From: Candidatus Cloacimonadota bacterium
GTDB lineage: Bacteria; Cloacimonadota; Cloacimonadia; G963667145
Assembly (NCBI GenBank): GCA_963667255.1
Contig: OY762940.1
Location: 1,376,001-1,440,000 of the forward strand
Direction: 5' to 3'
DNA: 64,000 nucleotides
In this document: one piece after another, positions 1 to 64,000 of the stretch
Layout of the letters: every line of letters begins with the position of its first letter
How positions within the stretch are numbered: the first letter of the stretch is position 1
Notes under the pieces: model-generated
Database searches by the model: none
The model's input: the letters and a program-made list of their open reading frames with translations, nothing else
Told to the model about the DNA's origin: nothing
Position numbers and translations under genes: made by a program

Positions 1-1204
1 GCCACAAATACCCATCTTCATCCAAAATTCCCATATCACCTGTATCATACCAACCATCACAAAAACGAAGCGAACTCTCTTCCTCATCGTTGTAATAACT
101 GCTAATCACATTTTCGCCACGCACAAGAATTTTCCCCTCTTTCCCGTTAGGCAAAATCTCTCTGGTGCGGTCATCTACTATCTTCACCTCAACTCCCGGC
201 AAAGCTCTGCCTACAGAACCAGGCTTGTCAAACCCTGGGATATTTGTGCTGATAACTGGTGAAGCCTCCGTTACTCCATATCCCTCGAACAACTCCACAC
301 CAAAACGGTCTTTATACTCATTTTTGGTTTTGTTGCCCAGTTTGTCCGCTCCCGCTATCATCGTCTTGATATTGGCAAAAGTTCGCTCATTGGCATAACG
401 CAAATAAGCACTGAACATATTGGGAGTTCCCATGGTAAACGAAACCTTGTATTTTTCAAAAATCTCACACAATGTTTTGAACTCCAACGGATTTGGATGT
501 GTAACCAAAGTCGCTCCATAGTAAACGCCATACCACAACAAAACCGTATAGCCAAACACATGGAACAGCGGCAAATTAGCCATAACCACATCTTCCTTAC
601 GCATCGGAATATAATAAGGATAAGAGTTAAGCTGACTCAACACATTTTTTTGACTGATGGGCACGCATTTCGGTTCTTTTTCACTCCCCGAAGTGAATAG
701 CATTACGCAAGTATCTTGAATTCTAAGTTTATTAACCATCGCTTTCAAACAAGAAACAGGAAGTTTGGACTTGGCAAAAGCCAAAGCCTTGTCCAACGAA
801 GATAGAGAAACAAAAATATCTTCCAAGAACACCATCTGTTTGGTAGGCTCCACATTGAATTTTTCCAAAAGTTTTTTGGAAGTCAAAATAAGCTCAACTC
901 CACATTTCTCTTTGGCATATTGACAGTTTTTGATAATCCCCGTGGAGTAATTAATCATCACGGAGACTTTACCGGCGGACAAAGCAGCAATAAGAGAGAT
1001 AATCGCTCCACCTGAAGTAGGCACCATCATACCTATCTTCTTTTGCTTATAGCCTTCAAATTTCTTCTTTAGCAAAAGCACGGCTATCAAAGCTCTTCCG
1101 TAAGTAAATTCCTGTCCGCTTACCCCATCGACAAAAGCTACTTTTTTAGGATTTTTCTTCGCAATCTCAACGAATTTTCCTGCCAACAATTTATAATTTT
1201 TCAT
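1..1204 (-). CDS. Aas-type acyl-ACP synthetase / AMP-binding protein, paralog 3 (3' end runs off window)
   Basis: Not in ORF track; ATG at 1204 reads MKNYKLLAGKFVEIAKK...LFTSGSEKEPK...EGYGVTEASP...WYDTGDMG, co-linear with the two upstream paralogs. Confidence 0.85.
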   Translation of the reverse strand, partial: MKNYKLLAGKFVEIAKKNPKKVAFVDGVSGQEFTYGRALIAVLLLKKKFEGYKQKKIGMMVPTSGGAIISLIAALSAGKVSVMINYSTGIIKNCQYAKEKCGVELILTSKKLLEKFNVEPTKQMVFLEDIFVSLSSLDKALAFAKSKLPVSCLKAMVNKLRIQDTCVMLFTSGSEKEPKCVPISQKNVLSQLNSYPYYIPMRKEDVVMANLPLFHVFGYTVLLWYGVYYGATLVTHPNPLEFKTLCEIFEKYKVSFTMGTPNMFSAYLRYANERTFANIKTMIAGADKLGNKTKNEYKDRFGVELFEGYGVTEASPVISTNIPGFDKPGSVGRALPGVEVKIVDDRTREILPNGKEGKILVRGENVISSYYNDEEESSLRFCDGWYDTGDMGILDEDGYLW

Positions 1205-1213
1205 ATCTATCAC

Positions 1214-2737
1214 CTATCTCACTTGCTCCATTTCGTCACATATTTTCTGAACTTCTCTAAAATCAACCTTACCGCTACCCATAAGCGGAATCTCTTTTAG
1301 CACTATCTGCTTTTTGGGTATATAAATCGCTGTAAACCCTTTGGAATTTAGATGTGTTCTCAACTTATTCAAATTTGTCCTTTTGGTTACAGCTATAGCC
1401 AAAGCAGACCCCTTTTTTGCAGCCAACAGCTCCACTACACAATACAAAACAGTATCGGGGAAAAAGTCTTGCAACGCATTCTCGACGGCAACCATACTTA
1501 CCATCTCTCCGCCGATTTTGACAAATCTCTTCAATCTGCCACGATGCCACAAAAAACCGTCCTCATCCAAAACTCCCATATCGCCCGTGTCATACCAGCC
1601 ATTGTGCATATGATAACTGGTCTCTTCTACATCCCGATAGTATCCTTGCATAATGTTATCGCCACGAAGCATAATCTTGCCTTCGCTCCCAACCGGCAAC
1701 TTCTCTCCAGAATCTATGCCTACTATCTTCACTTCCACTCCGGGCAACGGCTTCCCCAAACTGCCGGGCTTATGAAACTCCCTGTTATTTGTGGAAACTA
1801 CAGGCGAAGCCTCCGTCACTCCGTATCCTTGCCACACCTCTTTACCAAAACGATTAAGATATTCCAACCGCACATTTTCCGGCAGATTATCCGCTCCGGA
1901 AACCATAACTTTCAAAGAATCAAAAGTGTTGTCATCGGCTTTACTCAAATACGACCTAAAAAATGACGGAGTTGCCACTAAATAAGTAGCCTTATGTTTA
2001 GCGATGGATTTGCATATTTTCTTATATTCCAAAGGATTGGGGTGAGTAACAATCGTGCATCCAAAAGAAATCGGTAGCCAAAACATAGTGGTAAATCCGA
2101 ACACATGAAACAGAGGCAAACAAGAAAGAAAAATCTCATTTTCATCCATCTCCAACACCTGAGGGATGCTCACTAATTGTTGCGAAATATTTTTGTGGGT
2201 CAAAGGGACAGCCTTAGGAGTCTTCTCGCTACCTGAAGTAAACAAAATCACCACAATCTCATCCTCGCTACCTATGTGAATCATTTGCTTTATAAAGGAG
2301 GTGGTAAGTTTGGCAATCACTCCCGCTTTTACCTTGGAAAATAAAGAGATATTTTCAATAAACTCTTCGATAAAAATCATTCCCGGCAAAGGCTCTAACT
2401 CCAGCTTCTCTAAAAGAGCAGAAGAAGTTATTATCAAATCGAAATTACATTTTTTGCGGGCAAATACGGAATTTTTGATAGCTCCGGTCGAATAATTAAT
2501 AATCACGGGAACTTTATCCGCCATCAGAGTAGCAATAATGGCTATCATACAGCCACCAGAAGTCGGTATCATTATCCCAATATTTTTCTCTTCATACAGA
2601 GCAATTTTGTCTTTCAAGATAATACTGGCAATTAAAGCCTTGGTATAGCTGATTCCTTTACCAGTCGTCCCATCAATGAAAGCTACTTTATCCTTTTGTT
2701 TTTTAGCAACTTCAACAAACATTTCTTGCAAAATCAT
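1214..2737 (-). CDS. Aas-type acyl-ACP synthetase / AMP-binding protein, paralog 2
   Basis: LFTSGSEKTPK, GYGVTEASP, WYDTGD, GRLKRFVKIGGEMVS, GSGKVD motifs. Confidence 0.9.
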   Translation of the reverse strand: MILQEMFVEVAKKQKDKVAFIDGTTGKGISYTKALIASIILKDKIALYEEKNIGIMIPTSGGCMIAIIATLMADKVPVIINYSTGAIKNSVFARKKCNFDLIITSSALLEKLELEPLPGMIFIEEFIENISLFSKVKAGVIAKLTTSFIKQMIHIGSEDEIVVILFTSGSEKTPKAVPLTHKNISQQLVSIPQVLEMDENEIFLSCLPLFHVFGFTTMFWLPISFGCTIVTHPNPLEYKKICKSIAKHKATYLVATPSFFRSYLSKADDNTFDSLKVMVSGADNLPENVRLEYLNRFGKEVWQGYGVTEASPVVSTNNREFHKPGSLGKPLPGVEVKIVGIDSGEKLPVGSEGKIMLRGDNIMQGYYRDVEETSYHMHNGWYDTGDMGVLDEDGFLWHRGRLKRFVKIGGEMVSMVAVENALQDFFPDTVLYCVVELLAAKKGSALAIAVTKRTNLNKLRTHLNSKGFTAIYIPKKQIVLKEIPLMGSGKVDFREVQKICDEMEQVR

Positions 2738-2791
2738 TTAGACAAGCCCCCTCTCCAAAATTTCATTACTAACATAAAGTTGAACCCAATC

Positions 2792-4345
2792 CTAACTCTT
2801 CTCGTTGCACTCATTTTGAACAGACTTGAAATCAACCTTGCCACTGCCCAAGATAGGAATATCATCCAGAATAAAAAGTTTGGACGGCAAACTGATGGAA
2901 CTAATGCCGTTTTTCACCAAAAACTTTTTGATTTCCAAAAGGTTACATTCTTGGTTAACAGCCAATCCTACACAAGAACTGCCGTCTTCCTGCTTAATCT
3001 CCACCGCACAATAAGAAACTTCCGGTGGGAAAAACTTCTGCAAAGCCACCTCAACAACAACCAGACTAACCATTTCACCACCAATTTTCATAAATCTTTT
3101 AGCTCTACCTCTGTGCCAAATATAACCCTCTTCATCAATAATCGCAATATCTCCTGTGTCATACCAGCCGTCTTTTAGGGAACTTCCATCCAATTTTTCA
3201 TCAACAAGGTAACCATTCATCACATTCTCGCCCTTTACCAAAAGCCTACCTTCCTGACCATTGGGGAGCTCATTCTCAGACTCTCTCCCCACAACTTTGA
3301 CCTGCACACCAGGCAATTGCCTGCCGATACTACCAGGCTTGTGATAAGCAGATGTGTTCGTGCTGATAACAGGCGAAGCCTCGGTCACTCCGTATCCTTC
3401 GCAAAGAGTTTTCCCAAATTTATCATAATAAGCCATACGAACGCCCTCAGGCAATTTGTCGGCACCGCAAATCATTATGCGGACAGTATCAAAAGTGTCG
3501 GAATTGGATTTGGGCAAATACGCTTTAAAAAACACAGGTGTTCCCGTCATAAAAGAAATTTTGTATTGGGGCACAGTCTGACATACCAATTTATAATCCA
3601 AGGGGTTAGCCACAGTTACCATCGTAGCACCCAAGGAGATAGGCAACCAAAAATTAGTGGTAAATCCGAAACTGTGAAACAACGGAAGAGAAGACAAAAA
3701 GATATCCTTGTCGGTTAAATCAAGTATCTTGGGAATCGCTACCAACTGAGAAACAATATTATTGTGAGAAAGCGGAACAACTTTCGGTTCGGACTCACTA
3801 CCTGTCGTCAAGAGCATCACCGCCCAATCTTCACCGCCTCTTCTGTGAAACTCAGACAAAATTTTTCTCGAAGATTTTTTGCTTTTCCAAAGAGCTTTGA
3901 TTTTGTCCATAAAAGTAACATTGCCAAGGAAATCCTCAACCATAACCATCTTATCTATCGGCTCAATCTCCAATTTTTCCAAAAGTTTCTCGGAAGTGAT
4001 GACCACATCCAATTTGCACTTTTTAATTGCATACAAACTATTAGCAATCGCACCCGTTGAATAATTAATCAGCACAGGCACTTTGCCCGACAAAAGAACA
4101 GCAATACAGACCAACATTCCACCTGGAGATGTCGGTATCATCACGCCTACCCTCTTCCCCGAGAGCTTTTCTATCTCTTTTGCCAACATCAACACGGCTA
4201 CCAAAGATTTGGAATAACTAAGTTTTTTGCCACTCGTTGTATCAATGAAAGCTGTTTTGCTCCCAAATTTTTTTACAGTTTCTAAATAAATTTCTACCAA
4301 TGAATTATTCAAAATATCTCCCTTTTTGGACACGCCACTATCCAT
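2792..4345 (-). CDS. Aas-type acyl-ACP synthetase / AMP-binding protein, paralog 1
   Basis: LLTTGSESEPK, EGYGVTEASP, WYDTGD, GSGKVD motifs. Confidence 0.9.
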   Translation of the reverse strand: MDSGVSKKGDILNNSLVEIYLETVKKFGSKTAFIDTTSGKKLSYSKSLVAVLMLAKEIEKLSGKRVGVMIPTSPGGMLVCIAVLLSGKVPVLINYSTGAIANSLYAIKKCKLDVVITSEKLLEKLEIEPIDKMVMVEDFLGNVTFMDKIKALWKSKKSSRKILSEFHRRGGEDWAVMLLTTGSESEPKVVPLSHNNIVSQLVAIPKILDLTDKDIFLSSLPLFHSFGFTTNFWLPISLGATMVTVANPLDYKLVCQTVPQYKISFMTGTPVFFKAYLPKSNSDTFDTVRIMICGADKLPEGVRMAYYDKFGKTLCEGYGVTEASPVISTNTSAYHKPGSIGRQLPGVQVKVVGRESENELPNGQEGRLLVKGENVMNGYLVDEKLDGSSLKDGWYDTGDIAIIDEEGYIWHRGRAKRFMKIGGEMVSLVVVEVALQKFFPPEVSYCAVEIKQEDGSSCVGLAVNQECNLLEIKKFLVKNGISSISLPSKLFILDDIPILGSGKVDFKSVQNECNEKS

Positions 4346-4354
4346 TCCCTAAAA

Positions 4355-6190
4355 TTATTCGACAGTCACACTCTTGGCAAGATTACGAGGTTGATCAATA
4401 TTCAGACCTTTCCCATAAGCCACATAATACGCCAACAATTGCAACGGAATGCTCGCCAATATTGGCATTAGCGACCAAGTAGTTTGCGGTATGTAAAATA
4501 CCCTCTGACAAATCGCTTCCAAATTCGCATCTCTATTAGAAGCAACCGCATATATCTTCCCCTTTCGAGACCTAACCTCTTCCAAATTGGAAATAACCTT
4601 ATGATAGATGATGTCGGAAGGAGCTATAGCCAAAATGGGCATATTTTCGTCAATCAAGGCAATCGGACCGTGCTTCATCTCGGCAGCCGGATAGCCCTCT
4701 GCATGAATATAAGAAATTTCCTTGAGCTTCAGAGCACCTTCCAGAGCCGTAGGGAAGTTAACATCTCTTCCCAAAAATAAAGCGTTCGAAGCACCAACAA
4801 TAAGCCCAGCCACCTCTTTGACCTCATCTTTGCACTTCAACACTTCGTCAATTTTGGCAGGCAAAGACTCCAACTCCAAGATGAATTTCATTATCTGTTC
4901 ACTATCGGCAAACCCTCTGACTTGCCCGAAATGGTGAGCCAAAAGGACCAAAACAGTTACCTGTGATGTAAAAGCTTTGGTGGAAGCGACACCAATCTCC
5001 GGTCCAGCGTGCAGATATGTCCCTCCGTCAGACTCGCGAGCAATCTCACTTCCCACAACATTGGTAATGCTATAAACTCTCGCTCCTCTATTTTTAGCCT
5101 CTCGTATCGCCGCCAAAGTGTCGGCAGTAGAGCCAGATTGGCTGATGGCTATCACTATTGTGTGTCTGGGGATTATCGGATTGCGATAGCGATATTCACT
5201 GGCATACTCCACACTTACGGGTATTTTCGCGATTTTCTCCAACAAATATTTCCCAACTAAACCAGCATGCCACGAAGTGCCACAAGCAACAATTTGAATA
5301 TTCTCAAGGTCTCGTATCTCTTTTGATGTAAGGTTAAAGCCACCCAACCTAACCAAACATTCCGACTTGTTGATTCGCCCTCTGAAAGCGTTCCTAACCG
5401 TTTCCGCCTGTTCACAAATCTCCTTGAGCATAAAATGCTCATATCCATTCTTGGTAATGGAAGAGATGTCCCAATCGACAACATCAATTTTCTTTTCTAT
5501 CGGCTCATCGTCCAAAGTGGTAATCTCAAAATCGTCTTTACTAATGCTAACCATCTGGAAATCGTCCAAATAGATAACATTAGAAGTGTGAATCATAATA
5601 GCACTAACATCGGAAGCAACAAAATTTTCATCGTCTCCCACACCGATTACCAAAGGACTTCCACATCTGGCAGCATACAAAACTTCGGGATTTTCAGTGT
5701 CCAAAACAGCGATACCATAAGTGCCTTCAACTTTCTTCAACGCAATCTGAATCGCTTTTTTGGTGTCGTTTCCCTTATTTTTGAAATAACTAATCAAATT
5801 TGCCAAAACTTCCGTATCAGTCTGCGATTTGAACTCAAACCCTTTCTTACTCAGCTCTTCACGCAAAAATTTGTAATTTTCGATAATTCCGTTGTGAACC
5901 AAGCAAATTTTCCCATCCATACTACGATGAGGATGAGCGTTCTCCAAAGTAGGTTCGCCGTGAGTTGCCCAGCGAGTATGCCCAATTCCCAAATTTGACA
6001 CATTATCTTCTGTGCCCAACTTTTCTTGCAAATTGGCTATTTTGCCGACCGCCTTTGTAACCTTAATATCATTATCATGCCAAAGAGCAACACCAGCACT
6101 ATCATATCCGCGATATTCCAGCTTTTTCAAGCCGCCAATTATTATGGACAAAGCCTGTTTATCGCCAATGTATCCAACTATTCCACACAT
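4355..6190 (-). CDS. glmS: Glutamine--fructose-6-phosphate transaminase (isomerizing)
   Basis: MCGIVG start, EYRGYDSAG, HTRWATHG, C-terminal PRNLAKSVTVE. Confidence 0.98.
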   Translation of the reverse strand: MCGIVGYIGDKQALSIIIGGLKKLEYRGYDSAGVALWHDNDIKVTKAVGKIANLQEKLGTEDNVSNLGIGHTRWATHGEPTLENAHPHRSMDGKICLVHNGIIENYKFLREELSKKGFEFKSQTDTEVLANLISYFKNKGNDTKKAIQIALKKVEGTYGIAVLDTENPEVLYAARCGSPLVIGVGDDENFVASDVSAIMIHTSNVIYLDDFQMVSISKDDFEITTLDDEPIEKKIDVVDWDISSITKNGYEHFMLKEICEQAETVRNAFRGRINKSECLVRLGGFNLTSKEIRDLENIQIVACGTSWHAGLVGKYLLEKIAKIPVSVEYASEYRYRNPIIPRHTIVIAISQSGSTADTLAAIREAKNRGARVYSITNVVGSEIARESDGGTYLHAGPEIGVASTKAFTSQVTVLVLLAHHFGQVRGFADSEQIMKFILELESLPAKIDEVLKCKDEVKEVAGLIVGASNALFLGRDVNFPTALEGALKLKEISYIHAEGYPAAEMKHGPIALIDENMPILAIAPSDIIYHKVISNLEEVRSRKGKIYAVASNRDANLEAICQRVFYIPQTTWSLMPILASIPLQLLAYYVAYGKGLNIDQPRNLAKSVTVE

Positions 6191-6208
6191 ACTACCACCT
6201 AATTTTTT

Positions 6209-6436
6209 TTAACCAGCAACAACTTCTTTAATATCAGGAATGTTCTCTTTCAATATCTTTTCCACACCTTGCTTGAGGGTCAAAGTTGCCATCGGACAAC
6301 CACTACAAGCTCCGGTAAGACGCACCTTTACGACTCCATCATCACAAATCTCTATCAACTTAACATCCCCACCATCAGCTTGAATAGCAGGTCTAATCTT
6401 ATCCAAATTTTTTTCTACGAGTTCTTTACTAATCAT
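6209..6436 (-). CDS. nfuA: NifU/NfuA-domain Fe-S carrier
   Basis: IRPAIQADGGDV...GACSGCP; ATG at 6436 preceded by AAGGAG. Confidence 0.9.
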   Translation of the reverse strand: MISKELVEKNLDKIRPAIQADGGDVKLIEICDDGVVKVRLTGACSGCPMATLTLKQGVEKILKENIPDIKEVVAG

Positions 6437-6451
6437 TTTTATCTCCTTCAC

Positions 6452-7864
6452 TTAAGAATTTAATTTTTCTATCTCTTTCCCAATGGAAAACAACAACTCC
6501 TCACTGAATTTGTTCCCCATCAATTGAACGCTCTGCGAAAAAGGCGAATCAGCACTAACTCTGCCGATAGGAATGCTCAGAGCAGGAATCCCTGCGATAT
6601 TAGCACTGCAAGTGAAAACATCCGTGTTATACATCGCCACGGGGTCTTCACACCTTTCGCCTATTTTGGGAGGCAACGAATTGGCAACCGGAGCAAGCAA
6701 AATGTCACACTCATTAGCGAAAATTTCGGAAAATTCTCGCTCAAAATTGCTCTTCGCCTGCAACGCCTTGCCATAATAAGCATCAAAATAACCAGCCGAC
6801 AACACATAAGTCCCAAGCATTATTCTCCGCTTTACCTCTTGTCCAAAACCCTCGGAACGCGAAGCCTTAATCATCTCCATCACTCCATCATCAACATCGG
6901 CTCTATTGGAATAACGCACGCCGTCAAATCTCGACAAATTGGAAGAAAGCTCCGCAGTCGTCAGCACATAATAGGTAGGGACAGCAAATTTACTGGAAGG
7001 AATGGAAACCGACTTGAACTGAAATCCGACAGACTTCATCTTCTCAATAAAATTCAAAATTCCCTCGGACAAATTTTCATCCAAAACATCAAAATACTCT
7101 TTGGGCAAACCAATCACAATCTCTTTGATATTCTTGTTAGAAACTTCGCTTTTATAAGGCTTGCTCGTCATATCGTTTTTGTCCTGACCCTTGATAATGT
7201 CAAAAATAAGCTGATTCTCCTGAACGGTTTTGCTCAAAACTCCTATCTGGTCTAAGGACGAAGAAAAGGCTGTCAACCCATAGCGAGAGACACTCCCATA
7301 AGTTGGCTTTAATCCGACCAATCCGCAATAACTCGCCGGCAAACGAATGGAGCCTCCGGTCTCACTGCCCAAAGCCACCGGCACCATATCTCCGGCAACA
7401 CTCACAGCCGAACCGCTACTGGAGCCTCCTGCCACATACGAACTGTCCAAAGGATTTTTCGCCACTCCAAAATGAGAGTACTCGCCAGTGGCACCCATAG
7501 CAAACTCATCAAGATTTGTCTTACCCACGATGATGGCATCTTCTTGCTCCAACTTCTCTATCACAGTAGCATCAAAGGGACTTATGTAATCTTGCAAACT
7601 CGCCGAAGCACAAGTCATCTTCTGCCCTGCAATCGCAATATTGTCCTTGACCGCAATCGGCAACCCAGCCAATTTTCCGACTTTTTGCCCTTTGCTAATC
7701 CTATCATCAATGTCTTTTGCTTTAGACAACGCTCGCTCTTGCAAAACGGTGATAAAAGCGTTCAACTCTTCTTTCTCGCTAATTTTGGCAAAAACATTTT
7801 CAACCACGGAAACAGCCGAAGTCTTTCGCTCCAAAATCCCGTCAATTATCTCAAAACTTTTCAA
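6452..7864 (-). CDS. gatA: Asp/Glu-tRNA amidotransferase subunit A
   Basis: GKTNLDEFAMG, GGSSSGSA, GGSIRLPA, EVKRRIMLGTYVLSAGYFDAYY. Confidence 0.96.
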   Translation of the reverse strand: MKSFEIIDGILERKTSAVSVVENVFAKISEKEELNAFITVLQERALSKAKDIDDRISKGQKVGKLAGLPIAVKDNIAIAGQKMTCASASLQDYISPFDATVIEKLEQEDAIIVGKTNLDEFAMGATGEYSHFGVAKNPLDSSYVAGGSSSGSAVSVAGDMVPVALGSETGGSIRLPASYCGLVGLKPTYGSVSRYGLTAFSSSLDQIGVLSKTVQENQLIFDIIKGQDKNDMTSKPYKSEVSNKNIKEIVIGLPKEYFDVLDENLSEGILNFIEKMKSVGFQFKSVSIPSSKFAVPTYYVLTTAELSSNLSRFDGVRYSNRADVDDGVMEMIKASRSEGFGQEVKRRIMLGTYVLSAGYFDAYYGKALQAKSNFEREFSEIFANECDILLAPVANSLPPKIGERCEDPVAMYNTDVFTCSANIAGIPALSIPIGRVSADSPFSQSVQLMGNKFSEELLFSIGKEIEKLNS

Positions 7865-7878
7865 AACTCTCTCTCAAT

Positions 7879-9396
7879 CTATGATTTTAATAAACTATTT
7901 CCCGTCATTTCAGCGGGTTTATCAATTCCCATCAACTCCAAAATCGTCGGAGCAATATCTCCCAACTTGCCGTCAGTCAACCTGTCTCTGCCATTACCAG
8001 CCAAGATAATCTTAACCGGAGAAGTGGTATGAGCAGTAAAAACTTCGCCATTTTCGTTCAACATCTTCTCCGCATTACCGTGGTCGGCAGTGATAAGCAC
8101 TTCGTATTCATGGCTCAAAGCCGTAGGAATAATCTTGCTCAAAACATCGTCCACAGTTTCTACAGCCCTTTTTGTCGCCTCGAAGTCGCCCGTATGACCG
8201 ACCATATCACAATTCGCCAGATTGCAAATAACCATCTGATATTTCTCTGCTTGCAACTGCTCAAGCAAAGCATCCGCAACCTCATAAGCACTCATCTCAG
8301 GTTGCAAATCGTAGGAAGCGACCTTGGGAGACGGTATCAAAATTCTGTCCTCGCCAGCAAAAGGCTCTTCCCGTGTTCCATTGAAGAAAAAAGTTACATG
8401 AGCATATTTTTCCGTTTCGGCAATCCTCAACTGCTTTAATCCACAATCCCCCACAACTTCACCCAAAATATTTTTGAGTGCCGGCAAACGAAACGCTACA
8501 CTCAAATAATCTTCCAAATGAACATCGTAAGGCGACATACTTACAAAACACAAATTTTTAAATTCGTTTCGCTCAAAATTGCCAAACTCAGGCAACAAGA
8601 AACTGTAAGAAATCTGTCTTGCTCTATCCGCTCTGAAATTAAAGAAAAACAAGGAATCGTCATCTTTTACCCCAGGCGTGTTGTCAATGACACAAGGCTT
8701 TATAAACTCGTCAGTTACCTTGTCAGCGTAGCTACTCTCCACAGCATCAACAGGATTGTCAAAATACTTGCCTTGCCTATTCACAAAGCAGTTATAAGCC
8801 TTTTCCACTCTGTCCCAACGATTGTCTCTATCCATCGCCCAATAACGCCCACACACACTGGCAACTTGACACAAATCTTTGGTTTCATCCAAAAACTCTT
8901 GCACAAAACCTTTCCCAGAATTGGGCAAAGTATCCCTACCGTCAGTAATCAAATGGTAAAAAATCTTGTCGGAAGACAAACCGCGAGAGTTCGCCAATTT
9001 CAGAAAAGCAAGCAAATGTTTGGGATTAGAATGCACCTTGCCATCGGACAACAAACCCATTATGTGAAGATTGCTACCGCTTTTTAGACAATTGTCAATC
9101 GCCTTGTTCAGAGCCTCATTCTTGTCAAATTCACCCGTGGCAATTGCTTTATCTATCAGAGTATTCAGCTGGTAAACGATGCGACCTGCACCAATATTCA
9201 GATGACCAACTTCGGAATTTCCCATAGTGCCATCTTCCAGACCGACAGCCAAACCAGAAGGCAAAAGAAACGAGCTACCATACTTAGATTCAAGGGCATC
9301 CAAAAATGGAGTTTTCGCATCAGCAACAGCGTTTCCAACCCTATTTGTTGAGTATCCCCATCCATCTAAAATCATCAATAAAACTTTCTTTTTCAT
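7879..9396 (-). CDS. gpmI: 2,3-bisphosphoglycerate-independent phosphoglycerate mutase
   Basis: ILDGWG, MGNSEVGH, ETEKYAHVTFFFNG, DMVGHTG, TADHGN; start placed at MKKKVLL (9396). Confidence 0.96.
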   Translation of the reverse strand: MKKKVLLMILDGWGYSTNRVGNAVADAKTPFLDALESKYGSSFLLPSGLAVGLEDGTMGNSEVGHLNIGAGRIVYQLNTLIDKAIATGEFDKNEALNKAIDNCLKSGSNLHIMGLLSDGKVHSNPKHLLAFLKLANSRGLSSDKIFYHLITDGRDTLPNSGKGFVQEFLDETKDLCQVASVCGRYWAMDRDNRWDRVEKAYNCFVNRQGKYFDNPVDAVESSYADKVTDEFIKPCVIDNTPGVKDDDSLFFFNFRADRARQISYSFLLPEFGNFERNEFKNLCFVSMSPYDVHLEDYLSVAFRLPALKNILGEVVGDCGLKQLRIAETEKYAHVTFFFNGTREEPFAGEDRILIPSPKVASYDLQPEMSAYEVADALLEQLQAEKYQMVICNLANCDMVGHTGDFEATKRAVETVDDVLSKIIPTALSHEYEVLITADHGNAEKMLNENGEVFTAHTTSPVKIILAGNGRDRLTDGKLGDIAPTILELMGIDKPAEMTGNSLLKS

Positions 9397-9697
9397 AAAG
9401 CATCTCACTTGAAAAAATTTGACATCAAGATTTAGTAAAGCAAGGTTTTGTCCAACTTTTTTGCCAAAAACTTGAATAAGAGAAATAAAATCATAGATGG
9501 TTTTCATATGGCGAAGTTTAAAACAAATATTTCAAATAATTTTCAAGGTCAGACTTTTATTTCTGAAACATATGTCAAAGGCTATAAACACAAAATACAA
9601 AAACAAACCAATTGGTAGGCTTTGTGTAATTTATAATTGGAAATGAATAATTATTGTCATCTGCCCGCCAAGCCACTGATAACTTACCAATATTTCA

Positions 9698-9725
9698 ATA
9701 AAAAAGCCTCCAAAATTGGAGGCTT
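9698..9725 (-). terminator. Intrinsic terminator ending the lipoprotein operon
   Basis: Minus strand AAGCCTCCA-ATTT-TGGAGGCTT followed by T-run. Confidence 0.8.
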
Positions 9726-9776
9726 AATTTCTTCTTTAGTAATTTTTTTATTTTCTTCTCCTCAATTCCATAGAAT

Positions 9777-10229
9777 CTATTGCTTCGTATAAACATATGC
9801 ACCTGTCCAGCTGGAAGAACTCGCTGAAAGATACAATTTTGAATTCTCAACCTTATAATAACAAAAATATGCAGAAGAGCCACTTGATGGAGTTCCAGCA
9901 ACACCATTAGTATATTTTGTTCTAGTATAAGTATAAGATCCTTGCCCAATTTTCGGACTGGAACTTGTGTTGACAGTATATGTTCCAGTTTGAGTTTCTA
10001 AAGTATAATTATTATCATCTGTAATAGATGTTTTGAGAGAATTTGTAAAAGACATATTGCTATTGTAAGTTACTTTTTCATACTCACTACTTGATGAGCG
10101 AACCCAAGTCCCAACTAACTCATTTGTAGAGCTACTGGTGCTACTATCGTCATCATCGTTCTCAAAAATATTACATCCACAGATACCCAACACCATCATC
10201 AACATTCCTAAAATTATTACTTTCTTCAT
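9777..10229 (-). CDS. Small lipoprotein, lipocalin-like beta-barrel domain
   Basis: Signal peptide with lipobox ICGC; LVGTW motif; Ser/Thr/Tyr-rich beta pattern; AGGAG RBS. Confidence 0.75.
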   Translation of the reverse strand: MKKVIILGMLMMVLGICGCNIFENDDDDSSTSSSTNELVGTWVRSSSSEYEKVTYNSNMSFTNSLKTSITDDNNYTLETQTGTYTVNTSSSPKIGQGSYTYTRTKYTNGVAGTPSSGSSAYFCYYKVENSKLYLSASSSSWTGAYVYTKQ

Positions 10230-10308
10230 TTTTTTCTCCTTTTATTTTAAAAATTTTATTCTTTACTTAGTGCTAAAAGAACATCTCAAAATTTTTCACA
10301 ACTATATG

Positions 10309-12957
10309 CTACTTCTCCATAACTATACGGAAACCGTCGTAGTAGAGGCGGTAACTCGGATTGGTACCGCGACGGTCGACAACACGGCAATAGGGGTCGT
10401 TGACGAGCCAAAAGCCACCACGACACACGCGATACGAGCCTCTGCTTGCTCCCGTAGGGTCGCTTACTGCGGCACTGCTATAAGCTCCATACAAATCAGA
10501 GCACCATTCCCCAACATTACCACTCATATCATATATCCCCAATTCATTAGCTTTTTTTGTCCCCACCTCGTGCGTTTTGCCACCTGCATTATCCTCATAC
10601 CAAGCTATTTCACCTATACTATTGCTCCCAGAGTAAGTATAGCCTTTGCTTTTATTGCCTCCTCTGGCAACAAACTCCCACTCAGCTTCTGTAGGTAGTC
10701 TGTATTTATCTGTGCCTTCCTTTTGGTTGAGTTTGGTGATAAACTCTTGAATATCGTTCCAAGAAACTTGTTCCACAGGTAAATTATCGCCTTTCCAATT
10801 AGAAGGATTAGAACCCATCACTGCTACCCATTGCTTTTGGGTTACTTCATATTTGCCTATGTAATAATCTTTAGTAAGTGTCACTTGATGAACTGGTTTT
10901 TCGTCGCTATCCCCTGAGGTAGATCCCATCATAAAAGTGCCTGCTTCTACCAAAACAAATTCCATACCGATGGAGTTGACCATTTTAGTGCTAAAATTCC
11001 TCACAGAACTTTCAGTGATTTTACTATCTTTTTTGCCAATCACTTTCCAATAATATGTAGTTCCATAATTCAAACTGCTTAAAATGTAATTGTTAGCAGT
11101 AATGTTTGTAGCAATTTTGCTATAACTACCAAGAGAAGTTCCCAAATAGACCTCATAATATTCTGCATTGCCTGTCCAAGATAAATTAATACTCAAATCT
11201 TGATTGGTAGCACCATTGGTTGGTGAAGTTAGATTAACATCAATTTCTTCAGTTTTTGTAGTAAAACTTCTTATCTCGCTTTCTCCGCTTTTACCATCTT
11301 TTTTGCCAATCACTTTCCAATAATAAGTAGTTCCATAATTCAAACCTGTTTTAGTATAACTGTTTCCTGAAAGTCCACTAGCTATTCTGCTAAGGCTTGA
11401 CGAAGTTGTTCCCATATAAACATCATAAGTAGAGGCTGTGCCAGTCCATGTTAGAGTAACATTAGTGGATTGATTGGTAGCAGCATTGGCTGGAGAGGAA
11501 GCAAATACAGAAACACCATCTTTTGCACAAGCAAGTCTAAATCCTACACCATTTTCACTCTCTAAAGATGAAGAACCATAACGAAAATCAAAGCGACAAC
11601 TAACACTAGAATTAACAAAACAACCCCCTCTACGGACTCGAGTTGTTCCGCTATTTGGACCAGTTGGGTCTATTTGACTACCGCTGCTATAGCTATTATA
11701 CCAATCTGAACACAGTTCCCAAACATTACCACTCATATCATAAATTCCCAGTTCATTGGCATTTTTTTGTCCTACCTTATTTGTTGAACTTGTATTTTCT
11801 TTATACCAAGCAACATTTCCAATAGTGTTACTGCCTGAATAAGTATATCCTTTACTATTATTTCCACCTCGGAAAGCAAATTCCCATTCTGCTTCAGTAG
11901 GTAATTTATATTTGTTAGTTCCAAATAAAACATTTAAAAAATCAGCATAAGCTTTTGCTCCATACCAAGTAATTTCAACAGCAGGATATTTTTCCTTATA
12001 GTTTTTTACATATAAATAACCATTTGAAAGCCCTATTTGACATCCACCATCATTTAAATCTAATAATTCATTACCATTATAACTGACAGATGACGAGCTA
12101 AAACTTAACCCACTAATATTATTTCTAGCCCAATTATATACTTTCACAACCTCCTCATTAGTTACTTCATATTTTCCTATATAAAAATCATTACTAATAG
12201 TTACTGTGTGAATAGGAGAAGAATAATAAGAACTAATTGAGGAGCCCATCTGAAAAGATCCAGCTTTCACCAGAACTAAATTTAAATCAATATTTATTGA
12301 ATTCCCCTCTTTTTTCGTGGTAAAACTCCAAATATCACTTGTTTTATTTTCATCCCCTTTGGCTACGACTTTCCAATAGTAAGTTGTAAGATAGTTTAAA
12401 TTACTTTTTGTGTAACTATTACTGGTAATATTACTAGATATTCTACTCAAACTTGAGGAACTTGTCCCAAAATAAACATCATATTTTTCGGCATTCCCCG
12501 TCCAAGTTAATGTTATGCTTGTTGTTTGGTTGGTTGCCCCATTAGTGGGAGAAGATAAATTTACACTTGTCTCATTGTTCTCAGTAGTAAAATTTCTAAT
12601 AGAACTCTCGTTACTCTCACTTCCTTTTTTCCCCACCACTTTCCAATAATATTTAGTTTTATAGTCCAAATTGTATTTTGTATAACTCGTATTGGACAAA
12701 TTACTAGCTATTTTGCTGAGATTATACGAGCTATTCCCCAAATACAAATCATAAGTAGTAGCTGTTCCAGTCCATTGAAAAGTCACATTTATAGGTTGAT
12801 TAGTTGCTCCTGAAATAGGAGAGTTTAAATAAATTGCTATATTTTCATTTGTTTGCTCTTCATTGTGATCGTCATCATCACTACCGAAAATATCCTTACA
12901 CCCCAAGAATGCAAAAAGTAGTGTAGTAATTATACATAAACCAAGTATTTTTTTCAC
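10309..12957 (-). CDS. Surface lipoprotein: lipobox-FN3-FN3-FGE/CLec-FN3-FN3-FGE/CLec; putative DGR target
   Basis: Lipobox FLGC; four SPxNxATNQ...YYWKV repeats; two FGE-sulfatase domains (LPTEAEWEF, NELGIYDMSGNV, RVxRGG...GFR). Confidence 0.9.
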   Translation of the reverse strand: MKKILGLCIITTLLFAFLGCKDIFGSDDDDHNEEQTNENIAIYLNSPISGATNQPINVTFQWTGTATTYDLYLGNSSYNLSKIASNLSNTSYTKYNLDYKTKYYWKVVGKKGSESNESSIRNFTTENNETSVNLSSPTNGATNQTTSITLTWTGNAEKYDVYFGTSSSSLSRISSNITSNSYTKSNLNYLTTYYWKVVAKGDENKTSDIWSFTTKKEGNSINIDLNLVLVKAGSFQMGSSISSYYSSPIHTVTISNDFYIGKYEVTNEEVVKVYNWARNNISGLSFSSSSVSYNGNELLDLNDGGCQIGLSNGYLYVKNYKEKYPAVEITWYGAKAYADFLNVLFGTNKYKLPTEAEWEFAFRGGNNSKGYTYSGSNTIGNVAWYKENTSSTNKVGQKNANELGIYDMSGNVWELCSDWYNSYSSGSQIDPTGPNSGTTRVRRGGCFVNSSVSCRFDFRYGSSSLESENGVGFRLACAKDGVSVFASSPANAATNQSTNVTLTWTGTASTYDVYMGTTSSSLSRIASGLSGNSYTKTGLNYGTTYYWKVIGKKDGKSGESEIRSFTTKTEEIDVNLTSPTNGATNQDLSINLSWTGNAEYYEVYLGTSLGSYSKIATNITANNYILSSLNYGTTYYWKVIGKKDSKITESSVRNFSTKMVNSIGMEFVLVEAGTFMMGSTSGDSDEKPVHQVTLTKDYYIGKYEVTQKQWVAVMGSNPSNWKGDNLPVEQVSWNDIQEFITKLNQKEGTDKYRLPTEAEWEFVARGGNKSKGYTYSGSNSIGEIAWYEDNAGGKTHEVGTKKANELGIYDMSGNVGEWCSDLYGAYSSAAVSDPTGASRGSYRVCRGGFWLVNDPYCRVVDRRGTNPSYRLYYDGFRIVMEK
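10327..10440 (-). other. Putative DGR variable repeat (VR)
   Basis: 38 consecutive codons with no A in third position, 67/114 GC by hand count in an AT-rich gene, at the C-terminal RVxRGG...GFR segment of the CLec domain. Confidence 0.75.
11021..11345. repeat. 55-bp direct repeat (11021-11075 / 11291-11345) in FN3-like units 3 and 4
   Basis: Two copies 270 bp apart with 2 mismatches. Confidence 0.85.
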
Positions 12958-14711
12958 CTTCCCTCCTCTTTTGAATTAATTTGTTTTTTGTCTTTGCAGT
13001 CTATTGTATTAGCCTCAATGATGCTACTACTGGATACTTGAGTAGGTATAGAGGTAGAATAAGAATTTATGCCACTAATCACTCCCGTAGTTCCATCAAT
13101 AGAAAATACATGCCAATAGTATTTACTGGAAGCAGTTCCTGAAGGAGCAGTAAAGGTTTTTAGCAAGGCATTATCTCCATACACTTTTACACAAGCACCA
13201 GAATATGGCAAGGAACTACTGCCAGCGTAGTGATGAACAGAAAAATAATATTTACCTTCAACCATTTTGTAAATAGTTATAGTCTCTGGACCGTAGGAAG
13301 AAATATCATCAACATCCAAACTATTATAAGGGACTGTAGAACTATTACTACTCGAATATTTACTACGATAGTAAGTATGATAAATAGTTCCATTAATTCT
13401 TGGTGTCCAAAGATGAGCATCCAAATCACTTGGATTTTGACCCCAAGATAAAACAATCCTAATTTCCTTTAAACTACTAGTTGTACCACCAACAGAAGAA
13501 AATTCAATATTATAGACAGAAAGAGAATTATTCTTTACTTTTTTTAACACTTTCACATAATAATATCCTGGCGTAGAACCAGAATTAAAAGTGATTTTCT
13601 CACTATCCGAACTAGTCGAATTAGATCTTTGTAACAGCATTCCAGATGGAGAATACAATTCTAAGTCTAAATCTCCATTACTATTTTTAAAATCAATTTT
13701 TACAGATATTTCATTATTGGCATTGGCATAAGTTTTAAAATAATCAACATCATCATCAAAAATAATAAGTGAATTTTCTTTGTTTCTCGATAATTCTGTA
13801 GCTTTTCCCATTGAATTATTAGGTTCATATGGATCACATGCTGACGAAGGAACAACTTTAAAAATGGTTAGAGCTCTTTTTATGCGAGTATTAGCTTCTT
13901 TCACATAAAAATAGCCATCCAAATCTATATTACTCAAATTCTCTTTTTCTATTATTTTTGAAATCAAATTATTAATATATTCTTCGCTTACCATTGTTCC
14001 AATACCAATAATAGCACTTGATACTGACGGAGTAAGAGTGGCAACACTTATTGCAATACTTGTTCCAGATACTAAATTGGCTAATTTAAGTTTAACAAGC
14101 TCAGTAAATTCAGCCAAATTAAGCCTATACCAAGTATAACTTTCTGATACATTAGCTTCATTTCCCATCTCCAACTTTGCCATTTTATACTGATTAAAGG
14201 CAATATCTATTTGTGACTTAGCTATCATAACAACACTAAAAAGAGCAATTGTTGTTCCTAATATGAAAATCTCTCGGGGAGCATTAATAGAACTTGCATT
14301 TATGTTTCTATTCCCCAAAATGGAAGAATTAGCCTCAACAACTGGATCCCCCATATAAATATAAGGTGCATAAGTATCTGTTTCATCATATACCATAATC
14401 ATAGTTCTTCCATTTTTTGCGACTGCAGAAACCTCAATATTTTGCAGTTTTTCGCCAGATGCATTAGTAACCGTTACCTTTACTGGCTTACTTAATTCTG
14501 AAGAAGTAAATTGATAACTTCCCAACTCATCTGTTTTACCTTGAAAAGATTGTACTCCTTCTTGAGTAAAAGTCCCAGATGTTCCACTACTTCCGCCAGT
14601 TCCATCAGTACCACTTCCTGCATCATTCCCTACAGGACTAACACTCTTCTCACCACAAGCCATAAGCAATACCACTAAAATTAACAAAACTAAATTCAAA
14701 CCCTTTTTCAT
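12954..14711 (-). CDS. Lipoprotein with PPC-like and YfaP/DUF2135-like domains
   Basis: ATG 14711 after AGGAG; lipobox LMAC; DPYEPNNS...DVDYF (PPC-like); LSWGQNPSDLDAH...LDVDDISSYGPETI (YfaP-like); stop overlaps next GTG. Confidence 0.8.
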   Translation of the reverse strand: MKKGLNLVLLILVVLLMACGEKSVSPVGNDAGSGTDGTGGSSGTSGTFTQEGVQSFQGKTDELGSYQFTSSELSKPVKVTVTNASGEKLQNIEVSAVAKNGRTMIMVYDETDTYAPYIYMGDPVVEANSSILGNRNINASSINAPREIFILGTTIALFSVVMIAKSQIDIAFNQYKMAKLEMGNEANVSESYTWYRLNLAEFTELVKLKLANLVSGTSIAISVATLTPSVSSAIIGIGTMVSEEYINNLISKIIEKENLSNIDLDGYFYVKEANTRIKRALTIFKVVPSSACDPYEPNNSMGKATELSRNKENSLIIFDDDVDYFKTYANANNEISVKIDFKNSNGDLDLELYSPSGMLLQRSNSTSSDSEKITFNSGSTPGYYYVKVLKKVKNNSLSVYNIEFSSVGGTTSSLKEIRIVLSWGQNPSDLDAHLWTPRINGTIYHTYYRSKYSSSNSSTVPYNSLDVDDISSYGPETITIYKMVEGKYYFSVHHYAGSSSLPYSGACVKVYGDNALLKTFTAPSGTASSKYYWHVFSIDGTTGVISGINSYSTSIPTQVSSSSIIEANTIDCKDKKQINSKEEGR

Positions 14712-14735
14712 TCTTTTATCTCCTATTTTAAACAC

Positions 14736-14773
14736 AAAAAAAGAGACAGCTCGGTAAAACCGAACTATCTCTT
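14736..14773 (-). terminator. Leader intrinsic terminator (attenuator) of the lipoprotein operon
   Basis: AAGAGATAGTTCGGT-TTT-ACCGAGCTGTCTCTT, 15-bp stem with two G-U pairs, ending in T7, just upstream of the RBS. Confidence 0.85.
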
Positions 14774-14798
14774 AAACTATATAAATTTAGTTGACCTG

Positions 14799-14909
14799 CT
14801 AAGCCACCAGTCCCTTGACTGACCAACTGACCAACTGACCAACTGACCAACTGACCAACTGACCAACTGACCAACTGACCAACTGACCAACTGATTTTTT
14901 TATTTTCAT
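14799..14909 (-). CDS. Putative leader peptide MKIKK(SVGQLVSW)3SVKGLVA
   Basis: ATG at 14909, 30 nt downstream of TTGACA; reads through the octamer repeat to TAG 14799-14801; no SD (possibly leaderless). Confidence 0.55.
   Translation of the reverse strand: MKIKKSVGQLVSWSVGQLVSWSVGQLVSWSVKGLVA
14818..14894. repeat. Simple sequence repeat (ACTGACCA)9 + ACTGA
   Basis: 77 bp perfect octamer array. Confidence 0.97.
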
Positions 14910-14938
14910 AACGACAGGAGTTAAAAATTTTTTAAATA

Positions 14939-14944
14939 TGTCAA
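14939..14944 (-). promoter_or_regulatory. Sigma70-type -35 box of the lipoprotein operon
   Basis: Perfect TTGACA; no canonical -10. Confidence 0.5.
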
Positions 14945-15340
14945 CCCAGAATTGCGAAAAATTTACAATGTTGTATCAACACTGTGTTTGGGCTTCCTGC
15001 TACTCTCTCCTCATCCTCATGCCCGTTGTCTATCAAGCACAACGCCTATCTAATTGCTTTACCACTCTTGTGCTTGGGAAATGGGGATTTATTCTTGTTT
15101 TCGTTCTTACCTGTCCTTTTTTTGCCGTAATCTGACCACATAAATTAAGTCTCAAATGATTAGCCGTATTTATGTGTTCAGATGCTATCGTTATGCCAAA
15201 AGATAGACCTACCTCACCAAGCAACTGCTTGACTCCTCTGCAAAAAAACAATCTCGCTATTTGATTAACTACTGCTCATTTATTTATTTATTGTATGCAT
15301 TGGGATAAAGCGTGGCGGTATCTTCTTGCTCCTGCTCTCC

Positions 15341-15447
15341 CTCATCCTCACACAAGTGGGGATCCATTCTTCCTTATCTTCTCAAAAGAAGCAGGTGCTG
15401 ATGTCCCAACCAGTCTCACCGTAGATTCCCGCGTTCGCGAGAATGAG
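15341..15447. repeat. Degenerate REP/dRS3-like inverted pair, copy 1
   Basis: CTCATCCTCACACAAGTGGGGATCCA ... TAGATTCCCGCGTTCGCGAGAATGAG resembles TCATTCCCGCG-N-GCGGGAATCCA elements. Confidence 0.65.
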
Positions 15448-15450
15448 AGG

Positions 15451-15530
15451 GCGGTGATGTGGAAATGAGTGCGGTGGTGCGAGAACAAGAGTGGTGATGC
15501 GAGAATGTAGGTGGTGATGCGGAATAAGGA
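15451..15530. repeat. Four imperfect 20-bp tandem repeats (GYGGTGATGCGRGAAT...)
   Basis: 20-bp periodicity, each unit carrying a REP half-site-like core. Confidence 0.7.
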
Positions 15531-15796
15531 GGATACCAAACCCAAAGCGTGTTTCGTATGGGGTTAGTTGGCAACAAATCCATAAGTCGAGGCTCGTAAA
15601 AATAGAAAACGACTGATGTCAATTATTGTGCGATGCCTGTAGTCTCTTCCTTAATTGCTAATCGGACATTACAGGTTGAGCATACAATAATGACGAGGGA
15701 GTTGAATATTTTAGAGGCGAGGCTTCGGATTTTGAGTTTTTTCTTTGGCGTTACTCTTTCTTTTTTTATCACGAAAAAAAGAAAGGTAACATAAAA

Positions 15797-16522
15797 TCAA
15801 TTAGACCTCTTCTCTCTCAAAGAAAAAATCTTCCTAATCTGCCTCTCATCCAAAAACTTCCACATCCCCATAGGCAAAGAACCGAGCTGCAAACCGCCAA
15901 TCTGCAATCTAGTCAGCTTCGTCACATTCAAACCGACACTGGAAATCATCCTACGAATTTGTCGCTTCCGACCTTCTTGGATGATTATTTTTAGGACACT
16001 ACCGCCATTAGTAGCCTTATTGATAAAAACCTTGGCAGGAAAAGTCTTGATGCCATCTATCTCCACACCAGCACGCAAAGTGCTCGCCATCTCATTGCTG
16101 AAATAACCGTCAACCTCAACCTTATAAACCTTCTCCAATTTATAACTGGGATGAATGACTTTGTTGGCAAAATCGCCGTCACTCGTGAGGAGCAAAAGTC
16201 CTTGAGACATAAAATCAAGTCGCCCCACAGCAAACAGATGAACACCGAAATCAGGCACCAAGTCGTAAACCAGTTTCCGCCCAAATTCATCGCTATGCGA
16301 CACCAAATATCCGGGAGGCTTATTAATCATCAGATAGATTTTCTCGTCTTTGTATTCGGCAACTTTCCCGTCAACTTCGACCTTATCTTCTTTCGGATCA
16401 ATCCGCCAATTGAACTCCTTGCAATCTTCGCCATTGACCTTCACCTTGCCGTCCAAAATCAACGACTCGACACTTCGTCTAGAGCCAAACCCGCAAAAAG
16501 CCAAAAATTTGTTTATTCTCAA
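15797..16522 (-). CDS. rluB: rRNA pseudouridine synthase (RluB/RsuA family)
   Basis: S4 domain, NKPPG, VGRLD, EGRKRQIRRM. Confidence 0.88.
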   Translation of the reverse strand: MRINKFLAFCGFGSRRSVESLILDGKVKVNGEDCKEFNWRIDPKEDKVEVDGKVAEYKDEKIYLMINKPPGYLVSHSDEFGRKLVYDLVPDFGVHLFAVGRLDFMSQGLLLLTSDGDFANKVIHPSYKLEKVYKVEVDGYFSNEMASTLRAGVEIDGIKTFPAKVFINKATNGGSVLKIIIQEGRKRQIRRMISSVGLNVTKLTRLQIGGLQLGSLPMGMWKFLDERQIRKIFSLREKRSN

Positions 16523-16532
16523 GTGTTACCTA

Positions 16533-17075
16533 TTACCAAGACTCGAAAGTAGAGTTGTTAATCTCATCGAACAACTCTTTAAAAATCTTGGGCTTAATAA
16601 TCTGCTCATACTTATCGCGATTATTGTTTTGAGCTTTAGTGATAGTAACATCCACATTTATATCGGTCTTATCGCTAATAGCATAAGTGATATTGTAAGA
16701 TTTACTACTTACAGAATAAAGAGTCTTGTTCTTCACCAAGTCGTAAAAAGTGACCTTGAAACTCATCATAATGTGATAACTCTCTATATTATCGTCAGAA
16801 TCGTATTTGTAAACTTCGTCCGTATAAGTCAAAATTTCGCCTTTCAATATACAATCCGCATTTTTTGTCTGTGTCTTCAAATCACTGTTGGAATTGAATT
16901 GCGTAGAAAAGTAGGTCAGCAAATCCTCGTCCAGCCAATCTTCGTCCGTAGAGTTAGCAAAAGTCTGAACCGTAATCGTGTTAAGATGCGACAAACTCCG
17001 ACCACTGACACTGTATGCACAACCGAAAATCACAAAAGGCAAAAACAGAAATAAAATCTTTTTAATTTTTTTCAA
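16533..17075 (-). CDS. LptE-family LPS assembly lipoprotein
   Basis: Lipobox FGC-AYS; TITVQTFANST...ADCILKGEI pattern. Confidence 0.6.
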   Translation of the reverse strand: MKKIKKILFLFLPFVIFGCAYSVSGRSLSHLNTITVQTFANSTDEDWLDEDLLTYFSTQFNSNSDLKTQTKNADCILKGEILTYTDEVYKYDSDDNIESYHIMMSFKVTFYDLVKNKTLYSVSSKSYNITYAISDKTDINVDVTITKAQNNNRDKYEQIIKPKIFKELFDEINNSTFESW

Positions 17076-17096
17076 AATATCTCCAAAAACAACTCG

Positions 17097-18245
17097 CTAA
17101 AAAAAATCTTTTACTTTATCCAAAAAAGATTTCTTGGGGCTTAGCTCTCGCTTTTCATCAAATTTGGCAAGTTTTTCATACAGTTTTTTCTCATCCTTGT
17201 CCAATTTTGTCGGTATCTTCACGGACAATTTTACAAATAAATCTCCCTTGTAATCACGATTTACCACAGGCAAACCTTGCCCTTTGACCCGCAAAATCTT
17301 TCCCGTTTCAGTGCCCTCTTTGACATTCAATTTGAGCTTACCACCGTAGATGGAGTCTATCATCAAACTCCCACCCAAGACGGCTGTCGAAACATTGATA
17401 GGGAAATCAACATAAAGATTCTCCCCATCTCTAACGAACAAATCGTGCTCTTTCTCAGAAATAACGACAATCAAATCTCCGCTTTGTCCGCCATTGTGAC
17501 CAGCATTTCCTTGTCCGTCCAACCGCAAATATTGCCCCTCTTCGACACCAGCGGGGATTTTGACCAAAACAGTTTTTTGCTCATCCACTCTTCCTGTCCC
17601 TAAGCAATTGGGGCAAGGATTTTCGATTTTTTGACCAGTGCCACCACAACTCGGGCAATCAACTATGGTCTGCATTCTCCCGAAAATAGAGTTCTGCACT
17701 TGTCGCACCTGACCAGTGCCACCGCATTGTGAGCAAGTAGCTTTCTTGCCGTCTTTGGCACCACTGCCACCACATTTGGGACAAGCAACTTTGACTTTGA
17801 TTTTTATCTTCTTTTCGCACCCCTCGGCAATCTCTTTGAGTGTCAGGTGCACTCCAACTTTCAAATCTTCGCCTCTGTTGCTTCTGCGACCTGAGCGACG
17901 ACCTCCACCAAAAATATTCCCGAAAAACGAAGAAAATCCCTCAGAACCGAAAATATCCGAAAAATCTCCCGAATGCGAAAAGTCTGACCAACGAAATCCA
18001 CCTTGATGCCCAAAAGCTCCGTCCATTCCTGCATGACCAAACTGGTCATAACGAGACTTTTTGTCGTTATCCGACAACACCTCATACGCTTCCGAAGCCT
18101 CTTTGAATTTCTCTTCAGCCTCTTTGTCGCCCTGATTTTTATCGGGATGATACTTCATCGCCAATTTGCGATAAGCTTTCTTTATATCCGCAGCACTGGC
18201 ACTTTTATCAATGCCCAGCACCTCATAATAATCTCTCTTTGCCAT
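17097..18245 (-). CDS. dnaJ: Chaperone DnaJ
   Basis: HPD J-domain, G/F region, four CxxCxGxG. Confidence 0.98.
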
Positions 18246-18364
18246 AATCTATATTTGTCTCCAAAATTTTAATAATCTCTTTCGCTTCTTCAATTTTTAT
18301 TTGGCTCAATCTGTTTTCATTCATGTCACATTAAACCAAGTAAAAATTGACCTTTTGCCAAATC

Positions 18365-18394
18365 AGAAGGCGAAGAATAATTTCCTCGCCTTCT
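18365..18394 (-). terminator. Hairpin downstream of dnaK (weak terminator or stabiliser)
   Basis: AGAAGGCGAGGAA/TTCTTCGCCTTCT stem, poor U-tract. Confidence 0.5.
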
Positions 18395-18422
18395 TCACAA
18401 CACATTTTAAATAAATATCACA

Positions 18423-20363
18423 CTATTTTTTGTCGTCATCGTCAACGACTTCAAAATCAGCATCAACAGGACCGTTTTCAGATTTTGCATTGTTATCACC
18501 TGCACTTGCATTCTCAGCACCAGCACCAGCGTTTTCATTAGCTTGATTTTTTTGCATTTCCGCCTGCAAAATCTCGCCAATCTTTTGAGCTTTGGCAGCC
18601 AATTCATCACGAGCAGCAGTCACTTCTTCCTTGGACATTGCCTTATCTTTTTTCTCTTTAGCATCCTTAATAGCGTCCTCAATCTTTTTCTTCTCATCGT
18701 CCGCCAATTTGTCGCTATACTCTTTCAAAGATTTTTCCGTAGAGAAAATCAAAGTATCCAACTCGTTCTTCGCATCGATAAGCTCTTTGCGTTTGTCGTC
18801 ATCAGCTTTGTGAGCCTCAGCATCCTTGACCATCTTTTCTATCTCTTCTTCCGAAAGTGAACCCGGTCTCTCAATCTTAATCGATTGCTCTTTGCCAGTT
18901 CCCTTATCTTTGGCGGTAACATGCAAAATTCCGTTGGCATCAATGTCAAAAGTAACTTCGATTTGCGGAACACCTCTTGGTGCAGGTGGAATGCCCACAA
19001 GGTCAAAATTGCCAAGCACTCTATTGTCGGCAGCCATCGGTCTCTCGCCTTGCAACACCTTGATGTTCACGGCAGGTTGATTGTCAGCGGCAGTAGAGAA
19101 AACTTGCGATTTTTTGGTCGGAATAGTCGTGTTTCTCTCGATAAGAGCGGTCATCACACCACCAAGAGTCTCTATACCCAAAGTAAGCGGTGTAACATCC
19201 AAAAGCAAAACATCGTCTACGCTCTCGTCTCCACTGAGGATTCCGCCTTGGATACCAGCTCCCGTAGCTACAACTTCGTCAGGGTTGACAGACTTGTTGG
19301 CTTTTTTCCCAAAATATTTTTCCACAGCCTCTACCACAGCCGGAATACGAGTTGAGCCTCCTACCAAAAGAACCTCGTCAATATCGGAAGTCGATAATTT
19401 GGCATCACTCATAGCTTTGCGACACGGCTCTATGCTTTTGGCAATCAAATCCGCAACCATAGAATCAAACTCCGCTCTATTCAACGACAAATCCAAGTGC
19501 TTGGGACCGGTAGCATCAGCAGTGATGAACGGCAAATTAATAGAAGCAGTTGTTGTCCCAGAAAGTTCAATTTTCGCCTTCTCCGCTGCCTCTTTCAATC
19601 GTTGCATCACAGTCGGGTCGTTACCCAAATCTATACCTTCTTGCTCTTTGAATTTCTTCAAAATCCAAGCTATAATCTTTTGGTCAAAGTCGTCACCACC
19701 AAGGTGAGTATCGCCATTAGTTGACAAAACCTCAATCACTCCATCTGAAATATCCAAGATAGAGATATCAAAAGTTCCACCACCAAGGTCATAAACAGCG
19801 ACCTTTTCCTCTTTTTTGGAGTTCACCCCATAAGCCAAAGCGGCAGCCGTAGGCTCGTTGATAATCCTCTTCACATCCAAACCGGCAATCTTCCCGGCAT
19901 CTTTGGTAGCTTGTCTTTGAGCATCGTTAAAATAAGCTGGAACTGTAATCACAGCTTCGGTCACTTTTTGCCCCAAATAAGACTCGGCGGTCTCTTTCAT
20001 CTTGGTAAGCACCATAGCCGAAATCTCTTGCGGAGTGTAATCCTTATTTTCCACATCAATATGAAAAACCGCTTCGCTCTTGCCTTGCTTTACCTCATAC
20101 GGAACAGTCTTAATCTCTTCGGCAAGTTCGTTCAATTGCCTACCGATAAATCTTTTAGCAGAAAAAATCGTGTTCTTCGGATTGGTCACCGCTTGTCTTT
20201 TCGCCAAAAGTCCCACAAGCCTTTGATTATCCTTAGAAAATCCGACCACGGAAGGAGTAGTTCTGTTACCTTCCGAATTTGTAATAACAACAGGTTTACC
20301 ACCTTCCATCACGGTTACGCATGAGTTAGTGGTTCCCAAATCTATACCTATAATCTTTCCCAT
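18423..20363 (-). CDS. dnaK: Chaperone DnaK
   Basis: [25 protein letters not shown]. Confidence 0.99.
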
Positions 20364-20411
20364 AATATCTCTCCTTAAAACTTTTTAATTTTATTTATTA
20401 ATTTATTTTTG

Positions 20412-21563
20412 TTAATACGCAGCGTTCAATATATTTAGCACATCTTCTTGATTCAATTTCATAAATCCTCCTATGGAAGACCGCCCCAACATAGTTCTCT
20501 CAGCCATCAAAGACAAATCTTCTTTTTTAATTCCCACTTGAGCAAGTTTGGCTGGCATACCTATAGATGCAAAGAATTGACCGAGCATCAAAACAAATCG
20601 CAAAGCCAGATCTTTCCCTTCTAAACCAAACAACTCTTTGCCCAAAATCTCAAATTTTTTGACATCGGCACCTTTGGAAATGACATAATTCATCCAAGCT
20701 GGAAAAATAATGGCAAGTCCAACACCATGAGTAATGTCGGAAATAGCGGAAACTCCATGCTCAATCTGGTGACTCGCCCAGTCGGTAACCTTGCCCGCTG
20801 TCAACAATGTGTTCAAAGCCATTGTGGACGACCACATCAGATTTGCCCGAGCCTCATAATTGTCAGGTTTCATCAAGCCAACAGGTGCATATTTCATACA
20901 AGTTTTCAAGATTCCTATGGCAAATTGGTCAGCCACCATCGCATCCGAATTTGCGGAAAAATATTGCTCGAAAACATGTGCCATAATGTCCACCGTGCCG
21001 GCAGCAGTCTGATAAGCATCCACGGAATAAGTAAACTCGGGATTGAGAATAGCAAATTTCGGAAGATGAAGCCGGCTGTAGCTCGGGATTTTCTCCGCTG
21101 TTTCATCATTGGAAATTACCGAATTAATATTGCTTTCTGTGCCAGTAGCCGACAAAGTCAAAACACAGCCAAGAGGAATGGCATTTTCCACTTCCAAGCT
21201 GTCTTTTACCATTTGCCATGGGTCGCCGTCGTAATACACAGCTCTAGCGATACATTTACTGCAATCTATTACACTGCCACCGCCTACAGCCAAGATAAAG
21301 TCTAACCCTTTCTCTTTGATAATCTTAACACCATCTCGCACACTGCTAATCTTCGGATTTGGTGCTATCCCCGACAATTCCGCATAAACAGGACACTCTT
21401 TCCGCAAAACCTTAACAACCTCGTCATACAATCCCATTTTTTTTATACTACCAAATCCATAAGTCAATAGCACTTTCTTTCCTTTGACAAGACTTGCCAA
21501 ATTGTCCAAAGCCTTCTTGCCAAAGAAAATTTCCGTAGGAAGTTGAAATCTAAAATCTACCAC
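20412..21563 (-). CDS. Iron-containing alcohol dehydrogenase (Bdh/YqhD-like)
   Basis: AVGGGSVID, TLSATGTE, HVFEQY, HQIEH...HG metal ligands. Confidence 0.9.
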   Translation of the reverse strand: MVDFRFQLPTEIFFGKKALDNLASLVKGKKVLLTYGFGSIKKMGLYDEVVKVLRKECPVYAELSGIAPNPKISSVRDGVKIIKEKGLDFILAVGGGSVIDCSKCIARAVYYDGDPWQMVKDSLEVENAIPLGCVLTLSATGTESNINSVISNDETAEKIPSYSRLHLPKFAILNPEFTYSVDAYQTAAGTVDIMAHVFEQYFSANSDAMVADQFAIGILKTCMKYAPVGLMKPDNYEARANLMWSSTMALNTLLTAGKVTDWASHQIEHGVSAISDITHGVGLAIIFPAWMNYVISKGADVKKFEILGKELFGLEGKDLALRFVLMLGQFFASIGMPAKLAQVGIKKEDLSLMAERTMLGRSSIGGFMKLNQEDVLNILNAAY

Positions 21564-22156
21564 TATCTCCTCCTTTTTTCAGGAGAACTCAGCTTTTGAG
21601 CCAAATGAGCAATATTTTCTCCCAAATTCTCCATATTCTTCATACCCTCGCCATCGCTTTCCACCTCTCCAATATTGTTGCCCATACCGAAATTCCAGTA
21701 GGTCGAGCCAACCGTAAACATCTGCTGAATTGCAAAAAAGTGGTTCATCATATCCACGGCAGGCAACGCTCCAGCTCTCCTCATAGCGACAATGGAAGCA
21801 CCAATTTTGTGCTTGAGAAGAAATCCATTAGCCCTGCAAACCAAAGCTGCTCTATCCAAAAAAGCCTTCATCTGTGCGGTAATGCCGGCTACATACACCG
21901 GAGAACCGAGAATTATCACATCAGCCTCTGCCATTTTTTCTATCAAACCGTTAATCTTATCATCAGCTATCACACATTTTCTATCTTTATTTTCGGCACA
22001 TTTTCTACATCCAAGACAAACCCTAACCGCACCATTACCAAGCCAAATCTTCTCACAATCAAACCCGCTTTTTTGCAGTGGTTGCAACACCCTATCCAAT
22101 AAAATACTGGTGTTACCATTCTCTCTCGAACTTCCGTTTATTGCCAAAACTTTCAT
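21563..22156 (-). CDS. Iron-sulfur flavoprotein / flavodoxin-family protein
   Basis: NGSSRENGNT, CLGCRKC...C, GSPVY. Confidence 0.88.
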   Translation of the reverse strand: MKVLAINGSSRENGNTSILLDRVLQPLQKSGFDCEKIWLGNGAVRVCLGCRKCAENKDRKCVIADDKINGLIEKMAEADVIILGSPVYVAGITAQMKAFLDRAALVCRANGFLLKHKIGASIVAMRRAGALPAVDMMNHFFAIQQMFTVGSTYWNFGMGNNIGEVESDGEGMKNMENLGENIAHLAQKLSSPEKRRR

Positions 22157-22171
22157 CTTCTCTCCAAAACT

Positions 22172-22804
22172 TTACACTTCTTCTTTCTCTTCTTTTGGTG
22201 CTCCACTGGAGACCAAAACTCTTGCCGGTCTGATGACTTTGTCGTTCATCATATAGCCATTTTGCACAACAGCAGCAATCTTGTTTTCCTCAAAATCAGC
22301 GGACGGCATATGCGATAGAGCTTCGTGAAATTCAGGATTGAAATCTTTTCCCAAACAATCAATCTTGCAAACATCCTCTTTCTTCAAGACATTGCCAAGT
22401 TGGGAAAAAATCATATCCATCCCTTTTTTGAAATCGTCAAATTGATGTTCCTTCACTCCGGACTCGATGGCTCTCTCAAAATTGTCCAAAACCTCACACA
22501 CTTCCAAAACAATTCTCTCCGTCGCCATCTTTATCCATCTTTCTCTTTCTTGGATATTTCTTCGTCTAAAATTCTCAAATTCTGCCAAATTTCTCGCCAA
22601 CTTATCTTTGAGTTTCAAAATTTCCAAATGACTTTCCGCCAATTTCTCTTTGTCAGACAGCTTCTTCACTTTCTTCTTTTCAGTCGTTTTTTCTTGAGAA
22701 TCGTCAGCCTCTTTTTCATTGGAAATTTCCTCATTTAGCTCAGAATCGACAACTTTTTCCGTTTCATCAATCTTATTTTTATCTTTATTTTCTTTATTGC
22801 TCAT
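22172..22804 (-). CDS. grpE: Nucleotide exchange factor GrpE
   Basis: AEFENFRRR, LDNFERA, FNPEFHEA, GY...IRPARV. Confidence 0.96.
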   Translation of the reverse strand: MSNKENKDKNKIDETEKVVDSELNEEISNEKEADDSQEKTTEKKKVKKLSDKEKLAESHLEILKLKDKLARNLAEFENFRRRNIQERERWIKMATERIVLEVCEVLDNFERAIESGVKEHQFDDFKKGMDMIFSQLGNVLKKEDVCKIDCLGKDFNPEFHEALSHMPSADFEENKIAAVVQNGYMMNDKVIRPARVLVSSGAPKEEKEEV

Positions 22805-22834
22805 TTGCCAAAATCTCCCTAAAACAATATCATT

Positions 22835-22861
22835 TTAGCAGTCACATTTAGTGAGTGCCAA
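22835..22861. promoter_or_regulatory. CIRCE (HrcA operator)
   Basis: TTAGCAGTC-N9-GAGTGCCAA versus consensus TTAGCACTC-N9-GAGTGCTAA, 30 bp upstream of grpE. Confidence 0.9.
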
Positions 22862-22892
22862 TTACAAGGTCATTTTTTTACCATTAATAAAG

Positions 22893-22919
22893 TTGTCAAA
22901 CTATTTCTTTGAGTGCTAA
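22893..22919. promoter_or_regulatory. Second, degenerate CIRCE overlapping the -35 TTGACA
   Basis: Minus strand TTAGCACTC-N9-GTTTGACAA; one perfect half-site. Confidence 0.65.
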
Positions 22920-22930
22920 ATTCCCATATA

Positions 22931-22960
22931 AAAAGCCTCCCAAAAAGTTTAGGAGGCTCT
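22931..22960 (-). terminator. Terminator of nifJ
   Basis: AGAGCCTCCTA...TGGGAGGCTTTT. Confidence 0.75.
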
Positions 22961-22976
22961 CTATCGTTGTATAAAT

Positions 22977-25900
22977 CTAGTCGGCTAACTTCTTGTAATG
23001 GTCGTAACGAGCATTCACAAAATCTTGTGCCGCTTTCCAATACTTCTCTGCCTTTTCTTTGTTCATAGCCATCAGAGATGTGTAGCGTTTCTCGTTTTGC
23101 AAGAACTCTTTGACATCTTTTACAGGAGGTTTGCTCTCCAATATGAAAGGATTTTTTCCTTCGGCTGTCAACGCAGGATTGTATCTGTAAAGAGGCCAAT
23201 AACCGGTATCAACTGCCAATTTTTCCTCGGCTTGAGCGTTGCTCATATCGATACCGTGATTGATACAAGGGGAGTAAACGAACAAAATGGATGGTCCGTC
23301 ATAAGCCTCTGCCTCACGCATAGCCTTAATCAACTGATTGCGGTCGGCACCCATAGCACATGAAGCCACATATACATATCCGTAACTCATCATCATTTGA
23401 CCCAAGTCTTTCTTGTTCAGAGGTTTACCTGCTTCTGCAAATTTGGCAATAGCACCTATCGGAGTAGCTTTGGAAGCTTGTCCGCCTGTATTGGAATACA
23501 CCTCGGTGTCCATCACCAAAATATTGATGTTTTTGCCTGTGGCAAGTGCATGGTCCAATCCACCAAAGCCAATGTCATAAGCCCAACCATCTCCACCAAA
23601 AGCCCAAACAGATTTGTCAACAAAGTAATGTTGCAACTCAATAACACGAGACAGACTATCGCTCTTGCTCTCGGAAGGCAAAAGTTCTCTAATCTTAGCA
23701 GCTCTGCTCATAGCATCTTCGTCTTTTGCATCAAAATTAGCCAACGCATCTTTCAGCAATTTAGCAAGTTCACTCGTGCTATCCTCTTGCAAATACGCCT
23801 CAATATTAAATTTCAAATTGGCTCTGTTGGAGTTGACAGCCAATCTAAAACCAAGCCCGTATTCTGCATTATCCTCAAATAGAGAGTTCGCCCAAGCAGG
23901 ACCGTATCCGTCTTTATTCTTGCAATAAGGAATAGACGGGAAAGTTCCGCCCCAAATGGAAGAACAACCGGTAGCATTGGCGATAAGCATTCTGTTGCCG
24001 AAAAGTTGAGTAAGCAATTTCACATACGGAGTCTCGCCACAGCCAGCACAAGCACCAGAGAACTCCAAAAGTGGTTGCTTGAATTGCGAACCTTTGATAG
24101 TGGTAGGAGCGATAACATCTCCGCAAACATCTTCTGGCTTGCTTTGGAAATATTTCAAGTTCTCTCGTTGCACCAACTCTTCTTCGACAGGCTTGAACAC
24201 CAAAGCACCTTTGGGACAAGAGTTAATACAAGCTCCACACTCAAGGCAATCGTCCACAAACACTTGCATTCTGTATTCGTATTTATCGCCATCTTTGCCC
24301 ATAGCAGTGATTGTCGTAAATTCAGCAGGTTTATCAGCCAAACTGTCTTTGGCAATCAACTTGGGACGAATAGCTGCGTGAGGACAAACCAAAGAGCAAG
24401 CGTTACATTGGATACAATTTTCGGCTATCCAACTCGGAACTTGTGCGGCAACACCTCGTTTTTCCATAGCGGCAGTGCCGGAATACATACATCCGTCCAA
24501 AGGCATTTTTGAAACTGGAATCTCATCGCCCTTTTCGTGCATAATCGGTTCGATTACACTCTTGGTAAAGTCATCAGCATCAGCAGGAACCAACCTCTTA
24601 GGCTCAACCCATACACTGGCACTGGCAGGAACATCTATCTGTGTCAACGCCTTGCTTGCCTCGTCCACAGCTTTCCAGTTCATATCCACGACTGCCTGAC
24701 CTTTTTTCTTGAGATAGGTTTTCTTGATAGCCTCTTTTATCAGAGTAATCGCTTCCTCTCTCGGCAAAATCTCGGAAATCGCAAAGAACGCCGCTTGCAT
24801 CACGGTGTTAATCCTACCACCCAAACCGCACTCTCTGGCAATTTTCAACGCATTTACATTATAAAATCTGATTTTCTTCTTTATAATCGTTTCTTGCATA
24901 TCCTTGGTCAATTTGGAAAAAACTTCCTCTTGGCTGAATTGAGAGTTAAGGAGGAAAATTCCACCCTCTTTTATTCCTTCCAAAAGGTCGTATCTGCCTA
25001 TGTAAGCAGGATTATGACAAGCGATAAAATCGGCATTAACAATAAGATACTCCGCCAAAATAGGAGTTTTCCCAAATCTCAAATGACTTCTGGTAACGCC
25101 ACCGGATTTTTTGGAATCGTATTGGAAATAACCTTGAGCATACATATCGGTGTTGTCACCAATAATTTTGATGGAGTTTTTGTTAGCACCAACAGTTCCG
25201 TCTGCTCCAAGTCCCCAAAATTTACAACTAACAGTTCCTTTGGTAAGAGTATTGATATGCTTCTCCACCTTGATGGAAGTCCCGCTCAAATCGTCATCAA
25301 TACCAACAGTAAAGCCGTGTTTCAAACCGTTACCGGCTTTGTCAAAAATAGCGTTAACCATAGAAGGTGTGAACTCTTTGGAAGACAGTCCGTAGCGACC
25401 GCCAACAACCTTGATGTCAGAGCCAACAAGAGCAGCAACAACATCCATATAGAGAGGCTCGCCTATTGACCCCGGCTCTTTCGTTCTATCCAAAGCAACT
25501 ATTTCTTTTACCGTAGATGGCAAAGCATCTTTGAAATGTTTGATGGAGAAAGGACGATACAAACGGATTTTCACGAGTCCGACTTTTTCTCCCTTATCAA
25601 CCAAATAGTTAACGGTCTCTTCCACTGTAGCAGCACCGGAGCCCATACAAATTATTACCTTGGTAGCATCGGGAGCACCTACATAATCAAAAAGTTTATA
25701 GCTTCTTCCTGACAATTTGGCAACTTTATCCATATATTCCAAAACAATTTCCGGCAATTTAGCGTAATAATTGTTAACAGTCTCTCTTCCTTGGAAATAT
25801 ACATCAGGATTTTGTGCAGCAACCTTCACCATCGGCTTTTGAGGGTTTAAAGCCAAACTTCTAAACTCTTTCACATATTTCATCTCCAAGAGACCCTTGA

Positions 25901-26468
25901 TTTCATCGTAATCAAAAACATCTAACTTGGATATTTCGTGAGAGTTGCGGAAACCATCAAAGAAATTGAGGAAAGGAACTCTTCCCTTGAGCGTAGCCAA
26001 GTGCGAAACAACTGCCAAATCCATAATTTCCTGACAGTTAGATGCAGCCATCAGAGCAAATCCTGTATTCCTTGCCGACATTACATCGGAATGGTCTCCG
26101 AAGATAGACAAAGACTGACATGCTAAAGAACGAGCAGAAACATGAAAAACCGTGGGAAGCATCTCGCCGGCAATTTTATGCATATTCGGCAACATCAAAA
26201 GTAGACCTTGTGAGGCGGTAAAAGTAGTGGTAAAAGCTCCAGCAGAAAGTGCCCCATGCACAGCTCCTGCAGCACCGGCTTCCGATTGCATCTCAGTTAC
26301 ATTTAAAATTTGTCCAAAAACATTTTTTCTCCCTTGAGAAGCCCACAAATCCGCATATTGACCCATATCTGATGACGGTGTAATGGGATAAATCGCAGCC
26401 ACATCAGAAAAAGCATAAGCGACATGAGCCGCTGCCATATTTCCATCCATCGTTAATTTTTTCGACAT
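22977..26468 (-). CDS. nifJ: Pyruvate:ferredoxin (flavodoxin) oxidoreductase
   Basis: YPITPS, two ferredoxin motifs, FSGACAGCGE, GGDGWAYDIG. Confidence 0.97.
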   Translation of the reverse strand: MSKKLTMDGNMAAAHVAYAFSDVAAIYPITPSSDMGQYADLWASQGRKNVFGQILNVTEMQSEAGAAGAVHGALSAGAFTTTFTASQGLLLMLPNMHKIAGEMLPTVFHVSARSLACQSLSIFGDHSDVMSARNTGFALMAASNCQEIMDLAVVSHLATLKGRVPFLNFFDGFRNSHEISKLDVFDYDEIKGLLEMKYVKEFRSLALNPQKPMVKVAAQNPDVYFQGRETVNNYYAKLPEIVLEYMDKVAKLSGRSYKLFDYVGAPDATKVIICMGSGAATVEETVNYLVDKGEKVGLVKIRLYRPFSIKHFKDALPSTVKEIVALDRTKEPGSIGEPLYMDVVAALVGSDIKVVGGRYGLSSKEFTPSMVNAIFDKAGNGLKHGFTVGIDDDLSGTSIKVEKHINTLTKGTVSCKFWGLGADGTVGANKNSIKIIGDNTDMYAQGYFQYDSKKSGGVTRSHLRFGKTPILAEYLIVNADFIACHNPAYIGRYDLLEGIKEGGIFLLNSQFSQEEVFSKLTKDMQETIIKKKIRFYNVNALKIARECGLGGRINTVMQAAFFAISEILPREEAITLIKEAIKKTYLKKKGQAVVDMNWKAVDEASKALTQIDVPASASVWVEPKRLVPADADDFTKSVIEPIMHEKGDEIPVSKMPLDGCMYSGTAAMEKRGVAAQVPSWIAENCIQCNACSLVCPHAAIRPKLIAKDSLADKPAEFTTITAMGKDGDKYEYRMQVFVDDCLECGACINSCPKGALVFKPVEEELVQRENLKYFQSKPEDVCGDVIAPTTIKGSQFKQPLLEFSGACAGCGETPYVKLLTQLFGNRMLIANATGCSSIWGGTFPSIPYCKNKDGYGPAWANSLFEDNAEYGLGFRLAVNSNRANLKFNIEAYLQEDSTSELAKLLKDALANFDAKDEDAMSRAAKIRELLPSESKSDSLSRVIELQHYFVDKSVWAFGGDGWAYDIGFGGLDHALATGKNINILVMDTEVYSNTGGQASKATPIGAIAKFAEAGKPLNKKDLGQMMMSYGYVYVASCAMGADRNQLIKAMREAEAYDGPSILFVYSPCINHGIDMSNAQAEEKLAVDTGYWPLYRYNPALTAEGKNPFILESKPPVKDVKEFLQNEKRYTSLMAMNKEKAEKYWKAAQDFVNARYDHYKKLAD

Positions 26469-26529
26469 TATTGTCCTCCTATATTAAAATTCTTCTATAC
26501 ATAAAGCTCAAAATTTAGCCTTGATATTT

Positions 26530-27243
26530 TTATATTGCTTCCTCTCCTAAATAAGCTTTCTTCACATCTTCATTATTCGCAAGCTCTTTACCAGTGCCAT
26601 GCATAGTGACTCTACCAGTTTCCAGCACGAAAGCATAATCAGAAATTTCCAAAGCCGCCTTGGCATTTTGCTCAATTAACAAGACAGTAACACCACCCTC
26701 ATTAATCCTCTGAATAACCTGCAAAATATCTTTTACAATCAAAGGAGCCAATCCAAGACTCGGCTCATCCATCATAATCAACTTCGGCTTAGTCATCAAA
26801 GCCCTACCCACGGCAAGCATCTGTTGTTCCCCTCCGGAGAGAGTTCCCGCCTCTTGCCACTGTCTCTCTTCCAATCTGGGGAAAACCTCAAAAACATACT
26901 TCATTAAATCCAAAATAACGGGCTTGCTTTTAATATTATAAGCACCCATAATCAAATTCTCTTTAACGGACAAATTAGCAAAAACTCTTCGCCCTTCAGG
27001 AACTAAAACCACACCGGATTTGACAATGTCCACAACGCTTTTGCCCAAAATTTCGTTTCCGTCATACACAACACTGCCGCTTCTAGCCTTTTCCAAGCCG
27101 ACAACTGTTCTGAGAGTCGTGGATTTCCCTGCTCCATTTGCTCCGATTAGAGAGATTATTTTGCCCTTGGGCACCTCAAAACTTATACCATCAATAGCTG
27201 TAATACCACCGAAATTCACACTGAGATTTGTAACTTTTAACAT
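26530..27243 (-). CDS. livF: Branched-chain amino acid ABC ATPase
   Basis: GANGAGKS, LSGGEQQM, DEPSLGLAP. Confidence 0.92.
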   Translation of the reverse strand: MLKVTNLSVNFGGITAIDGISFEVPKGKIISLIGANGAGKSTTLRTVVGLEKARSGSVVYDGNEILGKSVVDIVKSGVVLVPEGRRVFANLSVKENLIMGAYNIKSKPVILDLMKYVFEVFPRLEERQWQEAGTLSGGEQQMLAVGRALMTKPKLIMMDEPSLGLAPLIVKDILQVIQRINEGGVTVLLIEQNAKAALEISDYAFVLETGRVTMHGTGKELANNEDVKKAYLGEEAI

Positions 27244-27244
27244 A

Positions 27245-28012
27245 TTAATCAACCCCCAAATAAGCTTCTATCACTTTAGGATTTTTCTGAATTTCACTAG
27301 GAACACCCTTAGCTATCGTTTCCCCGTAATCTATCACATACACTCTATCGCAAACACCCATAACCACCTGCATATGATGCTCTATCAAAAAAATAGTAAC
27401 GCCAAATTTATCCCTAATCTGATGAATAAACTCCATCAATTCAACTGACTCCTGAGGATTCATACCAGCTGCAGGCTCATCCAAAAGCAAAACCTTAGGC
27501 TTGGTAGCCAAAGCTCTGGCAATTTCCAATCTTCTTTGTTTTCCGTAAGGCAAACTCGAAGCCTTATACTCAGCAAACTGCTCTAATCCAACTTCTTTCA
27601 AGAGTAACATCGCATTCTCGAACATTTTACTCTCTTCTGCACGATAACCCTTTGTCCGCAAAATAGAAGCAAAAATATTGGAGCTAATATTCATTTGTTG
27701 GGCGATAAAAACATTTTCCAAAACGCTCATATCATCAAAAAGGCGAATATTTTGAAAAGTTCTAACAACACCCTTTTTCACAATTTCTTCGATTTTCAAA
27801 CCGTCTATTTTTTCTCCGTTCAAGTAAACTTCGCCGTTAGTAGGAAGATACACTCCGGTAATCATATTGAAAATAGTGGTTTTCCCTGCCCCATTAGGAC
27901 CAATCAAACCAACAATCTCCCCCTGTTCAATCTCCATATTGTAAGTATCAACAGCGGTAAGTCCACCGAATTTTATCGTTAAATCTCTGCAACTCAATAT
28001 ACTGCTCATCAT
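27245..28012 (-). CDS. livG: Branched-chain amino acid ABC ATPase
   Basis: GPNGAGKT, RTFQNIRLF, LPYG, DEPAAGMN, VIEAYLG. Confidence 0.92.
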   Translation of the reverse strand: MMSSILSCRDLTIKFGGLTAVDTYNMEIEQGEIVGLIGPNGAGKTTIFNMITGVYLPTNGEVYLNGEKIDGLKIEEIVKKGVVRTFQNIRLFDDMSVLENVFIAQQMNISSNIFASILRTKGYRAEESKMFENAMLLLKEVGLEQFAEYKASSLPYGKQRRLEIARALATKPKVLLLDEPAAGMNPQESVELMEFIHQIRDKFGVTIFLIEHHMQVVMGVCDRVYVIDYGETIAKGVPSEIQKNPKVIEAYLGVD

Positions 28013-29052
28013 TTGCTCCTTTTAAATCTGCTTTTAACAGAGCAAACTTTTTCCCAAGACAACTCTTGCCTTCCCATGATTCCTTTGCGATAAAAAAGAA
28101 TAATAAAAAGTAAAATGGCAGAAAATACCACCATGCGAGTCCCGGGGACACCAGGTATAGTGAACAATCCAAAATTCATCGGAGCATCCAAGAAACGAAG
28201 CCCTTCCAAAGCTATAACAAAAATAATAGAACCTATAATACTTCCGGAAACGCTACCAAGTCCACCCAAAACGATAATCAAAACGATATTAAAAGTAAGA
28301 ATAAACCGGAACATCAAAGGGTCAATAGTTCCGATAAGATGGGCCAAAAGACCACCACCTATTCCCGTGAAAAAAGCCGAGATTACAAAAGCCATCAGCT
28401 TGTATTTCATGACATTAATCCCGACAGCTTTAGCGGCAATTTCGTTTTCCCGAATTGCTTTAAAGGATTTGCCGTAACTTCCTTTTATCAAAAATCCGAT
28501 AACTATCACCGTAAAAACAGCCCAACCCCAGCTCCAATAAATATTGGTATAGTCGGGCAATCCTTTTAACCCCAAAGGTCCGTTAGTTATAGATTGCAAA
28601 TTTGTGAAAACAACTCTGATAATCTCTCCGAAGCCAAGAGTAGCAATAGCCAAATAGTCGTCGGTAAGTTTCAATACTGGAAATCCAATCAAAAAAGCAA
28701 CGAAAGCAGACAAAATTCCGCCTATCAAAAGAGCAACTATAAAAGGTAGCTCCACATTAGCCAAAATCGGAACAATCGGTGTCAAAAAGAAATTCATCTC
28801 TTTAACTTGTGCGGACATAGTCAAAAGAGCACTTGCGTAAGCTCCCAAAGCCATAAATCCTGCTGAGCCCAAAGACAACATCCCGATATAGCCGTTTATC
28901 AAATTTAAACTCACAGCCAAAACTATATAGATAGCACACAGATTAAGGATTCTCACTTGATAAGACCCGAAAATAGATTCGGACAAGGACAAAAACAAGA
29001 TGCCAATTATCACCAACACAATATTCAACTTTAATTTAAGCTTTTTGTCCAT
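28009..29052 (-). CDS. livM: Branched-chain amino acid ABC permease
   Basis: DYLAIATLGFGEI, AIRENEIAA. Confidence 0.9.
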   Translation of the reverse strand: MDKKLKLKLNIVLVIIGILFLSLSESIFGSYQVRILNLCAIYIVLAVSLNLINGYIGMLSLGSAGFMALGAYASALLTMSAQVKEMNFFLTPIVPILANVELPFIVALLIGGILSAFVAFLIGFPVLKLTDDYLAIATLGFGEIIRVVFTNLQSITNGPLGLKGLPDYTNIYWSWGWAVFTVIVIGFLIKGSYGKSFKAIRENEIAAKAVGINVMKYKLMAFVISAFFTGIGGGLLAHLIGTIDPLMFRFILTFNIVLIIVLGGLGSVSGSIIGSIIFVIALEGLRFLDAPMNFGLFTIPGVPGTRMVVFSAILLFIILFYRKGIMGRQELSWEKVCSVKSRFKRSK

Positions 29053-29055
29053 AAT

Positions 29056-29943
29056 CTACACCTTCTCTATAGCGTTAGAGCCAAAAATACCAGTTGGTTT
29101 AATCATCAAAATAGCAATCAAAAGCACAAAAGCAAAAGCGTCCCTAAATCCTGATAATGAAGGAGATAAAGCGACAATAGCAATTTCCCCAAACCCAATA
29201 ACCAAACCTCCAACAACCGCACCTTTAATCTTACCAATTCCACCGACGACAGCAGCAATAAAACACTTAAGCCCGGGAATAAGTCCCATCACGGGCATCA
29301 ACTGAGGATAACGCATGCTCCACATAATACCACCTACAGCTGCCAAACCCGAACCAATAGCAAAAGTGATAGACACAACTTTGTTTACACTAATTCCCAT
29401 CAGACTTGTAGTCTCTATGTCCAAACTGGACGCTCTCATAGCCATGCCTATTTTTGTTTTGTAAATTATATGTAATAACGCCAAAAGTGCCAAAATAGTA
29501 ACAACAGGAATGTAAGCGGAAACTCCTACAAATTGCACGGAAGCAATCTTAACAATCTTACCAAAAATTTCAGGAACCGGAAAAGCCTTCGGTCTGCCTC
29601 CGAAAACAACAATACCCAAATTTTGCAAGAAAAAAGAGACACCAATCGCAGAAATCATCACCGAAACTCGAGGATAATTACGAAGAGGCTTGTAAGCAAT
29701 TTTTTCCACAAAAATTCCGGTCAATATAGTCAGCAAGATGGCCAATAAAAAACTCAGCCACCATGGCAACAAAAACACTCCAAATAAATAAAATGCAAAA
29801 TAAGCACTTATCATGAAAATCTCACCGTGAGCAAAATTTATCAGCCTTATAATCCCGTAGACCATCGTGTATCCGATAGCTATCAAGGCATAAAGGCTAC
29901 CCAAAGAAAGAGCGTTAATCAAGTGTTGAAAAAAAATATCCAA
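29056..29943 (-). CDS. livH: Branched-chain amino acid ABC permease
   Basis: YALIAIGYTMVYG...NFAHG, AAVVGGIG. Confidence 0.92.
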   Translation of the reverse strand: MDIFFQHLINALSLGSLYALIAIGYTMVYGIIRLINFAHGEIFMISAYFAFYLFGVFLLPWWLSFLLAILLTILTGIFVEKIAYKPLRNYPRVSVMISAIGVSFFLQNLGIVVFGGRPKAFPVPEIFGKIVKIASVQFVGVSAYIPVVTILALLALLHIIYKTKIGMAMRASSLDIETTSLMGISVNKVVSITFAIGSGLAAVGGIMWSMRYPQLMPVMGLIPGLKCFIAAVVGGIGKIKGAVVGGLVIGFGEIAIVALSPSLSGFRDAFAFVLLIAILMIKPTGIFGSNAIEKV

Positions 29944-30000
29944 TTTATTAATTCTCCTCTACAAAATATAACAAAAGCAACAAGTAAAGCCACATTCATA

Positions 30001-30047
30001 AAAAGACTCTTTAATCCGAAGAAAAAATCAAAGCAGATTAAAGAGTC
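30001..30047 (-). terminator. Hairpin/partial terminator between livK and livH
   Basis: GACTCTTTAATC...GATTAAAGAGTC then T-run. Confidence 0.7.
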
Positions 30048-30064
30048 GTTAAAATAAACAAAAC

Positions 30065-31207
30065 TTATCTAGCTTCTACTGTAGTAAGATAAGTGAATTT
30101 ACCGTCTTTTATTTGTTTGATAATCGCAGGTTTGATAGCATCACCGTTAGCATCCAAAGTAACTATGCCGGCAGCACCCTCAAAACCTTCTGTTTTAGCA
30201 AGAGCATCTCTCAATTGGACAGGATCTGCTGTGCCAATTTTTTTGATAGTTTCATAAACCAATAAATATCCATCAAAACCAAGAGCAGTAACAGCAGCAG
30301 GCTCTTTGCCATATTTTTCTCTATAAGCTTTCAAGAAAACTTCAGAAGTTTTGGTAATAGGAGTCTCGGAAGTGAAGAAAGTAGACAAAACAGCACCTTC
30401 TGCAGCAGGTCCAGCTATCTCGATTAACTCTGGAGTTTCCCAAGTATCACCACCGAGCATAGGAATATCAAGACCAATTTCTTTGAGTTGTTTCATTACC
30501 AAAGCTGATTCGGTATAATTTCCGGGAGCAAAAATGGCATCAATTTTTTTACCCTTCAAAGAGGTCAATTGAGAAGTAAAATCTTGGTCTCCTGTATTAT
30601 AATCCAAAACAGTAACGATAGCATTCTCATCACTGGTAAGTTTGATGAAATCATCTGTGAAGAACTTAGCCAAAGCAACGGAATAATCGTTGGAAATCTC
30701 ACGAACTATTGCAACTTTGCGAGCACTAAGATTTGTATAAGCGTAATTTGCCATTACAGAACCTTGGAAGGGGTCTATAAAACAAGCTCTGAAATAAAAA
30801 TCGTTGCCTCTGGTAACCAAAGGATTGGTGCAAGAAATACCAATAGCTGGCACTTGAGCTTTGGCCACGATAGGACCAGCAGCCATAGAGAAAGAAGAAC
30901 CCCAGCTACCCAAGATAGCAGATACTTTCTCTTTGTCAGTCAAACGAACGGCAGCATTAGCAGCTTCTACTTTGTCAGATTTGTTATCAACAATTACCAA
31001 CTCAATCTTCTTACCCAAAACTTCCGGATACATCTCGTTAGCCATTTTAATACCCTCAACCTCCAACTCGCCACCGGCAGCATTGGCTCCAGTCAAAGGC
31101 TCAAAAACACCTATTTTGATAACTTTTGATTCGACTTTTTCTTCTTTACATCCCCAAAAAGAAAAAACTAATACAGCAAGAAATAGCAATTTAACTACTT
31201 TTAACAT
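30065..31207 (-). CDS. livK: Branched-chain amino acid ABC substrate-binding lipoprotein
   Basis: Lipobox FWGC; IKIGVFEPLTG; FRACFID; GGAGG RBS before ATG 31207. Confidence 0.88.
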   Translation of the reverse strand: MLKVVKLLFLAVLVFSFWGCKEEKVESKVIKIGVFEPLTGANAAGGELEVEGIKMANEMYPEVLGKKIELVIVDNKSDKVEAANAAVRLTDKEKVSAILGSWGSSFSMAAGPIVAKAQVPAIGISCTNPLVTRGNDFYFRACFIDPFQGSVMANYAYTNLSARKVAIVREISNDYSVALAKFFTDDFIKLTSDENAIVTVLDYNTGDQDFTSQLTSLKGKKIDAIFAPGNYTESALVMKQLKEIGLDIPMLGGDTWETPELIEIAGPAAEGAVLSTFFTSETPITKTSEVFLKAYREKYGKEPAAVTALGFDGYLLVYETIKKIGTADPVQLRDALAKTEGFEGAAGIVTLDANGDAIKPAIIKQIKDGKFTYLTTVEAR

Positions 31208-31327
31208 ATTACCTCCCAATTCAATATTAATCGTGTTTGACTTAAATTAATCAGAGATTTATCGTCAAGATTTTTTTATGTAGCTTTTTCTTTTGAAAAA
31301 CAGCCACACAGAATAATTGACTATATA

Positions 31328-32281
31328 TTAAAAAATACCTTTGAATCTATCTAACAAATTTTCTGTCAATCTGCTACTGCCCATGGTGAATAGATGTATC
31401 CCTGGAACGCCAAAATCGAGTAACTCTTCTATCATTTTAGTTACATAATCCAGACCGAATGTTTTCTCCTCTTCGCGACTACCAGCTTCGAACAAACCAT
31501 GCACCAACTCTTTGGGAACATCAAAATAGAAAGCTCTGGGAAGAGTCATCAAAATCTTGTGCGAACCTATCGGCTTAATCCCCGGTATTATCGGAATATC
31601 TATGCCCTCAGCTCTAACCAAATTGACGAACTCCTTGAATTTTTGCACATCATAAAACATCTGTGTGATGATATAATCCGCACCCGAAGCAACTTTTTGT
31701 TTCAGATAAAACAAATCTCTCTCCATGTTCAAGGCTTCAAAATGCTTTTCGGGATAAGCTGCAATTCCAATGCAAAAATCGCTCTTCCCCGCATTATCTA
31801 CGGGAAAAAGATACTGCCCTTCGTTCATCCGCTTAATCTGAGCCACCATCTGATCGGCATGCTCAAATCCATCCTCATTGGCAACAAAAACTCGGGCACC
31901 CATCTGTGGGTCGCCTCTGATTACATAAAGATTTTTGATACCCAAGAAATTCAAATTTATAAGCAAATCTTCCAATTCATATTTGTCAACACCGCCACAA
32001 ATAAGATGCGGAACAGCCTCGATACCCAACTTATACTGAATAGCAGCAGCAACTCCCACCGTGCCAGTTCTGCGATTTGTCGCTTCCTTCACCACTCCTG
32101 CACCAGTCTGCACCAACTTATACGCCCGCTGATGATTGGTAACATTGACAAAACTACAATTGTATTTGACCAACCTCTCCAACGGGTCAAGCACTTTACC
32201 AAGCTCCGAACCTCTGACCGGAGGCAACACCTCCAGCGACAAAACCGGTTTCCCTTTTTTTATAGCTTCTACAACTTTCAT
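31328..32281 (-). CDS. metF: Methylenetetrahydrofolate reductase
   Basis: SLEVLPP, HLIC, RGD, AAYPEKH, ITQMFYD, HLFTM. Confidence 0.92.
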   Translation of the reverse strand: MKVVEAIKKGKPVLSLEVLPPVRGSELGKVLDPLERLVKYNCSFVNVTNHQRAYKLVQTGAGVVKEATNRRTGTVGVAAAIQYKLGIEAVPHLICGGVDKYELEDLLINLNFLGIKNLYVIRGDPQMGARVFVANEDGFEHADQMVAQIKRMNEGQYLFPVDNAGKSDFCIGIAAYPEKHFEALNMERDLFYLKQKVASGADYIITQMFYDVQKFKEFVNLVRAEGIDIPIIPGIKPIGSHKILMTLPRAFYFDVPKELVHGLFEAGSREEEKTFGLDYVTKMIEELLDFGVPGIHLFTMGSSRLTENLLDRFKGIF

Positions 32282-32315
32282 TTATTCATCCCAAAATTTA
32301 ATTTTATTTGAAACA

Positions 32316-33038
32316 TCAACAAAACTCCACGGCGAATTTGGATTTGATAGCGTATTGACCATCTATACAGGCGATAAACCCAAGCACATCGGGGTCTAAG
32401 CCATCCAAAACAACTTGCAAATCCTCAGCGGATTTCAGACGATTGGCATAGGCAGTCGCAAAACAGTCAGCCAAAACAGCGTTCCTCGCCACAACGCACA
32501 CACTATCGGCTCTCCCCTTGCTAAAACTCGGTCCGCTCTTGCCGGAAGAAGTCGCAACACCCATAGGAAATTCATCAATAGTAATACTCAAATCCCGACT
32601 GTTTTCGTCTCCGGTAGGTAGCAAAACCTTCGTCTCTTCATCTGCGAACAGATACAAGTCTCCACCGTTTTCCACCAATATTTTACCCAAATTAAATTTT
32701 TGCAACAAAAACTCTCCAACTTTTTTGGCAAAAAATCCAGCAATCCCCGCGAGAGGTCCAACTCCCGCTTGTTGCGAACATTTCTTCAGCTCCACAATAT
32801 CATCAGTATCTCCAATCTTCACATCCACAGGCAATAGTGAACGCAAGCTAACAAAATCGGAATAGCTCTCCAAACTCTCCCGCAAAGAAACAATCTGTTG
32901 CAAAAGCTCTTTCCCGATGACATCTCTGTCCACATTTGCCAAATAATGCACCACAATATCGCTGTCCTTGTGGCACGCCTGCACCCTCTCCCAACTTCCA
33001 GTGCTCAAACTCCTGTAAATGCGGAAATTATCGTTCAT
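32316..33038 (-). CDS. UPF0280/COG2122 ApbE-superfamily protein
   Basis: GVGPLAGIAG, VENGGD, TSSGKSGPSFSKGRAD, ADCFATA. Confidence 0.85.
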   Translation of the reverse strand: MNDNFRIYRSLSTGSWERVQACHKDSDIVVHYLANVDRDVIGKELLQQIVSLRESLESYSDFVSLRSLLPVDVKIGDTDDIVELKKCSQQAGVGPLAGIAGFFAKKVGEFLLQKFNLGKILVENGGDLYLFADEETKVLLPTGDENSRDLSITIDEFPMGVATSSGKSGPSFSKGRADSVCVVARNAVLADCFATAYANRLKSAEDLQVVLDGLDPDVLGFIACIDGQYAIKSKFAVEFC

Positions 33039-34182
33039 CCTTCTCCCGCAAAATCAATGGCTTTTGAACAATTTTGTCTTCAAACAGTTCCACCGGCTGA
33101 TTAATCTTGAAAATTCCCGACTTAATATTGTCCGCCAAAATATCCGCTATCTCTCTGGCTTTGTCCAGATTAGAAAAAGAGAATGTCTTGATTTTCTTCC
33201 CCGCAACTTCTATCTCGCCACTAAAAAGTTGCTGATAATTGACCTTTGCCAGAGCAGGATGCCCGTTCACAGAATAGTCTCGAACGAAAGTCTCGATTTG
33301 CTCATTGGCGACACTCACATTGGCAGCTATCTCCTCATTGAGGACAGGAATAGGAATGCCGACTCCCACGAAAAGACTCACACCGTAATTTTGCAACACC
33401 AAGGGTTTGATAAAATCGGGGTTCATCCTCTTCATATCGCCTATCAGAGCCAAAGCTGCCGACTGCTCCAAGGGAATGCCGTGTTCGTTCAACTCTCGCT
33501 GATTGTCATACTGCGTGCCTTGCCAGCTCACATATCCTCTGGCTCCTACCAAAAAAACTCTCGTGCCGACACCGATTGCTTGCATATGCGGGTCATTGAG
33601 CAGAGGGCTGAGTTCGCCCGCACTGGAATAGCTTACATTACCGAAATCGGAAAGCAATTTCCCCATGTAAGTGTAAATGTCCTTGCCACTTGAGTTGACA
33701 GCAGCTGGATAATTTTGATAAGCATTCCGCGGGTTGTAAAGGTAAGCCTGATTGATGTCGTCCAACTTGAAATAGGTTTTCACCTCTTTCCGCGGATAGC
33801 AGTCAGTTCCTTTGCCCTGTGCTTCCAAACAAACGCTTTTGCCAGCTATCAAATCGCAAATCACATGTGCTCCGCCATAACCAGGGTTGTCCGGATTCTC
33901 GGCAGTCGCTCCCAAATAGGTATCAGCAGCAGCCAAACCACCGTGAGCAGGCACTCCGTTAAGATAGATTTTCTCCATCCTAATAGGCAAATCCAAATTA
34001 CCGAAATTTAAAAAACAGCCTGATGAACACATCGGAGCAAAAGTCGCCGTGGTCACCACATCTACTTCCTTGCAAATTTCCGCACTCGATTTCTTTTTGG
34101 CGAGTTGCGTAGCTTGCTCGGCAGTGATAACTACAGCTTCTCCCGTCGCCAACCTCTTTTTGATTTCTTCAATCGTCTTCAT
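33028..34182 (-). CDS. Homocysteine biosynthesis protein (DUF39/COG1900, aspartate-semialdehyde sulfurtransferase-like)
   Basis: VDVVTTATFAPMCSSG, GGAHVI, TDCYP, NPRNAYQNY, GELSPLLNDP. Confidence 0.9.
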   Translation of the reverse strand: MKTIEEIKKRLATGEAVVITAEQATQLAKKKSSAEICKEVDVVTTATFAPMCSSGCFLNFGNLDLPIRMEKIYLNGVPAHGGLAAADTYLGATAENPDNPGYGGAHVICDLIAGKSVCLEAQGKGTDCYPRKEVKTYFKLDDINQAYLYNPRNAYQNYPAAVNSSGKDIYTYMGKLLSDFGNVSYSSAGELSPLLNDPHMQAIGVGTRVFLVGARGYVSWQGTQYDNQRELNEHGIPLEQSAALALIGDMKRMNPDFIKPLVLQNYGVSLFVGVGIPIPVLNEEIAANVSVANEQIETFVRDYSVNGHPALAKVNYQQLFSGEIEVAGKKIKTFSFSNLDKAREIADILADNIKSGIFKINQPVELFEDKIVQKPLILREKDER

Positions 34183-34210
34183 TTTTTATACTTCCTGCCT
34201 TTTATTTAAT

Positions 34211-34246
34211 AAAAAAGGAGCCACCGTTTATCCGATGACTCCTTTT
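34211..34246 (-). terminator. Attenuator terminator of the met operon leader
   Basis: AAAAGGAGTCATCG-GATAAA-CGGTGGCTCCTTTT plus further T's, about 30 nt before the DUF39 start. Confidence 0.9.
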
Positions 34247-34273
34247 CTATCCAGTCTCACTGAATTTTTTAGG

Positions 34274-34387
34274 TCAAAAACGCCACCGAACAACATTAGG
34301 CATGCTCATCATCATACCATACATTCGCATCATCATAAAAGCAACCTCGCCGTGTCCGATTTCGTTCTTCACTATTTCGTTCTCCAT
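34274..34387 (-). CDS. Met-rich leader peptide MENEIVKNEIGHGEVAFMMMRMYGMMMSMPNVVRWRF
   Basis: 8 ATG codons within 12 codons (34301-34336); alternative GTG start at 34372 with GGAG SD; stop TGA 34274-34276. Confidence 0.85.
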   Translation of the reverse strand: MENEIVKNEIGHGEVAFMMMRMYGMMMSMPNVVRWRF

Positions 34388-34430
34388 AAATTCAACATTC
34401 GTCTTTCACGCAATTAATAATCCAAATCGG

Positions 34431-34436
34431 TGTCAA
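34431..34436 (-). promoter_or_regulatory. -35 box of the met leader
   Basis: Perfect TTGACA 44 nt upstream of the leader ATG. Confidence 0.55.
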
Positions 34437-34467
34437 TCCTTTTTTGCAAAATTCACACCCAGCAAAA

Positions 34468-36117
34468 CTAAAATCTGCTCGACTTCAAAAGTTCTTCAGC
34501 CTTCTCGGTAGCAGTTTTAAAATTGTCAAAAATCAACTCCTCAGCGACCAAATCCGTCAAATTATATTTAATCAACTCGTCTTTCACTTCGGCATTCACA
34601 CCAGAAATAATCACAGAGATATTTTTCTTCCGCAAAATAGACAAAACATCGTGCAGGTTACGCAGACCAGTCTGGTCGATAAACGAAACATGACGCATCC
34701 TGATAATCAGCACCTTGCATTTTAGCCCTATCTCCTCTATCGCCTCGGAATAAGTTCTGGCACAGGCGAAAAACAACGGTCCGCTTATTTCGTAAATTTT
34801 TATCTTTTGTGGCAAATCGGAATAGTTGTCCAAAAGGTCGTTGTCCACAACATCGTCAATCCGCTTTTCACTGATATCTGCCATCCGCTTCATAAAAAGT
34901 AACGCCGACAAGATGACGCCAATCTCAATTGCCAAAGTCAAATCAAAGAGGACGGTAATAAAAAAAGTCGTGAGCAAGATGAGGACATCAAAATACGAAC
35001 TTCGCAAAATAGCCACAAACGACCGCCATTCGCTCATATTATAAGAAACTACTATCAAAATTCCAGCCAAACACGACATGGGAATCAACTTCGCCCAACG
35101 ACCAAGAAAGAGCATAATCAGGAGCAAAGTAACGGCGTGAACCATACCCGAAATCGGTGTTCTTCCACCGTTTTTCACATTCGTGGCTGTGCGGGCTATC
35201 GCTCCGGTAGCGGGGATTCCTCCGAAAAAAGGCGTAACAATGTTTGCAATCCCTTGTGCAATCAACTCCGTATTGGAACGATGTTTACCGCTAATCATTC
35301 CGTCGGCTACCACAGCCGAGAGCAGAGACTCTATGCCACCAAGCAAGGCGATAGTGAGAGCAGGTGCGATGTAATTGTGCAAATCGGCAAATCTGACAGT
35401 CGGAAGAGCAAAAGCGAAACTGTTTGGTATAGAGCCGAAAAACGACTCTATCGTCGCCACATCGAGTTTGCAAAAATAGACCAACGGCGTAACGATGACA
35501 ATCGCCAAGAAAGAGCCGGGGATTTTGGAAGTGATTTTTTTGGAATAGAATGTTATCAAGATTGTGAACAGAGTGATGGCAAACGCAGTCCAATTTATCT
35601 GTGTAATATTAGCGAAATACACGAGCCATTTCTGATGAAAAACTGACGGAACTTTGGCAATATTCAGCCCCAGAGCGTCTTTGATTTGCGTGGAAAAAAT
35701 CGTCACGGCAATCCCGCTGGTAAAACCGACTATCAGAGAATGAGGGAAAAATTTGAGCAATGTTCCCATCTTGAGCAATCCGAAAAGTATCAAAATCACT
35801 CCGGCTAAAATGGTGGAAATGATAAGCCCGTCCACTCCATAACTCTCGACAATACCGTAAACTATGACAATGAAAGCACCAGTCGGACCGCCAATCTGCA
35901 CACGGCTACCACCAAGAAAGGAGATGATGAAACCCGCAACAATGGCGGTAATCAGCCCCTTCTCAGGAGAGACACCAGAAGCCACAGCAAAAGCAATCGC
36001 CAAAGGCAAAGCAACGATGCCAACTACTATTCCCGACAGGATGTCAGCGACTATCTGCTTTCGCTCTATTCCCGCCTTTAGCACGGTAAAAAATTTTGGT
36101 TTGAAAATTGTATTCAT
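34468..36117 (-). CDS. sulP: SulP/SLC26 anion transporter with STAS domain
   Basis: VALPLAIAFA, QIGGPTGAF, GAIARTATN, GPLFF, IDQTG. Confidence 0.92.
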   Translation of the reverse strand: MNTIFKPKFFTVLKAGIERKQIVADILSGIVVGIVALPLAIAFAVASGVSPEKGLITAIVAGFIISFLGGSRVQIGGPTGAFIVIVYGIVESYGVDGLIISTILAGVILILFGLLKMGTLLKFFPHSLIVGFTSGIAVTIFSTQIKDALGLNIAKVPSVFHQKWLVYFANITQINWTAFAITLFTILITFYSKKITSKIPGSFLAIVIVTPLVYFCKLDVATIESFFGSIPNSFAFALPTVRFADLHNYIAPALTIALLGGIESLLSAVVADGMISGKHRSNTELIAQGIANIVTPFFGGIPATGAIARTATNVKNGGRTPISGMVHAVTLLLIMLFLGRWAKLIPMSCLAGILIVVSYNMSEWRSFVAILRSSYFDVLILLTTFFITVLFDLTLAIEIGVILSALLFMKRMADISEKRIDDVVDNDLLDNYSDLPQKIKIYEISGPLFFACARTYSEAIEEIGLKCKVLIIRMRHVSFIDQTGLRNLHDVLSILRKKNISVIISGVNAEVKDELIKYNLTDLVAEELIFDNFKTATEKAEELLKSSRF

Positions 36118-36221
36118 AGCAGTCTTGCAAAAAAATGCTGAAAATATGTAAATCTAATTTAGAAGATTTGTTGGAAGGTGTAAGAAGCAAGGAGACAATC
36201 TTGCTTTGGGCATCACACCTC

Positions 36222-36309
36222 CTCATTCCCACAAAAGCGGGAATCCAGTTGGGTTGGAGCAGGACGCCAACACGAAAAGATGAATGAGTCCCGTCTTCAC
36301 GAGGACGAG
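36222..36309. repeat. Degenerate REP/dRS3-like inverted pair, copy 2
   Basis: CTCATTCCCACAAAAGCGGGAATCCA ... TGAGTCCCGTCTTCACGAGGACGAG. Confidence 0.65.
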
Positions 36310-36393
36310 GGAAGAAGAACAAAAAAACACTGGCGAGTTACCAACTCGACAGTGCTCCGTATCTTTTCATTTTTATTTTTTATCTTTTATTTT

Positions 36394-37527
36394 TCATTTT
36401 CCCACCACTTTTTTGGTGGCTGCTATTTTGCTGTCGGCAAACATTACGACATCTTTTATAACCAGTTTTTGAATGGCGGAAATAAAAGTTTCCATTATAT
36501 TATAGTTTGGCTCGTTGTTTTGAGTTGGGAGATTCATTAATTGATTTGCAATAATATTTACATTAAAGCTTGAACTACCCCAAGAAAATGAACTAAAAGA
36601 TTTTGTCATTGTTGAAATAAAAAATAAAGCATTCAATTTATTGAAATTAGTTGTTTTGGATTTTAAAATTTTTATTTTATCCCCTGTGAAATAAGGCTTT
36701 TCTTGGTAAAACATTGTTGCCGTATCTTGTCCAAAAGAGATTGTATTTCCATTATTCAAAAATTGTTCGTCCTCATTTATATAGCCACGAATACCATTAT
36801 TTAAACTCGTTCTTACAACATAGGGTTTACCAATTTCTGAAATAGAAACCTTGTTAGCATCAAATCTTTTTTTATAAGAATTTATCTCAAACAATTCCCC
36901 AATTGCAAACTCTCCCCACTCAAACTTCTCATTTTCAAAATATCGCAAAACTTCTTGCTCTTTTTGGGTGAGCTCATAATCTTTGAGACCTGTTGTCAAA
37001 AGATAGGCTTCCAGCTCCGCCACTCGCTCCGCTTCCAGCTCCGCTATAAACTCTTCCATAAATTCAAAATCTATTTCGCCATTTTTAGTGGGAAGTTGGA
37101 TTTTGGTTTTATTCATAGCATCACGATTAAATTTATTCCCATAATCATATTGTTTAGAAGTGGAAACTCTACAAGCAGAAATAATAACACTTGCAATAGC
37201 TTTATTAAAAGGTTCAAATTTTGGGACTAAATGTTGAATATGAGAATATCCTATAAAATCATTTTCTTGATAATACATTGTATCTGCTCCTAAAGTTGTA
37301 TCAGAGCAACTGATTGTATTTCCTTTGTTATTTGCTTCCAAATTAGAAAATCCCATTACCCCATTATTAGATGAAGAATTTGAAATCAATGGAACATTAC
37401 CACTTTCAGAAATTATCTCTTCATTTTTTAATTTGTAATATTTTGTCGGATTTATCTCAAACAAATCCCCCAATCTGTATTCTCCCCACTCAACACTTTC
37501 CAGTTTCTCGCTGAGTGGGGAAACTAT
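36394..37527 (-). CDS. Restriction-modification specificity (S) subunit, two TRDs; probably entered by -1 frameshift
   Basis: Repeated EWGE..GxLFEIN conserved regions and two TRD-like blocks; no SD-led start codon near its 5' end. Confidence 0.85.
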   Translation of the reverse strand: MVSPLSEKLESVEWGEYRLGDLFEINPTKYYKLKNEEIISESGNVPLISNSSSNNGVMGFSNLEANNKGNTISCSDTTLGADTMYYQENDFIGYSHIQHLVPKFEPFNKAIASVIISACRVSTSKQYDYGNKFNRDAMNKTKIQLPTKNGEIDFEFMEEFIAELEAERVAELEAYLLTTGLKDYELTQKEQEVLRYFENEKFEWGEFAIGELFEINSYKKRFDANKVSISEIGKPYVVRTSLNNGIRGYINEDEQFLNNGNTISFGQDTATMFYQEKPYFTGDKIKILKSKTTNFNKLNALFFISTMTKSFSSFSWGSSSFNVNIIANQLMNLPTQNNEPNYNIMETFISAIQKLVIKDVVMFADSKIAATKKVVGK

Positions 37528-37533
37528 TTTCCC
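37481..37533 (-). other. Putative -1 programmed ribosomal frameshift signal
   Basis: Slippery G_GGA_AAA (37533-37527), TAG, then 14-bp stem TTTCCCCACTCAGC/GTTGAGTGGGGAGA. Confidence 0.75.
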
Positions 37534-39316
37534 AAGCGGTCGTCCTCGCTTTTTTGAGATTTTAGAATATTGGATACTTCCCAAGCAAGATAATCACTCA
37601 CCGTTTTTTTGAAATCTTGCAAAGTTGGTTTGGTGTCTATGGGAGCAGTTTTGTTCCAATCGGCACCATTTTGTGGGTCAATAGTGCTTTCGTGATACTC
37701 TTTTTCTGTGAAAATATTGAGTTTGTTTTTGCCAAACCGCACCAAATTTACCAACTCTTCATATCTTTCTTTGGCTTGGTTTGTATCTTTCAGGTTATTG
37801 CTGGATTTTTTGCGATTGGTTCTGGTGTAGCCATCGTTGGAAAAATCGATAAACTTCACTACTTCATCTTTGTTGTGAGCCTCGTTCACTCTAAAAACAT
37901 AAACATTGGTTTGTACACTGGATTTGCCAATAAACAAATCTATAGGCATTTTGATACTTGCCAAAAGTGTATGCTTTTGCAAAATCCTTTTGTTGTATTC
38001 TTTGGCTTTCCCACTACCTGCCGAATTTTGAATAATGATTGCTGCATAACCTTTGCTCATCATATTTAGAGCCTTTTCCACAAACACCATTCCGTTGCCA
38101 GGTGCTGAATAAGGAGGATTTAGCACAAAAGCGGTGGCGGGAAATTTATTGTTAGTGTTTCCAAATGCATATTTTCCGTCAAAATCGCTCAAAGAGTTTT
38201 TGTTCAAAATATTGGAACTGCCATCGCCCATCAATATCATATTAAGAACTGCCAACATATAAATACTGGAGAGCAACTCCAATCCAAGTAATTGTTCAGC
38301 TTTTATTTTCAACTCTTTTTGTCTTAATTCATCAGGTGAAGTGATAGTATTTTTGGCATCGTTGAGCATTTCGTTCATCGCAGCTACCAAAAGTCCTGCC
38401 GAGCCTGTGGCAAAATCCCAAACGAAAGAGTCTTTGTTCACTCTGGCAAGTTTTACCAAAAATGAAGCCACATAAGAGGGAGTAAGCACCACATCGTTGA
38501 GTTTGTCTTGAGTAAAGCCAAGCCAACCATACATTTCATTAAAAAGTTTTCCTGTGAAATCAGTAGTTAAGCCGATTTTATAATAAATTCCCAAATCATC
38601 AACAATTTTACTAAAAACTCTTTTTAACTGGCTTTCATCATTCTCAACTTTATTGATATTGTCCGTCAAAAGTGTGTTGGACAATGTTCTAATGATAAGG
38701 TCTTTTTTCTCTTTCGGTAAATCTTTTTCGTTTAGATAAGCACTAACTCTATTGATCATTATATCGCCATCTCGTCCTCCGACATAAGATTGCGACTTTA
38801 ACTCATCTTTTTCCAAAACAGGAACTTTATCAGGAATACCCAAAGTAGCGATAATAGAAGCTGCCACCAAATAAACTCTATCGTTTTCGCCCAAGCCTTT
38901 TTCACTTTGATAAATATCGTTATTGAGTTTTACCAAACTAACATCAATTTCTCTTTCTTTTTGCTCTTTGAGTTTATCAATTTCTTCTTGGCTTAAACTC
39001 AAAGTTTTGACATCTTCAACAAAAGCATCAAAATTTTCTTTTTTCAAAAAAGAAAAATCGGAAAACTCACCTACTTTTTGACCAATACCAAAATTAGTTT
39101 TGGAAACATAATATACTCCAATTTGATATTGCAATTCTCCCATTTCATCTTTGTAGCCCGTCATTCCTATGGCAATAATATCTGTGTATCCAGTATAATG
39201 AAGTATGGCATTTGCATAGTGCACAGCACCATTTACCGCATAAGAATTGATATTTGAAAAATTTGGCTTATTATCAGCTTTTTTATTTTCAACCTGCCCA
39301 TCAGCATTGAGTTTTA

Positions 39317-40427
39317 GGGAGTGTGCAAATAACTGGGTCTGAAATAAGACCTAATTATGTTTGACAGAATAAGTTATGAACATTTATTAAAATGCCATGA
39401 GTATAATCAAAAAAAACGCTGTCCAAATTGTGATAGCTTAAACACAAAAAAGAAGGGATATATTTTCTCTGAAAGAACAACTAATCGTGGGAAAATTAAA
39501 GTCAAAACTCAACGATTTTATTGTAAAGATTGCCAAATAAGTTTTACCAATTTTGGATATAATAAGAGAACTCATTTTGCACCAAAATTCAAAGATAAGG
39601 TTGTTACTGACTATATTTCAACCAAAAGTTCTCTTTCTGAAGTTGCTAAAAGACATGGGATTTGTAAAAATAGTATTCTTAATTGGATACCTCAGCGAGC
39701 TAATTTATATCAGGATAATGTGTTACACAGCAATATAGATGAGACAACAATTTATATTGATGGCAAGGAAATTAAGATAAACGGTAAGCGAAAAGTTGTC
39801 TTAGTCGCCAGTAGCAAACTACTTGATAAACCAATATATTACAAGATTTATGATAGAGAACATAGTAGTTCATCTGAAGACTTTTTGAATAGACTAAAAA
39901 AAATGTATGACAACAAAATAATTGGGATTGTGTCAGATTTTGGGCGAGGGAAGTGCTTTGTTAAGCCAGTTAACCAACTTTTTGAAGATGTTCCACATCA
40001 AATTTGCTTGGTTCATTATTTAAGAAGCGTTAATATCAATGTTCCTAAAACAAAAAAGAGTAAGTTTTTTAGACGAAATATTTTCTTTAAGAACTTGATT
40101 AAGAGCATTTTAAATGCTGAAACTTTACAAGAAGCTGAAAATAATTTAAGTTCGCTTAATCACTATGAAAAATTTTTTCGCCTAAAAATTCATAAGCGTT
40201 TTATTAAATCAATTAATCGAAACTTTGGTTTATTAACTGCTCATTTTCATTACGATTTTTTGGATAAAACAACAAATAAAATTGAAAATATTAATCGACA
40301 ATTGAATAGGAAATTAAAAAATTTAGACGGATTTAAATCTGAAAAAAATATGAATCATTTTTTGAAAATTTGGTTCAATAATTATTCAAAAGGAGTGGAA
40401 ATTAGACCCAATTAAATGCACGCTCCC
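39317..40427 (+). mobile_element. IS256-like insertion sequence, 1111 bp
   Basis: 24-bp imperfect IRs (39317-39340, 40404-40427; 20/24 match) and 8-bp target duplication GAGTTTTA (39309-39316, 40428-40435). Confidence 0.93.
39357..40415 (+). CDS. DDE transposase (Mutator/IS256-like) with N-terminal Zn finger and HTH
   Basis: CPNC...CKDC, IDG, VSD, CLVH, TTNKIE motifs. Confidence 0.9.
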   Translation: MFDRISYEHLLKCHEYNQKKRCPNCDSLNTKKKGYIFSERTTNRGKIKVKTQRFYCKDCQISFTNFGYNKRTHFAPKFKDKVVTDYISTKSSLSEVAKRHGICKNSILNWIPQRANLYQDNVLHSNIDETTIYIDGKEIKINGKRKVVLVASSKLLDKPIYYKIYDREHSSSSEDFLNRLKKMYDNKIIGIVSDFGRGKCFVKPVNQLFEDVPHQICLVHYLRSVNINVPKTKKSKFFRRNIFFKNLIKSILNAETLQEAENNLSSLNHYEKFFRLKIHKRFIKSINRNFGLLTAHFHYDFLDKTTNKIENINRQLNRKLKNLDGFKSEKNMNHFLKIWFNNYSKGVEIRPN

Positions 40428-40765
40428 GAGTTTTACAAGTTTATCTTTATAACCTTTGTATTCAATAAGAATAGAATAAGACTTGGAATTTTTATCTTTC
40501 AAAAGTAATTTTGCATCAGGACGATTTGCTCCGCTTCCACCATTTTTAGTAAAATAATCAGTAAGAGCTTTATCAATTTCAGAGTTTAAAGATTCTTGCT
40601 CTAATTTATAATCTAATTTGTAGGATTTAAGCCAACCATTCGCTAAGTCAGCAATATTTGGTTCTATTGATTTTGCCATATTACTCCCTCTTATTTATCC
40701 AATTTTTTTAACATTTTAAAACGATATTTCTATAAATAAAATTATTCCCAAAAATCTTCCTCAAC

Positions 40766-42718
<1,953 letters not shown>

Positions 42719-42722
42719 CTAA

Positions 42723-43733
42723 TCATAAACCGGAATCAAAATAGGTGTTCAATTTAGTCTGAATTTCTGTGCCGAGATACTCTCTTATCTTGTAATACGA
42801 AACTTGCTTTGCCCTCTCATAGCTGAGTGCACCGTCTCTGCTGACCTTGTCTATAGAAAATATCGTATTGCCGTTATCCGTGCGATTTATTTTAAGATTG
42901 ATTTCCCATTTGTAAAATTTGGTGGTTTTGCTCAAATCCACCTTCTCGAAACTCACTTTCCCTTTTACAGCAAGAAAAGGCTTAGCCGAACCGTTAAATC
43001 CCAAATTGGAGAAAATAGTCTCAGTGATTCCCTTGACCATATCGTTATTATCGCCTTCTATCTCAACACCATAAGTGATACTATTGCCTATCTCTCTGAC
43101 TTTGGCGGACATCTCGGCATACGAATGAATAACTACGCTGGTTTCCGCATCTTTCGGACTAATAATTCGCAATTGGTCAATCAAATCTCTATTCAACAAA
43201 GCAAAAGCCGCAGCACCTTTGTAATACCCAAATTTCAAAATTTTGTCTTCACTTTCCTCGGCTTTATCCAAAAAATATTCCAAATTATCTTCGTTAGCAG
43301 AAATTTTTTCTTCGTAAATCTTAGCAGTTTCGTGGCGGTCTATATACGCCAAAGTGTGAGTCACACCCTTGTCATCGACATATTTTTTCCCAAATTTGAT
43401 ATTTATAAGAGACTGAACGGAAGAAACTTGCACTGACTTTTCGCTTTTCGTGTCTTCAGTTTCTATCACTCCCTCAGCTTTTAATATTTCCGTATATTTC
43501 TGCACAGTGCTGCTACTGGTGGAGATATTAGAGCCGAATATCTGTGCCAAATTCCCATTGGCTACTCTTTTGGCATCTTCGTAAGTGTCTCCGCTACCGA
43601 GAGCCGACAGATATTTATCTTGCGAATAAACCTGATTTTTGTCCGCCATCCACAATGGTGGATTGTTGCTTGATGCTGCACAGCCTGCCAAATATAATAA
43701 AAACATCCCCAAAATAATTTTTAAACATTTCAT
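42723..43733 (-). CDS. LPP20-family lipoprotein
   Basis: Lipobox LAGC; PLW...YLSALGSG...A...A...LA pattern. Confidence 0.7.
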   Translation of the reverse strand: MKCLKIILGMFLLYLAGCAASSNNPPLWMADKNQVYSQDKYLSALGSGDTYEDAKRVANGNLAQIFGSNISTSSSTVQKYTEILKAEGVIETEDTKSEKSVQVSSVQSLINIKFGKKYVDDKGVTHTLAYIDRHETAKIYEEKISANEDNLEYFLDKAEESEDKILKFGYYKGAAAFALLNRDLIDQLRIISPKDAETSVVIHSYAEMSAKVREIGNSITYGVEIEGDNNDMVKGITETIFSNLGFNGSAKPFLAVKGKVSFEKVDLSKTTKFYKWEINLKINRTDNGNTIFSIDKVSRDGALSYERAKQVSYYKIREYLGTEIQTKLNTYFDSGL

Positions 43734-43749
43734 AACTGAGAATCTCCTT

Positions 43750-45147
43750 TTATTCTAAACAATAAGATTGATAAAAGTTGGTCAAATCAAAACCAACTCG
43801 CTTTTTGCCCAAATCGTCCTGTTTGAGCAAATTATTATTTCTGTCATAATAATTGACCACCAAATCGTAAACACCCGGCTCAAGATAAATCTCGGAAATA
43901 TACCCCTTGGACGGCAAATATCTCGCCGCTCTCAAATCCGCATTTTCCGTAGCGTTCAGTCCGGCATCCAGTGCAAGTCCGCCCAAGAAAACAAGAATGT
44001 TGTCATTTCCCAGTTTTTCTTTAGCTTTTCTCTTCGCCAACTCTCCGGCAATTCCTTTGACAACGGCTCTTGTTATCGTCTTGATAACCAACCTCTTGTA
44101 GCCGAGTTCAAATACGGACTGCACCACTTTGTCAAAATCTTCCATCAATTGCAAATCTTGCCTGGCAATAACTCCGACAGAGTCCATAACCAACACCTCG
44201 ACTCTGTTCACATTGGACGATCTTGACTGCAAAATCGGCAATTGAAATTTGAAATTGTAACCACCTTGCAAACCAGGCCAAAAGAAATGTTCCAAATTGT
44301 TGAGGTTGGTGCTTCCTCCGGAGTTCGTCTGAGAAGTGCCGTAAAAAGCAATATTGGGCTGAGTGTGCACATACAAACTCTTTGCCACTTTTATCGGTCC
44401 CAAGCCGGCAAAACTCACCAAACTGAGAGCAACCTTGTCCTTCGGGGCGGTATAAGGTTGTTGCAAACTCGGAGCGTTAAAATCATAAATAGAGGTCTGC
44501 ACGGCAAACGCTTTCTCTATCTTGTCGTAATCGATATTCGCATCGTCCAGCTTGCCCAAAGACTCGTAAAGCTTCATACTGACAAATCTACCCAAAGCGT
44601 CGTTATAAAACTTATTGGTCGGAGAGTCTATCTTAACCTTGCTGTCTTTGCTCTTGTTGAAGGCGTTGTCCAACTTCCTGTTCTTCGCTTCCAAAACAGA
44701 CAATTTGTGATTGAGTCGGTTAATTTCGATAAAAGCATCGTCCACCATTCCCAATTTCAGATAATTAAAAGCCTTAATCAGATTGATGTAAATATCCTCG
44801 TAATCCTCTCCGCTATACTCAAGTGCGTTGTCGTTGAGCATATAGGATAGAGCAGCTTTGGAGACACTCTTGGTGTATAGTTCATCAATAGACCTTTCCG
44901 CTTTTTCCAAGGCTTCATTGCTCTCGGCATACTTTCCTGCGTAATGGTAAACCATCCCCAAATCCAAATAATAGAGAACCTTTTCTTTCTCATCATATCC
45001 GTCTCTGCTCTGGATATTTCTTATCGCCACATCATAGTTGCCAGACATCACACCCTTGTCCACGGGAGTATAATGCGAAAGATTGGTTGCAGCAGAACCG
45101 CAACCAATCAAAAAAATAAAACTAAAATAAATTAAAAATCTTACCAT
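43750..45147 (-). CDS. TPR-containing lipoprotein (COG3014-like)
   Basis: Lipobox LIGC; YSGEDYE, ADLR...LP motifs; adjacent to lpoB. Confidence 0.7.
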   Translation of the reverse strand: MVRFLIYFSFIFLIGCGSAATNLSHYTPVDKGVMSGNYDVAIRNIQSRDGYDEKEKVLYYLDLGMVYHYAGKYAESNEALEKAERSIDELYTKSVSKAALSYMLNDNALEYSGEDYEDIYINLIKAFNYLKLGMVDDAFIEINRLNHKLSVLEAKNRKLDNAFNKSKDSKVKIDSPTNKFYNDALGRFVSMKLYESLGKLDDANIDYDKIEKAFAVQTSIYDFNAPSLQQPYTAPKDKVALSLVSFAGLGPIKVAKSLYVHTQPNIAFYGTSQTNSGGSTNLNNLEHFFWPGLQGGYNFKFQLPILQSRSSNVNRVEVLVMDSVGVIARQDLQLMEDFDKVVQSVFELGYKRLVIKTITRAVVKGIAGELAKRKAKEKLGNDNILVFLGGLALDAGLNATENADLRAARYLPSKGYISEIYLEPGVYDLVVNYYDRNNNLLKQDDLGKKRVGFDLTNFYQSYCLE

Positions 45148-45740
45148 TTATGAGAATTTTTGCCGATAAGTTTTTTGATTTTTTTGTCTCCGACCCAAGC
45201 AATCTCATTTGTTTCCACATTAATAAGTTGCAAATCTATTTGGTAAAATTTAGCTTCTTTGCCTTCATACTCGTCCAAAATAACGCTGATATCTCCGGTT
45301 AACATAAAATCTGCACCCGTTTCGGCAGCAAGTCTTTTGGCGGTCTCCATAGATGCATGCTCTTGTTGTTGCATCCTCTCGTCTCTCACCTGACCACGCT
45401 CGGAAGAGCTTGCCACAAATTTAACCTTACCAGAATTAATCAAAGATTTTTGAATATCCTTAACAAAGGTCATGGTGTTGATATGCTCGGTAGAATTTTT
45501 CAAGCCAACCACTCCAACGATTACCACAGGCTTGTTTCCGCTATTTGCAGATTTGTATTCCTCAAGCCATGGAGCAGACAAACTTTGCTCGACCATAGAT
45601 TCGGCAGTAAGTTTGGAATCGGTATCATTCCAATAACCGCTCAAATCGGTTTGCTTATCCGCAGAAACTCTGGAAACCTCACGAGAAGCACAACCAAACA
45701 TCAAAATCAAACCCAAAATTAAAATATAACTTTTCTTCAT
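45141..45740 (-). CDS. lpoB: Penicillin-binding protein activator LpoB-family lipoprotein
   Basis: Lipobox MFGC; DLSGYWNDTD, N.TEHI, GADFMLTG. Confidence 0.8.
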   Translation of the reverse strand: MKKSYILILGLILMFGCASREVSRVSADKQTDLSGYWNDTDSKLTAESMVEQSLSAPWLEEYKSANSGNKPVVIVGVVGLKNSTEHINTMTFVKDIQKSLINSGKVKFVASSSERGQVRDERMQQQEHASMETAKRLAAETGADFMLTGDISVILDEYEGKEAKFYQIDLQLINVETNEIAWVGDKKIKKLIGKNSHKW

Positions 45741-45831
45741 TTTTTCTCTCCTTAAATAATTACAATCGTCACTTTGCACATTTATTTTACCAAGATATAT
45801 GTCAATTTTTTTTCATCAACAAAATTTTGCC

Positions 45832-46881
45832 TTATTCATAGATAATAAACTCCGATAATATCTCATCCGACACAAAATACGCTTCAGTCTTGAGCGACAC
45901 TCGCTCCCTTGAAATCGAAAAAAACTCTCTATATTTTTCTAAAATGCCAGAATACTTTTCCCCAAAATCAGCACAAAATTTTTCTCCGAAAACTTTTGTG
46001 TCCAGTCCCTCTGTCAGTCTCAAATTCAAAAAAATAAATTCCGCCTCTTCTTTCTCCGTAGTTATCTCTTCGTCCCCACCAAATCCATCTGTTCGTATCA
46101 GCTTACCATTCTTGCGATAACAACTGCACGCTCCGTATCCGATTCCCAAATAAGATTTTCCGTGCCAATAAGCGAGATTGTGTTGAGATTCGTGCTCGGG
46201 TAAACAAAAGTTCGACAGCTCATAATGCTGGTATCCTGTTTTCAGGAGAGTTTCTCGGATTTCCAGATAAAAATTTTCCAACTCCTCATCACAGGGAATA
46301 AAATTTTTTTGAGTATAAAGAGGAACATTTTTGTCCAACGAAAGCAAATAGGTAGAAATATGCTCCGGTCTCAACTCCACCATTTTGCTTAGAGAAATAA
46401 GCAAATCGTCCAATTTTTGATTTGGCAATCCATAAATTAAATCACAGGAAATATTATCGAAACCAGCTTCTCGGAGGAAAGCAAAAGATTGGAAATTTTG
46501 CTCCAAAGTCGCTCTGCGACCCAACAGCTTCAATTCACTTTCCAAAAAAGATTGTATCCCCAAGCTAACACGATTGAAACCGATTTCTCTCAACTCTTTC
46601 GCATAGTTGAGGCTTACATCAGCGGGGTTGCACTCGATTGTCAACTCCAAGACATTACTCAAGTCCAACAAATCCAATATCTTGGATAACTGAGCAGAAC
46701 TCAATAGCGAAGGAGTTCCTCCTCCGAAGTAAACAGTTTTTGGAGAAAAATCGGGAAATTGTGACAATTCCCTTTTCGCTAATTCGAGATATTGCTCAAA
46801 ATCAAAATCTTGCTTTGAATAAAAGCTACAATAGTTACACTTCTTCAGACACCACGGAATGTGAAAATACAGATGTTCCAA
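45832..46881 (-). CDS. hemW: Radical SAM heme chaperone HemW / HemN-like
   Basis: YFHIPWCLKKCNYCSF, GGGTPS, YELSNF, HNLAYW. Confidence 0.88.
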   Translation of the reverse strand: MEHLYFHIPWCLKKCNYCSFYSKQDFDFEQYLELAKRELSQFPDFSPKTVYFGGGTPSLLSSAQLSKILDLLDLSNVLELTIECNPADVSLNYAKELREIGFNRVSLGIQSFLESELKLLGRRATLEQNFQSFAFLREAGFDNISCDLIYGLPNQKLDDLLISLSKMVELRPEHISTYLLSLDKNVPLYTQKNFIPCDEELENFYLEIRETLLKTGYQHYELSNFCLPEHESQHNLAYWHGKSYLGIGYGACSCYRKNGKLIRTDGFGGDEEITTEKEEAEFIFLNLRLTEGLDTKVFGEKFCADFGEKYSGILEKYREFFSISRERVSLKTEAYFVSDEILSEFIIYE

Positions 46882-46883
46882 CT

Positions 46884-47261
46884 TCAGACAAACTTCAACC
46901 CCAATTGAAGTCCCAACCAGATGGCTACTATCCCCAAAACAAAATGCAAAGCTAAATAAAGCAATCCGGCGAAAAAATCGCCCTTTTCCAAGAGAGCGAA
47001 CGCCTCAAACATATAACTGGAATAAGTGGACAATCCGCCCAGAAACCCCACAAAAACAAATCTTCTCAAATTTTCCGAGAACCATCCGCAGTTCTCCGCC
47101 ATAGGGAAAAGCAAGCCGAAGAAAAAGCATGCCAAAACATTGGTAACCATAGTCGGATATGGCACTCTGGCTTGCTCAAACAGCCCCGTGAGAAACTCTC
47201 CGTTCAAGAAGCGAAAACACGCCCCGACAAATCCACCCAACCCTATATAGAGCAGGCTCAT
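46884..47261 (-). CDS. crcB: Fluoride channel Fluc/CrcB
   Basis: GGFVGACFR, GFLGGLSTYSSY. Confidence 0.88.
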   Translation of the reverse strand: MSLLYIGLGGFVGACFRFLNGEFLTGLFEQARVPYPTMVTNVLACFFFGLLFPMAENCGWFSENLRRFVFVGFLGGLSTYSSYMFEAFALLEKGDFFAGLLYLALHFVLGIVAIWLGLQLGLKFV

Positions 47262-48253
47262 CTGACTATAAATCCCATAGCTCGTCGCAATTTATCCAAA
47301 TTATTTTGAGCAATAGGTTTTACCTTTTCCGCACCTGCAAACAAAATCCTGTCCAATTTGTCTCTGTCGTCCACGATTTGATTATAAATCTCTCTTTTAT
47401 CAGCTACCTCTTTATCGATAGCTTCAAACAATATCTGCTTGGCATCGCCCCAACCCATGCCACCTGCTCTGTATAAGTCCGCCAACTTCTTTTGCTCTTC
47501 CTCTGTCGAGAAACATTTATACAAAGCGAAAACATTGCATGTATCAGGGTCTTTCGGCTCTTCTACGGCTTGAGAATTGGTTTTGATTTTCATTATCATT
47601 TTCCGCAAATCTTTGCTTGATAAAAATAGCGGAATGGTATTGCCGTAAGATTTACTCATCTTCCGTCCGTCCAAACCGACAACCTGCTTATCCTTCGTAA
47701 ACTCGCCTTTCGGAACAACAAGCAACTCCTCTCCATAAGTATGATTGATAACTCTGGCAGCCTCTGCACACATCTCCACATGCTGTTTTTGGTCTTTGCC
47801 TACGGGAACAATATGAGGATTGAAAAGCAAAATATCCGCTGCCATCAAAACGGGATAAGTGAACAGCCCCATATTAATATCATCGTCGGCAGGCTTGCCC
47901 GCTTCCAGATTATTAGCGACTTTATCCTTATAAGAATGAGCCCTATTCAACAAACCTTTGGGCATAAAAGCTCCCAAAATAGTCGCAAGTTCAAAGACCT
48001 GAGGCACATCGGATTGACGATAAAAATGTATTTTCTCGGGGTCCAATCCACACGCAAGCCAAGTCGCAGCGATTTTGTAAGTGCTGTCCTTCCGCACTTC
48101 CGGATCTTTTATCGTATTCAGCGAGTGATAATCCGCCATAAAATAGTAAGACTCAAACTTTTTAGAATGCTCCAAAGCCGGTTTGATGGCTCCCAAATAG
48201 TTCCCCAAATGAGGAATCCCGCTGGTTTGTATCCCCGTTAATGACCTTTTCAT
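47258..48253 (-). CDS. trpS: Tryptophan--tRNA ligase
   Basis: HLGN, YPVLMAADIL, VPVGKDQ, KMSKS. Confidence 0.96.
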   Translation of the reverse strand: MKRSLTGIQTSGIPHLGNYLGAIKPALEHSKKFESYYFMADYHSLNTIKDPEVRKDSTYKIAATWLACGLDPEKIHFYRQSDVPQVFELATILGAFMPKGLLNRAHSYKDKVANNLEAGKPADDDINMGLFTYPVLMAADILLFNPHIVPVGKDQKQHVEMCAEAARVINHTYGEELLVVPKGEFTKDKQVVGLDGRKMSKSYGNTIPLFLSSKDLRKMIMKIKTNSQAVEEPKDPDTCNVFALYKCFSTEEEQKKLADLYRAGGMGWGDAKQILFEAIDKEVADKREIYNQIVDDRDKLDRILFAGAEKVKPIAQNNLDKLRRAMGFIVR

Positions 48254-48298
48254 AAAAACCCCTAATCTCAATTTATCTAAATTATTTTTTATTCTAAC

Positions 48299-49534
48299 TC
48301 AATAAGAACTCAGTATGTTATCCAAAAAACTATCTCGCTTGGCTTCCACCTCTTCGTATGGAGCGTTGTCCACGAATGAAAACAAAAACAAACGATTTTC
48401 ACCATTCATATACAATCCCGACAACGCACTAACATTATACAGCGACCCGCTCTTCGCCTTAACCTTCATTCCATTACCAAAACTTTTTAGCGTTCCCTCT
48501 TTGCCCAAATCCGGCAAACCCGCAAAAAAATCCAATCGCAAAAAAGGCTTACTCCAAGCATATTTCAACAAATTCAAAATCGTTTTTGCTGACAAGTAAT
48601 TTTTGCCAAGCCCGCTACAACTCTCCAGTTGCACCTCTTCTCCCAAATTTTCCTCGATAAAATCTTGGATAACCCTATTACCCATCTTGGAATTTTAGTA
48701 TTTCAGCTTGCCCAAGTAACAGCCGATGGACTCGGCAATAAAGTTGGAAGAATACACATTCATCAGTCGCAAAACCTCTTTCAGAGGCATGGAACGATGC
48801 ACAAAAACTTTCCCCTTAGCAAAGATTTTGTCGTCCAAATTTCGCCGTAACAATTTCGGCATTTCCTGCAAATCCAAATAATAATACATCATATAAAAAA
48901 AATGGCTCGTCGGATTGTAAACCCTCTTGTAAACCGTTTTCCTAAACCTCGAAGTAAAATTTGCCTCTATCAAAAGCCTATCTTTATAAGGCTTCGTTCC
49001 AATTAACCCCGACTCCATTTTGTCGTTGTTTCTGAGCAAAAAATATTCCCCGGGAGTTTTCACTTTGAGCTGACCGTTCACAAAATCCAATTGATAGGTG
49101 TTGTAATTCAGAGCCAAAGCACTCATAGGTGCATAATACGCCCTATCGCTCACAGCTCGTGGCAAATCTTCATACCCATTGGGGAAATAGAGCATGTCAT
49201 CAATTACCACAAATTTGATATTCCCAGCACCCAAATCTTTCAATTTCAAACAAATGATGTAGAGCTTCTCCATCACTAGAGTCGGGTCTCCGCCTGCTTT
49301 CACAAAAAGAGTGTCTCCATCAATTTTAAACTGTGTGGCAAACTTGAAATCGGAGCCCAATTCCTGCAAAGCAACCACGGAAGTAAACAGTTTCAAATTT
49401 GAAGCGATGTTTAATTCCGCATTCTGCCCTTGCTCTGCCACAACCGAGTCGGCAAGAATATCATAAACGATGTAACCGGATTTTGCAAACAAGCAGGAAC
49501 AGAAAAAAATCAGAACAAAAACAACTTTCTTCAC
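48299..49534 (-). pseudogene. dacB: D-Ala-D-Ala carboxypeptidase/endopeptidase (PBP4, S13) split by one in-frame TAA
   Basis: SNLK (SxxK) and SSN before, KSG after TAA 48695-48697; the two ORFs are in the same frame, 9 nt apart. Confidence 0.75.
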
Positions 49535-50520
49535 ACTAAGCCCTGCACGGCTTCAAAATCAAATTTGTATTCTATCCGCAAACTAACCAACTTTCTTTTT
49601 AGCTCTTCACAATCTTCCAATTTCATCAAATCTTTGTCCGTTACTATAATATAATCCGCATTTTTCAAATATTTCCACGGCAATTTTTTCAAATTATTAT
49701 GGTCGGGAAATCTAAAATTTCTCTCCAATTCTATCCCAAAATTTTCCACACTCCTCTCAAAAGAGTTGGGATCAGCTATGGCAGACAAAGAACAGCAAAC
49801 CGAATTTTTTAATCTCTCGACTGCAACCTCTTGTCCTTCAACATCAAAAAATCCTCTCGCCTCTATCTTACCCTTTCTCAACTGTTTACCATACCGAGTA
49901 GCCAAACTCTCCACCTGCTCATTATCCCCATCAAGCACTATGCAATCAGCATCCTCAAGAGCTGGAGAATTTTCTCGCAAATATCCTGCTGGCAAACACC
50001 AACCGTTGCCCAAACCGACTTTAGATTTGAACAACACAAAATCGAAATCGTGAGCAACTTTGAAATTTTGGAAAGAGTCCTCCAAAATAATAAAATCCAA
50101 GTCAGAATAAATTTGCAAAAGCGACTTCACAGCCAACAATCTGTCTTTTCCCACGATGACGGGTATGCTTGGCAACCGTTTCGCCAATAGTTTCGGCTCG
50201 TCTCCCGCACTAAAGCTCTGAGATAATAACTTACGCCTGTCACTGATGAGCGTAATGGTATTTTCCAACTCACTCTTGTAGCCACGCACAGAAATCGCTA
50301 TTTTATACCCTTTTGACTGAAGAAATTTTGCCAAAGAAATATCGAAAGGAGTCTTGCCTGACCCACCACAAACTATGTTCCCCACTCCGATTATTTTCAC
50401 ATTTTTAGGCTTCCAAGGAGAAGATTTTTTCCTTCGCCTGTCTGCCACAAATCCAAACACCAAAGATATTGGAAACAAAATATAAGAAACGAAAGATTTT
50501 TTGAGAAGCCAACTATACAT
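49531..50520 (-). CDS. lpxK: Tetraacyldisaccharide 4'-kinase
   Basis: VGNIVCGGSGKTP, RGY, GDEP, LPAGYLRE, FPDH. Confidence 0.92.
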   Translation of the reverse strand: MYSWLLKKSFVSYILFPISLVFGFVADRRRKKSSPWKPKNVKIIGVGNIVCGGSGKTPFDISLAKFLQSKGYKIAISVRGYKSELENTITLISDRRKLLSQSFSAGDEPKLLAKRLPSIPVIVGKDRLLAVKSLLQIYSDLDFIILEDSFQNFKVAHDFDFVLFKSKVGLGNGWCLPAGYLRENSPALEDADCIVLDGDNEQVESLATRYGKQLRKGKIEARGFFDVEGQEVAVERLKNSVCCSLSAIADPNSFERSVENFGIELERNFRFPDHNNLKKLPWKYLKNADYIIVTDKDLMKLEDCEELKRKLVSLRIEYKFDFEAVQGLV

Positions 50521-51517
50521 GTGAAACACCGTCCAATAAATTGTAACTTTCAAAATTCTCTTTAAAAAAATTTATCGCATACGCCATATCTTCGGGCAAA
50601 TCTGCCGTAAATTCCAATTTTTCTCGAGTTATAGGATGAACAAAAGAGAGTGTGGAGGAGTGCAACGCCATCCTCTGCAAACGATTTTTGAACAAGTTCC
50701 CCATCTTTTTCCCATAAGACGGCGGAACTCTGAGAATTGCACTCTTGTTATTCCCATAAACTTCGTCCGCCAAAATCGGATGCCCGAGATGAGCCAAATG
50801 AACTCGAATCTGATGAGTCCTGCCAGTCAAGATTTTGACCTTGACCAGCGAAAAAAAATCGTAACTTTCCAGAGTTGTATATTCGGAAATCGCCAACTTC
50901 CCCTGTGAATAAACACCCATTTTGCGAAAGTCTTTTTTACTGCGAGCGATAAAATTTTCTATTCTCCCACTGCGTGGCTCTACATTACCTAAAACCAATG
51001 CCAAATATTGCTTATCAATCTTTCTCTCGGAAAACATTTTGACCAACTCAAGTGCCGTTTTATCGTTCTTGGCTATCAACATCAATCCTGAAGTATCTTG
51101 GTCTAACCGATGAACAATCCCTGGTCTGACCGTGTCCATATTCGCCAAATCCTCGCCGAACCGCTCCAACAATCCTCCGACCAAAGTTCCGTGAAATTGC
51201 CCATTTCCCGGATGAACACAAAGTCCGGCAGGCTTATCTACCACAGCGAGATAATCGTCTTCGTAAACAACACCGAAATCAATTTTTTCCGAAATTAGCT
51301 TATTTTCACTTGGTGCTTCTTCTTCCTTCGCCACTTCCACCAAATCGCCCTTGCACAACTTGAAACTCTTCTTCTGTTGCTCCTCTCCGTTTACCCTAAC
51401 CAAACCAGCATTTATTACTTTTTCAGCCTTAGCTCGGGAAACAAAATTCCCTTGCAAAAATTTATCCAGTCGCAAACCATCTTCATCGGTAACCTCAAAA
51501 ATCTGTTTACTGCTCAC
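50513..51517 (-). CDS. rluD: RluA/RluD-family pseudouridine synthase
   Basis: S4 RLD, KPAG, RPGIVHRLD, TGRTHQIRVH. Confidence 0.9.
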   Translation of the reverse strand: MSSKQIFEVTDEDGLRLDKFLQGNFVSRAKAEKVINAGLVRVNGEEQQKKSFKLCKGDLVEVAKEEEAPSENKLISEKIDFGVVYEDDYLAVVDKPAGLCVHPGNGQFHGTLVGGLLERFGEDLANMDTVRPGIVHRLDQDTSGLMLIAKNDKTALELVKMFSERKIDKQYLALVLGNVEPRSGRIENFIARSKKDFRKMGVYSQGKLAISEYTTLESYDFFSLVKVKILTGRTHQIRVHLAHLGHPILADEVYGNNKSAILRVPPSYGKKMGNLFKNRLQRMALHSSTLSFVHPITREKLEFTADLPEDMAYAINFFKENFESYNLLDGVSHV

Positions 51518-52256
51518 CCTTCTTCTCTTTCTTCTTTGCACTGTTTTTCACACTGATGGCAATCACATAGCCAATAATTTCCAAAGTCTGACTCCGCACC
51601 ACTGCACTTTTCAGCCCGAAATGCAACTCCAATTTTTTCATATTATAGAAAATCGGCTCAACAGCATCTTTTTCCTCAATAACGCTCGTCACATACTCTT
51701 TCAACTTTTGTGAGCCCGGACTCAAATTGGCATTAATCAAATTAGTCCCTTCCTCTATCTCTGGGAAATAATCTCTGATTTGATGAGACAAACTCGCCAC
51801 AATACCTTGAGCATTTACCACCAAAAAAGCGTCGGAAGCTATACTATACAAGGCATCAAATCTTGATTTTTGCTCCAAAACCTTACCTCGTTTCAGCTCG
51901 TCAAACTCCTTCAGCTCATTATACATAATTCGGAGATTTTCGTAAACACCGGTAATTTCCTTCTCTGCATCAGGCACGACGATTTCCGAATTAAATTTCC
52001 CGATAGCAATATCTTTGATAATTCTGGAAATTCCCGATAGCATCCTCGTCAAAAATTTGGGAACAAACAAAAACAAAGTCACTCCCAAACCAAATTGCAA
52101 AATTACCAAAATCATAAGATTGTTAATAAAAGCGTTCTTAATGTGAGCATCTGCGATAGAGTAGGCATCTGTAAAACGCAGTGTATAAACAAATTGAGCA
52201 ATTGCAAATATCACGAAAAAAATCACAAACACTCTCAAGGTCAATTTTAACTTCAT
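51507..52256 (-). CDS. Membrane protein with two TM helices, HAMP-like and PAS-like regions, no kinase domain
   Basis: TM-TM, IAIGKFN...EI (HAMP-like), DAFLVVNAQG (PAS-like). Confidence 0.55.
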   Translation of the reverse strand: MKLKLTLRVFVIFFVIFAIAQFVYTLRFTDAYSIADAHIKNAFINNLMILVILQFGLGVTLFLFVPKFLTRMLSGISRIIKDIAIGKFNSEIVVPDAEKEITGVYENLRIMYNELKEFDELKRGKVLEQKSRFDALYSIASDAFLVVNAQGIVASLSHQIRDYFPEIEEGTNLINANLSPGSQKLKEYVTSVIEEKDAVEPIFYNMKKLELHFGLKSAVVRSQTLEIIGYVIAISVKNSAKKKEKKGEQ

Positions 52257-52259
52257 CTA

Positions 52260-52964
52260 TCAGCTCCTTTTGAATTTCGCCATAAATTGATCGACATTTT
52301 CCTGTAGCCCAATCAACAAAAACGAATCTCCGTCGGACAAAATGTCGTTAGCTTTCGGTCGGTCGTTCATCACATAATGAATTTGATTGGTTCCGTATTC
52401 ATCCACAAATTTTTTCCGCCTCTTTATCGCTATAACATTCAGACCGTATTTTGCCAAAATTTCCGCCTCGGACAGAGATTTGCCAAAAAATTGCTCGGGA
52501 ATCTCTATCTCTATCAATGAGTGTGTCTTAGAAATTTCTGTATAGCCCAAAATATTGTTGTGCAAAATCGTTCTCGCCAACTCAACTCCCACTTTCTCCT
52601 CGGGGAAAATCACATTGGACACGCCCATTTTATCCAAAATATCTTTATGGATTTGGTCTTTTACCTTGCTGAAAACAACGGGAATCTTAAGCTTTTTCAA
52701 CAACATATTGATTGTAATATTCACTTCAATGTTGTTGCAGGTCGCCACAATCACGGCATCCATATCGTGCAATCCGAGTTGATTAAGCACATTCTCATCC
52801 GTAGCATCCGCATTCACGGCAGAGCCGACCAATCCCAACGCTTGCAATTTATCGGTCAACTTTTTATCTATGTCCACAGCCCACACTTCTGCTCCGGCTT
52901 CAAACAACTCCGAAGCAACCGTAATCCCAAATTTGCCCAAACCCAATACTGCATATTTACTCAT
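52260..52964 (-). CDS. trkA: Trk/Ktr potassium uptake NAD-binding subunit
   Basis: GLGKFG, DATD, FPE, TrkA-C domain. Confidence 0.9.
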   Translation of the reverse strand: MSKYAVLGLGKFGITVASELFEAGAEVWAVDIDKKLTDKLQALGLVGSAVNADATDENVLNQLGLHDMDAVIVATCNNIEVNITINMLLKKLKIPVVFSKVKDQIHKDILDKMGVSNVIFPEEKVGVELARTILHNNILGYTEISKTHSLIEIEIPEQFFGKSLSEAEILAKYGLNVIAIKRRKKFVDEYGTNQIHYVMNDRPKANDILSDGDSFLLIGLQENVDQFMAKFKRS

Positions 52965-52996
52965 AATCTATTCAACTCCTTTCCCCCGAAAATACA

Positions 52997-54730
52997 TCAT
53001 CCAATGTTAATATTCTCAACGGGATATAAAAAGGCTTTGCCCTTCTTGGTGTCCGACAAAGCAAAAATAATCGTAAGCGGTCCTATTCTACCGAAAAACA
53101 TCAAAAATATAACAACCAATTTTCCTGCCCAAGAAAGACCGGAAGTTATACCCATACTCAATCCAACAGTGCCAAAAGCGGAAACAGCCTCAAAAATAAT
53201 CTCCTTAAATCCAAAAGGCTCCAAAGCAAAAAGGAAGAAAATCGCTATCAAAAGAGTCAGCATAGAGATAGCAAGCAACGCCATCACCTGATTGAGTTTC
53301 TCCAAAGGGATGCTCCTTTTGAAGACGGTAATCCGCTTGTTCCCTGTCAGCAGTGAAATAACAGCCACGGCGACAATCGCCAAAGTTGTTGTCTTGATGC
53401 CACCACCTGTGGAACTTGGGCTAGCACCTATCAGCATAAAAAGCAAAGTCCAAATAAACGAAGAATCGGAAAGTGTTGCTTGGTCGATAGTGTTAAACCC
53501 ACAAGTTCTGGTAGTAACTGACTGGAAAAAAGAGTGTCCTATTCTCTCCAAGCTCCCAAAATGGTTCATGGAACTATTGACCTCAAAAAAGTAATAAAAA
53601 ATTGTTCCGCCAATCAACAAAATGGCAGTTGTATTCACCACAATTTTCGTATGCAACGACAAGCGATTAAATTGCAAATTCCTGCTTTTTATCAATTCCC
53701 AAAAATTGATGAGGCACGGAAATCCTAATCCGCCCAAAATTATTAGCATAGGAACGACAAAAACGATAGACCAATTCAAATCTATGTCGGCAAAACTCCC
53801 AGGATAGAGGGAAAATCCAGCATTGCAAAAAGAGGAAATGGAATGGAAAACAGCAAAATATCCCGATTTTAGATAAGAATATTCCAAATTTCTAAAATTG
53901 AAATACAACAAAATCGCACCCACAAACTCAATGGTAAATGTGAGAATTACAACATTTCGGATGATTCCGCCTATGCTAAATCCTCTCAAATATCCACCTA
54001 CACTTTCCACCATAGTCTTACCTGCGGAGTTGATTTTTTCGCCGATTATCAGAGCAAATAAAGTAGAAATCGTCATAATTCCCAGTCCGCCTATTTGGAT
54101 TAAGATAAGAATCACAACTTGCCCGAAAAGAGTAAAATAGGTGTAAGTATTTTCCACAACCAAGCCCGTAACACAAACTGCCGAAGTGGAGGTAAAAAAA
54201 GCGTCTATCAAAGAAATATTCCCTCTAACTACCGACATCGGCAACTTGAGAAGCACTGCCCCCAAAAAAATCATCAGCAAGAAAGTTATGATTACCAAAT
54301 AAAAAGGGTTGTTGTAATATTTAATCGGGAACGGGATATCCTGAGAACTCACCGAAAATGTGTAAAGAAATCTGGAAATTTGCCGAAAAATTATAAACAA
54401 AAAGAAAAGACTTCCTCCCAAATTGAACGCAAAAAAGAAAACCAGCAAGCTCTCCACCACAATAAAAATCCGGCGAACAAGGGGAAATTTTAGGAACTCA
54501 AAATAGAAAAAGAAAACATTAACTCCATAGCAACCGAGAACAATGTGAGCGTAATAGCGGATGAAAAAATTTTGCGAAATATCGGAAATCTTAATTCCCA
54601 ACAATAAGAAAGTAAGATTTAAAGCGGCAAAAAAATAAAGTACTACCCGAAAAGTAGTACTTAATTTCTCGATTTTACTGTAAACTCTCTTTGATTTTTT
54701 CAAAAACCTGCTCCGGTGTTTGATCAGCAT
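52997..54730 (-). CDS. trkH: Trk/Ktr potassium uptake membrane subunit (start uncertain)
   Basis: SAVCVTGL, FCNAGF, TRTCGF, STGGGIK, SAFGTVGLS. Confidence 0.9.
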   Translation of the reverse strand: MLIKHRSRFLKKSKRVYSKIEKLSTTFRVVLYFFAALNLTFLLLGIKISDISQNFFIRYYAHIVLGCYGVNVFFFYFEFLKFPLVRRIFIVVESLLVFFFAFNLGGSLFFLFIIFRQISRFLYTFSVSSQDIPFPIKYYNNPFYLVIITFLLMIFLGAVLLKLPMSVVRGNISLIDAFFTSTSAVCVTGLVVENTYTYFTLFGQVVILILIQIGGLGIMTISTLFALIIGEKINSAGKTMVESVGGYLRGFSIGGIIRNVVILTFTIEFVGAILLYFNFRNLEYSYLKSGYFAVFHSISSFCNAGFSLYPGSFADIDLNWSIVFVVPMLIILGGLGFPCLINFWELIKSRNLQFNRLSLHTKIVVNTTAILLIGGTIFYYFFEVNSSMNHFGSLERIGHSFFQSVTTRTCGFNTIDQATLSDSSFIWTLLFMLIGASPSSTGGGIKTTTLAIVAVAVISLLTGNKRITVFKRSIPLEKLNQVMALLAISMLTLLIAIFFLFALEPFGFKEIIFEAVSAFGTVGLSMGITSGLSWAGKLVVIFLMFFGRIGPLTIIFALSDTKKGKAFLYPVENINIG

Positions 54731-55307
54731 TGACCTTTACCAAAAGACCTTTAGAAGCAAAAAAGTCCAAAAGAGGTGCGGTTTGCTCATTGAAAGTAGA
54801 GACTCTCTTGGCAATTGCCACAGGATTATCATCGGCTCTTCTTTGCAAATCACCGCCACATTTATCACACTTATCCACAACTTTCGGCTTGTTAATAAGA
54901 TTATATTCAATCTTGCAGACAGGGCAATTTTGTCTGGCGGACATTCTGGCAATCGCCAAATCTTCAGCCAAATCCATATAAATCACTTTATCTATCGCAA
55001 ACTCCTGCAAAAGAAATTCCGCTTGAGAAGTGTTGCGGGGAAATCCATCCAATATAAAGCCTTTGCCTTGCTTATCAATATCATCTTTCAACAATCTGAT
55101 TACCAACTCATCGGGAACAAGTGCACCTTCATCCAAATATCCCTTCAGCTCTTTGCCCAACTCAGTTTGCTCGGCTATATGTGCTCTAAACAAATCACCG
55201 GTGCTGATGTGAGCCAAATCAAAAAGCTCCTTGATTCTTTTGGACTGAGTGCCTTTGCCACAGCCCTGAATCCCCATTATACAAATAGCTAACTTACCTT
55301 TATACAT
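54675..55307 (-). CDS. adk: Adenylate kinase with Zn lid
   Basis: GIQGCGKGTQ, HISTGDLFR, LDGFPR, CxxC...CxxC. Confidence 0.94.
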   Translation of the reverse strand: MYKGKLAICIMGIQGCGKGTQSKRIKELFDLAHISTGDLFRAHIAEQTELGKELKGYLDEGALVPDELVIRLLKDDIDKQGKGFILDGFPRNTSQAEFLLQEFAIDKVIYMDLAEDLAIARMSARQNCPVCKIEYNLINKPKVVDKCDKCGGDLQRRADDNPVAIAKRVSTFNEQTAPLLDFFASKGLLVKVNADQTPEQVFEKIKESLQ

Positions 55308-56260
55308 TATATTATCTCCTTATTTTTTGAAAAATTAATTACCTTGTCAATCACCACACCATCGGACTTGCTGTCTTTCATATGCACCATCAACTCACAA
55401 ATAAGACCTATGGAAATGAATTGCACGCCTATCACGGACAAAAGAACTGCCAACATCAAAAGCGGTCTGCCGGATATCCCCTCAACCAAAAAATATTTGA
55501 TATACAAAAGATACAAACAGAGAGCAAACCCTGCTAAAGCCATTAGCGAACCCATACCTCCGAAAAAATAAATCGGGCTTTTTTTGTATTTTGTGATTAC
55601 CCTGATAGTAAGAAAATCGAGAAATCCCCGCAAATAGCGTTCCACTCCGTATTTAGACTTTCCGTGCTCTCTCTTGCGATGCTCCACTACCACTTCCCCA
55701 CAACTAAACCCTTTCGCCTTAGCCAACACGGGGATATATCTGTGCAATTCGCCGTAAATATTGAGATTATCAACAACTTTTTTCTTATAAGCCTTGAAAC
55801 CGCAATTGTAATCGTGCAAGTCCATTCTGAAAAATTTGGAAACAACAAAATTAAAAATCTTGGATGGCAAAGTTTTCCCGAGCGGGTCAAATCTTCTTTT
55901 TTTCCACCCGCTAACCATATCATAACCTTCGTCCAAATTCTCCAAAAATTTGGGAATCTCTTTGGGATTGTCTTGTAAATCCGCATCCAAGGTAAAGACA
56001 ATTTCACCTTCTGCTGACTCAAAACCCTTTTGAATAGCCGCAGATTTCCCAAAATTTCGCTGAAACTTAATGACTTGAACTTTGCTATCAGCCTCAGCAA
56101 GATTTTTCATCACGCCAAAACTGCCGTCTCCTGAGCCATCATCCACAAAAATGATTTGATAATCGTCTCCACCGGGAATATTTTCCTTAATCTCTCGATA
56201 CAGCGTCCCAATAGTTGCTTCTTCATTAAGCACAGATATCACAAACGAAAGCAATTTCAA
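55307..56260 (-). CDS. GT2 polyprenol-phosphate glycosyltransferase (ArnC/Dpm1-like)
   Basis: VDDGS, RNFGKS, DADLQD, GELHRYIP; TTG start after GGAGG. Confidence 0.88.
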   Translation of the reverse strand: MKLLSFVISVLNEEATIGTLYREIKENIPGGDDYQIIFVDDGSGDGSFGVMKNLAEADSKVQVIKFQRNFGKSAAIQKGFESAEGEIVFTLDADLQDNPKEIPKFLENLDEGYDMVSGWKKRRFDPLGKTLPSKIFNFVVSKFFRMDLHDYNCGFKAYKKKVVDNLNIYGELHRYIPVLAKAKGFSCGEVVVEHRKREHGKSKYGVERYLRGFLDFLTIRVITKYKKSPIYFFGGMGSLMALAGFALCLYLLYIKYFLVEGISGRPLLMLAVLLSVIGVQFISIGLICELMVHMKDSKSDGVVIDKVINFSKNKEII

Positions 56261-56264
56261 TCTC

Positions 56265-56873
56265 TTATCCTCCGATGTTAAAACCAATCGCCAGCACAAC
56301 AGCTGTAGCCAGTGGCATTTTCAAATTGTCATCCAACTTCCCGGGAACTAACTCGGTCACTGTGGCAACCAACGCCCCAAGGCAACAAATCGTCCAAAAA
56401 AGCATTTCAGAAGGAGCAACCCCTCTGTTTCCAAAAAAATAAACACAACCCAAACAAGCAGCGAAACAAGACAAAGAACCTTCCAAGCTCTTATTCCCGA
56501 TTTTAATTCTCCCAAATTTCTTCCCAATCAAAGCAGCAACTGTATCTCCAATTCCCAAAAAACTTAAAGCCAAAAAAGCCACCTCTCCTTGAAAAAAAAC
56601 AACGCAAACTATGCACGAAATCAACAGATAAAAAGAGCCTGCCAACTTTCCTTTTTTTTCATGGTCTCGTAGGATAAAGCCACAATATCTATTCAAAAAC
56701 AGACCAAATTTGCTCTCCGACCTTCGCAAAAACTCATAAGCAAAAAACAAAGAGAAAACAAGCAAAATCCAAAATAAAGCCCACGGTTTATTGTAATCGA
56801 GCCAATATTTGTAGCCGAAAGGAATGCCCAACGAAGTCAAATGAACTAATTTGCGACAAATTTCGTTTTTCAT
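56265..56873 (-). CDS. Polyprenol/phytol kinase-family membrane protein
   Basis: RKLVH, GDTVAALIGKKFG, KSLEGS, DDNL. Confidence 0.85.
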   Translation of the reverse strand: MKNEICRKLVHLTSLGIPFGYKYWLDYNKPWALFWILLVFSLFFAYEFLRRSESKFGLFLNRYCGFILRDHEKKGKLAGSFYLLISCIVCVVFFQGEVAFLALSFLGIGDTVAALIGKKFGRIKIGNKSLEGSLSCFAACLGCVYFFGNRGVAPSEMLFWTICCLGALVATVTELVPGKLDDNLKMPLATAVVLAIGFNIGG

Positions 56874-59800
56874 TAAACCTCATTCTTCCCGCAACACTTC
56901 TTATATTTTTTCCCACTACCGCACGGACAAAGGTCGTTTCTGCCGATTTTCTGCTCCACTACCCTCTGCCGAACTTGAGCGGATTCATCAATGTGACTTG
57001 GGTCATAAGCAGAAGTATTGGAATGAGATAAATTCAATTTATCGTCACTCTGCATTTTGTTCGGTTGCACAGCTATCCTAAAAATGAAAACCTTCTTGGC
57101 AACCGTTTCCGCAATGTTGGTCAACAAATCCTCAAAAAGTTTGAAACTCTCTTTTTTATACTCGATGAGCGGGTCTCTTTGCCCGTAAGAACGCAACCCG
57201 ATGCCTTCCTTGAGCGAGTCCATCTCATGCAAGTGCTCACGATACAACTCATCAACCGTTTCCAAAAGAACATATCTTTCTATCTGCTCCACAAGGTTAT
57301 CGCCCATTCTGTCCACCTTGTTGTGATAAGCAGACAAAACATCTTCCACCAATCTCTTTTCCAAATCAACAGGCTCATAATCATCCGGCTCCAACTGCAA
57401 ATCCAACATCCTGTTCACTTTAGTTATCAAACCTGCAATATCAATCTCGCCTTCAGAATTGACAGCGGAATATTCATCAAGCCGATTATAAACAAAATCT
57501 TCGATAAAATCGAGAATTTCTCCTCGCACACTCAGACCTTCCAACACCTTTTTCCGATAAGAATAGATTATCTCCCGCTGGCTGCTGCCAACTTGGTCGT
57601 ATTCCAACAAATTCTTTCTGATTTGGAAGTTGTAAGATTCCACTCGTTTTTGAGCCTTTTCCACCGATTTATTCATCCAAGGATGGTAGATAGCTTCTCC
57701 GTCTCGCAAACCCAATTTTTTCATCATCGGAGCTATCCTGTCCGAACCAAATAATCGCATAAGATTATCTTCCAGAGAAAGATAAAATCTGGAAGTTCCC
57801 GGGTCGCCCTGCCTACCTGCACGACCACGCAATTGCCTATCTATCCGCCGAGACTCGTGCCTCTCGGTGCCTATCACATGCAAGCCGTCCATCATTTTAC
57901 CATAAGGAAACTCATCGTTGAATTTTTTATCGTAACCTTGCAAATAGCTTTCTCTGGCTTGGGAGATAACTCCATCTCCAAGTTTAATGTCAGTCCCACG
58001 ACCTGCCATATTCGTAGCAATCGTCACCGCTCCGGGCTGACCGGCTTGTGCTACTATCTCAGCCTCTTTTTGATTTTTCTTCGCGTTAAGCACATTGTGC
58101 GAAATCTTCCGTCGCGAAAGCATTTTGGACAAAAGCTCAGAGACATCAACGGAAACCGTGCCAACCAACACGGGCTTCCCCATTTTGTGCCAATAAACTA
58201 TCTCCTCAATAACAGCCTGATATTTCTCGTTTTTCGTCAGATAAATCATATCGTCGTAATCGACACGAGTAATCGGAACATTCGTCGGCACTTCCAAAAC
58301 GGGCAAATTGTAAATCTCGGCAAACTCCTTGGACTCTGTCACGGCAGTTCCCGTCATACCAGCAATTTTATTGTAAAGCCTAAAATAATTTTGGATAGTT
58401 ACCGTAGCAAAAGTTTGCGAAGCCTTCTCTATCTTCACACCCTCTTTCGCCTCTATCGCCTGATGCAACCCTTCCGAAAATCTCCGACCAGGCATCAATC
58501 TGCCCGTAAATTCATCCACAATCATCACCTTGCCGTCTTGCACCACATACTCTTCGTCCTTATTGAACAAAGCGTAGGCTTTCAAAAGTTGGTCGATATT
58601 ATGGAGTTTTTCGTTCTTATCCAAAAATCTCTCGGAAATTTCCTCTTTCCTCACTAATTTCTCTTTGGCAGACAAATTTTCATCTGAATCAATTTCGTCC
58701 AAAACCTCATCCAACGAACCCATGATAAACAAATCGTCTTCCAACTTGCCAATTTCCGCCTGACCTTTTTCACACAAATGGCAAGAATGCCCCCGCTCAT
58801 CCACCACAAAATACAATTCGTCATCAAACTCGTGCATCTTCTTGTCGCGAATAGCCGCATTCTCCACATCCACCAAAGCCTGCTTATATCGTGCGTCTTT
58901 CATCAATTTCAAAAAAGCCTTTCTCTTGGGCAAAGCTCTTTTTATCTTCAACAAAAATCCGCCAATCTCAAAACTGTCCTTTTCCACATCCAACGCATCG
59001 ATTTTACTCAAAAACTCACCCACCAAATCTCGTTGTAATTTGAACAGTCGGGAAATCGCAGGTTTAAATTCGGGGAAATAGTTTTTGCTCTCCGGCACGG
59101 GACCGCTGATAATCAGAGGCGTTCTCGCTTCATCAATCAAAACACTATCGACCTCATCGATGATAGCATAGTTCAGCTTCCCTTGCACCAATTGGCTCTT
59201 GTCCACCGCCATATTGTCGCGTAGATAATCAAACCCAAACTCGCTGTTAGTTCCATAGACGATGTCCGAAGCGTAAATTTTTTGCTTCTCTTCAGACTCC
59301 ATCATATTTTGCAAACAGCCGACAGTTAGCCCGTGAAACTCAAAAACCGGAGACATCCACTGAGAGTCTCGTTTTGCCAGATAGTCGTTAACCGTAATAA
59401 GATGTGCTCCATCGCCAGTCATCGCATTTAGGAATAGCGGCAACACAGCCACCAAGGTTTTCCCTTCTCCTGTCGCCATCTCCGCTATTTCTCCATCGTG
59501 CAGAGCAATTCCTCCGATTAACTGAACATCAAAAGGAACCATATTCCAAACTTGCTCTTGCTCAACCACCGTGTAGCGAGAGCCAACAAGCCTGCGACAA
59601 GTCTCTTTTACATACGCAAAAACAGGCGGCAAATATTCGTCCAACACCTCTTTGGCAAATTTCTTCAACTGCTGTTGCTGTTTATTGAGAGCGTCGTGAG
59701 TAGCATCGGTTTTATCAGCTTGATACTCCTTCTCCAGCTCAGCCAACAAATCTTTCTCTTTCGCAAGTTTTCTCTGAATATCGTTTTTGAACCCTTGCAG

Positions 59801-59938
59801 ATTATTTTTAAATTCAGCATCAGACAAAAGATGCAAATCTTTAAAAATACCGTTTATTTTATCTACAACAGGATAAAGAGTTTTCAGCTTCTTGGAAGAC
59901 CTATTCCCAAAAGCTTTTTCTATCATCGATTTTAACAT
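56873..59938 (-). CDS. secA: Preprotein translocase subunit SecA
   Basis: [51 protein letters not shown]. Confidence 0.98.
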
Positions 59939-60119
59939 ATACAAATTCCAAATTTTTATCGTAACCTCAAGTCAAACGAAGTAAAGTCAAGACTTTTTTA
60001 TCCTTTTTTGAACTCTTCGGAAAATAATAACACCGCTGAAATTCCAATTAGCCGAATTTATCTGACAACTAATAAATTAAACCAAATATTATTAACTCGA
60101 ATAAAAGGGAAATTAGAGA

Positions 60120-61028
60120 TTACTTGGATTTTACAAAAGTCAGATTTTCAACTTTGCTGTATTCCAATCTGCCCTCTGTAACCAACTTCGCCACCTCTTT
60201 GCTGACGACATGCAAATTTATTCCCAAAATTTCTGACAGTTCCAAAATCGTGCACGGTCTTCTTTTTACAATTTCTCCGATTTGCTGAGGAAGATTTTTA
60301 TCCAGCTGTTTTCGTTTCCCAACTTTATAATTCCTTGTAGGAATATCAACGGGCACTCCCCAGTCAAGTTCAGCTATTTTTTGCAATTTCCCGTATTCTA
60401 CAGGTTGCACCCACGCCTCGCTTCCGGGACGGTCAAGCGAATTTAACTGCACACGATTTGGTTTGATTTCCTGCACAGCCTTGATAAGTTTGCCCAACTC
60501 CTCGGCGGTATCGTTCACTCCGGAGACCAAAAAAATCTCCAGCCACATTTCGCCTGAAAATTTTTTCTGAAAACCAGCCAGTTTCCGCACAATTCCTTTC
60601 GCCAAAATCCCCTTTGCAGGACGATTAATTTCTTCAAAGACTTCCTGACTGACCGCATCCAGCGACGGCACCAAGACATCCACTCGTGGCTCTAAATAAG
60701 AAGAGGAATTGGTAATCAAGCACAATTTGTATTGGGGAAATTTTTGTTTCATAAAGTCGGTGATTTTTTCCAAACAAGTGGACAAAGCGGGTTCACCGTT
60801 ACCGGAAAAAGTAACAAAATCCAACTCAGGACCATCGGACAAATACTCATCCAACTCGAAGATTACTTCCTCTGTCGGCACAAGCTCCGACCGCTCTGTG
60901 CTCAAGCAAGTCGTCCTGCCCGCCTCACAATACACGCAATCAAAACTACAATGTTTGTAAGGGACAATATCGACGCCCAAAGAAAGCCCTAATCTTCTGG
61001 ATAAAATAGGACCAAAAAGATATTTCAT
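60120..61028 (-). CDS. Radical SAM protein (COG0731-like) with C-terminal HTH
   Basis: FGPILSRRLGLSLGVD, CSFDCVYCE, GNGEP. Confidence 0.85.
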   Translation of the reverse strand: MKYLFGPILSRRLGLSLGVDIVPYKHCSFDCVYCEAGRTTCLSTERSELVPTEEVIFELDEYLSDGPELDFVTFSGNGEPALSTCLEKITDFMKQKFPQYKLCLITNSSSYLEPRVDVLVPSLDAVSQEVFEEINRPAKGILAKGIVRKLAGFQKKFSGEMWLEIFLVSGVNDTAEELGKLIKAVQEIKPNRVQLNSLDRPGSEAWVQPVEYGKLQKIAELDWGVPVDIPTRNYKVGKRKQLDKNLPQQIGEIVKRRPCTILELSEILGINLHVVSKEVAKLVTEGRLEYSKVENLTFVKSK

Positions 61029-61033
61029 GAAAA

Positions 61034-61315
61034 TTACCGTTCTACAGTCTTGGGAACGCTAAAATAGACCTCAGAATCTTCGGATTGCCTATTGAGCAAA
61101 GCCAGTTCACGAGCAAAAGATTTTTCCAACTCATCGTCTCGCAAGTCGTCATATTGCAAACAATCTTCAACGGAAATCGCAGAAGAAGCCTCAACATCTC
61201 CTATAACCTTCACATACTCCAAAATCCCATCAAACCCTTCGGTAAACTTTTCGGGATTGTCGAAATCGAGTTTGCAAAGCTCGGCAATTTTTTTTACTTC
61301 ATCTACGCTTATCAT
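61034..61315 (-). CDS. gatC: Asp/Glu-tRNA amidotransferase subunit C
   Basis: EVKKIAELCKL...ILEYV...LRDD...YFSVPK. Confidence 0.8.
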   Translation of the reverse strand: MISVDEVKKIAELCKLDFDNPEKFTEGFDGILEYVKVIGDVEASSAISVEDCLQYDDLRDDELEKSFARELALLNRQSEDSEVYFSVPKTVER

Positions 61316-61337
61316 TTTATCTAACTACCCAGTAAAT

Positions 61338-61883
61338 TTAAGGGTTCATATTTACATTGAGAGGGCTGTCTTCACTCAAAACAAGAGTCCCAACATAATC
61401 GGTGCTATCAGCAAGCAAAATCCTTGTTTGCATAATTTCCATCTCTTCTTTTTTTTTGGCATCAAGTTGAAGTTCACTTTCACTCTTATCTTTGGAGAAA
61501 ATCTTCATATCAAAATTTTTGTGAATATAGCCGGTAACGGAAATCATTATCACACACACAACCAAAATAGGTAGCCCATACAAACACCATTTACTGCTCC
61601 AAATGCTTCTCTTGTCCGTAAAATTTCCAAGACTTTCTTTGACTACTTTCGTTCCAAAATGTTCGGAATCAAAAGCGTCCAAAACCTTGCCGGTATCCGC
61701 TCCTATCAATCGGGCATAAGTATATACAAAATTCCGTGCTAACGCTTTCTTCTCATAGTAATCATCATCGTTTGCCTCTATCGAAGCCAAAGTCTCCACA
61801 GGAATCCTCGTGATAAGAGAGACCTCTTCCAAACTCTTACCAATGGAAGTTCTGTATTCGAATAATAAATCGCCTACTCGCAC
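61338..61883 (-). CDS. RodZ-like HTH membrane protein
   Basis: N-terminal Xre HTH (SLEEVSLITRI...IE...YARLIG), single TM. Confidence 0.7.
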   Translation of the reverse strand: MRVGDLLFEYRTSIGKSLEEVSLITRIPVETLASIEANDDDYYEKKALARNFVYTYARLIGADTGKVLDAFDSEHFGTKVVKESLGNFTDKRSIWSSKWCLYGLPILVVCVIMISVTGYIHKNFDMKIFSKDKSESELQLDAKKKEEMEIMQTRILLADSTDYVGTLVLSEDSPLNVNMNP

Positions 61884-62003
61884 TAACTATTCCTTAAATT
61901 TAAAAAATCACAAACAAAAAAAGAGTCAATTCGGTTAATTATTTTTGTCCTCAACAAAATACTAATCCACCCTCTGACTCCTTAACAAATATCTCAAGTA
62001 AAA

Positions 62004-62079
62004 TGGTGGACCCAAGTGGATTCGAACCACTGACCGTCCGGTTATGAGCCGGAAGCTCTACCAACTGAGCTATAGGTCC
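62004..62079 (-). tRNA. tRNA with CAT anticodon, most likely tRNA-Ile2 (lysidine)
   Basis: GGACCTATAGCTCAGTTGGTAGAGC...CTCATAA...GGTTCGAATCC...GGTCCACCA; acceptor and anticodon stems resemble Ile2 rather than fMet. Confidence 0.9.
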
Positions 62080-62173
62080 AAAAATATTCAATTAATGCAA
62101 ATCAATTTTCCCTACATCTGATGTCAAGAATTTTGTATTTGGAAAATGCAAACAGCCAAAAAGCCACTAATCA

Positions 62174-63079
62174 TCAATATCTAAACAAGTCCGTGGACAA
62201 ATATCTGTCTCCTCTGTCAGTCAAAACGGTAACAATCACACCTTCGTCCAACTCCTCTGCCAACTGCAATGCTCCCAACACATTAGCTCCAGAACTCATG
62301 CCAACAAAGAGTCCTTCTTCCCCAGCTAATCTTCGGGTCATATCAAAAGATTCTTTGCAAAAAACACTTCGCACTTGGTCTAATTTATGCACTTGATAAA
62401 TCTTCGGTTGCACAGACTCAACCATATTTTTCAAGCCTTGCAAATTGTGACGAAGATGAGGCTCTAACCCTATTATTTTGATATTTTTATTTCTCTCTCT
62501 AAAATAGTCTCCACATCCCATCAAAGTGCCTGTAGAACCCATACCAGCAACGAAATAGTCCAACTTACCGTCCAATTGCCTATATATCTCAGGAGCTGTG
62601 CCCACATAGTGCGACAGAGGGTTTGCAGGATTGCTAAACTGGTCGGGATAAAAATATCTCTCGGGCTCTTCCGCCACAATTTTTCGCAGCAAGCAAATAG
62701 CACCATCAGTCCCTTTATCAGCCTCGGAGAGCACCACTTCCACACCAAATCCTTCCAAAATCTGAATACGCTCCTGACTGACGGAACTGCTCATCACAAT
62801 CTTACACTTGTATCCAAGATGAGCGGCAATCATCGCTAGACCAACGCCAGTATTTCCCGAAGTCGCCTCAATAATGGTCTTATCCTTGGTAAGTTCGCCA
62901 CTCTCCAAACCTCTTTTTATCATCATCATCGCAGGTCTGTCTTTGATAGAACCACCGGGATTCATAAACTCCAATTTGGCAAAAATCTTCACTCCCTGTT
63001 TTTGCTCAATATTTTTCAGTCGAAGCAAAGGCGTATTGCCGATGCATTCAAACAAATTAGTGGCGTGCAGCTGGCTCAT
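62174..63079 (-). CDS. Cysteine synthase (CysK/CysM family)
   Basis: IGNTPL, NPGGSIKDR, EATSGNTG, GMGSTGT. Confidence 0.9.
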   Translation of the reverse strand: MSQLHATNLFECIGNTPLLRLKNIEQKQGVKIFAKLEFMNPGGSIKDRPAMMMIKRGLESGELTKDKTIIEATSGNTGVGLAMIAAHLGYKCKIVMSSSVSQERIQILEGFGVEVVLSEADKGTDGAICLLRKIVAEEPERYFYPDQFSNPANPLSHYVGTAPEIYRQLDGKLDYFVAGMGSTGTLMGCGDYFRERNKNIKIIGLEPHLRHNLQGLKNMVESVQPKIYQVHKLDQVRSVFCKESFDMTRRLAGEEGLFVGMSSGANVLGALQLAEELDEGVIVTVLTDRGDRYLSTDLFRY

Positions 63080-63473
63080 AATTTTTCAACCCCTCGAATT
63101 TTTTACCAGACTTCTGACTATAATCCCAAATAGCAGCTCTGATAGCATCTTCAGCCAAGACGGAACAATGCACCTTCTCCGTCGGAAGTCCGCCAAGAGC
63201 CTCCAAAGCATCCCTGTTTCTGAATTTCAACGCCTCATCTATGCTCTTGCCTATCAACATTGTAGAAGCTACAGATGAGGAAGCAACCGCCGCTCCGCAT
63301 CCGTAAGTTTGAAATTTCAAATCGCTAATTACATCGTTTTCATCAACCTTGATATAAATCTTCATAATGTCGCCACACTGAGCACTGCCAATCTCTCCGA
63401 TACCATCGGCATCGTCTATCTTCCCCACATTTCGAGGATTTTGGAAATGATCCAATACCTTATCCGTATACAT
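63057..63473 (-). CDS. iscU: Fe-S scaffold IscU/NifU-N
   Basis: DHFQNPRNVG, CGD, GCG, KVHCS. Confidence 0.93.
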   Translation of the reverse strand: MYTDKVLDHFQNPRNVGKIDDADGIGEIGSAQCGDIMKIYIKVDENDVISDLKFQTYGCGAAVASSSVASTMLIGKSIDEALKFRNRDALEALGGLPTEKVHCSVLAEDAIRAAIWDYSQKSGKKFEGLKNYEPAARH

Positions 63474-63504
63474 ATTACTCTCCTAAAATCTATATTTTCT
63501 TCCG

Positions 63505-64000
63505 TTAATCACACAACGGAGACATTTTCCTTAACCTTTTTATGCTTTTTTTGAGAACATCAACCACCGTGTTAACTTCCTCTATCGTATTGAAATAACC
63601 AACAGACAAACGAAGCGAGCCGTGAGAAATCATATCGGAAATACCCATAGCCTGCAAAACATGGGATGCTCCCGCAGAACCCGTCGTGCAAGCCGAACCA
63701 GTGGAAGCTGAAATTCCAGCAAAATTCAAATCCAAGATTATCGCCTCTCCCTCTGCAAACTCAAAACAAAAACTGGCAATTCCCGGATGCCGTTCGCTCG
63801 GATGACCTGTCAAAACCACATTGTCAATCTCACTGGTAATTCGTTGAATGAGCAAATTACTCATCTCTCTCAAATGCTTTTGATGAAACTCCAGCTCGCC
63901 ATCAAGCAACTCCAAAGCCTTGCCGAAACCGACAATTCCTGGGACATTTTCCGTGCCAGCTCTCTTCTTCCGCTCTTGAGCTCCACCCAAAATAAACGGC
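63505..64000 (-). CDS. iscS: Cysteine desulfurase IscS/NifS (3' part; 5' end outside window)
   Basis: GGAQE...RAGTENV, STGSACT, SHVLQAMG, SLRLS. Confidence 0.92.
   Translation of the reverse strand, partial: PFILGGAQERKKRAGTENVPGIVGFGKALELLDGELEFHQKHLREMSNLLIQRITSEIDNVVLTGHPSERHPGIASFCFEFAEGEAIILDLNFAGISASTGSACTTGSAGASHVLQAMGISDMISHGSLRLSVGYFNTIEEVNTVVDVLKKSIKRLRKMSPLCD

Follow-up and report, generated by a model that had tools for sequence, protein, structure and literature searches.

Gene content of the insertion and architecture of the 882-aa lipoprotein

The window, by which we mean the whole 64-kb stretch analysed here, contains a 6.4-kb insertion (9400–15796) that holds a cassette of three lipoprotein genes on the minus strand. 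Its flanks are what we take, from recognition of their sequences, to be a pseudouridine-synthase gene and gpmI. In five congeners (G001–G005; one genome per species, each 97–99% complete and in one contig), the same site is nearly empty in G005 and G002 (~120–150 bp), spans ~0.8 kb in G001 and G004, and in G003 holds 2.3 kb with a different lipoprotein. The cassette leader (14741–14894, minus strand), located by sequence scan, comprises a perfect 8-bp tandem array of 9.6 copies (14818–14894) followed by a strong terminator-like hairpin (14741–14773) before the first cassette gene; array and hairpin could possibly form a phase-variation or attenuation switch. A promoter scan yielded results at chance level. 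The stretch 14736–15800 is a patchwork of small repeats that recur at many further sites, among them the upstream regions of other lipoprotein genes in the source genome (G000) and in G001.

The upstream gene of the cassette (12954–14711, minus strand; likely start ATG 14711) encodes a lipoprotein with a PPC domain, and its stop overlaps the start of the gene for an 882-aa predicted lipoprotein (10309–12957, minus strand), recognized as an ORF with two Pfam PF03781 matches and weak FN3/Ig-like matches. Downstream lies the gene for a 150-aa predicted lipoprotein without a Pfam match (9777–10229, minus strand). The 882-aa protein begins with a lipoprotein signal peptide (12898–12957, minus strand) bearing a lipobox-like FLGC (Cys20), followed by three FN3/Ig-like repeats, an internal FGE domain (FGE domain 1; 11530–12279, minus strand), two further repeats and a terminal FGE-type C-lectin domain (FGE domain 2; 10321–10962, minus strand), the signal peptide and repeat count having been read from the sequence.

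The closest solved relative of FGE domain 2 is TvpA of Treponema denticola (PDB 2Y3C; E 6.8e-33), and a C-type lectin fold is inferred for the domain from this likeness. As in TvpA, an FGE-sulfatase-type domain forms the C-terminus, and the two proteins have in common the terminal motif and the position of the variable repeat; the 882-aa protein differs from TvpA in having FGE domain 1 as an extra, internal copy along with its five FN3/Ig-like repeats. FGE domain 2 also belongs to the Pfam family and fold family of the formylglycine-generating enzyme (SUMF1/FGE). Catalysis by this enzyme depends on an active-site cysteine pair. In an alignment to 6S07, the first of these cysteines is missing from FGE domain 2, as is the NRY insert that catalytic FGE possesses, and for this reason the domain is likely non-catalytic; adhesion or surface binding is its likely role.

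FGE domain 2 ends in a DGR-type variable repeat (VR) of 38 codons (codons 840–877; 10327–10440, minus strand), assigned by the template-profile test described below. None of these codons ends in A, 34 of the 38 are NNY, and their GC content is 59% against 36% in the 882-aa gene. They form the longest A-free codon run in the gene, the next longest being 19 codons, and the matching 38 codons of FGE domain 1 include ten ending in A, at 39% GC. A-free runs at least this long are present in 22 of the 801 genome ORFs of ≥250 aa, on account of which an A-free run was rejected as sufficient evidence of a DGR; combined with at least 34 NNY codons, a threshold set post hoc, the run is found in the 882-aa gene only (1/801). 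The initial annotation had already described 38 codons, none ending in A and with 59% GC, as is the case on the minus strand. It had placed them at 10309–10440, a span that needs trimming, since the quoted codons occupy 10327–10440 and positions 10309–10326 encode the IVMEK-stop tail of the gene.

Beyond the VR lies an IMH-like tail (10283–10326, minus strand), a tentative motif assignment. It includes TTGAGAT at 10283–10289, 3' of the VR tail and one letter from the TTGAGCT found after related targets, and no hairpin with a stem of at least 6 was found in this region. The coding tail after the VR is common to the 882-aa gene and a paralogue, a second FGE lipoprotein of 265 aa (G000:C1:62535–63332; L003) whose tail is of the same type, whose VR is eroded and shorter by two codons, and whose gene is followed by an 11-bp-stem, 3-nt-loop hairpin. 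At constant positions, the window VR departs from this paralogue by two C-to-T differences (Ser to Phe, Ala to Val), which may reflect drift since the last rewriting. With its one-mismatch 3' motif and no hairpin, the window target may tentatively be regarded as no longer a good homing target.

Template-profile tests of the variable tip

In a DGR, a reverse transcriptase (RT) copies template RNA and misreads adenines, and the resulting cDNA replaces the VR, altering the binding surface of a lectin fold. No cognate template was found for the window VR, the nearest template showing 13 non-A mismatches in 96 nt; nine true template/VR pairs show 0–1. Because of this lack, the A-only mutation rule was tested just against a family profile, alongside congener homologues. 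To build the profile, templates were gathered from the class and phylum, all belonging to intact FGE-type DGRs; they gave 28 rows, with some duplicates among them.

Measured against this profile, 22 of the 34 template-A positions are altered in the window VR, compared with 4 of the 38 conserved non-A positions, and all 15 AAY-derived codons have a pyrimidine in third position. Seven VRs that occur together with their own templates differ at 1–9 of the 38 conserved positions, and five non-target FGE ends, namely that of FGE domain 1 (18/38) and those of four housekeeping-like genus FGE genes, at 15–19. In a genome-wide scan with the profile, the VR region matched 34 of 37 conserved non-A positions and the next best site 26, and an nhmmer search of the whole genome returned the VR region as the sole match below E 0.1 (1.4e-4). 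Judged by family profile and congener homologues, the tip is thus a terminal VR with changes concentrated at template adenines. The C-terminal DGR variable repeat proposed in the initial annotation is borne out by these results, whereas the C-terminal 38 codons of FGE domain 1 lack the fresh pattern.

The tip might instead have no DGR history and owe its resemblance to conservation of the FGE C-terminal motif together with chance codon use. The A-free runs of at least 38 codons in 22 of 801 ORFs are in keeping with this, and the RGG.W, CR and GFR motifs, common to all FGE domains, raise the profile score; other FGE ends of the genus with those same motifs nevertheless differ at 15–19 of 38 positions, as against 4, and homologues vary at template-A positions while third positions remain unchanged. 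We consider a tip without DGR history highly improbable, and the profile, genome-wide and homologue tests have largely refuted it already.

Search for the machinery and comparison with intact relatives

The source genome G000 is a single contig of 1,587,896 bases and is 98.86% complete; its ends overlap, and its GC skew has two arms. The RVT_1 profile gave no matches in it and was positive in 3 of 14 control genomes. When 14 DGR RTs and an Avd-like protein served as tblastn queries against G000, nothing convincing was returned (best E for Avd 0.063), and an RT profile run over its six frames with stops read through, together with tblastn, reached a best E of 0.016. No template was recovered from G000 by blastn, by an A-tolerant scan or by an AAY-rich scan. 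Neither the window nor the whole G000 chromosome therefore yielded a DGR-clade RT, a template or an Avd, the last being an accessory gene that is widespread but not universal in DGRs; the window target does not belong to a complete DGR on this chromosome, and no RT with a cognate template elsewhere in G000 was found that would make it a remote target. With Rfam, none of seven intact loci matched a DGR spacer family, and the cassette gave no credible match.

The same picture extends to the genus. The template pattern, present in 22 of 232 genomes across the phylum, was found in none of the six from the genus, and bAvd likewise in none of the six; a DGR-RT protein query, in a search without a positive control, matched none of the five congeners. 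The RVT_1 profile was positive in G005 only (1/5). The gene concerned (L038:10110–11654) encodes a UG14-type defence RT adjoining type I restriction-modification genes, near a tRNA-like gene, and was rejected as the missing enzyme on the grounds of its UG14/DRT type and this neighbourhood. Within the 20-kb stretches around the congener targets, no RT, Avd, template remnant or mobile-element attachment was detected.

The absence of template, RT and Avd from the 64 kb, reported in the initial annotation, thus stands and holds for the whole genome, where the template search recommended there found no template beside an RT. Of the two readings offered there, a relic is supported; a target diversified from a distance is not supported for this chromosome, with no DGR RT, template or Avd in G000 or the five congeners. 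It had also been argued that a DGR origin would fall if machinery were missing and homologues showed no adenine-patterned variation; the machinery is indeed missing, but variation of that kind does occur among homologues (G003 versus G004, below).

Carriers outside the chromosome were sought in several datasets. Degenerate VR/template patterns gave no hits in viral contigs and none in metagenome contigs, these being weak blanks from exact matching of guessed patterns; a looser pattern recovered 31 stretches from genome contigs, mostly FGE-type VRs or templates of other phyla, none of them cognate. Searching viral contigs with the FGE domain 2 protein yielded 15 weak matches of 24–28 residues and no phage carrier. 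Two of three sequencing runs contain the window stretch, both from one sample, probably the source, and no RNA run containing it turned up; in each, the VR lies inside one unbroken 57-kb contig at ~60x with no alternative letters, although such contigs drop rare variants. Compared with the closest proxy RT and template (L115), the runs contain other template types at depths of 2–30, none cognate-looking; the one template readable over 30 nt showed nine non-A mismatches to the window VR by hand count. The check used assembled contigs, in which lack of cover proves nothing and an element may have been filtered out.

Intact FGE-type DGRs of the same template family as the window VR occur in class-level relatives (G045:C17, G037:C61 and G149:C1), which, unlike the window's genome, keep RT and template, none of them cognate (at least 13 non-A mismatches to the window VR). 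G045:C17 has the gene order target, avd-like gene, RT, template. Eroded copies and remote targets are both present in G149, where one target lies ~1.6 Mb from its template with two non-A mismatches.

A 3' pairing element recurs in these relatives. In G037 (L112, C61), G149 (L148/L161, C1) and L055, AGCTCAA follows the template, and most of the DNA 3' of the target VR could pair with the template spacer, being its reverse complement, with best 20-nt matches of 19, 16 and 16, respectively. The complementarity spans ~13–35 nt, the lengths changing together; in the other eight template/target pairs, flank and spacer match over just 5–8 nt. TTGAGCT is kept by four congener targets, and the window has its one-mismatch version at a similar offset. 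The pairing is not put forward as new, primer-IMH pairing having been proposed for BPP-1 (PMC5703328); our comparisons fit and extend that proposal. Separately, a Bacteroidales sequence (L051:5001–5130) combines a VR-like (non-AAC) core with a 3' spacer typical of templates and is possibly a decayed or overwritten template.

Related tips across the genus and the fate of the target

Fresh tips occur in five of the six genus genomes, and machinery in none. On the scale used above, non-A differences amount to 2 of 38 in G001, 4 in G003, 2 in G004 and 4 in G005; a second G005 copy (G005a) has 39 codons and was left out of the 38-codon scoring. Eroded tips are seen in G004 (G004a, 15/38) and G002 (18/38), and in two other G000 genes outside the 38-codon register. 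The targets of the genus each lie at a different chromosomal site and have different N-termini, the FGE tips being fused to FN3/Ig-like repeats, six C-type lectin repeats, a weak TIR-like domain or an unnamed domain. The tails represent at least three template types, one in G000, one in G001 and one shared by G003, G004 and G005. G000 and G004 each hold one fresh and one eroded copy with the same tail type, a pairing which suggests that a template long resided in the lineage.

Two of these targets have features of their own. The G001 gene (L105:7171–10515) encodes a lipoprotein with six animal-type C-lectin repeats and a fresh FGE tip, and is followed by T-rich repeats like those found after intact DGR targets. 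In G004 (L108:9254–10465), a fresh tip is joined to an N-terminal domain that is weakly TIR-like; no signal peptide is evident in this protein, which is therefore possibly a cytoplasmic sensor.

Four-fold sites of dnaK differ by 0.44–0.64 between species, and the upstream part of the FGE module diverges similarly in most pairs (0.43 vs 0.45, 0.45 vs 0.44 and 0.57–0.60 vs 0.58 for dnaK), which fits vertical inheritance. The VRs follow another pattern. In the AAY-derived codons, G003 and the fresh G004 copy (G004b) differ at 17 of the 30 first and second positions, against 1 of the 15 third positions; four-fold differences number 2 of 16 in the VR and 26 of 58 upstream, with dnaK at 0.44. Since these tips differ mostly at template-A positions while the upstream sequence has diverged about as far as dnaK, DGR rewriting likely continued after the species split, the machinery having been lost later or coming and going.

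Across the five fresh VRs, none of 29 four-fold codons at template-AAY sites ends in a purine, compared with 39–50% upstream; the corresponding p values, ~0.002 with 0.2 expected per lineage (genus root) and ~0.05 with 0.1 (nearest split), are optimistic because the five VRs were chosen partly on their third-position pattern, and the count leaves out the eroded G004a, G002 and 62-kb G000 copies as well as G005a (for its length). The window VR alone contributes 0 of 7. The window and G001 tips differ at 24 of 84 non-variable positions, though they belong to the closest species pair, and one inherited template therefore does not explain both. A 42-row tree, whose extraction pattern missed G004b, G005a and several class targets, set 26 outside homologues apart from the genus modules (99/96), and left the modules in open forks with no support for a single clade. 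The best database homologues are ~60% identical and fall in a separate, supported clade.

These data are best accounted for by a real DGR target that is now orphaned and likely fixed, its machinery having been lost, to which we assign a probability of roughly 0.75. Under this reading, the terminal lectin-type domain, which the FN3-like stalk likely keeps away from the membrane, would formerly have had its binding surface rewritten by an FGE/CLec-type DGR. The FGE module would be a long-standing resident of the genus, fused to different stalks at different sites, and DGRs of at least three template types would have rewritten it after the species split. The machinery would then have been lost, as in T. 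denticola strains, one variant staying behind; given that the genome searches returned neither RT nor template nor Avd, the tip is probably frozen today and presents one fixed binding variant.

Diversification could also persist, continuously or at times, if the DGR resides in some strains only or on a mobile element (plasmid, phage or integrative element) and so escapes the single chromosomes that represent each species. Fresh tips in five of six genomes with machinery in none would otherwise call for several separate recent losses, the TTGAGCT kept by four congener targets pairs with the template spacer in intact relatives, and in G149, a member of the class, a target is reached across 1.6 Mb. 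Against such a supply stand the 20-kb stretches around congener targets, with no RT, Avd, template remnant or mobile element, and the template contigs in the window's runs, which are of other types (nine non-A mismatches in 30 nt). In addition, the element 3' of the window VR is degenerate and lacks a hairpin, and remote targets are almost never phage-associated according to Wu et al. (PMC5758913). We regard continued external diversification as unlikely.

A somewhat less probable account holds that no machinery was recently resident and that the 3' module or the cassette was imported from a DGR-bearing donor. The cassette insertion is confined at this site to G000, targets occupy different sites with different N-termini in each species, and the tail types of G000 and G001 differ, all of which an import would accommodate. 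It sits poorly with the four-fold divergence of the upstream module, which roughly follows dnaK across species pairs, and with the eroded 62-kb paralogue of G000, whose shared tail type implies that the same template acted at two times; it also sits poorly with the best database homologues, which are only ~60% identical and form their own supported clade.

A hit-and-run mode is a further, speculative possibility that we think improbable: an entire genus with small genomes (1.5–1.6 Mb) would keep DGR-ready binding modules on its surface proteins, and visiting retroelements that never settle in the chromosome would re-diversify them, which would account for fresh tips of at least three template types in five of six species with no resident machinery.

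Orphan targets as such are already published: PMC4891356 describes T. denticola isolates that have neither RT nor template but still carry target genes. The window agrees with that precedent in having an FGE-type lipoprotein with a terminal VR and no RT or template in its genome, machinery being present in class-level but not genus-level relatives, and in both systems several template types and repeated gains and losses are inferred. The two differ in that nine T. denticola strains keep the DGR, so that its template is known and TvpA has a DGR in its genome, whereas the six species-level genomes of the window's genus have none, and in that the present pattern spans species with nearly saturated synonymous sites. 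What is new with respect to that source, as far as consulted, is the genus-wide pattern; it did not appear in the literature searched (titles and abstract starts), although relatives of these elements may be included in the DGR tables published with PMC5758913 and PMC8144416.

Taken singly, the locus is an ordinary relic of modest significance. Surveys anchored on the RT miss such genes and so under-count DGR-shaped surface proteins: a genus with no DGR by RT count has DGR-written tips in five of six genomes. The pattern offers a sharp test of transient or extrachromosomal DGR machinery acting on chromosomally inherited targets, and transient machinery, if true, would change the view of how DGR activity switches on and off in nature.

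Elsewhere in the window, positions 1214–4345 hold tandem AMP-binding (Aas-like) paralogues, which number four in a row in one congener.

Follow-up and report, generated by a model that had tools for sequence, protein, structure and literature searches.

The question raised by this locus is what a perfect tandem array of TGGTCAGT, placed on the minus strand between a promoter-like hexamer and three genes, does to those genes. The first-pass annotation of the window (the whole 64,000-nucleotide stretch of DNA that was analysed) took it for a phase-variable attenuator, in which the number of octamers sets the frame of a short leader ORF relative to a terminator. The hexamer, leader ATG, nine-unit array, 15-bp hairpin with its T run and ribosome-binding site on which that reading was built were all found where it had placed them (Table 1). 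The array comprises 9.6 copies with 100% match according to TRF, and no fold was predicted for it as DNA. Rfam returned three matches at E up to 1, each below its gathering score; the mir-341 match on the array (45.3 bits, cut-off 90) was rejected as a repeat artefact. In the following, the locus is called cassette E, the present genome G000, and five relatives from the one genus G001 to G005.

Table 1. Features of cassette E and its downstream genes (window coordinates) and positions of the other cassettes of the same genome (C1 coordinates)
Feature	Position	Strand	Remarks
TTGACA, predicted -35 element	14944-14939	-	sequence; no TATAAT downstream
Leader ORF, 36 aa as assembled	ATG 14909, TAG 14801-14799	-	no Shine-Dalgarno; ATG at inferred +1
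A7 run within leader	14901-14895	-	possible minor slip site
(TGGTCAGT)9 perfect array	14889-14818	-	stop-free in every sense frame
GTCAA	14795-14791	-	just 3' of early stop; invariant across 10 aligned cassettes
TAG used at 7 or 10 units	14779-14777	-	3 nt from extended stem, 5 nt from G-C stem
Intrinsic-terminator-like hairpin, 15 pairs + T7	14773-14736 (stem 14773-14741)	-	sequence and covariation
TAA used at 8 or 11 units	14730-14728	-	reached via hairpin read-through
AGGAG Shine-Dalgarno of gene 1	14724-14720	-	sequence
Gene 1 ATG	14711	-	first ORF after hairpin
Gene 1, 585 aa	12954..14711	-	lipoprotein-type signal (LMAC, Cys19), PPC domain
Gene 2, 882 aa	10309..12957	-	lipoprotein-type signal (FLGC, Cys20)
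Gene 3, 150 aa	9777..10229	-	hydrophobic N-terminus with Cys
Terminator-like hairpin ending three-gene unit	9725-9700	-	sequence
Cassette A, (GTCA)30	C1:63445
Cassette B, (TCAGT)18	C1:131256
Cassette C, (AGTC)5	C1:898159
Cassette D, (CAGTT)22	C1:983710
Cassette F, (GTCAGTCG)8	C1:1480292

Variation of the copy number n of cassette E from 0 to 15 in silico gave a strict three-state cycle of leader stops, which reproduced the three stops that had been assigned by unit number. With n mod 3 = 0, the leader ends at the early TAG (36 aa at n = 9); with n mod 3 = 1, it ends at the second TAG, and with n mod 3 = 2, it continues through the hairpin to the TAA. The corresponding distances between stop and hairpin are 25 nt, 3 nt, and read-through (27 nt, 5 nt, and read-through when counted to the G-C stem). 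The array lies outside the genes, its end is 107 nt away from the ATG of gene 1, and no leader frame is fused to that gene, in line with the earlier proposal that three genes are controlled without frameshifting any of them.

This geometry suggests the following mechanism. A ribosome would load at the 5' ATG and trail RNA polymerase. With 9 units (or 6 or 12), it would leave the transcript 25 to 27 nt before the hairpin, which could then fold and end transcription; the assembled nine-unit state is thus the predicted OFF state. With 8 or 11 units, the ribosome would run through the hairpin and block its folding (predicted ON), and with 7 or 10 units, it would end 3 to 5 nt before the hairpin and probably block folding as well. 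Slipped-strand gain or loss of units would move cells between these states and switch the three genes together. Overall, we consider it likely that repeat number sets the leader stop, hence occlusion of the terminator and the ON or OFF state of the operon; for cassette E, we infer the start at the ATG, leader translation, coupling, termination, and slippage in the population. The OFF/intermediate/ON scheme of the first-pass annotation gains comparative support from 12 cassettes (see below), but its intermediate class needs revision: since the 21- and 23-unit states of Streptococcus gallolyticus are both high in the passages of PMC3894217 that describe them, the state with 7 or 10 units probably represents ON rather than an intermediate.

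For the leader to be read in this way, transcription has to begin close to its ATG. In a promoter model that scores mostly A+T richness, the TTGACA site of cassette E reached the 99th percentile when compared with 2954 TTGAC sites in coding sequence, and the 53rd when compared with 310 gene-facing intergenic ones. No TATAAT box follows it, and the promoter was absent from the 10 sites returned by a sigma-70 scan. The 310 gene-facing sites had in common only a T at +27 (0.53) and an A at +34/35 (0.46), and 18 of 44 tRNA or tmRNA genes carry TTGAC within 90 nt (six of them at 38-41 nt) with no TATAAT discernible by eye. Absence of TATAAT therefore seems, as far as sequence can tell, to be a habit of this organism. 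Genome-wide, promoter-like sites appear to consist of TTGAC plus a weak T(G) at +27/28, without TATAAT; one sigma-70 was found, in which the usual region-2 words are kept. Judged from the TTGAC spacing in this genome, +1 would fall near the leader ATG of cassette E. When TTGAC is 34-38 nt upstream of the ATG of an ordinary gene, a Shine-Dalgarno word is missing in 21 of 23 cases, compared with 19 of 27 at 39-49 nt and 15 of 97 at 50-69 nt. The missing Shine-Dalgarno word at 34-38 nt spacing makes it plausible that the leader is translated leaderless, from an ATG at the inferred +1.

The search of the genome for similar cassettes, an idea of the first-pass annotation, yielded six, including cassette E. 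Within the single contig of G000 (1,587,896 bases, 98.86% complete), an unbiased census of perfect repeats listed 120 tracts, seven of which have a unit of 4-14 nt and at least 5 copies. Six of these seven long arrays share the same cassette layout (A to F), which places the array itself beyond chance; the seventh is an in-frame 9-mer inside a coding sequence. DNA and RNA-model searches revealed two further cassettes each in G001 and G002 and one each in G004 and G005, but none in G003, amounting to 12 cassettes in five of the six genomes of the genus. Ten of the 12 had served to build the RNA model and so necessarily match it; the other two were new finds. The model produced 17 further matches at E up to 1 in G001-G005, all without a repeat. 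Outside the genus, it gave three weak matches in a set of 135 genomes, all of them terminators at gene ends that have no repeat. A GTCA-type pattern, which covers one unit type, was found in 0 of 226 genomes of the phylum outside the genus, many of them fragmented. A scan of all genomes returned 11 stretches, three of them known cassettes and eight from other lineages in which neither inspection by eye nor folding revealed a hairpin with a U run, and two metagenome scans and one viral scan returned no cassettes.

Comparison of the 12 cassettes separated what is kept from what changes. TTGAC lies 34-35 nt 5' of the leader ATG in 11 of them; the one cassette without TTGAC at the expected distance counts against the explanation that we favor. 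The ATG is 14-20 nt away from the array in 10 of the 11 uninterrupted leaders and 47 nt away in G005. There are six distinct repeat units (8, 8, 5, 4, 7, and 4 nt), none a multiple of 3, and in all 12 cassettes the unit is non-triplet and stop-free on the sense strand, with a stop on the opposite strand in five of the six units. Because a CAGT core is common to the units, they do not amount to six independent draws. Copy number ranges from 3 to 30. A conserved leader peptide was rejected, since cassettes A and E are unlike in their read-through frame. The A7 run, proposed earlier as a second slip site, is present in cassette E and shifts the frame in silico, but none of the other nine aligned leaders (0/9) has it.

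The hairpin covaries across the family. In an alignment of 10 cassettes, 6 of 10 consensus pairs showed two-sided changes and 93.9% of the cells were paired, compared with 31-51% in slid controls; the covariation score was reached by 0 of 500 shuffles, a result favored by the derivation of the structure from the same aligned sequences. A strict terminator filter was passed by 10 of the 12 cassettes and failed by two. The longest invariant block of the 10 aligned cassettes is GTCAA, 19-26 nt after the array, which is not part of any conserved hairpin upstream of the terminator. On the opposite strand, GTCAA reads TTGAC, which is the main promoter word in this genome, and it might thus be the -35 element of a convergent promoter, with the array tuning interference and the leader frame being incidental. 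The reverse sites score low, however: in 10 of the 12 cassettes, they do not exceed the 31st percentile of intergenic sites (13th percentile in cassette E). Moreover, such a promoter would leave the conserved ATG and the stop-free units unexplained. We therefore rejected it, weakly, on its low promoter-model scores, and regard it as highly improbable.

Copy number might instead act by length or structure. The RNA of the TGGTCAGT array is predicted to form a G-U-rich hairpin (-18.8 kcal/mol) that begins 14 nt past the leader ATG, close to the 5' end, and this hairpin may hinder leaderless loading. Together with the wide span of copy numbers, it would fit a rheostat, in which the array or its hairpin tunes loading, coupling, or RNA stability in front of a leaky terminator. 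We consider this unlikely: the AGTC and CAGTT arrays, which account for 8 of the 12 cassettes when rotations are counted, fold at 0.0 kcal/mol, and a rheostat would not call for the absence of triplet-multiple units. Moreover, predicted pairing of the terminator is constant at 0.985 from 6 to 12 units, indicating that the equilibrium fold is not the route by which copy number acts; for the same reason, an alternative fold driven by copy number was rejected.

The preferred reading, in which the frame decides where the ribosome stops, makes demands on the leader stops. All 12 cassettes, which are kin, possess an early-stop frame as well as a frame that reaches the hairpin. Dinucleotide-shuffled spacers gave the same frame pattern in 63-84% of trials per cassette; in one cassette alone, the pattern is not beyond chance (null 0.63-0.84), and the product of the nulls over all 12 (0.038) overstates the case, given their kinship. 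In 10 of the 12 cassettes, one frame stays open across the whole hairpin, whereas two have none that passes well into it; an open frame through the terminator is thus common but not universal. The distances themselves are more specific. In all 10 filter-passing cassettes, the earliest leader stop is found 23-36 nt before the stem (27 nt in cassette E), and the latest at most 9 nt from the stem or inside it. Ordinary gene-end terminators of G000 (77 by the same filter, among 1348 ORFs) are located at a median of 22 nt after the stop, 50 of the 77 at 15-29 nt and only 5 within 12 nt. The early stop thus matches ordinary terminator spacing and the late stop does not, which suggests that one phase copies a working geometry, while the other falls in a zone avoided by terminators of this genome.

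Such spacing is the pattern expected where ribosomes suppress close terminators. In Escherichia coli, repression of tR2 is nearly complete when a stop precedes it by a few bases, and its activity is maximal beyond 27 nt, as stated in passages of PMC4824070. The spacing in G000 is also the opposite of the short stop-to-terminator distance that serves as a proxy for uncoupled transcription in the corresponding part of PMC7858274. In the assembled sequences, the early-stop phase is represented by six of the 11 uninterrupted leaders (D, E, F, both of G001, and one of G002); four others stop near the hairpin or read through it (A, C, G004, and G005), and one stops in between (11 nt). In summary, the proposed mechanism is supported by sequence comparison of 12 homologous cassettes, in which the ATG, the non-triplet stop-free repeat, the hairpin, and the stop geometry are kept.

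A switch further requires that the array changes in length. In the two paralogous cassettes of G001, 199 of 200 bases on the upstream side and 110 of 115 on the downstream side are identical, but the arrays contain 9 and 21 units, respectively, which indicates that the array changes faster than its flanks; in G000, B and D have 18 and 22 units. We also inspected contigs of three sequencing runs from one study (contigs alone, in which copy-number variation within a population is hardly visible). None of them bridges the TGGTCAGT array, and X3 gave no contig at this locus; at the five-unit array of cassette C, a single contig each from X1 and X2 (probably the source sample) passes through without a gap. 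Unit counts, which the first-pass annotation had proposed to compare across related assemblies, thus differed between the paralogs, whereas no variation within a population was seen in these contigs, which counts against the switch.

These contigs, at face value, would also suit former switches that are now fixed or decaying, with a stable array and an operon that is simply attenuated or silent. Damage is indeed frequent: three of the six cassettes of G000 are affected, with an insertion sequence in the leader of B, another between terminator and gene in C, and loss of the U run in D, and the DNA and RNA-model searches found no cassette in G003. Both insertions belong to a 1.1-kb Mutator-family element with 17 near-identical full-length copies in G000 (e.g., C1:131363-132480 and 898280-899390); an 8-base duplication flanks the copy in B. 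Decay is nevertheless very unlikely in our view, since the arrays are perfect and free of point substitutions up to 30 units, every part of cassette E is intact, and paralogs with near-identical flanks differ in copy number.

The genes placed under this presumed control are mostly those of surface-type proteins. In gene 2, the start overlaps the gene 1 stop, and the product has two FGE-sulfatase-like domains plus fn3/Ig-like modules. Gene 3 has no Pfam match and, unlike genes 1 and 2, does not conform to the lipobox pattern. All three would be co-transcribed. In four of five genomes of the same genus, rluB is followed by gpmI within 1.5 kb, so that the site occupied here by cassette E and its three genes is empty there. 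The 850-bp gap between rluB and cassette E contains short dispersed repeats (window 15130-15210), a region to which several contigs from other places align (15091-15208), along with three imperfect copies of a 20-nt unit (window 15473-15529).

Across the 12 cassettes, nine downstream genes start with a hydrophobic stretch and a Cys (by eye), although the lipoprotein-like gene of cassette C comes only after an insertion sequence, and one downstream gene has a signal-like start without Cys. Cassette B is followed by a PDC-S29/EcsC-like gene (PADLOC E 5e-83), and cassette D by a LeoBC/LeoA dynamin-like pair (PADLOC E 2e-114 and 5e-126). The defence-like loci behind these two damaged cassettes (L034:9310-11134 with PDC-S29/EcsC and TerB; L036:2962-6864 with LeoBC and LeoA) are each followed by a near-identical small GIY-YIG protein. 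In G001 (L038:9465-13568 and L039:1671-5012), the two cassettes are followed by lipoproteins that combine six or seven C-type lectin domains with leucine-rich repeats or an FGE-sulfatase-like domain.

Ribosome-controlled attenuation without an antiterminator stem is familiar from the pyrBI operon of E. coli, where the trailing ribosome directly blocks folding of the hairpin and the attenuator responds to nucleotide supply via pausing. In attenuators of the pyrBI type, a conserved pause hairpin precedes the terminator, and the operon under control is biosynthetic. With pyrBI and, going by the passages on tR2 cited above, with that terminator, cassette E would share the direct block by the ribosome and an efficiency that depends on the distance between stop and stem. 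The input of pyrBI is nucleotide supply, whereas that of cassette E would be heritable repeat number, and the genes after the cassettes are not biosynthetic. A conserved upstream pause hairpin was rejected for all 12 cassettes (z-scores of -1.5 to +1.1).

A closer precedent is the pil1 operon of S. gallolyticus, for which Danne et al. (2014; PMC3894217) proved the mechanism by deleting the terminator, by mutating the start codon or introducing a triple stop, and by using chloramphenicol; they describe pil3 as a second case. According to the same study, pil1 expression is low with 22+3n GCAGA units and high with 21 (stop 4 bp before the hairpin) or 23 units (stop inside it), most isolates whose stop is at least 28 nt away show low expression, and switching occurs at a rate of 5 x 10^-3 per cell per generation; the relevant part of a 2018 review (PMC5891635) repeats this account. 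Cassette E resembles pil1 and pil3 in its non-triplet repeat within a leader ORF, the terminator before gene 1, one frame stopping far from the hairpin and two stopping near or inside it, and a surface-protein operon downstream whose genes are not frameshifted. Its OFF distance of 25-27 nt is just under the limit of at least 28 nt given there for the low isolates. The layout would work like that of pil1, yet cassette E is not in the pil1/pil3 sequence family: the units here are of the CAGT type and 4, 5, 7, or 8 nt long instead of GCAGA, and the cassette leader lacks both the ribosome-binding site and the -10 box found in S. gallolyticus. The streptococcal switch is proven and serves pili at two loci, whereas the cassettes, inferred in a different phylum, number six in one genome and precede lipoproteins and two defence-like loci.

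In classical contingency loci, as outlined in the respective passage of PMC3894217, repeats cause a frameshift in the coding sequence or change promoter spacing. The cassettes are similar to these loci in having long perfect non-triplet arrays beside surface-protein genes, but their array lies past the inferred +1, outside the controlled genes and not in the spacer of a promoter. In the literature searched, which included few subscription papers, S. gallolyticus was the only experimental example found, and phase variation in Cloacimonadota did not appear except for one paper that contained both words once. The mechanism as such is therefore already known from the passages of PMC3894217; the cassettes vary it by their probable leaderless form, their multiple copies, their changing units, their occurrence in another phylum, and their position before lipoprotein genes and two defence-like loci.

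Other loci of the genus might also switch. In the 5' region of a gene for a 166-aa lipoprotein-like protein, four 17-nt units (G000 C1:467241-467310, minus strand) end in a copy that holds the Shine-Dalgarno sequence. The first three Shine-Dalgarno bases are predicted to be paired with 2, 4, or 6 copies (unpaired 0.00-0.01) and partly free with 1, 3, or 5 copies (0.72-0.99, 0.28-0.40, and 0.18-0.26), suggesting a possible odd/even translational switch. A G11 run at C1:1567523-1567533 (minus strand) follows TTGACA and ATG-AAT-ATG; among 9-13 Gs tried, only 11 bring this earlier start into the frame of a lipoprotein-like gene of 947 aa, whose own ATG is situated 80 nt further on. This run is possibly a second kind of slip switch. 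At loci L098, L100, and L108 (G003, G004, and G005), the same gene is preceded by a terminator-like hairpin and, ahead of that, by a short upstream ORF rich in Met, an arrangement that looks like an amino-acid-sensing leader attenuator.

Beyond the single locus, the cassettes may represent a portable leaderless switch of one Cloacimonadota genus that has been copied before many surface-lipoprotein genes and two candidate anti-phage loci, with an unchanged stop geometry despite exchange of its unit between 4, 5, 7, and 8 nt, and that would turn whole operons of a bacterium with a small genome ON and OFF independently and in combination; for this wider reading, we see the case for and the case against as evenly balanced. 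If true, the same switch would have been built from unrelated sequence in a distant phylum, and it would be the main job of long repeats in this genome (six of seven long arrays). Surveys that look for repeats in genes or promoters would miss such switches. The 12 natural variants would form a ready series for relating stop-to-hairpin distance, unit length, and leaderless loading to termination and switching rate.

Follow-up and report, generated by a model that had tools for sequence, protein, structure and literature searches.

A conserved methionine-codon leader upstream of a methionine-synthesis operon in one Cloacimonadota genus is a probable ribosome-coupled attenuator

The window analyzed here, a 64,000-nucleotide stretch of a Candidatus Cloacimonadota genome (G000), carries on its minus strand the gene series hcyBio-COG2122-metF, preceded by a compact leader (Table 1) whose terminal U-tract lies 28 nt from the hcyBio start. 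An earlier note on this DNA, made from the sequence alone, had placed these genes in homocysteine and methionine synthesis, and profile matches agree with it, namely PF01837 for the first gene and PF02219 for the third. The middle gene resembles the NCBIfam PRK04334 models, which we take to be equivalent to COG2122, the basis for its label. In four same-genus relatives (G002-G005), the gene after metF encodes ~160-190 amino acids, a protein which from its motif presumably resembles the MetH activation domain, and metH comes next in the same gene run. Given this gene content and the metH of the relatives, the series can be regarded as a methionine-synthesis operon. Desulfovibrio vulgaris mutants in DUF39 and COG2122 are described as recovering growth when methionine is supplied (PMC5764234).

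Table 1. Features of the leader and of the operon that follows it (positions in the window; 6/6, all six genomes of the genus set).
Feature	Position	Strand	Evidence or remark
-35-like hexamer TTGACA, putative promoter, non-canonical -10	34431..34436	-	upstream of leader in 6/6
Shine-Dalgarno-like GGAG, 9 nt before GTG 34372	34382..34385	-	sequence; 16S 3' end CCTCC
Leader ORF; 32 aa with the likely start GTG 34372, 37 aa with ATG 34387	34274..34372	-	open, in frame with Met cluster in 6/6
Segment 1, predicted protector arm	34353..34360	-	pairs with 34292-34285; in RNAalifold consensus
Putative sensor, 8 Met codons in 12	34301..34336	-	top Met window of the genome; 6-8 Met in 6/6
Apex hairpin in Met cluster, 4 bp, ATGC / GYAT, 9-nt loop (predicted)	34314..34330	-	6/6 genomes
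Segment 2 and its U-run, predicted partner of segment 1 or segment 3	34276..34292	-	34292-34277: 97% mean pairwise identity
Segment 3, terminator 5' arm and predicted antiterminator 2:3 partner	34231..34242	-	54/54 cells pair
Intrinsic terminator 3:4 (predicted)	34211..34246	-	10-bp core 34242-34233 with 34226-34217; U6 tract 34216-34211
HcyBio / DUF39 homocysteine-biosynthesis enzyme	33028..34182	-	Pfam PF01837, E 5e-137
COG2122/UPF0280-like protein	32316..33038	-	NCBIfam PRK04334 models, E 6e-40, below cut-off; no Pfam match
metF, methylenetetrahydrofolate reductase	31328..32281	-	Pfam PF02219, E 5e-62; TIGR00676, E 9e-75, below cut-off

The surroundings of the operon vary in several respects. 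The methionine synthase has been swapped within the genus: G000 and G001 carry metE at a separate locus with no metH match, whereas G002-G005 carry metH at the end of the operon that follows the leader, with no metE match. The metE gene of G000 (G000:C1:1015817-1018069) lies behind a TTGACA-N18-TATAAA arrangement, with neither a Met leader nor an Rfam match upstream. In G218, a genome of the same phylum, a NIL-ferredoxin gene lies between DUF39 and COG2122; the window operon has none at the corresponding junction (33028-33038). A tblastn search of G000 with one query found no full-length NIL-ferredoxin, only ferredoxin-domain matches, so another ferredoxin may serve. About 110 nt past metF, on the same strand, begins a Liv-type ABC transporter operon (26530-31219) encoding a binding protein, two permeases, and two ATPases. 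The gap holds a TTGACG hexamer and no listed terminator, and the transporter operon may be transcribed by read-through from the methionine operon. Elsewhere in the window, a restriction-modification-like locus (36394-40679), labeled by inspection, includes a methylase-like ORF (37524-39224) and a specificity-like ORF (36394-37584); an IS-like transposase ORF (39357-40415) apparently breaks it up, and ORFs sharing the same N-terminus occur elsewhere in the genome, near 331800 and 1008372.

The leader contains the 37-codon minus-strand ORF that had been proposed at 34387-34274, and its codons 18-29 (34336-34301), MMMRMYGMMMSM, indeed hold eight Met codons in 12. The 1.59-Mb genome contains ~1.92 million stop-free 12-codon windows in its six frames; at least six Met are reached at the leader locus alone, and the best window elsewhere has five. 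For comparison, we assembled a six-genome set consisting of G000 and five same-genus genomes (G001-G005). In all six, a leader ORF of 29-34 amino acids follows a start codon and a purine-rich site (weak in G002), six to eight Met fall within 10-12 codons, and despite indels the cluster AUGs all share one frame with the upstream start. The six peptides have the motif MxMRMxGMMxM in common (G004 without the x). In three relatives (G002, G003, and G005), the cluster reads MMCM, with a Cys codon among the Met codons, and thus these leaders might also respond to Cys. The small apex hairpin modeled within the cluster may account for its invariant Arg-CGA and Gly-GGY codons. Apart from this leader, the top 40 candidates of a genome-wide small-ORF scan of G000 include none that is convincing as an amino-acid leader.

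While the frame and stop of the ORF stand as first described, its start was probably set five codons too early. Translation likely begins at GTG 34372 rather than at ATG 34387, since the former is preceded by GGAG and has equivalents in all the relatives, and the latter is unconserved, being ACG in G001, and lacks a GGAG-type site. Purine-rich sites precede the equivalent start in the relatives, and in all six genomes 9-12 nt separate a start codon from segment 1. The TTGACA that had been noticed on the minus strand is also present (34436-34431); no canonical -10 element is found 16-18 nt from it, and a sigma-70 promoter scan did not list the site. The 276 TTGACA sites located at most 300 nt upstream of genes in G000 share no clear TATAAT consensus at a distance of 16-18 nt, and promoters of this lineage may be of a deviating type.

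The end of the ORF and the region beyond it can adopt alternative RNA structures. Pairing of TTCGGTGGC (34290-34282) with GTCATCGGA (34239-34231), as previously suggested, is confirmed at nine of nine positions, three of them G-U, and the strong terminator claimed at 34246-34211 is predicted to fold at -20.7 kcal/mol (z -7.9), with none of 200 shuffles as good. In all six genomes, the leader ends in such a hairpin, of -12 to -16 kcal/mol, with a U-tract. In the predicted fold, a protector arm that was absent from the first reading, segment 1, completes a four-segment design, in which 1:2 and 2:3 exclude each other, as do 2:3 and 3:4. The 1:2 region folds at -28.2 kcal/mol (3/200 shuffles as good) and the 2:3 region at -18.1 kcal/mol (1/200), and the best duplex between leader and segment 3 reaches -15.9, matched by 17 of 1000 shuffles. 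An RNAalifold consensus holds 1:2 together with 3:4.

These pairings are maintained in all six genomes. In the 1:2 helix, all 48 aligned cells pair, with one-sided variation in four of eight pairs among the six genomes; in 2:3, one-sided variation affects three of nine. Pairing survives every substitution seen in either helix, and slid controls for the two yield only 26-63% pairing. Among these six close relatives, neither helix shows a two-sided change, 500 of 500 shuffles reach the covariation score and are thus uninformative, and the helices were derived from the same sequences; the pairing is, therefore, conserved rather than proven by covariation. Mean pairwise identity is 0.88 for segment 1, 0.87 for the Met block, 0.97 for segment 2, and 0.90 for segment 3, and only 0.39, 0.55, and 0.60 for the spacers. 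Segment 2 is translated in three frames (RWRF, FDGVFD, SMAFLTN), four genomes using the RWRF frame and G003 and G005 the remaining two, and hence it is the nucleotides that are conserved here and not the peptide. The spacing is similarly constant: between the end of the last Met codon of the cluster and segment 2 lie 7-9 nt in every genome of the set (8, 8, 8, 8, and 7 nt, and 9 nt in G005, where the distance was read from the alignment and a later Met falls inside segment 2). Segment 1 sits 13-19 nt upstream of the sensing codons, which places the cluster within the loop of a long 1:2 hairpin.

Met cluster, antiterminator, and terminator are thus kept in 5/5 same-genus genomes, the conservation by which the earlier note had proposed to judge its reading. 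The leader is known from this one genus only, that is, from six of 151 phylum genomes. HcyBio itself occurs in seven of 232 phylum genomes, the six of the genus and G218, where an aspartate-kinase-like gene precedes it and its immediate upstream region holds no leader; two Candidatus Cloacimonadota records contain HcyBio proteins that are 87% and 80% identical. As an outgroup, we used the class of G061, in which 87 of 201 genomes are HcyBio-positive. At 31 loci, comprising the best 30 of those 87 (two with short upstream DNA) and G218, no region upstream of HcyBio has more than three Met in 12 codons, the best windows having one to three, and none of the 20 of the 30 best loci scanned gave an Rfam match. 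A sequence-only leader model run against 151 phylum genomes (E<=0.01) returned 13 matches, of which six were the training set and seven were weak and without a Met leader. A pattern too loose to bear on the absence of such leaders found at least 118 stretches in metagenomes; of the 118 listed, none has the segment 2 and segment 3 signature, and those inspected among the matches listed resemble microsatellites or coding Met runs. No viral contig matched the strict leader pattern, and a related-locus search returned four loci.

On the strength of sequence and folding models, we consider it highly probable that the element is a ribosome-coupled transcription attenuator of the classical type with methionine specificity. 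This agrees with the leader-peptide attenuator originally proposed, which is supported by the conserved Met cluster (5/5), the lack of an Rfam family, and the Met genes downstream. The sensed signal would be charged elongator Met-tRNA, read by means of a Met-rich ORF that overlaps four RNA segments. With ample Met, the ribosome would reach the stop codon and cover segment 2, leaving 3:4 and its U-tract to terminate transcription ahead of hcyBio. When Met-tRNA is scarce, the ribosome would stall within the Met cluster, whose final Met codon stops 8 nt short of segment 2; the stalled ribosome, together with one queued behind, would disrupt 1:2, so that segment 2 could catch segment 3 as it emerges. 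Once 2:3 has formed, the polymerase would continue into hcyBio-COG2122-metF. If the leader is not translated, 1:2 would be the first helix to form, so that transcription would terminate by default.

Ribosome-masked folding, a check the earlier note had recommended, is consistent with this scheme. The calculation took a transcript ending after segment 3 and kept everything 5' of the leading edge of the ribosome, whose footprint size is assumed, unpaired. With the edge set anywhere from +6 to +12, the six leaders form 2:3 when the ribosome is at 41/41 Met codons, and with +15 at 35/41; with the ribosome at the stop codon, 2:3 never forms in any of the six under the assumed footprint. With a +9 edge, the boundary of 2:3 formation falls one codon past the last Met in every leader. 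If only a single footprint is masked, 1:2 re-forms around a ribosome at the middle Met codons in four of six leaders (P(2:3) 0.00-0.37); without a ribosome, 1:2 beats 2:3 in four, and 2:3 wins in G003 and G004. At equilibrium, the terminator is always folded in the full-length transcript, and the switch must therefore be kinetic. We infer that the model requires a cotranscriptional order of folding, together with queuing or steric blocking of 1:2, the latter because 1:2 re-forms around a single footprint.

Methionine shortage could also block initiation with fMet, favoring termination, which is a point against the model; Met is described as charging initiator and elongator tRNA alike (PMC7949028). 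G000 contains three CAT-anticodon tRNAs, one of which has initiator features. Under the selective-charging model associated with the names Elf (2003) and Dittmar (2005), initiation would reportedly persist while elongation stalls.

Several other explanations are much less likely. The switch might not depend on translation, the leader being an unknown SAM or Met riboswitch or a protein target in which the AUG repeats serve as the binding motif and the ORF is incidental; in its favor, the Met block is strongly conserved as nucleotides, its CGA codon being invariant, the cluster contains a small conserved hairpin, and orphan Met-gene RNA elements with terminators are known, such as metXZ (PMC4239095). 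The Rfam scan proposed earlier, however, gave no riboswitch or T-box match in the leader, with a tRNA as the sole match in the whole window: nothing in the leaders reached the Rfam gathering score, at E<=1 the only matches were two weak ones to Xist in two relatives, and none was to a SAM/SAH riboswitch or T-box model. Likewise, searches that were positive in control genomes detected no SAM-I in any of the six genomes and no T-box in G000. Moreover, the AUGs of the cluster share their frame with a start codon and purine-rich site in all six genomes, and the distance from the last Met to segment 2 fits a ribosome footprint. Because no Rfam family matches and the AUGs are in frame, a ligand- or protein-bound RNA is improbable. 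We give somewhat less credence to an arrest peptide of the kind represented by TnaC and plant CGS1, in which the nascent chain would stall the ribosome on a free metabolite such as SAM. MRMxGMM is kept at the amino-acid level in 6/6 leaders, as such a sensor would have it, but the fixed R and G codons match the apex hairpin, and no peptide is conserved up to a C-terminal stall site: that part is read in three frames with its nucleotides kept, and it is this freedom from frame constraint that makes an arrest peptide unlikely. In addition, a ribosome stalled close to the stop codon would hide segment 2, and termination would follow with no peptide needed.

Less probable again is a sensor of general translation rate, or of Met and Cys jointly. 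The Cys codon in three of the leaders points that way, and the ribosome could also pause at CGA if this codon is decoded slowly; yet the G000 leader contains no Cys, eight of its 12 sensing-zone codons are Met, and CGA is not especially rare in this genome (1993 of 14861 Arg codons). The least credible reading takes the hairpin for the constitutive terminator of the upstream SulP gene, which ends at 34468 on the same strand, next to a chance ORF. The Met cluster is a genome extreme, and only 28 nt separate the U-tract from hcyBio. Furthermore, the gene upstream varies (SulP in two genomes, a LigA-like gene in two, and others in two), and TTGACA, leader, and terminator accompany the operon in 6/6 genomes regardless; a plain SulP terminator is largely excluded on account of this change of neighbor.

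The methionine attenuator favored here can be set against known leaders. Classical attenuators (trpL, hisL, thrL, leuL, pheL, and ilvL) operate through segments 1:2, 2:3, and 3:4 with a U-tract. The Cloacimonadota leader has the same inventory, a short RBS-bearing ORF, a run of end-product codons, predicted 1:2, 2:3, and 3:4 pairings, a terminator with its U-tract, and a stop codon over segment 2, with stall and stop geometry predicted under the assumed footprint. Unlike them, it would sense the amino acid that initiates translation, and its 1:2 hairpin is long and carries the sensing codons in its loop; the likeness is one of design. Classical leader-peptide attenuators are mentioned in PMC2965389 and PMC1262725. 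The latter also describes leaders of actinobacterial cys operons, in which a run of sulfur-amino-acid codons similarly precedes a sulfur-amino-acid operon; as portrayed there, those leaders carry runs of Cys codons and lack a conserved terminator hairpin, whereas the Met leader has a full terminator/antiterminator set. For actinobacterial methionine operons, the accessible text of the same source reports no conserved upstream RNA structure (PMC1262725). SAM-I (S-box) and other SAM/SAH riboswitches and Met T-boxes likewise control Met genes from the 5' leader, often through a terminator and antiterminator (PMC4239095), but, as described there, they contact SAM or uncharged tRNA directly, and a Met-codon ORF is not part of them. 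The candidate metXZ element of beta-proteobacteria also combines predicted alternative folds and a terminator ahead of Met-synthesis genes (PMC4239095); compared by its description alone, it belongs to another lineage and other genes, and the accessible text describes no leader ORF or Met codons.

The control of Met genes described in PMC4239095 consists of SAM/SAH riboswitches, Met T-boxes, and transcription factors, and the accessible portions of PMC2965389, PMC3082878, PMC1262725, and PMC4239095 describe no Met leader-peptide attenuator. A full-text literature search that covered few subscription papers and no supplements found none either. A 2010 survey by the Lyubetsky group reportedly predicted that unusual amino acids, perhaps methionine among them, act through attenuation, and thus an earlier computational mention may exist.

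On balance, we lean toward the view that the leader represents an unpublished, Met-specific class of attenuator that arose independently in a small-genome lineage without SAM-I, that works only because elongator Met-tRNA discharges before initiator fMet-tRNA, and that serves this lineage as the sensor for the homoserine-independent DUF39 route. At ~170 nt and self-contained, the element could be turned, in an E. coli Met auxotroph, into a genetically encoded reporter for the charging of Met-tRNA. A Met leader-peptide attenuator would add a missing amino acid to a textbook mechanism, and it poses the question of how a sensor read by the ribosome reports Met shortage when Met also starts the translation of that sensor.

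Follow-up and report, generated by a model that had tools for sequence, protein, structure and literature searches.

Comparison of the RM-S junction with its counterparts in other genomes indicates that it is, with a probability of roughly 0.9, a programmed −1 ribosomal frameshift signal joining an RM gene to the specificity (S) frame directly downstream. From an intact copy, free RM and an RM-S fusion would both be produced, and S would likely come from the fusion alone. Frameshifting by −1 is a known mechanism, and the RM-S junction is apparently an undescribed setting for it; to our knowledge, few chromosomal bacterial genes use −1 frameshifting.

The RM-S junction and the interrupted RM gene

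We examined the junction within a window of 64,000 nucleotides, the whole stretch of DNA analysed here. Read from the sequence, the RM frame ends on the minus strand with TTG GGA AAA TAG, and both this end and the heptamer G_GGA_AAA, as claimed in the first-pass annotation, are present at 37533-37524. The junction comprises the following features:

36394..37533, minus strand: frame of the specificity (S) part, in −1 relative to RM; reads 379 aa counted from the heptamer; holds two recognition domains; lacks a conserved start
37481..37494, minus strand: 3' arm of the stem, with its core conserved at 37494-37484; encodes V-E-W-G in the S frame
37510..37523, minus strand: 5' arm of the predicted stimulatory stem; conserved core 37520-37510; from folding and homologue comparison
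37524..37526, minus strand: TAG stop of RM, which makes up the first three nucleotides of the 6-nt spacer
37527..37533, minus strand: slippery heptamer G_GGA_AAA (X_XXY_YYZ), the last two RM codons, Gly-Lys
37544..37547, minus strand: SD-like GAGG, candidate second stimulator on weak evidence; ends 10 nt upstream of the heptamer

Recomputation agreed with the stem proposed earlier, 14 bp pairing 37523-37510 with 37494-37481 and including two G-U pairs, whose C-rich core begins 6 nt past the heptamer. The 74-nt junction region folds at −28.3 kcal/mol (z = −4.86), and none of 200 shuffles was equally stable. An Rfam search of 36000-41000 returned nothing up to E 1. SD-like pairing of −4 kcal or better precedes the heptamer in 34 of 75 loci compared with 12% of 375 control places, a signal that may reflect acidic linker codons.

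The −1 frame of the window reads GKIVSPLSEKLESVEWGEY and is open to a stop at 36396-36394. It matches Methylase_S in two stretches and the PADLOC model Specificity_II (PDLC03593) over 5-378 (E = 5e-37). Its first ATG, at 37356, lies far downstream as had been claimed, although the distance from the heptamer's first base is 59 codons and not about 55. The same annotation had described S as having no SD-led start; none is conserved, but the window itself contains two TTG codons in this frame, one at 37473 preceded by GGAG at a distance of 8 nt and one at 37584 that has a weak SD. Neither TTG is conserved among homologous loci. More generally, no S start codon or SD is conserved among homologues, so that the independent S start which might have overturned the frameshift reading, and with it S as a separately initiated subunit, was not found there. 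Within the central conserved region of S, a 14-bp sequence on the minus strand is directly repeated (37044-37031 and 37020-37007; period 24 bases; ELEAERVAELEAYL), and this repeat resembles the spacer-length repeats of Type I S subunits. Separately, low-depth contigs skip about 375-395 bases inside S.

An indel error hiding a single ORF had been named as a possible refutation. The contig from X1 and X2, two runs of a single sample that is probably the source, shows zero differences from the window over 36906-39341, and a 151-nt contig from X3, a second sample of the same study, shows zero differences over 37429-37579; because contigs from two samples agree with the window, there is no assembly indel at the junction. 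The X1/X2 contigs also contain a joint, 36869/39312, that skips 2442 bases at about half the locus depth and has a short side of only 25 letters. This joint is possibly an IS-adjacent deletion or another IS copy.

The RM gene starts at 40679 and is split after codon 84 by an IS256-like element, which was missing from the earlier description of the gene:

37524..39308, minus strand: 3' portion of the RM gene, encoding a gamma-type N6-adenine methyltransferase (N6_Mtase; DFATGSAG ahead of NPPY) followed by the C-terminal tail
39309-39316 and 40428-40435: 8-bp target duplication of the IS256-like element
39317..40427, plus strand: IS256-like element in the RM gene; 1111 bp; transposase 39357-40415; 24-bp inverted repeats
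40428..40679, minus strand: 5' part of the RM gene, 84 codons; PD...EYK nuclease-like motif (by eye); VRR_NUC just over cut-off; PDLC03616 positions 4-97

Both RM pieces match the PADLOC model PDLC03616 (REase_MTase_IIG), the 3' piece with E = 4e-210, and the gene as it stood before the insertion combines a nuclease and a gamma-class N6-adenine methylase in one chain. A PDB sequence search with the RM piece gave no match and no BsaXI chain. Members of the IS256 family have a Mutator-type transposase, terminal inverted repeats and an 8-9 bp target duplication. The transposase here passes Pfam Transposase_mut (45.1 over 21) and scores 58 bits with the NCBIfam IS256 model, under its cut-off of 150, so that the element is called IS256-like. 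It went through a recent burst: the 1.59-Mb genome carries 17 full-length copies that are 99.7-100% identical.

Because the element splits the RM gene, full RM and RM-S chains are impossible in this genome, and the lengths given in the first-pass annotation, 678 aa for RM and 1055 aa for RM-S, hold only with the IS discounted. The RM copy is thus a pseudogene whose signal is intact. Past the element the RM frame is open from 39350, and a GTG at 39224 (39224-37524) could serve as an internal start for a nuclease-less methylase of 566 aa that would still be able to frameshift. Three of five genomes of the same genus (G476, G479 and G480) have an open RM frame of 681-690 codons together with the same cassette.

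Slippery site, register and stem among relatives

Searching GTDB genomes with the final 358 residues of RM gave 309 relatives, of which the best 80 were analysed; since the query has Gly-Lys at its end, matches with that ending may be slightly favoured among the best 80 of 309. Together with the window, this first set held 76 split loci, 4 fused loci and 1 locus truncated by a contig end. S lies in −1 in all 76 split loci and a perfect X_XXY_YYZ heptamer is present in 75 (G_GGA_AAG 53, G_GGA_AAA 21, A_AAA_AAG 1), ending at TAG in 47 and TAA in 28; the sole exception, L046, reads G_CGA_AAG and has the same stem. Within the same genes, G_GGA_AAR accounts for 5 of 296 other Gly-Lys pairs. The codon preceding the heptamer ends in G in 74 of the 75 loci, the remaining one being the A_AAA_AAG locus.

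Loci were added from 7 of 11 plasmid records, from 50 of 55 places in 54 of 401 genomes of one order, and from 10 viral contigs, giving an enlarged set of 142 distinct loci after five duplicates and L140 (contig end) were dropped. A perfect heptamer with S in −1 occurs in 115 of them (G_GGA_AAG 71, G_GGA_AAA 28, C_CCA_AAG 12, A_AAA_AAG 2, A_AAT_TTT 2), and the named frameshift loci carry 14 phylum labels. All heptamer replacements (C_CCA_AAG, A_AAA_AAG and A_AAT_TTT) are slippery forms, though they encode other residues; the 12 C_CCA_AAG junctions are near-identical and represent one or two events, not independent ones. The other 27 loci comprise 13 fusions, 8 with an ordinary S start, 3 broken fusions (L098, L103 and L132), 2 near-heptamers (L046 and L114, both with stems) and 1 without S. 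A single register, 37 nt to a Trp anchor, is kept in 74 of 77 loci. At the 8 loci with an ordinary ATG or GTG start, S is in +1 or 0 and no conserved stem is present. One of these, L136, carries GGGAAAA ahead of its stop, yet S is in +1 and begins with GTG, and the stem is missing; the heptamer by itself can therefore arise by chance. The homologue alignment suggested as a check on the original claim thus finds three elements kept, namely a slippery heptamer, S in −1 and a stem whose pairing is preserved, and the widespread absence of heptamer or stem that would have counted against it is not seen in the enlarged set.

Several groups of loci (L106-L110 versus L118-L124, L017/L018 versus L130/L131, and L149 versus L150/L151) share a near-same C-terminal tail and junction and differ in their methylase cores, which are ~70-90% versus only ~45% like the query. 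As judged from these sequences, there are two exchangeable RM core types behind a near-same tail and junction. On a Lactobacillus gasseri plasmid (L084; 1-780, 1439-4640) two tandem RM+S pairs are present, with ordinary S starts annotated in both. Public annotation gives frameshift-type S genes differing invented starts (L081:3586, L087:3571), and the table has none for L082.

The 11-bp stem core, in a fixed register 6 nt past the heptamer, is paired in 823 of 836 cells across 76 distinct rows, compared with 37-52% of cells when the register is slid. Changes within the stem are mostly one-sided (C-G to U-G, A-U to G-U); at pair 14:36 we counted C-G 26, U-G 26, U-A 23 and C-A 0 (Fisher p = 9e-6, with kin not independent). 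Third codon positions of the S frame track the pairing, indicating that the stem constrains synonymous sites: C is found in 76/76, Val is GTT in 73/76 versus 694/1394 elsewhere, and the third base of Glu/Lys is G in 75/76 versus 779/4083 elsewhere in S. In 72 of 73 loci the real junction folds more stably than its synonymous recodings; this start and recoding set leaves out three loci whose S frame is shorter than 60 aa. A second W-G repeat inside S folds more weakly in 17 of 17 cases (−3.1 versus −18.5 kcal). Mean fold is −5.9 kcal for fusions (8 anchored of 12) versus −18.7 kcal for frameshift loci (102 of 110), and where S has a start of its own the five anchored loci range from −1.4 to −4.7 kcal; the fusions have a similar protein at the junction yet a weak stem. 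The diverged loci L111, L113, L114, L117, L126 and L127 have different stems at the same distance from the heptamer.

Lysine tRNAs and alternatives to the probable ribosomal frameshift

According to passages of PMC5009743, slippage at the dnaX site is due to weak pairing of AAG with the only lysine tRNA. We located lysine tRNAs by a pattern search of 76 genomes, dropping three without any detected lysine tRNA and L046. Of the 20 genomes with AAA sites, 13 had a detected tRNA-Lys(CUU), versus 8 of the 52 with AAG sites (Fisher p = 8e-5), with 7/20 AAA and 8/52 AAG genomes running counter to the pattern, many genomes incomplete and kin not independent. Codon bias is opposed to this distribution, the AAG share of the RM genes themselves running the opposite way (median 0.25 in the AAA group versus 0.12 in the AAG group). 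This genome has both lysine tRNAs detected and an AAA site, and in three C_CCA_AAG genomes only the UUU tRNA-Lys was found. Although weakened by incomplete genomes and kinship, the pattern points to the ribosome rather than the polymerase.

A quite unlikely alternative is translational coupling, in which ribosomes stopping at TAG would open the hairpin and initiate again on S, at a codon that is close by or non-standard, giving free S as in BcgI. The candidates are TTG 37473 behind GGAG, an ATA overlapping the stop, and a TTG just before the heptamer. Coupling draws some weight from the position of that GGAG, an SD inside the 3' arm of the stem, and from the 8 BcgI-like loci that do have a true overlapping S start. 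However, 11 of 72 loci have a TTG at the place of 37473 and 37 of 72 have any start codon within nine codons after the Trp, and initiation at that TTG would lose the conserved W-G-E-F/Y motif. Before the conserved Trp, an ATG, GTG or TTG occurs in 36 of 73 loci, spread over 12 positions (ATG in 5/73, a strong SD in 1/73); an S-frame stop lies no more than 4 codons upstream of the heptamer in 46 of 73, and the codon overlapping the stop is ATA or GTA. Coupling also leaves unexplained why the X_XXY_YYZ form is kept while the heptamer residues change.

Transcriptional slippage sites have a long homopolymer run, 8 or more A/T. The longest run at this junction is 4 A, the contigs contain no length variant, and the single register together with the tRNA-Lys pattern argues for translation. 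Phase variation is common in RM genes, and H. pylori S has a poly-G tract further inside in the source passages, but we still regard restoration of one frame by transcriptional slippage or DNA phase variation at the junction as very improbable. Least credible of all is a sequencing error or decayed fusion in which heptamer and stem would be by-products of protein sequence. Fusions do exist, three of them broken, and the window copy is itself a pseudogene; against this, the same stop and register recur in 115 loci, the contigs of two samples agree, and both the synonymous-site constraint and the recoding controls contradict the by-product view.

Enzyme make-up, known systems and H. pylori

In the proposed programmed frameshift, the ribosome would pause on meeting the stem 6 nt further on, its tRNA-Gly and tRNA-Lys then occupying GGA AAA, and these tRNAs would re-pair one base back on GGG AAA, entering the S frame; non-slipping ribosomes would terminate at TAG and yield free RM. 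One free RM and one RM-S would then give 2RM:1S, which would require about half of the ribosomes to slip. By analogy with BcgI-like enzymes, we put at slightly better than even the odds that partial frameshifting serves building a 2RM:1S enzyme. An efficiency of 50% is doubtful at this AAA site, since passages of PMC5009743 report that an AAA second codon slips far less than AAG in E. coli in an A_AAA context.

Alternatively, the frameshift may be real but low-level, keeping S scarce, so that the enzyme would be an RM-S oligomer like TstI and free RM would be surplus or regulatory; we consider this possible but would bet against it. The 13 fusions lie at several places among the frameshift loci in a FastTree tree with weak support, and since these loci are fully fused, free RM is not always encoded. 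These natural fusions of ~1055 aa are colinear with the predicted product (anchor spacing mostly 34-38 versus 35 in the window), and given their existence RM-S joining is tolerated at the junction; a PDB sequence search with one of them, P0034, found only a Type I M subunit. The single-chain enzyme TstI works as a homotetramer according to PMC4027205, which, taken with the fusions among frameshift loci, suggests that free RM may be dispensable. Also listed with the low-level reading is a statement in passages of PMC4081073 that free RM chains may aid BcgI cleavage. On the other side, the frameshift state outnumbers fusions by 115 to 13 in this sample, and 2RM:1S is the make-up reported for BcgI-like enzymes in passages of PMC3874165 and PMC11997821.

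Like the BcgI / BsaXI-type IIB (IIG) enzymes of (RM)2S form, the locus has a nuclease and gamma-methylase chain with a two-domain S directly downstream, a likeness to BcgI drawn from domains, models and gene order and not from sequence comparison with BcgI. In those enzymes S is a separate subunit, whereas here it has no conserved start and is likely present only fused to RM. AloI, CjeI, PpiI and TstI carry RM-S as one polypeptide, as in the predicted shifted product, but encode no free RM, while a frameshift locus would supply a second RM. Natural hsdM/hsdS genes show translational coupling and have a real start. For EcoKI, an engineered M-S fusion cleaves in vitro only with extra free M (passages of PMC3510504); this is the mix expected from partial frameshifting, although artificial. 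With the −1 frameshifts of E. coli dnaX, the IS3 family and phage tail chaperones, the junction shares the X_XXY_YYZ form, Lys as second codon, a 3' stem and perhaps a 5' SD. The dnaX (tau/gamma) frameshift shortens the chain, whereas here the −1 shift would lengthen it by a whole recognition subunit of a defence enzyme. The likeness to dnaX includes dependence on the lysine tRNA set as described in passages of PMC5009743.

In H. pylori, BcgI-like S genes follow the stop "without a potential start codon" in the words of PMC3936762, passages of which call the systems inactive, treat the start-less S as a defect and add an RBS and ATG to it. There the native systems of 26695 and J99 were inactive, both also having a frameshift inside S, and HP1471/1472 was still inactive after all edits; the plasmid rows examined from that paper include no construct with the native joint and full-length S. 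By eye, its HP1472/1471 joint primers show C_CCA_AAG at the RM end and a GGCCCCCTTAAT stem arm at the S start. HP1472/HP1471, Hpy99XXII and HpyUM032XIII likely belong to the same family, the joint primers resembling L106-L110 and L118-L124, with the H. pylori heptamer C_CCA_AAG in place of the window's G_GGA_AAA. Placed in the frameshift family by description and not by comparison of junction sequences, the BcgI-like HpyUM032XIII natively methylates 2319 of 2320 sites (99.96%) and needs S1 according to passages of PMC4450513, in which "start codon" does not occur and a start-less S is not discussed. Phenotypes of HP1471 mutants are reported in passages of PMC4209511 that do not discuss initiation.

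A search of the open-access literature, with subscription papers, patents and REBASE notes outside its scope, turned up no description of a frameshift where RM meets S. The word "frameshift" is absent from the available passages of PMC3874165, PMC4081073, PMC11997821 and PMC7379913. In the available parts of GeneTack (PMC3711429), with supplement file 1 outside scope, the main text and two supplements name no RM-S cluster, and a "DNA methylase" cluster is listed in the phase-variation table.

We give even odds to a broader proposal, namely that a widespread BcgI-like clade makes 2RM:1S by near-50% frameshifting, that its site has been retuned to host lysine tRNAs after horizontal transfer (AAG where only tRNA-Lys UUU is present), and that it has repeatedly collapsed to single chains. 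The clade would represent a third state between the BcgI-type and AloI/CjeI-type enzymes, and would explain an active start-less S in H. pylori. If the frameshift reading is correct, S genes of the RM-S frameshift family are mis-annotated with invented starts or missed, and cloning S with an added start alters the enzyme. The family would also offer a natural intermediate for the balance of RM and recognition domains in single-chain Type IIB enzymes, whose 1RM:2TRD ratio is called a mystery in passages of PMC3874165, and more than 100 natural slippery-site variants for studying how tRNA sets affect frameshift sites.
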